31,187 bases of DNA from a virus (lineage: Duplodnaviria; Caudoviricetes), in IMG/VR virus record IMGVR_UViG_3300025848_000131, positions 1 to 31,187 of that record, one strand, 5' to 3'. Both the position numbers and the translations under genes were made by a program. This document shows positions 1-31,187 of the stretch, in pieces (positions within the stretch are counted from its first letter, which is position 1; each line of letters begins with the position of its first letter). The notes under the pieces are model-generated. The model saw only the letters and a program-made list of their open reading frames with translations. It had not been told where the DNA came from and ran no database searches.

Positions 1-106
1 GTTGGCGGCGGAGTCGGCGGCGTGGTCGGCGGCGGAGTCGGCGGCGGAGTCGGCGTCGGCGTTGGCGGCGGAGTCGGCGGCGGAGGCGGCGAGGTTGGCG
101 GCGAGG
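1..106 (+). repeat. Degenerate 12-bp tandem repeat (TCGGCGGCGGAG) encoding SAAE/SAAW units
   Basis: Directly visible in the sequence. Confidence 0.9.
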
Positions 107-166
107 TCCGAACGTATGGGCGAATTCGCTGATAAACTTTTGGGTTTGCTTAGGGAGTGTAAATAA
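2..166 (+). CDS. 3' end of an Ala-rich repeat protein (partial): ...LAAESAAWSAAESAAESASALAAESAAEAARLAARSERMGEFADKLLGLLRECK
   Basis: Open frame from base 2 to TAA 164-166, overlapping the next ATG (TAATG); SAA(E/W/R) repeats with a KLLxLL end, a pattern I recognise from phage hypothetical proteins. Confidence 0.8.
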   Translation: MAAESAAWSAAESAAESASALAAESAAEAARLAARSERMGEFADKLLGLLRECK

Positions 167-495
167 TGGACTACATCACTCTCAACATCGATCAAATGGA
201 CGTGAAGGCCGGAAGTCCTACCGGAAAAATCCAGGTGGACCTTTGGGGCGTGGACCACTCCGAAATCCTCACCGAGGTGCCCGACGAGATGGTTCTGGAA
301 GAGGCCCGCCAACTGCACTCCTGGACTGAGTACTTGGCCGGGATCGACCTGGACGACATTCTCGGGGCCCTGGATAAGCACGAAATCCTGACTTGGGTGG
401 CGGAGAACTGCTCCCAAGAGGATATTAAGGATTTGGTGGTGGAAGAGGATGAGGATGAGGATGAGGAAGAGAAGCCTCAGGGCCCGGTGCACTGA
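166..495 (+). CDS. Small, very acidic hypothetical protein (109 aa)
   Basis: AGGGAG RBS, coupled to upstream stop; about 31 D/E versus 6 K/R by manual count. Confidence 0.85.
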   Translation: MDYITLNIDQMDVKAGSPTGKIQVDLWGVDHSEILTEVPDEMVLEEARQLHSWTEYLAGIDLDDILGALDKHEILTWVAENCSQEDIKDLVVEEDEDEDEEEKPQGPVH

Positions 496-572
496 TGCGC
501 AACATGGTTTTGGTGTTGATGGTCATTTGGGTGGCCGTCGTTCTGTACGTTGTCCATGGAGGTTCTCAGTGA
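495..572 (+). CDS. 25-aa single-TM peptide MRNMVLVLMVIWVAVVLYVVHGGSQ (absent from ORF track)
   Basis: Starts in a TGATG overlap, ends in a GTGA overlap with the next gene, fills the gap exactly; uninterrupted hydrophobic core. Confidence 0.65.
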   Translation: MRNMVLVLMVIWVAVVLYVVHGGSQ

Positions 573-1441
573 AGAAGTTTTGGAAGAAACTGACCAAGAC
601 CGGAAAGGTGGTGGTCGGGGCGGTGACCTTGGCCTTGGGTCTGGGTGGTACTTATTGGGCCTATGAACGGGTGGGCATGGAGGTGAACATCGATCGCACC
701 TACGCCAACCAGAAATTCGAGGACGCCATCTTCATCGGGGACACGGGTGAGAACTCTGCGGTGCGGAAGGTGGTGGTCCAGCACATCAAGGAGCGCAAAC
801 CGAAGTTCATCTTCCTCCTTGGGGACCTGGGATACCCCTGGGGGATTACAGGGCCTAAGGAATTTGAGGCCAATGTGCGCCCCTTCCTGATCCCCGGGGC
901 GGAAACCCACTGCATTCTCGGAAACCATGACTCCATGGCAATAGCGCAAAAGGAGCGGGATTGGCTGGCCACCAACGCCGACAAGCTCGGTTGCAAGTTC
1001 GGGAACTCCTACAAGATGTTAGTGTTTGCGGACGCCTGCGTGCTCACCATGGACAGCACCGTGTACTACGTGGGCAAGGAATACGACATTCTGGGCCGCC
1101 AGGAAGAGTTCCTGGACAAGGCCCTAGGCCTCTCCGAGTGTACTGGCAAGCATCAGTTCCTGCTGGCCCACCACAACATCGTGGGGTTCGGCGGGCACAA
1201 GAACGACGTGGACGGGCAGCACAAGGAGTTCATCCTGGGGTTGAAGAGGAAGTATCCGAAGCTGAAGTACGTCCACGGGCACGAGCACCTGATCGCCAAC
1301 TATTGGGACGATTTCTGGACATTTGGGTCCGGGTCCAAGGACGACGAGTGCGACTACCGCCCGGAGAAGGGGTTTTGCATGGAGGTTATTGGCTACGGCC
1401 TGTGGGACGGGCGCTTGATGAACGTGGTGAAGGTCCAATAA
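569..1441 (+). CDS. Calcineurin-like metallophosphoesterase, purple-acid-phosphatase-like, with N-terminal membrane anchor or signal
   Basis: Motifs GDTG, GDLGY, GNHD, AHH, GHEH; GGAGG RBS before GTG 569 (preferred over 449); basic N-terminus followed by VVVGAVTLALGLGGTYWAY. Confidence 0.88.
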   Translation: MKKFWKKLTKTGKVVVGAVTLALGLGGTYWAYERVGMEVNIDRTYANQKFEDAIFIGDTGENSAVRKVVVQHIKERKPKFIFLLGDLGYPWGITGPKEFEANVRPFLIPGAETHCILGNHDSMAIAQKERDWLATNADKLGCKFGNSYKMLVFADACVLTMDSTVYYVGKEYDILGRQEEFLDKALGLSECTGKHQFLLAHHNIVGFGGHKNDVDGQHKEFILGLKRKYPKLKYVHGHEHLIANYWDDFWTFGSGSKDDECDYRPEKGFCMEVIGYGLWDGRLMNVVKVQ

Positions 1442-1451
1442 GGAGGTCTAG

Positions 1452-1742
1452 ATGGAGTGCACAGCAAAGCACACGAAGTTCCAGCCCACCGACAAACAGT
1501 GGGAGTGCCCCAAGTGCGGGTCGGACAACAACCACTTCACTATCAACAATTCGGTGGAGGGGTCTGACGACAACTGTCCTCTCCTGCACTCTGACGATGA
1601 GGTGGAGTGCAGCAAGTGCGAGACCGGGTGGAGCGGGGACCAAGTCTCCAAGCTCATGGCGAAGAAGTTGAACAGGGTGGTGTGCCCCACGTGCAAGGGT
1701 GTTGGGTATGTGGACGGGAAAAAGAAGGGGAAGGTCCAATGA
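1452..1742 (+). CDS. Zinc-ribbon protein
   Basis: Strong TAAGGAGG RBS; three CxxC motifs (CPKC, CSKC, CPTCKGVG). Confidence 0.85.
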   Translation: MECTAKHTKFQPTDKQWECPKCGSDNNHFTINNSVEGSDDNCPLLHSDDEVECSKCETGWSGDQVSKLMAKKLNRVVCPTCKGVGYVDGKKKGKVQ

Positions 1743-2095
1743 GGCGCAAGGGCCATGTGGGCATCCGCTCCCGGGTGAATAAGGACTACCGCTACAACCG
1801 CCCTGAGCTCCTGTCGACCCAGGCAGCGGTTCTGCTGGCCCTGAGGGAGGGCCTCAATCTCAAGCTCACGGCCATGTCCAACGGGGTGGGCATCCAGCGC
1901 ACTCGCCTCCACCGCCTGGAGACCGGGCGGGCGGAAATCACCTACGCCGAGGTGCTGGCCTTCGAGAGATGGCTGGGCAGGGATCTCTTCACGCCCGAAG
2001 AGCGGGTCCGGCATGAAATCGACGCCTCCACGTGGCGGTTCCTAGACAGGCGAAAGTACGGGCAACAAAAACGGAAAGATAGGAGAGCAGCATGA
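1739..2095 (+). CDS. XRE/Cro-family helix-turn-helix protein
   Basis: ATGA-coupled start at 1739; LREGLNLKLTAMSNGVGIQRTRLHRLETGRAEI fits the XRE HTH pattern. Confidence 0.75.
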   Translation: MRRKGHVGIRSRVNKDYRYNRPELLSTQAAVLLALREGLNLKLTAMSNGVGIQRTRLHRLETGRAEITYAEVLAFERWLGRDLFTPEERVRHEIDASTWRFLDRRKYGQQKRKDRRAA

Positions 2096-2406
2096 GACAC
2101 CCGAAATTGAACATCTATAGGTGTGGGAATGGGCACAGCACCGTGACCGTCGATGTGGCCGAAGGGACCACGCCCTTTATGATCGGATGCATGGTACCCG
2201 GGTGCATGGCCGACGCCCAAAGTGGTTTCTACCCCAAGTTCCCGCCTCCGATGGTGGCCCCGGTTCCGACCCATGAGTGGTACGCCCCATCTAAGAAGGA
2301 GACCAAGAGACTTCACCCTGGCGAGAAACAGCATGTGGAGATGGGCGGCCTGCTCCTTCGTCCTCGGACCCAAATGGAACCTATTTATGAAGAACTTGAC
2401 GGTTGA
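2092..2406 (+). CDS. Hypothetical phage protein (104 aa)
   Basis: AGGAGA RBS, ATGA overlap; Cys/His pattern that may bind metal. Confidence 0.8.
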   Translation: MRHPKLNIYRCGNGHSTVTVDVAEGTTPFMIGCMVPGCMADAQSGFYPKFPPPMVAPVPTHEWYAPSKKETKRLHPGEKQHVEMGGLLLRPRTQMEPIYEELDG

Positions 2407-2881
2407 ACAAATCCGCGAGGCGATTCAGGAACACGCGCCCACCATGGCGCCCAAGCTGGAGGTGTGGCAGCCGGCCTACTTCCATATCCAAATCCGGGGC
2501 GGGGACTTCATCGTCAACTATTACCCCTCTAAGGGCACGGTGTACGTGAACGGGGCCCAGCACGGGTTCAAGGCCAAGTCCCCTCGCCACCTCGTCCTTC
2601 TGGCCATTGGCGATGGTGGGATGCCCCAGGACATGCACCGGCCCCGCCGCAAGGGCATGAGGTCCTACCGGGAGAGGATGTACTACCCCGGAGTGGTCTG
2701 CTGGCTGTGCCACATCCCCATCGCCACCATCGAGGAGGCCTCGGTGGAGCACAAAGTGCCGGTCTCCAAGGGCGGTTCCAACCGCCGGGACAACCTCGTC
2801 TTGACGCACAAGCACTGTAACAACGCCCGCGGCGGGAAGATGCATCGCCACCCTGGACCCCGGCCTGGGGCCCTCCTATAA
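2387..2881 (+). CDS. HNH endonuclease with additional N-terminal domain
   Basis: CWLC...VEHKVPVSKGGSNRRDNLVLTHKHCNNARG; ATG 2387 preferred because the 2222 start overlaps most of the previous gene. Confidence 0.85.
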   Translation: MKNLTVEQIREAIQEHAPTMAPKLEVWQPAYFHIQIRGGDFIVNYYPSKGTVYVNGAQHGFKAKSPRHLVLLAIGDGGMPQDMHRPRRKGMRSYRERMYYPGVVCWLCHIPIATIEEASVEHKVPVSKGGSNRRDNLVLTHKHCNNARGGKMHRHPGPRPGALL

Positions 2882-2882
2882 T
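2854..2882 (+). promoter_or_regulatory. Putative sigma70 promoter TGGACC-17-TATAAT for the GH114 gene
   Basis: Perfect -10 at 2877-2882, 4/6 -35 at 2854-2859, followed by an AGGAGA RBS. Confidence 0.55.
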
Positions 2883-2913
2883 GGGTCTTCATCCCTAACT
2901 TAGGAGAAATCCC

Positions 2914-3774
2914 ATGAAGCACTTGGTCCTCGCGGCCCTGCTCGCGCTCACCGCCTGCAAGTCCGGCCCCCCTGTTGGCGACCCGCCGGTCGACCCCGGC
3001 CCTCCCGTAGACGTGACCCCCATCTCCAAGCCCCCGGCGGGCGGAGAGCCGGTCTCCTGGTATAGGCCGGCCCCGCGCCTCAAGTTCCAGATCCTGGACG
3101 AGGACGACGGCGACTACGTGGACCAGCTCAAGGCCGGCACGCAGATCGTGAACATCGAGGCGGTGAAGGAGGACTACTCCGAGCTCGCCCAGCAGGTGGC
3201 CGACCTCCACGAACAAGGCGTGCGGGTCATCTGCTACCACTCCCTCTCCTACGAACCCTGGCGTCACGACATCGGCCAGTTCCCCTCCAAGGCGAAGGGC
3301 AAGAAGATGTCCGGCTGGAACGAGTGGTGGGCCGACGTGCGCGTGAGCTCCCCCGCCCACGCCTTCTGGGACAAGCGCTACGACCAGTTCGCTAAGGCGG
3401 GCTGCGACTGCGTGGAAGACGACAACGAGGTGGATCCCGAGGACAACGAGACCGGGTTCCCCCTCACCCGCGCCGAGGCGGGTGCGGCCAACAAGCGCCG
3501 GGCCGACTACGCCCACAAGGTGGGCATGTGCCACATCGCCAAGAACAACCCGACCATTTCCGACCTGAAGGCCCAGCACAGCGACGGGGTGTTCATCGAG
3601 GAGGCGGGGCGCTACAACGAGCGCGAAGACTATCTTCCCTGGAAGGCGGCCGGGAAGTTCGCGGCCATGGTGGAGTACACCTCCAAAGGATGCAAACCCT
3701 ACGCGGGGTTCAAAGTGCAGTACCACTCCAGCGGGGACTACTTCGACGGGGTCAAGTTCAAGGATTGCGACTAG
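2914..3774 (+). CDS. Lipoprotein endo-alpha-1,4-polygalactosaminidase (GH114-like)
   Basis: Lipobox LTAC, Pro-rich tether, then RVICY..SYEPWRHD, GCDCVEDDN, NETGFPLT, AHKVGMCHIAKNN, FIEE matching the GH114 TIM-barrel pattern. Confidence 0.85.
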   Translation: MKHLVLAALLALTACKSGPPVGDPPVDPGPPVDVTPISKPPAGGEPVSWYRPAPRLKFQILDEDDGDYVDQLKAGTQIVNIEAVKEDYSELAQQVADLHEQGVRVICYHSLSYEPWRHDIGQFPSKAKGKKMSGWNEWWADVRVSSPAHAFWDKRYDQFAKAGCDCVEDDNEVDPEDNETGFPLTRAEAGAANKRRADYAHKVGMCHIAKNNPTISDLKAQHSDGVFIEEAGRYNEREDYLPWKAAGKFAAMVEYTSKGCKPYAGFKVQYHSSGDYFDGVKFKDCD

Positions 3775-3809
3775 TTAAAAGGACCCTTTTCTTTTAACTC
3801 GTGTGTGGG

Positions 3810-3850
3810 GGCCCTGAGTGAACCTATTCTGGAACACTCAGGGCCTTTTT
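3810..3850 (+). terminator. Rho-independent terminator after GH114
   Basis: 11-bp stem GGCCCTGAGTG/CACTCAGGGCC followed by TTTTT. Confidence 0.75.
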
Positions 3851-3852
3851 AA

Positions 3853-3880
3853 TTGCCTTTTTTCCGGCATTGCCTATAAT
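3853..3880 (+). promoter_or_regulatory. Putative sigma70 promoter TTGCCT-16-TATAAT
   Basis: Perfect -10 at 3875-3880, then AGGAGA RBS and ATG 3899. Confidence 0.65.
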
Positions 3881-3898
3881 TTGCTCATAGGAGAACCC

Positions 3899-4270
3899 AT
3901 GCGCACTTTTTTGGCACTCGCCCTCGCCTGCCTCTTCCTTGCCTCCCCGGCGCAGGCCCAATCCGACACCGTCATCGAATCCATCTACATGCAGGCCCCC
4001 ACCCGCTTCCAGGTCCTGAGCTCCTCGGCCGACTTGGTGAAGGCGGAGGACTTCCGGCGCTCCTTCGTGGAGCTGGAAAACCGGGGCACCGTGGGCATCC
4101 AGTTCAAGTTCGGGTCCCGCCCGACTTCCGCCACCGACGGGTTCCTCCTGGCCCCGGGCACCCGCTACAACCCCGGTGTCGGGGTGGTCAACGCCATCTA
4201 CGCCCTGGCGGTTTCCGGAACTCAGGACCTTGTGATCCTGACCGGCCGCGGCCCTCGCTCCAAGCGCTAA
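3899..4270 (+). CDS. Small exported beta-rich protein (123 aa)
   Basis: RBS supports ATG 3899 rather than 3818; signal peptide MRTFLALALACLFLASPAQA. Confidence 0.85.
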   Translation: MRTFLALALACLFLASPAQAQSDTVIESIYMQAPTRFQVLSSSADLVKAEDFRRSFVELENRGTVGIQFKFGSRPTSATDGFLLAPGTRYNPGVGVVNAIYALAVSGTQDLVILTGRGPRSKR

Positions 4271-4278
4271 ATTTTTTC

Positions 4279-4307
4279 TTGAAAGTCTGACCAGAACCTG
4301 CTTTTAT
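4279..4307 (+). promoter_or_regulatory. Possible sigma70 promoter of the replication operon (TTGAAA-17-TTTTAT, TG extension)
   Basis: AT-rich intergenic region, 5/6 -35; weak -10. Confidence 0.4.
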
Positions 4308-4345
4308 CTGCGGGCACGATCAAATTTTAATTAGAAGTATCCGCC

Positions 4346-6388
4346 ATGAAGTATAATTATGTGCCCATCGACTTCGAATTCCACTCCTCCGAAGAACCCC
4401 ACCCCACCCTAGTCTGCGCCTCTCTCATCGTCGATGGGCAGGTGGAGTCCTACTGGCTGAACGACGGGGACACCGACCAGGACTGGCACGCCCTCCAAGA
4501 ACGCCTGCACTTCCTGCACACCAAGGGGTGCATCTTCCTGACCTACATGGCGATTGCCGAGGCCCGCTGCCTCATCACCCTGGGCATCGACCCGGTGAAG
4601 TACAAGGTCATCGACCTCTACAACGAGTACCGGCTGCTGGCGAACCACAACCACAAAATCGAGTACGGGCGCCACCTCATTGGGGGCCAGGTGGTCACCA
4701 CCCACGGGCGCGTGTCCTACGACCAGACCAAGAAGGTGAACAACTCCAGGCCCGAGTTCGGCCTGGCCTCCGCCTGCTTCAAGTTCCTGAACGAGAGGAT
4801 CGACGAGGAGCGCAAGGAGGCCATGCGCCAGGTGATCCTCTCCCGGGACCCGAACCTGATCCACGCCAACCGGGAAGAGATTATCCAGTACTGCGAAAGC
4901 GACGTGGAGCACCTCCTTCCCCTCTACAAGGCCATGGCCACCGAGTACATGACGCTCCTGCCCCAGGACCACCATGAGAGGATGCTGGAGTACATGCTCA
5001 CCCGCGGGCGCTACTCCTGCCTCACCGCCCTCATCGAGGCCCGCGGCTACCCCATCAACTACGAGGAGACCCGCGCTTTCTCCGAAAACGTGCCCAACAT
5101 GATGCGGGCCCTCCAGAGGGACATCAACTCCCAGTTCCCGGACATCCGCCCCTTCAAGTTCGTCCCCAAGACCGGGGACTTCACCTGGGACCAGAAGGCC
5201 ACCAGGGAGTGGATCAAGACCCTGCCCATGGCCGTCCAGTCCCGGTGGGAGAAGACCGACACGGGCGCCTACTCCCTCTCCCTGGACGCCTTCCAGGAGC
5301 ATTTCGACTACAAGCACACCTACCCTCGCGGGAACCTGGGCGCCCAGATGGTGCGCTACCTGAAATTCAAACAGTCGCTTAACGGGTTCATGCCCATGAA
5401 GGAGGGCGCCAAGCGCAAGTCCTTCTGGGAATCGGTGGGAACGGATCACCGGGTGCGCCCTTTTCTGGGCATCTACGGGTCCCAGTCGGGCCGCAATCAG
5501 CCGTCGGCCACCGGGTTCATCTTCCTCAAGGCGGCGTGGATGCGGGCCCTGGTGCAGCCCCCCAAGGAGAGGGTCATCATCGGCATCGACTTCTCCTCCC
5601 AGGAGTTCTTGATCGCCGCCCTCCTCTCTGAAGACGAGAACATGCTGAAGGCCTACGAATCAGGGGACGTGTACCTGTACTTCGCCAAGCTGGCCGGGGC
5701 CGTGCCCCCGGAAGGCACCAAGGCGCAGTACAAGGAGCAGCGGGACCTGTTCAAGGCGACCGTGCTGGGAATCCAGTATGGAATGGCGGAGAAAGGTCTG
5801 GCCCTGAAACTCTCCGCCGACATCGGACGTACCGTCACCGAGTCCGAGGCCTTCTCCCTCATCAAGAAATTCGAGCGCTCCTTCCCCCAGTACGTGAGGT
5901 GGAAGGACAAGACCATGCAGTACTACAAGTCCAAGAAGCACCTCATGCTGCCCGACGGCTGGGCCATGTGGGGCGACAACTGGAACCACCGCTCGGTCCT
6001 GAACTTCCCGGTCCAGGGCACTGGCGCCAGCATCCTTCGCCGGGCTGTGGAGCTCTGCCACTACGCCAACATCAACGTGGTGGTCACCCTCCACGACGCC
6101 CTCTACATCGAGAGCAAGGCGCTTTCGGACCACATCGCGAGCGATGCTTCCGACCTGGCAAGGTGTATGCGCCAGGCCTTCAGGGACATGTTCCCCGAGC
6201 ACCTGCGGGCCCGCGCCAACGTCCGCCTGGACGGGAAGATGTGGGGACCCAAGTACGAGGAAGGCGAGTTCACCGTGAGCGGTGTGAAGTTCCACACCTC
6301 CAAGATCCACGTCGATGAGCGGGCCCTGGACGACTACACCCGTTTCAAACCCTATTTTAAAAAGGTGGACACTTCCGTCTACCTGTAA
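4346..6388 (+). CDS. polA: Phage family A DNA polymerase with N-terminal 3'-5' exonuclease
   Basis: ExoI DFEF, ExoIII YCESD, SGRNQ, motif A DFSSQE, motif B RDLFKATVLGIQYG, NFPVQG, motif C LHDA. Confidence 0.95.
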   Translation: MKYNYVPIDFEFHSSEEPHPTLVCASLIVDGQVESYWLNDGDTDQDWHALQERLHFLHTKGCIFLTYMAIAEARCLITLGIDPVKYKVIDLYNEYRLLANHNHKIEYGRHLIGGQVVTTHGRVSYDQTKKVNNSRPEFGLASACFKFLNERIDEERKEAMRQVILSRDPNLIHANREEIIQYCESDVEHLLPLYKAMATEYMTLLPQDHHERMLEYMLTRGRYSCLTALIEARGYPINYEETRAFSENVPNMMRALQRDINSQFPDIRPFKFVPKTGDFTWDQKATREWIKTLPMAVQSRWEKTDTGAYSLSLDAFQEHFDYKHTYPRGNLGAQMVRYLKFKQSLNGFMPMKEGAKRKSFWESVGTDHRVRPFLGIYGSQSGRNQPSATGFIFLKAAWMRALVQPPKERVIIGIDFSSQEFLIAALLSEDENMLKAYESGDVYLYFAKLAGAVPPEGTKAQYKEQRDLFKATVLGIQYGMAEKGLALKLSADIGRTVTESEAFSLIKKFERSFPQYVRWKDKTMQYYKSKKHLMLPDGWAMWGDNWNHRSVLNFPVQGTGASILRRAVELCHYANINVVVTLHDALYIESKALSDHIASDASDLARCMRQAFRDMFPEHLRARANVRLDGKMWGPKYEEGEFTVSGVKFHTSKIHVDERALDDYTRFKPYFKKVDTSVYL

Positions 6389-6399
6389 AAGGAGCATCT

Positions 6400-6621
6400 A
6401 TGGAGCAGAAACCTAGTATTGGTCGGATTGTCCATTATCAGCGTTACGGTAGCCCTGGCGGTGAGCACAAGGCTGAACCCAGTCCTGCGATCATCACCCA
6501 AGTCCTAGAGAATGGGGAGTGTATGCTCTTCGTGATGAACCCCACCGGACTGTACTTTAATAAGACCCCCTATTCCCCGGAACCGAAACCTGGCCATTGG
6601 AATTGGCCTCCGCGGGTATGA
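6400..6621 (+). CDS. Small phage hypothetical protein (PSIGRIVHY...PAIIT...WNWPPRV type)
   Basis: AAGGAG RBS; recognisable pattern of a widespread small phage protein. Confidence 0.85.
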   Translation: MEQKPSIGRIVHYQRYGSPGGEHKAEPSPAIITQVLENGECMLFVMNPTGLYFNKTPYSPEPKPGHWNWPPRV

Positions 6622-6827
6622 AGTGCGATTGGTGGGTGAAAGACCACAGTTCGCGCAGTTATGATCTCCGAGAAGAGATCAAAAACTGGAGAGGCTATTG
6701 GGTTCCGGCGTTCAAGTGCTGGAGGATCGATGGCATTACTCCAGACAGCGATGCCTTCAAAGTATTAACCGCTTCCGGTTTGGCCTTGGAGTGGGTCCAA
6801 GGATCAGAGCGAAAGTACAGTAAGTAG
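6618..6827 (+). CDS. Small hypothetical protein (69 aa), Trp-rich
   Basis: ATGA-coupled start at 6618; SYDLREEIKNWRGYWVPAFKCWRI resembles DUF5710-like domains. Confidence 0.7.
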   Translation: MKCDWWVKDHSSRSYDLREEIKNWRGYWVPAFKCWRIDGITPDSDAFKVLTASGLALEWVQGSERKYSK

Positions 6828-6831
6828 GAGT

Positions 6832-7236
6832 ATGTATATGCCCGAAGTGAAGAGCAAGAAATTCAAGGAAGTCGGCGGCGCCAAGAAGTACCTCCCCTGG
6901 AAAGAGTGGGAAAAGGACGATTTTGTCGAGGGCGAGTTCGTCGGCACCTCCGAGGACAACTACGGCAAGACCAACTACCACATCAAGCTGTCGGACTTCC
7001 AACTGCCCGAGGACAAGGGGTTCGAGGTGGGTGACACCATCGGCCTGAACGCCAACGGGTCCTTGGACTACAAGATGGAATCGGTGAAGACCGGCCAGCA
7101 CGTCCGCATCACCTACGAAGGGAAGATCAAGCTCCCGGCGGACCACAAGTTTGCTGGCAAGGATTCCCACCAGTGCAAGGTGGAGGTGGCGGAAGAGGAC
7201 GGGTCTAAGGCCTCCGATTTGGACCGGGTGCTGTAA
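6832..7236 (+). CDS. Probable OB-fold ssDNA-binding protein
   Basis: AGGAG RBS; beta-rich with acidic tail; lies between polymerase and exonuclease; function inferred. Confidence 0.55.
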   Translation: MYMPEVKSKKFKEVGGAKKYLPWKEWEKDDFVEGEFVGTSEDNYGKTNYHIKLSDFQLPEDKGFEVGDTIGLNANGSLDYKMESVKTGQHVRITYEGKIKLPADHKFAGKDSHQCKVEVAEEDGSKASDLDRVL

Positions 7237-8141
7237 TGGGGAAGGTCGTTTACAACATGTCCGACAAGGAGTACCACTCCCTGTCGGACACCGACCCCCA
7301 CTACTCCTCATCGCAGATCAAGGACGCGCTGGTTGACATCGAATATTTCCACAAGCGGTACATCACCAAGGAAATCGAGAACATCTCCATCCCGGCCTTT
7401 GATATTGGGCATTACTTCCATATGGCCTTGCTGGAACCGCAGCGCCTTGCTGTGGACACTTGCGTATGGATGGGTGACCGTCGATATGGTCGGGAGTGGG
7501 ACAAGTTTAAGTCCGACAACGCGGGGAAGTGTGTCATCACGGCGAAGGAGCTCGAACAAGCGGAGAACCTGATCCGGGCCACCCGCGAGAACCCCGCCAT
7601 CATGGACCTCCTGAACCACGACGAAGGGAAGTCCGAGGTGTCCGTCTTCCAGGAGATTCACGGGGTCCCCTGCAAGGTGCGCTTCGACCGGCTGGTGCTC
7701 ACCGAGGACGGCTACGCCATCGACCTGAAGTCCACTACGGGAAATGCGAAAGACGTGAGGAAGACCCAGGCGAAGATCTCCGAGTACAACTACGACCTCT
7801 CCGCTGCCTTCTACCTGGACGTGCTCAACGCCCACCTGAAGTCCATCGGGTCGAAGCTGGTGATCCGGCACTTCTACTTCGCTTTCGCCTCCAAGGACTT
7901 CATGAACTCGCAGATGTACCTGGCATCCGAGAACATGCTGAAGGTGGGGCGGGCGAAGTATCAAAAGGCGCTTGCCAACATCAAGGAGGCCCAGGCGAGC
8001 AAGTGGTGCTTCGACTATTCCGTAGTCACTCTCGATCCTGCTGAGTGGGAGAAGGCCTGGCTGGATGGCGGGGAAATTAAGACTGGCAAGTATCAACCCT
8101 CGCCTAAGGCGAGGCAAAATAAGGGAGGATCGCTGTTATGA
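7236..8141 (+). CDS. PD-(D/E)XK exonuclease, RecE/ExoVIII C-terminal (DUF3799)-like
   Basis: EYH..SSSQIK, AFDIGHYFHMALLEP, SEVSVF, CKVRFD, IDLKST, YDLSAAFYLD. Confidence 0.9.
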   Translation: MGKVVYNMSDKEYHSLSDTDPHYSSSQIKDALVDIEYFHKRYITKEIENISIPAFDIGHYFHMALLEPQRLAVDTCVWMGDRRYGREWDKFKSDNAGKCVITAKELEQAENLIRATRENPAIMDLLNHDEGKSEVSVFQEIHGVPCKVRFDRLVLTEDGYAIDLKSTTGNAKDVRKTQAKISEYNYDLSAAFYLDVLNAHLKSIGSKLVIRHFYFAFASKDFMNSQMYLASENMLKVGRAKYQKALANIKEAQASKWCFDYSVVTLDPAEWEKAWLDGGEIKTGKYQPSPKARQNKGGSLL

Positions 8142-8773
8142 TCGGGAAAATTAATGAGATCAGGTTCATGGCCAGGTACAACAAGGGCAACTACGAGCAT
8201 GAGGAACTCAGCATCTCTGCCGTCCCCCAGGACGGTACGGACCTGAACGATGCCGTCTACGAGTTGAAATCCAAGGTCCTGTCCTACCTGGACCCCAAAT
8301 TCGTGGCGGTGAACCCCACCGTGGGAAACGTGGTGGAGGTCGCCAACCCTACCGCTGCCCCAACTGCATCTGCTCCCGCTGCCACCCCGGCTGAGGCACC
8401 CAAGCGCGGTCGGGGTCGTCCGGTGGTGAACAAGGAGGCGGAGGCACCTACGAAGATCGATGTTCAACAGACCACGGCCCAAACGGATTCTACTCCCGCC
8501 TCTTCTCCACCTCCCACACCTAAGTCCTCTAAGAAGACCATCAAGTACAACCGTACGGTGGACTTCCAGAAGGATGCGCTGGCCAGCAAGCTCAGCGAGC
8601 TCTTCCCCGGCTGGATGGAGGACGAGGCGAAGGTCACCAAGGCCAAGGCGGCGTCCGAGAAGATGCAGGGCAAGGACTTCATGGACAGCGCGGAAGGCGT
8701 GATCTTCCCCGAGTTCATGGAGGAATTCTTGAAGGTGGCAGGGCTTGAGCAATCTAAGAAAAGTCCCTTATAG
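8138..8773 (+). CDS. Hypothetical protein with Pro/Ala/Thr-rich linker and AT-hook-like motif
   Basis: GGAGG RBS, ATGA overlap; PKRGRGRP in a low-complexity middle region. Confidence 0.8.
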   Translation: MIGKINEIRFMARYNKGNYEHEELSISAVPQDGTDLNDAVYELKSKVLSYLDPKFVAVNPTVGNVVEVANPTAAPTASAPAATPAEAPKRGRGRPVVNKEAEAPTKIDVQQTTAQTDSTPASSPPPTPKSSKKTIKYNRTVDFQKDALASKLSELFPGWMEDEAKVTKAKAASEKMQGKDFMDSAEGVIFPEFMEEFLKVAGLEQSKKSPL

Positions 8774-10055
8774 CTACCAGTTGGAGGGTGTCGAGTACGC
8801 TCTCCAACACCATTACTGCGTAATCGGTGATGAGATGGGCCTGGGGAAAACTCTCCAGGCCCTCCTCCTCATGCACCGGACCGGGCTGCCCACCGTCGTG
8901 GTGTGCCCGGGCTACCTGCGGGACAACTGGGAGCGCGAGGCCCAGGAGGCCTTCGCCTTCCCGCCAGTCACCTACGTGGTGCACGATAAGCACGACGCGG
9001 AGTACATCTCCAAGCTCCTCCTGGGGCCCGAGAAGATCGACCTGAACTTGGTCATCCTCTCCTATGATCTCCTGGACAAATGCTCCACGGTGTTCCGCTG
9101 GGCCAAGCTCTACGTGGCCGACGAGTGCCACTACCTGAAGAATATTTCAACCAAAAGAACAAGGACTTTCCATGCCTATGTACAGGCATTTGCTCCTGAT
9201 CGATTTGTCGGATTGTCGGGAACACCTATTAAGAATAACGCGGCAGAGTGGTTTTCCCTCCTCACCCTCTGTTCTTTCAATCCTTCGGCTACCTCCGGGG
9301 TCGATCTTAGAGCAACTGGCGTTCGATCCTTTTACTCATTTGCTGAGATGTTCGCTAATAAACGAGAGCGAAGATTTGGAGGTCGGAAAGTTGTTACTTA
9401 TTCCGGGGTCAAAAATATTGAAAAGCTCAAAGAAATCCTTAAAGGAAAGTACATCCGGCGACTGGCCGACGACATCCTAGAGCTCCCGGAGATCATCGAG
9501 CGGGAGGTCCTGTGCACCTCCGACAACCAGGACACCCTCCTGGGGAAGGCGTGGGCGGGCGAGATCGACAAGGACGCCATCTCCAAGGCGAAGAAGGAGT
9601 GCGCCACCGCCAAGGCCTCCTTCACCCTGGCCACCGCCACCGAGATCCTGGAGCAGGGCGAGGGGCCGGTCATCGTCTTCTCCGACCACCTGGACCCGGT
9701 GGAGCACATCTCCCAAGGCCTGGAGAAGGCGGGCCATCGGGTGGGGGTCATCCAGGGGAGCGTCCCCTCGGACAAGCGCTACGAGATCGTCCAGGAGTTC
9801 CAAAACGGGCGCCTGGACGCCATCGTGGCCACCATCGGCAGCGCTTCTACCGGGTTCACCCTGACCCGCGCCAGGCACATGGTCTTCAACGACATCCCCT
9901 GGGTACCGGCGGACCTCCAGCAGGCGAAGAAGCGATTCCATCGGATCGGGCAGACCCAGAAGTGCTTTGTGCACTATGTTAGTGGGTCCCCTATCGACTC
10001 CATGATTACTCGCACGGTAAAGTCTAAGGCAAGAACCCTAGAGAAAAGCCTATGA
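8745..10055 (+). CDS. SNF2-family (HARP/SMARCAL1-like) helicase
   Basis: YQLEGV, DEMGLGKT, DECH, LSGTPIKN, GFTLT, QAKKRFHRIGQ. Confidence 0.93.
   Translation: MSNLRKVPYSYQLEGVEYALQHHYCVIGDEMGLGKTLQALLLMHRTGLPTVVVCPGYLRDNWEREAQEAFAFPPVTYVVHDKHDAEYISKLLLGPEKIDLNLVILSYDLLDKCSTVFRWAKLYVADECHYLKNISTKRTRTFHAYVQAFAPDRFVGLSGTPIKNNAAEWFSLLTLCSFNPSATSGVDLRATGVRSFYSFAEMFANKRERRFGGRKVVTYSGVKNIEKLKEILKGKYIRRLADDILELPEIIEREVLCTSDNQDTLLGKAWAGEIDKDAISKAKKECATAKASFTLATATEILEQGEGPVIVFSDHLDPVEHISQGLEKAGHRVGVIQGSVPSDKRYEIVQEFQNGRLDAIVATIGSASTGFTLTRARHMVFNDIPWVPADLQQAKKRFHRIGQTQKCFVHYVSGSPIDSMITRTVKSKARTLEKSL
9172..9480 (+). CDS. Candidate overprinted gene in the +1 frame of the helicase (102 aa)
   Basis: AAGGA-6nt-ATG; coincides with loss of GC3 bias in the helicase frame. 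Confidence 0.35.
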   Translation: MPMYRHLLLIDLSDCREHLLRITRQSGFPSSPSVLSILRLPPGSILEQLAFDPFTHLLRCSLINESEDLEVGKLLLIPGSKILKSSKKSLKESTSGDWPTTS

Positions 10056-10800
10056 AAGAGACCATTGCCGTATGGTTTAGCTGCGGGGCCGCCAGCGCGG
10101 TGGCCGCCAAGCTCACTCTCGAAAGGTACGGGGAGACCCACCACGTCCGCATCGTGAACAACCCTGTGAGGGAGGAGGACCAGGACAACCTCCGGTTCTT
10201 GAGGGATGTGGAGAAGTGGTTGGGGCGCCCCATCGAGAGCGCCACCAACCCCAAATACCCAGATTGTTCCGCCATCACCGTCTGGTACGATCGACGGTAT
10301 ATGTCCGGGACCAAGGGCGCCCCGTGCACCACCGAGCTCAAGAAGAGGGCCCGCCTGCACTGGGAGAGTGGGAACCATGTGGACTGGCACGTCCTGGGGT
10401 TCACCGCCGACGAGGCCACCCGGCACAGGCGCTTCATCCTGACGGAGAGGGCCAACGTCCTCCCCGTCCTGATCGACGCCGGGGTGACCAAGGAGGACTG
10501 TTTCAAGGTCCTCCAGGAGGCTAACATCCCCCTTCCCCGCATCTACGGGCTAGGATACCCCAACGCCAATTGTATCGGCTGCGTGAAGGCCACGTCCCCA
10601 CCTACTGGAACCATGTCCGCCAGATGCACCCTGAGGTCTTCGAAGAGAGGGCCAAGCAGTCCAGGGAGATCGGCGCCCGCCTCGCCCGCTACCGCAAAAA
10701 GCGGGTCTTCCTGGACGAGCTCCCGGCGGACGCCAAGGGCAGGAGCATGAAGAAGTGGACCGCCGAGTGCGGGATATTCTGCGAGGAGAAACCCCGATGA
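10052..10800 (+). pseudogene. PAPS-reductase-family (PP-loop, Fe-S) protein split by a single-base frameshift at about 10596-10599
   Basis: WFSCGAASAV, PCTTELKK, YPNANCIGCVK in one frame; TYWNHVRQMHPEVF...ECGIFCEE continues in the -1 frame and ends in ATGA overlap with the amidase. Confidence 0.8.
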
Positions 10801-11264
10801 CCTCCACCATCCGTCGAATCGACCAAATCGTCCTCCACTGCACCGGGAGCGACAACCCCACGGGCAACAAGTTCGAGAACGTCCGCGCCTACCACATGGC
10901 CCCGCCCAACAAGGGCGTCTGGTGGAACGGGAAGTGGATCAAGGGCCGGGGGTTCAAGGACATCGGCTACCACTTCTACATCGACCACTTCGCCAAGCTC
11001 CACCAGGGCCGGAGGGTGGAGGTGGTCGGTGCCCATTGCGAGGGGCACAACGCCCACTCCATCGGCATCTGCCTGGCGGGCGACAAGACCTTCTACCCGG
11101 AACAGTTCGCGGAGCTGGCCACCCTGGTCCGGCGCCTGTGCGTCCTCTTCAACCTCGACCCCCGCACCCAGGTGGTGGGCCATGAAAAATTAGATTTAAA
11201 AGGTAAGACATGCCCTAATTTTGACTGGAGGGCGTGGATAAACAAGGAGTTTCCCGGTGGATAA
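10797..11264 (+). CDS. N-acetylmuramoyl-L-alanine amidase (T7 lysozyme/Amidase_2 type endolysin)
   Basis: IVLHC, DIGYHF, GAHCEGHNAHSIGICL, VVGH, KTCPNFD; GAGGAG RBS before ATG 10797. Confidence 0.93.
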   Translation: MTSTIRRIDQIVLHCTGSDNPTGNKFENVRAYHMAPPNKGVWWNGKWIKGRGFKDIGYHFYIDHFAKLHQGRRVEVVGAHCEGHNAHSIGICLAGDKTFYPEQFAELATLVRRLCVLFNLDPRTQVVGHEKLDLKGKTCPNFDWRAWINKEFPGG

Positions 11265-11844
11265 GGATACAAGAAATCGAGGGCTGTCAGGAGAAGAAAA
11301 GGCGCATTCTAGGCATTTAAGGGTGTTGAAAGAGCGGGAAGAGGCTGAGAAATCAAAAATACTTCAAGAGTCCCCCGACAAGGTGATGGAGAACAAGATC
11401 ATCGCCGAGCAGGAGGAAAAGGTTCGCCGCTACCAAGCCGAGAACAAGCGCCTCTTCAACGAGATCATCGAGGACGGCCTGACCAAGGGGGCGATGGCGG
11501 AGGAACTCAACCGCCTGGCCAACGGCGGCACCGACTTCTCCCTCTTCAACCTCATGCTGGAGCGGGTGGACTTCCGAGAGTGCCACAACATGCTGGAAGC
11601 CATGAGAAAGATGTACGAGAACCTCTGGCCCTTCTACGCCCGCACCATCCTGGAGAACGCCTTCCTGAGGAAGGTCACGGAGAAGGCCGGCGTCGAGAAC
11701 ATGGGACACCGCCTTTCCGAAGCGGAGATGGTTAGGCTTCACGAGATTCTCCAGGGCGAGGTGGACCCGAATGGGCTGGCCCGCCGGACCCTGGAGGAGA
11801 TCCGCGCCCTGGCCAAGAAACGCCGGGAACTCAACCTGTACTGA
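11257..11844 (+). CDS. Hypothetical helical/coiled-coil protein (195 aa)
   Basis: AAGGAG RBS before GTG; GC3-biased codons. Confidence 0.8.
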   Translation: MDKDTRNRGLSGEEKAHSRHLRVLKEREEAEKSKILQESPDKVMENKIIAEQEEKVRRYQAENKRLFNEIIEDGLTKGAMAEELNRLANGGTDFSLFNLMLERVDFRECHNMLEAMRKMYENLWPFYARTILENAFLRKVTEKAGVENMGHRLSEAEMVRLHEILQGEVDPNGLARRTLEEIRALAKKRRELNLY

Positions 11845-11846
11845 CC

Positions 11847-11990
11847 ATGGTCATGTGGAAGATACGATTCTTCCTGCACCATCTCAGATGGCCCACACCG
11901 TACGAAGTACTGGAGAAATTCCATGCAGACCTACTCGAAAACTTCCGAGAAGAACTCCCCTGGGACCCAAGCGGAAAAGTGGAGGACTAG
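11847..11990 (+). CDS. Possible 47-aa protein MVMWKIRFFLHHLRWPTPYEVLEKFHADLLENFREELPWDPSGKVED (absent from ORF track)
   Basis: ATG two bases after the upstream stop; fills the gap; overlaps the next ORF. Confidence 0.45.
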   Translation: MVMWKIRFFLHHLRWPTPYEVLEKFHADLLENFREELPWDPSGKVED

Positions 11991-12117
11991 GGCCCAGGCG
12001 CTGGCGTGGCTGTTGGTCGGGTTGCTGGTGATCATGTCCTGGGCGTTCCTGCTGGCCCTGCCCATCGACACCGAGGTGCACCTGCCCGAGTGCCCATCCA
12101 TCTACTGCCTGGACTAA
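11923..12117 (+). CDS. Small single-TM protein (64 aa)
   Basis: GGAGA RBS; ALAWLLVGLLVIMSWAFLLALPI; C-terminal Cys pair; stop adjoins the terminator. Confidence 0.65.
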   Translation: MQTYSKTSEKNSPGTQAEKWRTRAQALAWLLVGLLVIMSWAFLLALPIDTEVHLPECPSIYCLD

Positions 12118-12148
12118 AAAAGAAGGGCCCTCTCATAAAGGGCCCTTC
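12116..12148 (-). terminator. Terminator at the convergence of the two arms (possibly bidirectional)
   Basis: 10-bp stem GAAGGGCCCT/AGGGCCCTTC with a U6 tract on the - strand. Confidence 0.85.
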
Positions 12149-12181
12149 GTCTTGAAGAAAATGGCGAGACAGACATTTACT

Positions 12182-12679
12182 TCAAGGAGTCACGTTCCAG
12201 TATTCCACCGGCAGGAGGATGTAGCCGTCGGTCACGGCGACCCCGCCAGGGCCGATGTTGGCCGTCAGGGTGCAGCCGTCCGAGGTGTACACGGAGGTGG
12301 CGGCGGTGCCCGTCGGGATGCCTTCCTTCTTCGACCCGGCCGTGATGTTCGATCCGGTGGAGTAGGCCACCGCGGCCACCAGGTCGGCGGAGGTCTCGCA
12401 ACCGAAGGAGATGAGGTTGTTGGAGGCGGAGGCGACCGCTTCTTTGATGAAGACGAAGGAGCGCACGATCAGGGACGCCGGGGGGATGCTCACGTTCAGG
12501 GAGACCGCGTCCCCGCTGGCCAAGGAGCTGTCCACCTTGAGCTGGGCGACCACGACCTTCTTTCCATCGAGTTCCTTGAACTTCTTCTGGATGGCCGGGG
12601 GGATGGGGGACTTGGAAGTCACCGCCCACGACACCCCGGTCGAGAGCAGAAGGGCCAGGCCCAGGATCAGGTTCCTCAT
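12182..12679 (-). CDS. Exported protein resembling the capsid cement/decoration protein (165 aa)
   Basis: AAGGAG RBS; signal peptide MRNLILGLALLLSTGVSWA; colinear similarity by eye to 28259..28732. Confidence 0.75.
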   Translation of the reverse strand: MRNLILGLALLLSTGVSWAVTSKSPIPPAIQKKFKELDGKKVVVAQLKVDSSLASGDAVSLNVSIPPASLIVRSFVFIKEAVASASNNLISFGCETSADLVAAVAYSTGSNITAGSKKEGIPTGTAATSVYTSDGCTLTANIGPGGVAVTDGYILLPVEYWNVTP

Positions 12680-12683
12680 GGGG

Positions 12684-13769
12684 TCACTCCTTGCAAGGTG
12701 ATTGAATAATTTTAGCGTAGCACAAGATCATTAAAAGTGTAGTGGCCGAGATGTGGAAAGTGAGGTTCCCGAACGAGTTGACCCACAGGATCAAGAAAGC
12801 GTAGAACCAGGCGCTCGACCGGTCCCGGACCTGCAGCAGGAGGGCGGCCAAGGCGGCCAGCCCCGCCACCCCCCAGGCGGCGTGCACCTCCATAGGCTCG
12901 CTGTGGAGCTGGAGGAAGATCAGGTTCCCGTCCCGGTACACCGAGCGGAAGGTGTCGTGCACGTACCCCACCCCACGCCCCAGGAGGTGGTCCAGGGAGG
13001 CCCAGGACCCCACGTGCTCGCCCCACTTGGACCACGCCGGCACCCGCCCGCTGGTGGAGGCCCAGGCGCTGTCCCGGACCATCCAAAGCCCCGCCAGGAC
13101 GTGGATCCCCGCCAGCCCCACCAGGACCTTCCCGTTCTTCTGCCGGGCGATCCACCACACCCCTGCCGCCAGGACCCCGGCCCACGCCATGGTGGAGTTG
13201 CACAGGTACAGCCCGTAGAGGGCGGGGGCCAGCAGGGGCCAGGACCAACGGGTCAGGAGGAAAGGCACCATGGCCGCCAGCAAGGGGGCGGAAATCGAGG
13301 GGTTGTGCAGGACGCCCATGATGGTGTTGGTGGTGTCCGCGGACCCCCCGGTGGCCCAGTTCCGGCGCAGCCCGACCCAGTTCCAGGGATCGGTTCCCAG
13401 GGAGTTGGCCACCAGCCACACCACCTGCACCGCCACCGAGGCGTAGATGAAGGGCAGGATCCGCTTCCAGTCCCGGGGCGTGAACTCCATCCCCTGGGCA
13501 AGAATTGACCACCCCGCCATGACCATGAGGGACTGGTGGTACACTGAGACCGAATAGGGGTGGTACTGGTTCCAGAAGGTCAGGAGGGCGATGGCCACGA
13601 AGGCGGTCAGGATCGTGCCTTTAAAGGCCCTGGCCCCGAACATCCCTATCCCGAGCAGGGCCGACCAGAGAAAGAGGCCATCCTTGGCGAACCTCAGGTC
13701 CCCCCCAGGCACCAACCGAAGGAACATGGGGAGTACCAATAGGATAAGGCCCCAATAGACACCACGCAT
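12684..13769 (-). CDS. O-antigen ligase / O-oligosaccharyltransferase-like (Wzy_C/WaaL superfamily) polytopic membrane protein
   Basis: About 10 or more hydrophobic segments; GVLHNPS, LCNSTMAWAG, STSGRVPAW, LLGRGVG, LQLHSEPMEVHAAWGVAG correspond to the NPN, SR, R..W, GxGxG and HN..E.G motifs. Confidence 0.8.
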   Translation of the reverse strand: MRGVYWGLILLVLPMFLRLVPGGDLRFAKDGLFLWSALLGIGMFGARAFKGTILTAFVAIALLTFWNQYHPYSVSVYHQSLMVMAGWSILAQGMEFTPRDWKRILPFIYASVAVQVVWLVANSLGTDPWNWVGLRRNWATGGSADTTNTIMGVLHNPSISAPLLAAMVPFLLTRWSWPLLAPALYGLYLCNSTMAWAGVLAAGVWWIARQKNGKVLVGLAGIHVLAGLWMVRDSAWASTSGRVPAWSKWGEHVGSWASLDHLLGRGVGYVHDTFRSVYRDGNLIFLQLHSEPMEVHAAWGVAGLAALAALLLQVRDRSSAWFYAFLILWVNSFGNLTFHISATTLLMILCYAKIIQSPCKE

Positions 13770-13809
13770 CTAATATCTCCTGTCAGAAGTCCCTACAAAT
13801 GTAGGGCCT

Positions 13810-14148
13810 TTAATATTTTCGATTTCTGGGGACCACACGATAGCCCATGTCGATCAAACGTTGGACTTGCGCCGGATCATTCATGTCGTAGTAGTCCGTC
13901 TGCCCCTCCTTGCATTTAGAGGAGAGGAACACCCTGTCCACGCAATGCCAGTAGTAGAGGTGCCCAGGTCGGAGCTTACTGAAGTACAGAGTCCTTTCCC
14001 CCAGCGGAGGAACGGACAGTGCGAGAGAGCTGGCACAGCCGGCCGCAAAGATCATCAACGACAGCAAAATCTTGGTAGTCTTGGCGGAGATGCTTGGGAA
14101 TCTCTCCCGTAGGGCCCTCATAGATCGGCTTGCGGACTTCCTCGTCAT
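13810..14148 (-). CDS. Putative lipoprotein, o-spanin (Rz1)-like position
   Basis: AGGGAG RBS; ILLSLMIFAAGC lipobox-like; begins inside the upstream ORF in another frame; Cys pair in mature part. Confidence 0.65.
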   Translation of the reverse strand: MTRKSASRSMRALRERFPSISAKTTKILLSLMIFAAGCASSLALSVPPLGERTLYFSKLRPGHLYYWHCVDRVFLSSKCKEGQTDYYDMNDPAQVQRLIDMGYRVVPRNRKY

Positions 14149-14260
14149 ACTCCCTCTCCAGCTTGTGGGCCTCGTCCAGGTACTTGTTCTTGTCCTTGTG
14201 CAGGAGGTACGTGATGCTCATTTTCACACTGGCCAGAAGCTCGGTGAATAGTGCCGTCAT
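13976..14260 (-). CDS. Hypothetical protein in the lysis cluster, Rz-like position (94 aa)
   Basis: Amphipathic N-terminus then charged helix; overlapped by the lipoprotein ORF. Confidence 0.6.
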   Translation of the reverse strand: MTALFTELLASVKMSITYLLHKDKNKYLDEAHKLEREYDEEVRKPIYEGPTGEIPKHLRQDYQDFAVVDDLCGRLCQLSRTVRSSAGGKDSVLQ

Positions 14261-14366
14261 CCTTCCCCCGAATGGCGTTTATGGTCCGCCTGAGACTAGA
14301 AATGGCACCGGGAAGCTCCTTGATAAGGGCCAGAATTGTCCCTATCCGAGCGGCCCAGTGCCACAT
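14145..14366 (-). CDS. Possible small amphipathic protein (73 aa)
   Basis: Starts 3 nt after the previous stop; amphipathic first 35 aa; stop overlaps the lipoprotein ATG. Confidence 0.45.
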   Translation of the reverse strand: MWHWAARIGTILALIKELPGAISSLRRTINAIRGKDDGTIHRASGQCENEHHVPPAQGQEQVPGRGPQAGEGV

Positions 14367-14369
14367 GAC

Positions 14370-14717
14370 TTAGGACTCTTTGGTCTGGAACATGAGGACC
14401 AGGGCGTAGAGCTCCAGGGCCACCTTCAGCCCGGTCTCGACCGCCGCTTCGACGTTCTCCTGCGGGATGTTGAACTCCGCCACCACATAGGCGTGCAGCT
14501 CGGCCTTCTCCTCGGCGTCCAGGTCCAGGAGCTCGTTCTTGATGCCGCTGATGCCGTCGAAGGCCTCGGGCGCCTTGAGCAGCACGGGCAGGGCCAGCGA
14601 GGCCTCCGCGATCTCCAGTTTGCCGTCGGCCAGGGCCACGCCCACGGCGTTGCCGATGCCCAGGCCGAAGCCCAGGAGTTCTTTGGTTTCCTTCACGCCG
14701 AATTTCTTGTCGCCCAT
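14370..14717 (-). CDS. Hypothetical helical protein in the lysis cluster (115 aa)
   Basis: AAGGAGA RBS; strong GC3 bias. Confidence 0.8.
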   Translation of the reverse strand: MGDKKFGVKETKELLGFGLGIGNAVGVALADGKLEIAEASLALPVLLKAPEAFDGISGIKNELLDLDAEEKAELHAYVVAEFNIPQENVEAAVETGLKVALELYALVLMFQTKES

Positions 14718-14732
14718 AGGGTCTCCTTCAGG

Positions 14733-14981
14733 TTAGGGGCCCGAGGGCCCAGGTAGTTTGCAGGTGCGTTCGTCCATTATACACATCCCCAGGAGCAGTC
14801 GGTCAATTTTGTGGTCCTGCCTGTCGATGCGCTGGGAGAGCATGTGCACCTGGTCCTGCACCCGGGTTTCAACCCCGTGAAGTTGCGAGACCGTCACGAA
14901 GGACGTGATGAAGTGGTACAGGAGAAAGCCGGCCAGGGACACCAGGGCGGCAGCGATGTGGGAGCGGAATTCCTTGAACAT
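14733..14981 (-). CDS. Single-TM plus coiled-coil protein (82 aa), holin- or i-spanin-like
   Basis: AGGAGG RBS before ATG 14981; IAAALVSLAGFLLYHFITSFV; C-terminal CIMDERTC. Confidence 0.65.
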   Translation of the reverse strand: MFKEFRSHIAAALVSLAGFLLYHFITSFVTVSQLHGVETRVQDQVHMLSQRIDRQDHKIDRLLLGMCIMDERTCKLPGPSGP

Positions 14982-15011
14982 GGGTGCCTCCTGGTGCCTC
15001 CTTGGCACCGC

Positions 15012-15275
15012 TTACTGGGTGTTTTCCAAATCCTTCAGGAGGATGTCCACGTAGTTCACCACCTGCTCCCGGGCCCTCTCCACCAGGCGGGCCTTCATTT
15101 CCTTGGAGAGAAGGGCCTTAAATTCCGGGGTGAGGGGAGGGGCGATGGAGTCCAGGTAGGCGTCCACCCCGGAGACTTGGGTGTTCATCTTCTGGAGAGC
15201 GGCCTTCTGCTTATCCCCCAGGGCGGCGTAGGAGGAGGAGGACAGGAGGATCAGGGACAGGGTCAAGGTCTTCAT
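15012..15275 (-). CDS. Small exported helical protein (87 aa) directly after the fibre gene
   Basis: AAGGAGA RBS; signal peptide MKTLTLSLILLSSSSYA. Confidence 0.8.
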   Translation of the reverse strand: MKTLTLSLILLSSSSYAALGDKQKAALQKMNTQVSGVDAYLDSIAPPLTPEFKALLSKEMKARLVERAREQVVNYVDILLKDLENTQ

Positions 15276-15284
15276 AAAATCTCC

Positions 15285-17750
15285 TTAGTAACCCATACAA
15301 GTGACGGATATGGCGCAGTTCTCGAACCCAGCACTTTGCATTTTTTTACACCCGATGTAGTAGGCGTTTTGCGTCTGAGCCCCGGTAGTTTGAGTGGGGG
15401 TGGCCCCGTCCACCGAGTACTCGATGGTGGTGGCGGTGCAGTTATAGGTGTCAGCTCCAGACCAATAACCGGTGTTGAAATTGGTGGTGTAGTTCCCAGT
15501 GGAGTTCCAATTCACGGAGCTCACACAGTCGTTGAGCTCCGAACGCACGGTGCACGGGTTGGAGGTGCACGTGGAATGGCGAGACCCCGCCCCGCCGATG
15601 GCGTAGGAGCAGATCTTGATCTGGTTGGCGCCCGCGCCCGGGGCCACGATCAAATCCGGGGTGGAAGTCTCGATGGTCCACGCCGACCCGGTCCAGCGGC
15701 ACTCCTTGTCCAGGGTGGTGTCGTAGACGCACTTACCTTCGTCGGCGCTGCCCAGAGACGCCCCCAGGGTGTTCCTCTGAGTGGTGGTCATCCGGTTGCA
15801 GGGGATGGAGGCCACGGTGTCCCCGATGGCCTGAATGGACTTGGCGGTCATCAGGGCGGTGAAGCTGCCCGTAGCGCCATTCACGGTGCCGGCGATCAGG
15901 AGATCGGCGGTGGCGTTCGTGACGGTGAGGTTGGGGACACTCAACAAGTCCGCGGTGGCGATGTAGTTGAACACGGCCTCGTCCACCAGGTCGCCCGAGG
16001 CGTTGGTGTAGGGCACCCGGGTGTTGGTCAGCCCGTCCGCCCCGCCAGCGGACTTCCAGGTGCCGGTCAGGGCGTTGTAGGTGTTCCACTTGTGCAGGTC
16101 GGTGTCGTACACGCAGTCGCCGTCCCCGGGGGAGGCAATGGCGTTCTTCTGGGCGGTGGTCATGTCCGGGCAGGGGTTGGAGGCCACCAGCGTGGAGGTG
16201 GCCACCAGGCGCCCGTTGATGGTCGCCACATCCGAGGCGAAGTCCATGTGGATGAGAGGGTTAGTGGTGCCGGAGTTGTCGATGAATCCCTGGTTGGACC
16301 CAGTGAACTGGTTTCCGGCCTGGTACCCCAGGAACAGGTTCCCGCTGCCGGTGGTGGCATTGCCGGCCTGGTACCCCAGAGCGGTGTTGTTGGTCCCGGT
16401 CGAAACGGTGCCCAGGGCCTGATAACCCACCCCCACGTGCCCGGTCCCGCTAGTGTTGGCCCCCACGGCCGTGTGTCCCACGGCCACGTTGCCAGCGGCG
16501 GTGTTCAGTCCCAGGGCGCTCGACCCCACGGCCACGTTGTCGTTGCCGGTCTGGTTCATGCCCAGGGCGCTGGAACCGATGCCCACGTTGTTGTTGGCGC
16601 CGGTCAGCACTTCGCCGGCAGTCCAGCCCACGAAGGTGTTGTTGTCCCCTCCGGTGTTGGAGAAGAGGGTGTTGAGTCCCACGGCCACGTTGCGGATGGC
16701 CGCAGAGGTGTTCAGGCTGCCCGAGGAGGCCCCCACGAAGGTGCTGGCCGCGTCCGCCCGGTTGCCCAGGTAGATGGAGCCGTTGTCCACGGTCATGGGG
16801 CCGGCCAAGGAAATGGAGGAGTCGGAGGCCAGGTACACAAGCCCCGGGGTGGTGGCCAGCGCCCCGCTGGAGGTGATGTAGGGGATGCGGTCCGCGGTCA
16901 GGGGAGTGAAGAGGCTGCCCGAGTAGGTCAGGTTGGAGATGCCGGTCATCGACCCGGTGGCGGAGATGCCCACCACCGAGTTCTTCACGTCGTCCCCTCC
17001 CGTACCGTCCCACAGGACGATGGCGCTGTCGGAGACCGCGGTCTCCCGGTTCAGGTCATCGGAGAGCTCCTGCCAGCGGAGGGCGGCCAGGTCGGTGGCA
17101 AAGGTTCCGGAGGTGTGGGAGATGAGGGTGTTGTAGATCTTCCCGCCCACGTGCACCACGTCCCCGGTGGCGTAGGCGTTGGCGGTAATCCAGGCGAAGA
17201 GCCCAGAGCCCATGGACTTCCAGGCGGTACCGTCGAAGTTCTGGTAGACGCCCGAGGTAGTGTTGAAGATGCACAACCCCTGGGCCGGCGAGGCGATCAG
17301 GTCCCGGCTGGCCAGGGACAGGCGCGGGCAGGGGCGGGACCCCAGGGTGTTGGAGGTCACGTCGAAGATGGTGGAGAGGTCCGGCGAGGCGCCCAGCCCC
17401 AGGCCGTTGTCGAAGAGGTACAGGTTCTCGGAGTTGACCCAGTTCACCCCATCGAAGCGCAGCACGTCTCCGGTCGCCTTGCCGGCGGTGGAGATGTTGT
17501 TCAGGTCCTCCAGGTCGGAGTTCCCGCCCAGGAGCACGTCCGACTCCAGCCCGGTGTCGTCCAGGTAGTACAGGCGGTTGTCCGTCTTGGGGTAGAGGAA
17601 CCCGTAGCTGGCCACGATGGAGGGGGAGGCGGTCCGCTCCTTCATCTGGATCTTGCCGTCTTCCACCACCCAGTCGGTGTAGTACTTGGCCGCCTGCGCG
17701 GGCAGCACCAGGGCCAGGAGGACCAGGATCATCAGTTGGTAGTGCTTCAT
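15285..17750 (-). CDS. Tail-fibre/adhesin-like protein with N-terminal Sec signal peptide (821 aa)
   Basis: MKHYQLMILVLLALVLPAQA; CBM5/12-like module; YadA-head-like 14-aa repeats (NxAVGxxAL); three P-C-x-x-(M/L)...C-(I/V)-(F/Y)-(N/D)-T...W modules; Cys-rich C-terminal domain. Confidence 0.85.
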   Translation of the reverse strand: MKHYQLMILVLLALVLPAQAAKYYTDWVVEDGKIQMKERTASPSIVASYGFLYPKTDNRLYYLDDTGLESDVLLGGNSDLEDLNNISTAGKATGDVLRFDGVNWVNSENLYLFDNGLGLGASPDLSTIFDVTSNTLGSRPCPRLSLASRDLIASPAQGLCIFNTTSGVYQNFDGTAWKSMGSGLFAWITANAYATGDVVHVGGKIYNTLISHTSGTFATDLAALRWQELSDDLNRETAVSDSAIVLWDGTGGDDVKNSVVGISATGSMTGISNLTYSGSLFTPLTADRIPYITSSGALATTPGLVYLASDSSISLAGPMTVDNGSIYLGNRADAASTFVGASSGSLNTSAAIRNVAVGLNTLFSNTGGDNNTFVGWTAGEVLTGANNNVGIGSSALGMNQTGNDNVAVGSSALGLNTAAGNVAVGHTAVGANTSGTGHVGVGYQALGTVSTGTNNTALGYQAGNATTGSGNLFLGYQAGNQFTGSNQGFIDNSGTTNPLIHMDFASDVATINGRLVATSTLVASNPCPDMTTAQKNAIASPGDGDCVYDTDLHKWNTYNALTGTWKSAGGADGLTNTRVPYTNASGDLVDEAVFNYIATADLLSVPNLTVTNATADLLIAGTVNGATGSFTALMTAKSIQAIGDTVASIPCNRMTTTQRNTLGASLGSADEGKCVYDTTLDKECRWTGSAWTIETSTPDLIVAPGAGANQIKICSYAIGGAGSRHSTCTSNPCTVRSELNDCVSSVNWNSTGNYTTNFNTGYWSGADTYNCTATTIEYSVDGATPTQTTGAQTQNAYYIGCKKMQSAGFENCAISVTCMGY

Positions 17751-19099
17751 TACAACCTCGAAATTTCCAGGATTTGCCAGGACACGTAGGAATTGGCGGT
17801 GTCGTAGTTCCCGCCGGCCATGTTGTCGGTCTCGTAGTACACCTGCCCCACCTCTTCGCCCGCCGGGCCGGACTGCTGAACCGAGAAGGTCACGCCGTCC
17901 AGGTTCCCGATGATCTTGGTGGTGGACTCCCGCTCAACGTACCAGGTGCCGTTGATGTAGTGCATGAGGAGCACGCAGGTGGTGAACCGGAACTCGGCAT
18001 CGTCCTTCCGCTGGATCTGCACATGCACCCGGGCGGACCTGGCCCCCACGGCGGAGAGGTGGAAGATGTTCCCCACCCCGGCCTCGCCCGCGGCGGCGTC
18101 CAGGGCAGTGGCGGAGGCGTTGTTATTCAGGCGCTGCTTGCCCACCGCCCGGTTGATGGCCACAGCGCCCTCGAGGGCAAGGATACGGGCGTTGTGGGTC
18201 GAAATGTCGGTGTCCAAGGAGGTGACATCCGACTGGAGGGTGGTGATGACAGACAGGTTCGGGACCTGGGAAGCGATGGCCTGGGCCGTCCTCAAGGGAG
18301 ACATCCCCTTGGTGTTGTCGGTGCCCGCCTGGGCCTCGGCCTGGGAGGCGATGGCGGAGAAAATGCCGTCCGCGCCGGGCGCCCCGTTGGCACCCGCGGG
18401 ACCTTGGGCCCCGGTGGCCCCGGTGGCCCCGGTGGCCCCGGTCTCGCCCGCAGGCCCCTGGGCCCCCGCCGCCCCGGTCATGGCCGTCCATCGGGAGGCG
18501 GTCAGGTCGGAGTCGAAGGTGCCGGAGGTGTGTTGGGTCAGGCAGCGGTAGATCACCGTGTCGTAATAGACGATGGTGCCCACCGGATACAGGGTGGCCG
18601 TGACCCACGCAGGGATGGCGTAGTCGCCCTCTAGGTTGGTCCCCGCGGCGTCCCACTTGATGAACTTGTGGCGGGCCTCCAGGGGGAGGGTGATTCCGGA
18701 TAGGGCCGAGGAGGCGTGCAGTTGGATGGACTGGAGGAGGGCGTAGACAATCTCTTGGATCATCTGCACCAGGCGGTCGAACTTTGCCTCGATGCTGGAG
18801 GCGGGGAAGGTGGTACCGGTGTACGGGGTGGTCTGGGTCTTGGGGGTCACCCGCTTGATGGTGATGGCGTCCCCGTTGGCCGGGGCCACGGCGAAGACCA
18901 GATCCCCGCCCGCGCAGATGCCGTCGGAACCGGCGGCGCCCTCGGTGATGGAGTATCCGGACCCCTGGAGGACGCCGTTCTTGTACACCTGGAAAATGGT
19001 GGACGCTTCGTTGTCGAAGAAGTCGATGGTGAAGGGGAAGGTCGTCGTGGAACCATCCCCAGTGAAGGATTGGGCCACAGCCGTGTTACTCACGCTCAC
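17750..19099 (-). CDS. Tail fibre with T7 gp17-like N-terminal attachment domain
   Basis: FTGDGSTTTFPF...APANGDAITIKRVTP...FDRLVQMIQE; CBM5/12-like module; collagen segment; coiled coil. Confidence 0.88.
   Translation of the reverse strand: MSVSNTAVAQSFTGDGSTTTFPFTIDFFDNEASTIFQVYKNGVLQGSGYSITEGAAGSDGICAGGDLVFAVAPANGDAITIKRVTPKTQTTPYTGTTFPASSIEAKFDRLVQMIQEIVYALLQSIQLHASSALSGITLPLEARHKFIKWDAAGTNLEGDYAIPAWVTATLYPVGTIVYYDTVIYRCLTQHTSGTFDSDLTASRWTAMTGAAGAQGPAGETGATGATGATGAQGPAGANGAPGADGIFSAIASQAEAQAGTDNTKGMSPLRTAQAIASQVPNLSVITTLQSDVTSLDTDISTHNARILALEGAVAINRAVGKQRLNNNASATALDAAAGEAGVGNIFHLSAVGARSARVHVQIQRKDDAEFRFTTCVLLMHYINGTWYVERESTTKIIGNLDGVTFSVQQSGPAGEEVGQVYYETDNMAGGNYDTANSYVSWQILEISRL
18365..18475 (-). 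repeat. Collagen-like (Gly-X-Y)12 repeat including tandem 9-bp units
   Basis: GAAGAQGPAGETGATGATGATGAQGPAGANGAPGADG. Confidence 0.9.
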
Positions 19100-21486
19100 T
19101 GTGCGACCTCCTGAAAATACTCTGTGATTGCCTTATTTAGTATGGCACGGGTGTAGGGGAAAGCGGGAATGTTTCTTTTCGCCACCCGGGACAATTCCTG
19201 GTCGTAATCCGACCGGAGACCCCGGGAAGAGCGGACTTCCTCGCCCAAAAGCTCGTTCTTGGTCTGGTGGGCCAGGTGGACCGCGTCCCCGATCACCCCG
19301 AAGGAGGGCCCCAGGACCCCCTCGGCGAAGGGGCGGTCCGAAAACAGCAGGTCGGTGTAGATGCCCCCGATCCCGCTGGAAACCAGGATTTGGAGCTTGG
19401 CCCGGTTGTCGTACTCGATCTCGCCCGGGGGCGTGCCCTCCAGGATCTTCCTTGCGGTGTAGGCCATGCCGGAGAGGACGATGGCCAGCCCCATGGTGGG
19501 GATCAGGGTTTTGGCCCCGCCCACCTGATAGTTGTACTGCATGGTTTTGAGCACCGCGATAGGGAAGGTCTTGTACTTCATCATCAGGATCATGGCCGCG
19601 TCCCGGGTCTGGTTCGGGTCCAGGGAGGCCATTTTCTGCTTCATCTTCATGTCCGCGGAGGCCACGGAGATGTCCACGTTGTTCTTCACGTACCCGTAGA
19701 CCTTCATGGCCAGCTGGTCCCGGGCGCGGATCCTCTCGGAGAGGGGCGTGGGGTTCTTGGGGTCGGTGCTGACGTTGAACATCTCGTCGGGGAGGGCCTG
19801 GATGGACTCCACCGTGACCACCTTCCCGGCGTTGGGCGCCTCTTCCACGGCGTGCTTGAGCTTGGCCCAGTCCGCCTCGGTGATGCCCGAGCGCAGGAGG
19901 ACCTTCTGGGCGTCGGGCCTGAGCTTGCCGAAGGGGTGGTCCAGGGCGCGGGCCATGTCCCGGGCGAGGCTGGCGGATTGGGCCCGCTTCATGGAGAAGT
20001 CGGTGCGCCCCAGGCCGGTGGCGTCCATCCACGCTTTATACATGGTGTTAAGACCGCCCTTCAGGCGCTCGAACCCGTTCTTCCCCTCCACGTGGAAGGA
20101 GCTCGCCGCCTCACCGTAGCGGTCGAAGGAGAGGGAGTACAGCCAATCCTGGGCGTAGTACTGGACCTCCTCGGCGACCTTGTTGACGTTGGACATGCCT
20201 CGCGGGGCCATGTTCTTGGCGTAGTCCCCAAAGGTGTCCGCGAAGTTCTCCAGGATGTTGCGCCCAGTGACCGCCCCGATGGTGCCGTTGGCGTTGGCCC
20301 AGTCCGGCATGGCGGAGAAGAAGGACATCTGGAGCTTGGTCATGTCGGTGAAGCGGTTCAACCCCACCACCGCGTGCCCGAGCAGGTTCTTGGCCGGGTT
20401 GGTCCTGGGGTACAGGAGGTAGTCGGTGGTGTCCAAGATCTGCTTCTCGCGCTTCTTGAACTCGTCGAACTGGCCCTTGCCGGTCATGTTCGCCCGGGCG
20501 GCGTCCAGGTTCATCCGAAGCGCCTGGCGCCACTTGGGGCCGAAAGCGTGGGCGGCGGCCACCTCGCCCGAGTCCTGGTGCAGGTCCATGATGACGTTTT
20601 CCAGGAAGTTCTGTCCGGTCTCCCGGTGGTAGGCCAACCAACTCTCCATGGACTTGGGCTCGAAGGTCCTAGACTTCTCCAGGCGGCTGCCCTTGGAGGT
20701 GTGCTCGATCTTCTTCATCTCCGAGTCGATGTGCCAGGTGGACTCGAAGGGGCGGTCCACGATGCGCTGGTACATCTTGTCCAGGGCGGCGTCGATCTCC
20801 TCCCGGGTGCCGGTCACCTTGAAGTGCCTCTCGAAGGTCTCCTTCCACGCCGCCGGGCCCATGCTGCGGAGGGTGTCCGGGGGGTGGCGGGTGCGCCCGA
20901 TGTAGTCGGGGATGAACCCCACGTCGATCTTGGCGGCCCGCTTCGCCTGGTACTGGAAGTCGTAGAGCTTGCGGATCCCGTCGGCGAACTTCACCTCGGA
21001 GGGCGAGAGGGTGTGAGGTTTCTTGTCCCAGTACTTGCCCAGGTTGGTGAGGAGATCGGGGTCGTTCTTCACCAGGCGCTTGAGGACCTTGGGGTCCTCC
21101 TGGAAGACCTTGCCGATGAACTTGGCGGACTGCTCCATGAAGTAGTCCTTGGTCTCCGCCACCCGGATGTGCCCCTCGCTGGACTTGATCCGGTCGATGC
21201 CCAGGATCCCCTCCAGGAGGTCCAGGGGTTTGGCGTGGGACTCCATCTTGGCCAGCACCGGGGCGTTGGTCTCCAGGGTCGCCAGGCGCTGCATCTGGGA
21301 GATCCGGAGCTCGCGCTCCTTCATGGCCAGCAGGTCCTTGAGCACCTTGGCGGGGTTCTGGCCCGTGGCCTGCGCCCGCTGGACGATGCCGTCCACGTTC
21401 TCGATGAGTGCCTTGAGCTCCTTCTGGTTGAAGGTCTCGCCAAATTTCTGCATCGCTTCAATGGAGCAGGTCGCGAAGTCCTTCAT
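19096..21486 (-). CDS. Internal virion (ejection) protein, 796 aa
   Basis: Position before the fibre; helical; C-terminal SSGIGGIYTD...GVLGPSFG typical of large podovirus core proteins. Confidence 0.75.
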   Translation of the reverse strand: MKDFATCSIEAMQKFGETFNQKELKALIENVDGIVQRAQATGQNPAKVLKDLLAMKERELRISQMQRLATLETNAPVLAKMESHAKPLDLLEGILGIDRIKSSEGHIRVAETKDYFMEQSAKFIGKVFQEDPKVLKRLVKNDPDLLTNLGKYWDKKPHTLSPSEVKFADGIRKLYDFQYQAKRAAKIDVGFIPDYIGRTRHPPDTLRSMGPAAWKETFERHFKVTGTREEIDAALDKMYQRIVDRPFESTWHIDSEMKKIEHTSKGSRLEKSRTFEPKSMESWLAYHRETGQNFLENVIMDLHQDSGEVAAAHAFGPKWRQALRMNLDAARANMTGKGQFDEFKKREKQILDTTDYLLYPRTNPAKNLLGHAVVGLNRFTDMTKLQMSFFSAMPDWANANGTIGAVTGRNILENFADTFGDYAKNMAPRGMSNVNKVAEEVQYYAQDWLYSLSFDRYGEAASSFHVEGKNGFERLKGGLNTMYKAWMDATGLGRTDFSMKRAQSASLARDMARALDHPFGKLRPDAQKVLLRSGITEADWAKLKHAVEEAPNAGKVVTVESIQALPDEMFNVSTDPKNPTPLSERIRARDQLAMKVYGYVKNNVDISVASADMKMKQKMASLDPNQTRDAAMILMMKYKTFPIAVLKTMQYNYQVGGAKTLIPTMGLAIVLSGMAYTARKILEGTPPGEIEYDNRAKLQILVSSGIGGIYTDLLFSDRPFAEGVLGPSFGVIGDAVHLAHQTKNELLGEEVRSSRGLRSDYDQELSRVAKRNIPAFPYTRAILNKAITEYFQEVAQ

Positions 21487-22796
21487 GCGGCGTCACCTCC
21501 GTACAGGCAGCCCTTGAGGAACTTCTCCACCTCGAACTGCTGCTCCGCCTTCACCACCTCGGGCGGGGCGAACTTGCGGGATTGCTCCAACTTGGCGTTG
21601 AGCTCCTCCTCGGGGAGGGTCTTGTACCGGGCCAGGTCCTGCTCCAGCATCTCGTCCCCCTCCTTGATCAGAGCGGCGGGGTCGGTCTGCCGGTTGTAGG
21701 CCTCTTCAATTTTATCGTCGTGGTGGAGGTCGTTCTTGGGGTCCTCCAGGGTCTGGGCGATGTCCTGGGCCGCCTGGTCGGAGAGCTTGGCGCCCTCCTC
21801 CTGGGTGGCCAGGTAGTACTTGCGCTTGTCGAACCCCTGGGCCTCGATGGTGTCCTTGAACTTCTGGACCTCCTCGGGGGTGACGCGACCGCTCTCCAAC
21901 TCCTCTCTGAGGACGGAGAACACGTCGGCCATGTCCTCCGCGTCCTCCAGGCGCCCAAAGACCTCCTCGTCGGCAAAGCCGGCGTAGGCGTTCTTCACCT
22001 CGGGGGTCACCTTCAGGTCCTCCTCCAGCTTGGAGGCGATGGTCTGGAGTACGGCCCCAGGACTCTTCCCGTCCTCCATGGCCTGGCGGACGGTCTCCAG
22101 CGCCTGGGCATGGCCCTGGGGGCCTACCTTGGAGAGCGCCTTGCCCACGGCGTGGATGCCGGTGGAGAGTCCCGCCCCGAAGACGGAGGAGAGCATCATG
22201 CTTTTGGCGGCATGGGATGCCGTGTACTCCTGGAGCTCCGCCTTGTTGGCCTGCATGACGAAGGCCTCGTTGACGGTGTTGGCCGCCATGTTCCCGGCGA
22301 GCTCCTGGAGGTAGACCTGGGTGAGCTTGGGGACCGGGGTGGCGAACTTGGAGGCCTGCACAGCTTTCCCAATTCCGGCCCCCAGGACCATCCCCACGGT
22401 CATGTCGATGGGGTCCATCTGGGACCCCACGATGCTGCCCAAGAAGGGCACCACCGACCCTTTCCATAGGCCAGAGGCATTGGAAAGAATCTGCTGGCGC
22501 TGGAGCTTCTCGTCGTGCCGGTCCTGGATGGTCTGGGCCTGGAGCTCGGTGAGCTGCTCGGTGGGTTTCCCGGGGAAGTTGGGGTACTTGGCGATCACCT
22601 CTTCAGGCGACAGCTTGGGCCCCACCTGGCCCTGCTCTTCCAGGATCTGGTTGCGCCCGTAGGACATCAGGGTGGTGTTCTCGAAGGCGTCCTGGACGGA
22701 AACGGAGAGCACGTCACCCCATGACGCCTCCGGGCGGTAGGCGCGGGCGGCCCGCTCCATGGGGTCCATTTCCATGGTGGGGAAGGAAGTGGTCAT
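21483..22796 (-). CDS. Internal virion (ejection) protein, 437 aa
   Basis: ATGA coupling at both ends; GSQMDPID..GxxxG glycine-rich hydrophobic segments. Confidence 0.7.
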   Translation of the reverse strand: MTTSFPTMEMDPMERAARAYRPEASWGDVLSVSVQDAFENTTLMSYGRNQILEEQGQVGPKLSPEEVIAKYPNFPGKPTEQLTELQAQTIQDRHDEKLQRQQILSNASGLWKGSVVPFLGSIVGSQMDPIDMTVGMVLGAGIGKAVQASKFATPVPKLTQVYLQELAGNMAANTVNEAFVMQANKAELQEYTASHAAKSMMLSSVFGAGLSTGIHAVGKALSKVGPQGHAQALETVRQAMEDGKSPGAVLQTIASKLEEDLKVTPEVKNAYAGFADEEVFGRLEDAEDMADVFSVLREELESGRVTPEEVQKFKDTIEAQGFDKRKYYLATQEEGAKLSDQAAQDIAQTLEDPKNDLHHDDKIEEAYNRQTDPAALIKEGDEMLEQDLARYKTLPEEELNAKLEQSRKFAPPEVVKAEQQFEVEKFLKGCLYGGDAA

Positions 22797-25003
22797 CCGT
22801 CACCGCCGAAGAGGTTCTTGAAGAACTTACGCATCTCGCCTTTGTTGATGGCGTCCGCCTGGCGGGCCTGCTGGAGCATCTTCTTTCCGGGCGCCTTGGC
22901 CGCCTGGGCCCGGCGCTGCTCGCCCATCACCTTGGTGACCGGGAACGCCTTGATCTCCTCCATGGTCCAGCGGGCGGGTTTCCCGTCCTTCTTCTCCAGG
23001 GTTCGCAGGACCCCCGTCCCGTCCCGGACCTGGAGCTCGACCTCGTTGGGGGACACGTTCACCCACTGTCCGGAGTCCCGGATGTCGGCGTTGGCGATGC
23101 CGGTGTCCCCGTCGATCTTGAGGCCCAGGGCCCCAACGTAGTCGATGTCCTCGTTGGTGAAGGCGTTCAGGAACTGGTCCACCGAGGACTTCAGGACCTG
23201 GTCGCCCTGGGGGTAGTACACGGTGCTGCGGGACACCTTGGTGGTGGCGTAGTGGTTGTTGAAGAGGTTGACCGCCTTCTGCTTGGCGTCGGCGACCGAC
23301 TCCCCCTTGGTGACCCGGGAGGCGAAGTCGTACTCCATCTGGTCCACCATGGCGTCGGCCAGCTCCTTGGAGGCGGGCGTTCCGTTGGCCCGGACCGCCT
23401 TGATGAACTTGGTGTTGTTCCACTCCACCCGGATGTCGTTGACCTTCTTCTCGCCGACCGCCTTCAGGGCGGGGGACTCCTTGTTGTAGGTCTCCATGTT
23501 CTGGAGCATCCGGGTGCGGGTCAGGGGGTCCGGGATGGTGCCCACCACCGCGTACTTGGGGTTGATGCCCGACTCCTTCATGACCCGGTAGGTGTCCGGG
23601 CCGGCCATCTCGACGATGTCCTCCAGCGCCTGGGTGGCGGACTGGTACTCCCGGTTGTCCAGGGCGCCCTCGAAGCTCTTCTTGAAGTGGTTGCGCATGG
23701 AGGGCGTGGTGTAGGATCGGGCGCCCGGGGCGATCTGGAAGCGGTCGTAGTGGGCGTCCATCTCCACCTTGTACTTCTGGTAGGACTCCCGATCCCCGGA
23801 CATGGCGGCCACCGCCAGGGCGTGCACCGCCGGGTCGCGCACCTCGAAATAGGCGCCCCCGTCCTTCAGGACTTCCTTGTCGTCTTGCTGGGTCCTCTCC
23901 AGGATCTCGTTCTTGAGCTTGGCGGAGGTGGCCGCCTTCACGTAGGGGTCGGTGATGGACATGTTGGCGATGGTCTTTTCCACCACCCCGTTGATGTCCC
24001 GCTCGTTGGGAGGCACCAGGCCCACCACTTTGGAGACCTGGTTGTACACGTGCTGGGAGGTGACCTTAGCCAGGTAGTCCTGCTTGTCGAAGGAATCCAG
24101 GTTGGGGTCGGCCATGATCCGGGACTTGATATCGGAGTACAGGGCGGGGTCCGCCCCGCCGGAGATGATGAAGGCGTTGACCCGGTCGCGCGTGTGCCGG
24201 GAAGAGCGCTCCTTGGCCTGCCGGAGGCCCTGCTCGAACTGGTTCTCGTAGGCGAGCATGTCGTCCGGGGTCATGTCCGAGAGCATGGGGTCGCCGGAGC
24301 GCAGGAAGTCGATGCCCTTCTTGTAGAAGTCCCGCTCCTTGACCATCTGCCCGTTGGTGCCCATCTCCTTGGCCTTGGAGAGGTAGCCGTTCAGGGTGCC
24401 GTCCCGCATCGCCTTTCGGGCCATGTTCTGGTTCTGGACGATCTCCTCGGGGGTGAAGAGGTCCGGGTCGTTCATCTCCTCCAGGGTGTCGGCGAAGTCC
24501 ACCAGACGGGTGGGGGAAAGTGGGTCGGCCTGGAACTGCTGGGCCTTGTGGAGGGCGTACTTCTTCTTGCTGTCCTTGGCCAGGTCGGTGGACTCCCGGC
24601 GCAGTTCGGAGTCCTGCTTGATGAGGGACATGCCCACATGCTCGTCGGCCTCCAGGTTGAAGGCGTCCTTGGCGTCCTGATAGGGGGCGTTGTCCAGGTA
24701 CTTCTGCTTCATGTCTCGGCCGGTGGCCTTGATGTACTCGGTGAACCCCTTGTGGTCGGCGCCCCAGGACTTGCGCTGCTCGGCCACCATGGCCTCGTAC
24801 TCGCGCTCGAACTCCATCTTCGAGTTCAGGACGTAGTCCTTCACCTCGACCGCCTTGCGCTTCATGGCCAGATCGGTGGCGAACTGCTCCAGCTTCCCGC
24901 CCACCTGCCCGATGGCGCTGGCCGTGGCGCCCTCGTTGGCGACGTTCGCCCCGGGGACCCTTTCGGAGATGCGATTGGATTGGAGGAGTTGGATGTCTGC
25001 CAT
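22793..25003 (-). CDS. Internal virion protein, 736 aa (gp15-like position)
   Basis: Helical, charged; synteny. Confidence 0.7.
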   Translation of the reverse strand: MADIQLLQSNRISERVPGANVANEGATASAIGQVGGKLEQFATDLAMKRKAVEVKDYVLNSKMEFEREYEAMVAEQRKSWGADHKGFTEYIKATGRDMKQKYLDNAPYQDAKDAFNLEADEHVGMSLIKQDSELRRESTDLAKDSKKKYALHKAQQFQADPLSPTRLVDFADTLEEMNDPDLFTPEEIVQNQNMARKAMRDGTLNGYLSKAKEMGTNGQMVKERDFYKKGIDFLRSGDPMLSDMTPDDMLAYENQFEQGLRQAKERSSRHTRDRVNAFIISGGADPALYSDIKSRIMADPNLDSFDKQDYLAKVTSQHVYNQVSKVVGLVPPNERDINGVVEKTIANMSITDPYVKAATSAKLKNEILERTQQDDKEVLKDGGAYFEVRDPAVHALAVAAMSGDRESYQKYKVEMDAHYDRFQIAPGARSYTTPSMRNHFKKSFEGALDNREYQSATQALEDIVEMAGPDTYRVMKESGINPKYAVVGTIPDPLTRTRMLQNMETYNKESPALKAVGEKKVNDIRVEWNNTKFIKAVRANGTPASKELADAMVDQMEYDFASRVTKGESVADAKQKAVNLFNNHYATTKVSRSTVYYPQGDQVLKSSVDQFLNAFTNEDIDYVGALGLKIDGDTGIANADIRDSGQWVNVSPNEVELQVRDGTGVLRTLEKKDGKPARWTMEEIKAFPVTKVMGEQRRAQAAKAPGKKMLQQARQADAINKGEMRKFFKNLFGGDG

Positions 25004-25006
25004 GGG

Positions 25007-25465
25007 TTATTGCCCCTTCGCGTAAAGATCGGCACCGCCCAGAGCGGCACCGCCCAGGGCACCGATGAGTCCCGCCTTCTGGGCGTCCCGGGCGGCACGC
25101 CCGTAGGAGAGTGCTTCACGGCGCAGCATTCGGGCCTCGAAGAGCGCCTCGGTCTTGGTCTTGATGATCTCGTCGGCGATGGAGGAGGCGGTGTCCTCCA
25201 GGGCGCCCAGGGCAGCGTTGGAGTCCACCGACACGCCCGAGGCGGCGTACTGGGCCAACTGTTCGCCCCCGAAGCGCTTGCCCTCCCGCTCAGCGACCTG
25301 GGAGTTGATGTCCGCCCGGCGCAGGACCTCATCGGACTGCAGCAGGGAGACCTGCGCCTTCTCGCGATAGGTCTTCGCGGCGGCCTTCGCCTCCAGGTAC
25401 TGTCCGTAGGATTTTGCTGCCGTGCCCATGGCGGCGACGGCGAGCATTGCGGGAACGGCCATCAA
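25007..25465 (-). CDS. Small internal virion protein (gp14-like)
   Basis: Ala/Gly-rich hydrophobic ends, YAASGV motif, follows tail tube B. Confidence 0.8.
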   Translation of the reverse strand: MMAVPAMLAVAAMGTAAKSYGQYLEAKAAAKTYREKAQVSLLQSDEVLRRADINSQVAEREGKRFGGEQLAQYAASGVSVDSNAALGALEDTASSIADEIIKTKTEALFEARMLRREALSYGRAARDAQKAGLIGALGGAALGGADLYAKGQ

Positions 25466-27636
25466 TCCTCCGTGCTGCCCTTCATGGAAACGCCCAGGAC
25501 GTTCAGCGGGTAGGGCTCGTCCTGGATGATCCAGAAACTCTGGTCCACGCCCGCGCTTCCATCAAAATCTAGTTCTTTGCTATCCCCAGTATACAACTCG
25601 TCGTCGGAATCTGGGTACTCAATCGACAGGGGGTTTTCCTCGGAAATGCCGAATTTCCCCCCCGCGGACCGAAAAAGGTGGATCACCAGCTTCTGGATCT
25701 TCTTGTAGAGGGCCTGGGCGTTGCCGATGATCGACCCGTGATCCAAGTTCATGGAGTGGATCTTCCCGGTGTACTTGAACCCGGCGATCACCTCTTCCGC
25801 GGCCGAGGACAGGGTGATGACCCCGGCCCCGGAGACCGTCTTCTCCCCCACGTAGGCCCCATCGGCGATCACCGAGACCTCCTGGCCCGCCAGGTGGGTG
25901 TAGCCGGTGTGGGTCACCGAGGCGGCGGTCAAGGTCTTGCGGTGGCAATCCAAGTAGTGCGGCCTGTCATCATTGGCGTCCCCCGTCCGGCGGGTGAGGT
26001 TCTTGGTCCTCACCATCCGGCCCAGGCGCTCAAGGTAGTACACCACCGACCCGTTGATGGTGCGCTCGACGGCCATGAACACGGTCTTGTTGGCCGACCA
26101 GAGGCAGTGGATCCGGGCGTTGGTAGGGTTGAAGCGGAACCACCCGGCCAGGCCTGAGGAGGACTCGTAGGCGAACCCCACCACCTTCATGGGAGACCCT
26201 CCCTGGTTGATGGAGGTGTCCTGACCCAGGAGGGCCCACAGGACGTTCAGGGAGGGATCCCACACCAACTGGCGGAACTGGATGGTGGACATGGAGGAGG
26301 CCGCGTTGTCCTCGTCGTAGGCGTGCTCTAGGATGTCCTGGTTCAGGGAGCTCACGTTGCGGTTCACGTAGGACCCGTTGGACTCGGAGTAGGTGAACTC
26401 CCGGACGTTCTTCCCGTCGGCGGAGATGTAGAAGGTGGAGTTCAGGACCCGGACGGCCGAGCGGGACGCCCCGCCGTAGTTGGTCTGCTGCTTGATGCGG
26501 ATGGCCCGGAAGGAGAACTTCTCGGAGGACCCGTCCACCGACCACTCGCCCTCGGGGGACCCGACGTGCAGGGAGTCCCCGGCCGTCATCCAGGCGATGG
26601 TGCCCACGTTGTCGGGGAAGAACGAGAAGGGGTCGGTGTCGTCCTTGGCCCCGTAGTAGTTCAGCCCGGTCACGTCGGTGCTGGAGTCCTGGGCCATCTT
26701 GTCCTGCATCATGATGAACAGGTTGCCCAGCTTGGAGCACCAGATCTCGTCCGGGAAGTCCGCGGAGCAGGCGAAGATGAGGCGCTGTTCGAAGATGCCC
26801 ACGAACCGGGGGTAGTTGTTCCTCCAGGCGTCGAAGCGCCAGGTAGAGAGAGCGGCCGTGGGAGAGGGGCCCACCACCACGGTGGCGTCCACCACGGTCG
26901 TGCTCGTGAACCCGGTGATGCGCAGGATCCCCTCGGTGGCCCCGTTGCGGATGCGGATCAGGTTGCCCACGTCGGAGGTGGTGAATTCCGCGGAGGAGGC
27001 GGTGATGGTGACGTTGCCCGTGGCCGCCGAGGCGGTCATGGTCTTGGAGGAGGAGTTCTCCTTGCCGAAGGGGAGCTGGAGGACCAGGTCCCCCTGGACC
27101 CCCGGGATGTTGGTGATGGCGGAGGTGTACTCCGCGAAGTACCACAAGGAGCTGACCCGGTAGAGGACCAGGGGAGGCATCCTGCCGGAAACGTGGGTGA
27201 CGAAGCACAGGGAACCCTTCTGGGCGGCCCGGAACCCCTGGTAGTCGCCCCACAGGGAGACCGCGTTGATCGCCTCCTGGAGGGCACCATAGGGGTTCCC
27301 GAAGGTCCCGGAGATGGTCTGGAGGCTCCCGTCCTTGTCGTAGATCTTGATGCGGTCGGCACCCGTGGCGTGGGTACAGTCGATGACCACCTCGTAGTCC
27401 TGCCCGGTCTCCGCCTTGTAGGTCCACCCGAAGAGCTTGTCGGTGGTGTCGGTCAGCGCCAGGGCGCCCAGGTACCGCAGGCCCGCCCGGTAGTAGGCGC
27501 CGCCCCACGGGCGCGGGATGAAGTCGATCATTTTGGCAGCGCCTTGCTTGTACTGGTCGGCGTCCAGGCGTGCACGGACCTCCGGGCCCAACTCACCCGC
27601 GAGAAAGTTGTGCTGGGTGTTGGAGAACTTGGCCAT
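25462..27636 (-). CDS. Tail tubular protein B / nozzle (T7 gp12, P22 gp10-like)
   Basis: QHNFLAGELGP, PWGGAYYRAG, YPRFVGIFEQRL, HLAGQEVSVIADG, QDEPYPLNVL. Confidence 0.92.
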   Translation of the reverse strand: MAKFSNTQHNFLAGELGPEVRARLDADQYKQGAAKMIDFIPRPWGGAYYRAGLRYLGALALTDTTDKLFGWTYKAETGQDYEVVIDCTHATGADRIKIYDKDGSLQTISGTFGNPYGALQEAINAVSLWGDYQGFRAAQKGSLCFVTHVSGRMPPLVLYRVSSLWYFAEYTSAITNIPGVQGDLVLQLPFGKENSSSKTMTASAATGNVTITASSAEFTTSDVGNLIRIRNGATEGILRITGFTSTTVVDATVVVGPSPTAALSTWRFDAWRNNYPRFVGIFEQRLIFACSADFPDEIWCSKLGNLFIMMQDKMAQDSSTDVTGLNYYGAKDDTDPFSFFPDNVGTIAWMTAGDSLHVGSPEGEWSVDGSSEKFSFRAIRIKQQTNYGGASRSAVRVLNSTFYISADGKNVREFTYSESNGSYVNRNVSSLNQDILEHAYDEDNAASSMSTIQFRQLVWDPSLNVLWALLGQDTSINQGGSPMKVVGFAYESSSGLAGWFRFNPTNARIHCLWSANKTVFMAVERTINGSVVYYLERLGRMVRTKNLTRRTGDANDDRPHYLDCHRKTLTAASVTHTGYTHLAGQEVSVIADGAYVGEKTVSGAGVITLSSAAEEVIAGFKYTGKIHSMNLDHGSIIGNAQALYKKIQKLVIHLFRSAGGKFGISEENPLSIEYPDSDDELYTGDSKELDFDGSAGVDQSFWIIQDEPYPLNVLGVSMKGSTED

Positions 27637-28197
27637 CTACCCCCTCACATCGAAGGTGAAGGACTCGATCTCCGGGTCCTGCGGGGGGTTCTCCTTGCTG
27701 TTTTGGAAGCGGGCGTTGGCGATGGCCTCGGCGTAGGACTTCTCCAGCCGATCTTCCTTCGTCTTATCGTTGATGAGGGAAAAGCAGGCCTTGTGAGCGA
27801 GCTTGTGGGCCAGGGCCACATTGAACCCCGCGGAGAACTTGGAGGTGTCGGTCTCGTTCTTGGTGAAGACCAGGGACAGGGCGTTTACGTCCGCCATGAT
27901 GAGGGTGCCCTCGGCCTGGTAGTCCTCCCCGTTGTACTCCTCCAAGATCTGGAGGCAGTCGGAGGGGCGGTTGAACTCGTAGTCCCAGCCGAAGGTGGGC
28001 GTGGTGGCCAGGGGGGAGATAGTCTGCCTTTTGCGGGCGAACGACCAATCGGCGTCGCACAGGACTTCCCGGCGGCACAGGTCGTAGAGGTCGGACATGA
28101 CCTGGGCCCGCTTGTTGTTGTCGGTGAGGTCGTTGATGCGCTCCACGCCGAGAAGGCGAAGGGCCATATTCACGATCTCGACCTTCGTCACCGACAT
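27637..28197 (-). CDS. Tail tubular protein A / adaptor (T7 gp11-like)
   Basis: EIVNMALRLLG, WSFARKR, PSDCLQI, FNVALAHKLA. Confidence 0.92.
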   Translation of the reverse strand: MSVTKVEIVNMALRLLGVERINDLTDNNKRAQVMSDLYDLCRREVLCDADWSFARKRQTISPLATTPTFGWDYEFNRPSDCLQILEEYNGEDYQAEGTLIMADVNALSLVFTKNETDTSKFSAGFNVALAHKLAHKACFSLINDKTKEDRLEKSYAEAIANARFQNSKENPPQDPEIESFTFDVRG

Positions 28198-28208
28198 GGG
28201 ACCTACCT

Positions 28209-28250
28209 AAAAAAATGCCCCGGGGTAAAAGGCGAAAACCCCCGGGGCAC
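28209..28250 (-). terminator. Rho-independent terminator after capsid and cement genes
   Basis: Stem TGCCCCGGGG/CCCCGGGGCA followed by U7 on the - strand. Confidence 0.88.
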
Positions 28251-28258
28251 TTTGTACG

Positions 28259-28732
28259 TTACTTGTTGACGTACTCGATTTCGACGGTCAGGACAGCGTC
28301 CAGCACCGTGCCGTCCATGACCTCGGTCCAGGTCAGGTAGAGCTCGGTCTCTTCGCCGAAGCGCTTGAACAGCGAGGGCGAAGCCTCGTTGGCGCGCTTC
28401 AGGGCGGCCTGGCCGCCGCCGTCCGCCTGGTCCACCAGGCCGTCGCTGTCGGCGGAGATGGCGTTCCCGGACTCATCGGTCGAGGCCGCATGGCCCAGGT
28501 CCACGATGCCCGTGGCGCCCAGGGACTTGCTGATGAAGACCTTCGCATCGGTGACGAAGGAGTTCGCGGGGAGTTTCCCCACGTAGTCCACGTCACCGAC
28601 CTGGCGGGCGGCCGACAGGGTGATGCGCTCGATCAGCTTCTTGGGGGTACCACCCAGTTCGCCCGGGGGGTAGGACACCTTGGGGTCCTCACGGTAGGCG
28701 TTCTGGTAGTTGGTTCCGTAGCGGGTAGTCAT
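28259..28732 (-). CDS. Capsid cement/decoration protein (Bbp16-like position)
   Basis: GAGGAG RBS; between capsid gene and terminator; beta-rich with GKLPANSFV motif. Confidence 0.75.
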   Translation of the reverse strand: MTTRYGTNYQNAYREDPKVSYPPGELGGTPKKLIERITLSAARQVGDVDYVGKLPANSFVTDAKVFISKSLGATGIVDLGHAASTDESGNAISADSDGLVDQADGGGQAALKRANEASPSLFKRFGEETELYLTWTEVMDGTVLDAVLTVEIEYVNK

Positions 28733-28782
28733 ATTTTCTTCTCCTCAAAAAAAGTTCTACAGACCTAGCACCTGGTCAGAGC

Positions 28783-29736
28783 TTAGAGCTCCTTACAGAT
28801 GACCTCCTGGAGCTGCACCTCTTCCATCCGCACGGCGCCCATGCTGAACTTGCCGTAGATCTGGTGGGCGTAGTGGTACTCGGGCATCTCAGTGATGCGG
28901 ACGTTCTTGGGGGCGCCCATGGCCGCGATCAGGCAGCGCTTGCTGGTGAAGGCGAAGCAACGGCGACCTTCGCCCAGGGCCACGGTGCCGCCCGCGCCGC
29001 CGTCCACTTCGCCAGTGGCGGGGGTGTAGGTGGTCGCAGCAGAGGTGAAGGGCAGGAGTTCGGTCTGGATGAACTTGAACCCCATGAAGGTGTCCACATC
29101 GCCTTGGGCGAGGGCCTTCACGGTGTTGAAGTCGGCGGAGGTCACCTCGGTGTTGCCGAGCAGGTCATCGATCTGCTGGGCGGCGCACACGAAGATGAGC
29201 TGCTCGTTCTTGCCGACGGCCTCGGCCTGGCGGAACTTCTTCTTGACCGCGCGGAGGGTCTCCACGTTCAGGCCCGAACCGGTGACGGACACGCCGTCGA
29301 AGGCGCACAGCTTCTGGGAGTTGGGGAGGGCGACCGCGACGGTGCCTTCCTTGCCGGTGTAGGCGTTGCCCAGGGCGCTGTCGATGATGATCTGGTCCAT
29401 CTCGCGGGCCAGGGCGGCAGAGATCGCCTGGGCGTACTCGTTGTCCAGGTTCTGGATGGTGCGGATCTTGTCCTCGTCGTCCACCAGGTCGGCGACGTAC
29501 TTGTCGAGCATGGACACCTTCCGACGGGAGTGCGGGGTGTCGCTGTAGGCCACTTTCGAGTGGCGACCGGCCTTGTCCTGGGCGGCCAGGAGACCGATGC
29601 GGTCGAAGAACTTGCTCTCGCCGACGAAGCTCTCATGACGGCAGAACTCGTACAGGCGGGATTCTTTCTGCTGCGCCAGGTGCATGACGTTGGCGCTGAA
29701 CATTTTCACGTGTGCGGTAGAAACTTGCTGGCTCAT
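28783..29736 (-). CDS. Major capsid protein (BPP-1 Bbp17-like, HK97 fold)
   Basis: LAQQKESRL, FFDRIG, DTPHSRR, TSADFNTVKAL..GDVDTFMGFKFI, MGAVRMEE; GGAGG RBS. Confidence 0.95.
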   Translation of the reverse strand: MSQQVSTAHVKMFSANVMHLAQQKESRLYEFCRHESFVGESKFFDRIGLLAAQDKAGRHSKVAYSDTPHSRRKVSMLDKYVADLVDDEDKIRTIQNLDNEYAQAISAALAREMDQIIIDSALGNAYTGKEGTVAVALPNSQKLCAFDGVSVTGSGLNVETLRAVKKKFRQAEAVGKNEQLIFVCAAQQIDDLLGNTEVTSADFNTVKALAQGDVDTFMGFKFIQTELLPFTSAATTYTPATGEVDGGAGGTVALGEGRRCFAFTSKRCLIAAMGAPKNVRITEMPEYHYAHQIYGKFSMGAVRMEEVQLQEVICKEL

Positions 29737-29759
29737 GGCCCCTCCAAATAAAAACTAGG

Positions 29760-29855
29760 TTTCGGTTATCAGCCGAAAGGTAGTCCCTAACAGGGGCCTT
29801 CATCTCACTGCGGACTTTTTATGGGGTGCCCGAAAAGGCATAATCCATGGTCCGC
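29760..29855 (-). promoter_or_regulatory. Structured 5' leader of the capsid mRNA (tandem hairpins with asymmetric internal loops)
   Basis: Stems GCGGAC/GTCCGC, ATGG/CCAT, TGCC/GGCA; AAGG/CCTT with CCCT/AGGG; TTTCGG/CCGAAA. Confidence 0.6.
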
Positions 29856-29876
29856 GTGCGCTGTGCATTTAACAAC

Positions 29877-29904
29877 AGCATAACGCGGCCATGGATAATG
29901 TCAA
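29877..29904 (-). promoter_or_regulatory. Sigma70 promoter TTGACA-16-TATGCT upstream of the capsid gene
   Basis: Perfect -35 at 29904-29899, -10 at 29882-29877. Confidence 0.75.
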
Positions 29905-29908
29905 GCGG

Positions 29909-30856
29909 TCAACCTTGCAGGATCTTTTCTTGGCGCTGGTACAGCTTCAGCATGTCCGCCTGGGCCTGCTGGAAGTTGGGGTGGTTGGGGTTGTTGTAGG
30001 GGTGCTTGGGGTCGCCCATGATGTTGTTGATCTCGGACTGGATCTCGTCCGGGGTCATCGGGCCACCATCGCCACCGCCATTGCCCGGGACGCGACCTTC
30101 GCGGAAGAGCTTTTCGCCCAGGCCCGCAAAAATCCGGATCATCGCCGGGTCGTTCTCTAACCCCTTGTCTTTAATGAATTTCTGCTGGTCCTCGGGCAGT
30201 TCCTTGAAGGCCTTGACGGCGGTCGTGACCTTCCGGTTGTAGGCCTCGCCCCAGTCCTTCTTCAGGTTCTCGGCCCCCTGCTTCAAGTACTCCTGCCGGG
30301 CCTTGGTCTCCGCCTCAATCTCCTTCTTCGAGGTGCCCTCGATGAAGGCCAGCAGTTTCTGGGCGGCGGAGGTCGGGACCCGGGCGGCGTGGGCGGCGGC
30401 GGAGAACTCCTTCAGGAACTCGTCGTCGATCTGGGAGTCCTGGCCCTTCTCGACCTTGTACTCGTTGATGTCCGAGCTCCAGCCGGTGGTGGTCTTCCAG
30501 AACTCGTCCCAGTCCGCCTCGGTGGCGTTCTTCCCGGGGACGGCGACCTTGTTGGCCCCGAACGCCTTCTTGGTGGACACGTAGGACTTCAGGACGTTGG
30601 CGAAGTTGAACTTCCCGTCCTTGTCCACGAAGGGTTCCAGAGAGCGCTCTTCCTTCATGGCGTCCTCGAACCCTTCCGGCCACTGCACCTTGCGGTCCCC
30701 CCAGATGGACTGGGGGTTACTGGGCGGCGGGTTCCCGCCTCCACCGCCCCCTGTTCCGGGGTCCGCGGGCGGCGGGTCGGTCAGGGACGGGGCCCCGCCA
30801 CCACCACCTGCACCAGGGTCGTCGGGAGACATCAGCCTCCATTGCTGCTTCCACAT
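29909..30856 (-). CDS. Capsid assembly scaffolding protein
   Basis: Gly/Pro-rich N-terminus, LKKDWGEAY, GLENDPAMIRIFAGLG, HPYNNPNHP; precedes the capsid gene. Confidence 0.9.
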   Translation of the reverse strand: MWKQQWRLMSPDDPGAGGGGGAPSLTDPPPADPGTGGGGGGNPPPSNPQSIWGDRKVQWPEGFEDAMKEERSLEPFVDKDGKFNFANVLKSYVSTKKAFGANKVAVPGKNATEADWDEFWKTTTGWSSDINEYKVEKGQDSQIDDEFLKEFSAAAHAARVPTSAAQKLLAFIEGTSKKEIEAETKARQEYLKQGAENLKKDWGEAYNRKVTTAVKAFKELPEDQQKFIKDKGLENDPAMIRIFAGLGEKLFREGRVPGNGGGDGGPMTPDEIQSEINNIMGDPKHPYNNPNHPNFQQAQADMLKLYQRQEKILQG

Positions 30857-30874
30857 CGGTCACTCCTTTTATTT

Positions 30875-31147
30875 TTACGGCCCGTCGCCGTATTGATCGT
30901 CATACATCTTGGCGAACTTCTCCGGGTCCACCCGGAGCTTGTCCAGGATGGCCATGATGACGGAGCGCTCTCCCTCCCGGAAGGCCATCACCATGGGGTC
31001 CTTGTCGAAGGTGCCCGTGAAGACGTGGTGGTTGGACATCAGGTCCTTCAGAACCCGCTCCCCATCCTCAGAGCAGAAGGTCGCCCTGTAGTCGATGAGG
31101 AGGGAGCGCTTCTGTTGAGCTTCGTCGCTGACTTTCTTTTTCGCCAT
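30875..31147 (-). CDS. Conserved small head-module protein (Bbp19-like)
   Basis: YRATFCSEDGERVLKDL...DPMVMAFREGERSV. Confidence 0.88.
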   Translation of the reverse strand: MAKKKVSDEAQQKRSLLIDYRATFCSEDGERVLKDLMSNHHVFTGTFDKDPMVMAFREGERSVIMAILDKLRVDPEKFAKMYDDQYGDGP

Positions 31148-31150
31148 GGA

Positions 31151-31187
31151 TTAGCCTTGGGCCACGGAGGCCTGGTTTTTGAGGACC
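31151..31187 (-). CDS. Last codons (...VLKNQASVAQG) of an upstream gene, probably the portal
   Basis: TAA 3 nt before the next ATG; identity inferred from synteny only. Confidence 0.4.
   Translation of the reverse strand, partial: VLKNQASVAQG

Follow-up and report, generated by a model that had tools for sequence, protein, structure and literature searches.

The locus and its place in the late operon

The window, by which we mean the whole stretch of DNA analysed, is a 31,187-base virus record from a short-tailed phage (podophage) whose late operon lies on the minus strand. This operon runs from a scaffold-like gene through the capsid gene, the gene at 28259–28732, tail tubular proteins A and B and the internal virion proteins to a T7-gp17-like anchor with collagen, an 821-aa fibre, small lysis-type genes, a 361-aa membrane protein and, as its last gene, ORF 12182–12679 (Table 1). 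The latter is 16 kb downstream of the capsid gene and not in the post-capsid slot, where the cement gene of this phage is found. The nearest cultured capsids were of the Pelagibacter HTVC010P type (37–43%) and the Ralstonia DU_RP_II type (34%). No sigma-70-like promoter was found on the minus strand across positions 11800–15400.

The ORF and its boundaries, 165 amino acids at 12182–12679, had been given correctly in the preliminary description, and an independent assembly (run X4, one contig across 12010–12731) had zero differing letters. The same protein was also found on a 41,568-base contig by a word-based homologue search, which returned two proteins, query included. Sequencing runs containing the window DNA were freshwater metagenomes, with no RNA dataset listed among them. 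The lipobox-bearing gene in the lysis block suggests, as far as such a motif can, a host with two membranes. A genome scan for the host yielded 57 loci, among which only L134 matched most of the C-terminal part of the anchor; this locus, on a contig of 42,973 bases binned as Flavobacteriaceae, may be a phage placed in the wrong bin.

Three plus-strand features of the window were recorded separately. The early/replication block holds a lipoprotein (2914–3774; lipobox LTAC) with a GH114 glycoside hydrolase domain. A PAPS-reductase-like gene (phrog_424) at 10052–10800 has a C-terminal part that seems to be continued in another frame (ORF 10570–10800), seemingly through a frameshift or an assembly error. 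An Amidase_2 endolysin, encoded at 10755–11264, does not share the strand of the holin/spanin-like block.

Table 1. Positions in the window of the capsid, tail and lysis genes considered here and of the features of ORF 12182–12679.
Feature	Position	Strand	Basis
Major capsid protein	28783..29736	-	PF19821, phrog_3437
Ordinary cytoplasmic jelly-roll cement, 157 aa, directly after the capsid gene	28259..28732	-	Fold model and structure matches
T7-gp17-like anchor with collagen repeat (short fibre/adaptor), cytoplasmic, without signal	17750..19099	-	PHROG and Pfam
Fibre-like protein, signal-bearing, 821 aa, 15 Cys	15285..17750	-	PHROG virion/tail-spike matches; tblastn to tail fibres
Small signal-bearing protein, 87 aa, after the fibre	15012..15275	-	
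Lipoprotein with lipobox-like AAGC; probable o-spanin of the lysis block	13810..14148	-	Position and motif
O-antigen-ligase/O-OTase-like membrane protein, 361 aa, directly upstream of ORF 12182–12679	12684..13769	-	Homologues; R242 and H289 kept
Ribosome-binding site AAGGAG, 7 nt before the ATG, within the 3' end of the upstream gene	12687..12692	-	
Putatively exported cement-fold protein, 165 aa, final late-operon gene	12182..12679	-	Profiles, fold model
Predicted Sec signal peptide, residues 1–19, cleavage after A19 (SWA/V), without lipobox	12623..12679	-	Hydropathy heuristic, family columns; helix 2–16 in model
Conserved P25..P28..K/R33-F34..E/D38 motif and helix; predicted three-helix stalk, candidate docking end	12566..12607	-	
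Cys94, end of strand 89–93	12398..12400	-	
Cys136, start of strand 136–142; predicted disulfide partner of Cys94	12272..12274	-	
Intrinsic-terminator-like hairpin, 12 pairs, T-tail, directly after ORF 12182–12679	12122..12148	-	

Homology to the capsid cement

Pfam, PHROG and NCBIfam assigned no family to the ORF 12182–12679 protein itself (called the exported protein below, after its predicted signal), a viral-contig scan with this single protein gave no match, and BLASTP against the 28259–28732 cement was not significant (E 3.0). Profile comparisons gave P 0.002 for the cement profile against the single protein, E 4.7e-5 for a five-sequence profile of the exported protein against the cement and, for family against family (94 sequences, hhalign), a probability of 96.3% with E 1.7e-9 over 151 columns. 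The preliminary description had aligned the two proteins by eye through four pairs of motifs; all four were in register in the family-family alignment, which bore out the homology. With the signal, stalk and N-arm removed, the domains alone still aligned (hhalign, 95.5%, E 1.5e-8, 114 columns). A cement HMM scored the mature exported protein at 12.0 bits, a value reached by 0 of 2000 shuffles (maximum 7.8), and ranked it top among the non-cement ORFs of 1245 (E 0.012). Homology between the two proteins is thus confirmed at the level of sequence profiles.

The same relationship was seen in predicted structures. The AF2 model of the exported protein (pLDDT 91) matched, among solved structures compared by VIA, the cements of Pam1 (7eel_H, Z 12.0, rmsd 2.5, 115 aligned), GP4 (8h89_J, Z 10.2, rmsd 3.0, 120 aligned) and KHP40 (7dou_4, Z 9.2, rmsd 3.7, 106 aligned), with a baseplate chain of siphophage R4C as the fourth match (Z 9.1); Foldseek gave E 1.5e-5 to 6e-4 for the solved cements. 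The model of the window cement (pLDDT 93) matched the same three chains at Z 15.0, 13.3 and 11.3, respectively, which identifies the 28259–28732 product as a cement by fold. The capsid-decoration fold that the preliminary description had ascribed to both proteins was accordingly recovered, each model having been compared with solved structures and the top three cements being shared. By sequence, a PDB search with the exported family gave only a weak match (26de_W, 'Structural protein', E 0.085), and searches with the cement profile and the ligase profile (see below) gave nothing useful.

Signal, cysteines and stalk of the putatively exported family

A phmmer search of 1.84 billion representatives returned 97 matches at E up to 0.001 and a profile search added six, giving with the query a viral family of at least 104 proteins. 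In the raw table, 79 members had both a signal and the Cys pair, four had a signal without the canonical pair, 11 had the pair without a signal and 10 had neither. Sorting by eye indicated that eight of the 11 members with a pair and no signal start within the signal or mature region, and these were dropped as truncated; the remaining three have a signal that the rule had missed, and the flagged P0141 (a Phage_cement_2 fusion) was reassigned to the signal-less group. This left 85 full-length exported members and 11 signal-less ones.

The 165-residue protein is laid out as a signal (1–19), the motif and helical stalk (about 25–38) and a jelly-roll (39–163). Its predicted signal has an M-R n-region, a hydrophobic core and S17-W18-A19, followed by V20. 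Across the family, the -3 column holds A, V or S in 66 of 83 members and the -1 column A, S or G in 78 of 83, with a lipobox in none of the 83. Signals were assigned by a hydropathy heuristic and not on the basis of SignalP; it flagged a signal-like start in 80 of 98 family members compared to 1 of 53 cements. The 19-residue signal peptide proposed in the preliminary description is supported to this extent, export and cleavage being predictions from the heuristic and the -3/-1 columns.

C94 and C136 were present in 82 of the 85 full-length exported members, and the three exported members without them carry a different Cys pair. Mature cysteines numbered two in 82 members and four in three, with an odd number in none, while the 11 signal-less members do not have the pair and carried no Cys (eight members), one (two members) or two (one member). 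In the model, C94 is at the end of strand 89–93 and C136 at the start of strand 136–142, strands that by jelly-roll topology are presumably antiparallel neighbours. Mean-field DCA placed C94-C136 at rank 1 of 7381 pairs, a rank that is confounded by phylogeny, and did not recover the strand-register couplings around the pair (ranks 514–6809). A Cys94-Cys136 disulfide is predicted to form in the periplasm. The preliminary description had contrasted two cysteines in the exported protein with none in the cement, which holds for the two conserved residues and for the window cement but not in general, since 51 of 53 cement homologues have one to three Cys. A start resembling a secretion signal together with two conserved cysteines makes it likely that the protein folds outside the cytoplasm.

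These counts also bear on the idea that the start was miscalled and that the real product is a second cytoplasmic cement initiated at an internal Val. P0002, which is 82% identical, is recorded from that Val, and eight of the 104 members are recorded with short N-termini. However, the ATG has a strong ribosome-binding site, signal-like N-termini occur in 85 members at 25–54% identity, and the Cys counts are even; we consider a miscalled start scarcely credible. Among ordinary cement homologues, P0008, P0010, P0013 and P0014 have about 20 extra N-terminal residues, rich in Phe and Leu, which may themselves be start miscalls.

Equally, the hydrophobic N-terminus could be an uncleaved membrane anchor and the protein a lysis accessory such as an Rz-like spanin, as phrog_20969, which carries the label 'Rz-like spanin', is matched by 23 of 94 members (best E 5e-8) and the gene directly follows the lysis block. 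An i-spanin combines a membrane anchor with a periplasmic domain of long helices, whereas the model here is a beta jelly-roll, the small-residue -3/-1 pattern is conserved and the gene is missing from complete relatives. Moreover, phrog_20969 also matches signal-less post-capsid cements (the window cement and that of L197), so its label is probably wrong. With cements matching both with and without signals, we rejected the label for this family and regard the spanin reading as very improbable.

The term paralog, used in the preliminary description, applied only loosely. The protein is homologous to the window cement, but in a quick tree of 130 columns the 19 sampled members of the window cement's family were set apart from the exported family by a long, fully supported branch, and on the basis of this tree we rejected a recent duplication of the window cement. 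The nearest signal-less relatives of the exported family are other phage proteins, two of them in the post-capsid slot of different phages. These two are the post-capsid genes of L132 (E 5e-11) and L197 (E 1e-10), compared with only about 1e-3 to 1e-4 for cements of the window's own clade. Because closer signal-less kin sit behind the capsid genes of other phages, the two window genes are best described as ancient out-paralogs, with a different lineage as a possible source of the exported gene.

P0151, P0153 and P0155 bear signals and an alternative Cys pair and are nested among signal-less relatives, a pattern that suggests that export and the disulfide arose more than once. The signal-less and alternative-pair members form one clade in the quick tree (SH-aLRT 91), so the link between signal and cysteines, like the DCA rank, reflects about one to three events rather than 11. 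The jelly-roll was also seen in other contexts: behind a Phage_cement_2 (PF09956) domain in P0141, at the tip of a 416-aa repeat fibre in P0112, and behind a holin-like segment with an internal signal in P0139. A tblastn search of 50,697 GenBank phage records with P0001, P0110, P0142, P0058 and P0098 gave no convincing match; the signal-less P0135 matched hypothetical proteins of two Cylindrospermopsis phages (cyanophages; E 3–4e-9).

At the N-terminus, in place of the capsid-anchoring arm of the cements, the exported family has a conserved Pro/Arg-Phe motif and a coiled-coil stalk whose length varies. The N-arm motif was present in 47 of 53 cements and in none of the 85 exported members, and the export-family motif in 38 of 85 exported members and none of the 53 cements; its individual positions were kept in 77 (P25), 53 (P28), 60 (R/K33) and 54 (F34) of the 85. 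The stalk measured 14–66 residues in 83 of 85 members. Motif and domain were 16 residues apart in 28 members; in others the spacing was as long as 66, with some inserts heptad-like or fibre-like; in the model, the helix that follows the motif runs into the first strand. As the arm is gone, the exported protein is not simply a second cement.

Three mature chains were predicted to form a homotrimer with a score of 0.75, compared to 0.02 for the best of three controls. Among solved structures, 20 of 30 homo-pairs attained the mark for this score, as did 1 of 23 single chains. Runs agreed in at least 67% of contacts with pLDDT of at least 77, and the contacts involved the stalk helix and the sheet of the first, third and last strands. 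Since solved cement trimers exist, the score shows likeness and not binding, and the pass may reflect resemblance to those trimers. In the models, the protein takes the shape of a trimeric knob on a stalk, unlike a flat cement.

Neighbouring genes and the proposed route to the virion

Seven distinct loci carried an exported member (the window, L105, L109, L132, G001, G002 and G006), and a signal-less cement gene was also seen in five of them, with none in L105 and L109 within the stretch examined. The exported gene is optional, being present in two of five relatives that are at least 90% complete and absent from three. It is located away from the structural block in L012 and L132, resembling a mobile accessory gene in this respect.

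Directly upstream of the exported gene, an O-antigen-ligase-like gene was found in four of the seven loci, belonging to two phage types (the window; L105:11254–12375; L109:13642–14859; L132:1819–3075). Homologues in L105 and L109 passed the Wzy_C (PF04932) cut-off, as did the L132 copy across an internal stop, in a phage with a different capsid family. The window protein had no Pfam match, was similar to the L105 homologue (BLASTP E 1e-21) and shares R242 and H289 with its homologues in an alignment; its family matched no solved structure by sequence. Ligase-profile matches among 190 loci numbered four, all adjoining the exported gene, although three of these four had been used to build the profile.

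This neighbourhood raises the possibility that the protein serves chiefly as a glycan carrier, on which the adjacent Wzy_C-like enzyme would place undecaprenyl-linked host glycan at Ser/Thr in the periplasm before the spike coats the virion. Such a role is compatible with the docking spike proposed below. In the part of the literature available to us, dedicated O-OTases (TfpM, TfpO and PglS with pilin; Wzy_C, PF04932) are described as acting in the periplasm and as encoded beside their cognate acceptor (PMC9829042). Here too, a membrane-enzyme gene adjoins the gene of a putatively exported protein; the differences are that the candidate acceptor is a phage cement-fold protein encoded downstream of the enzyme, that the pair is optional and that the activity is putative. 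Ser and Thr made up 19.7% of the exported proteins compared to 11.2% of the cements, but signal-less relatives were also rich in them (16.9%), neither D-S/T-x (59 vs 57.6 expected) nor N-x-S/T motifs (71 vs 96.9 expected) were enriched, and Ser content failed to separate ligase-linked from unlinked copies. Furthermore, G001 and G002 are complete and carry the exported gene without a ligase, Wzy_C was absent from all five near-complete relatives (at least 90% complete), the L132 ligase has its internal stop, and the enzyme could instead act on host LPS or on the fibre. Judging from these sequence features, the protein may be O-glycosylated in phages with an adjacent Wzy_C gene, and we think it quite improbable that carrying glycan is its main role.

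The exported gene is accompanied in this clade by another signal-bearing gene. Of 25 loci scripted, the end of the anchor was found in 21 rows (18 distinct), and the long fibre gene that follows had a signal-like start, judged by eye, in 16 of the 18 distinct loci, including the window, L035, L036, L037, L039, L040, L042, L043, L045–L048, L105, L106, L111 and L131; L109 is a probable seventeenth. In L108 and L134, the fibre slot holds a homologous N-terminus without a signal, which means that exported and cytoplasmic versions occupy one virion-gene slot. Several genomes have further signal-bearing genes, with at least five in a row in L039.

Our preferred explanation, held with modest confidence, is that ORF 12182–12679 encodes a Sec-exported, disulfide-bonded, cement-fold spike that docks on virions at lysis. 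It would be expressed late, from the end of the late operon, exported through Sec and cleaved, after which the Cys94-Cys136 disulfide would close in the periplasm. There it would trimerise into a short spike with a coiled-coil stalk and a cement-type knob, as the fold and homotrimer models suggest. Once lysis mixes the compartments, the spike would dock on finished virions through its N-terminal P-x-x-P...R-F motif, with the capsid three-fold or the tail adaptor as candidate sites, and the knob would have a role in adhesion or shielding. Lambda gpD, T4 Soc and Hoc and the P22 tailspike all bind finished particles in vitro, so late docking would be physically ordinary and the export step is the unusual part. 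A late-added decoration fits best among the three roles raised in the preliminary description; a glycan carrier has the support of the neighbourhood in four of seven loci, and a decoy is possible.

The evidence was also weighed against a trimer that is exported but never joins the virion, acting in the periplasm, at the cell surface or in the lysate as a decoy, a lectin or an exclusion factor directed at rival phages or at host defences. The known capsid anchor is lost together with the N-arm, which counts against virion docking; the gene is optional and varies in position; and bacteria place signal-bearing, phage-fibre-like trimers on their own surface, as described for the Bdellovibrio MAT proteins in the part of that work available (PMC10769870). 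These are likewise trimeric adhesins, although they are bacterial surface proteins of about 1000 aa (PMC10769870) and are likened here by description. On the other hand, the gene ends a late operon, is followed by a terminator-like hairpin and has no sigma-70-like promoter of its own in the stretch scanned, its conserved N-terminal motif suggests a fixed phage-coded partner, and the long fibre of the clade would take the same route. Neither PF00589 nor PF00239 (integrase/resolvase) was found in any of the five near-complete relatives, which weakens a role confined to lysogens. We consider it rather unlikely that the trimer stays off the virion.

Solved cements provide the closest comparison. 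The jelly-roll cements of Pam1 (7EEL chain H), Ralstonia phage GP4 (8H89 chain J), Helicobacter phages KHP30/KHP40 (7DN2, 7DOU) and phi24B (gp67) share the fold, the trimer of the exported protein being predicted. Compared to them, the exported protein has a signal peptide, a conserved Cys pair and a motif with a coiled-coil stalk in place of the N-arm, and its gene closes the late operon rather than following the capsid gene, is optional and occurs alongside a normal cement. It is therefore a jelly-roll decoration in fold and predicted trimer but fails two features of a cement, namely the N-arm and the cytoplasmic, post-capsid gene. According to the available part of the phi24B report, gp67 trimers sit where three capsomers meet, held in place by the N-arm, and both gp67 and Pam1 gp6 are proposed to take part in host recognition (bioRxiv 10.64898/2026.04.10.717836). 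By analogy with that anchor, the replaced N-terminus is a natural candidate for a new docking end. Cyanopodophage A4 has a two-cement capsid, described in the accessible part of its report as gp37 dimers with auxiliary gp25 CBM trimers (PMC12002296). As proposed here, a second, auxiliary trimeric beta-sandwich sits atop the main cement with a possible receptor-binding role, but the two A4 cements are distinct from those solved previously and that part of the report mentions no export signal (PMC12002296).

Virion proteins with Sec signals are familiar from filamentous phages. There, pIII and pVIII remain membrane-anchored and are built in during extrusion, with pIII gaining its disulfides in the periplasm, in contrast to the present case, in which the virion is a tailed particle assembled in the cytoplasm. 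The usual assumption is that tailed-phage particles are completed before lysis, while still in the cytoplasm. None of the titles and abstract openings searched dealt with Sec-exported cements or fibres in tailed phages, and virion proteomics tables could hold a precedent. The feature itself is real and conserved, and the sequence and model evidence points to a putative, undescribed assembly route. A broader proposal, which we offer tentatively as possible rather than probable, is that virion assembly in this lytic podophage clade is divided between two compartments, with the core head and tail made in the cytoplasm and the long fibres and the cement-derived trimeric spike made in the periplasm. 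There, the fibres and the spike would acquire disulfides and, in some members, host glycan that a phage Wzy_C enzyme attaches by O-glycosylation, before being clipped on during lysis.

With cytoplasmic and exported cement homologues in one genome and a small, well-modelled protein, this locus is a clean test case, for which signal-less relatives, genomes without the gene and genomes without the ligase are natural controls. A conserved family that combines the cement fold with export signals and paired cysteines, found in phages whose long fibres also bear signals, points to an assembly step that is possible only at or after membrane rupture. If this is true, tailed-phage virions would gain access to periplasmic chemistry, namely disulfides and lipid-linked glycans.
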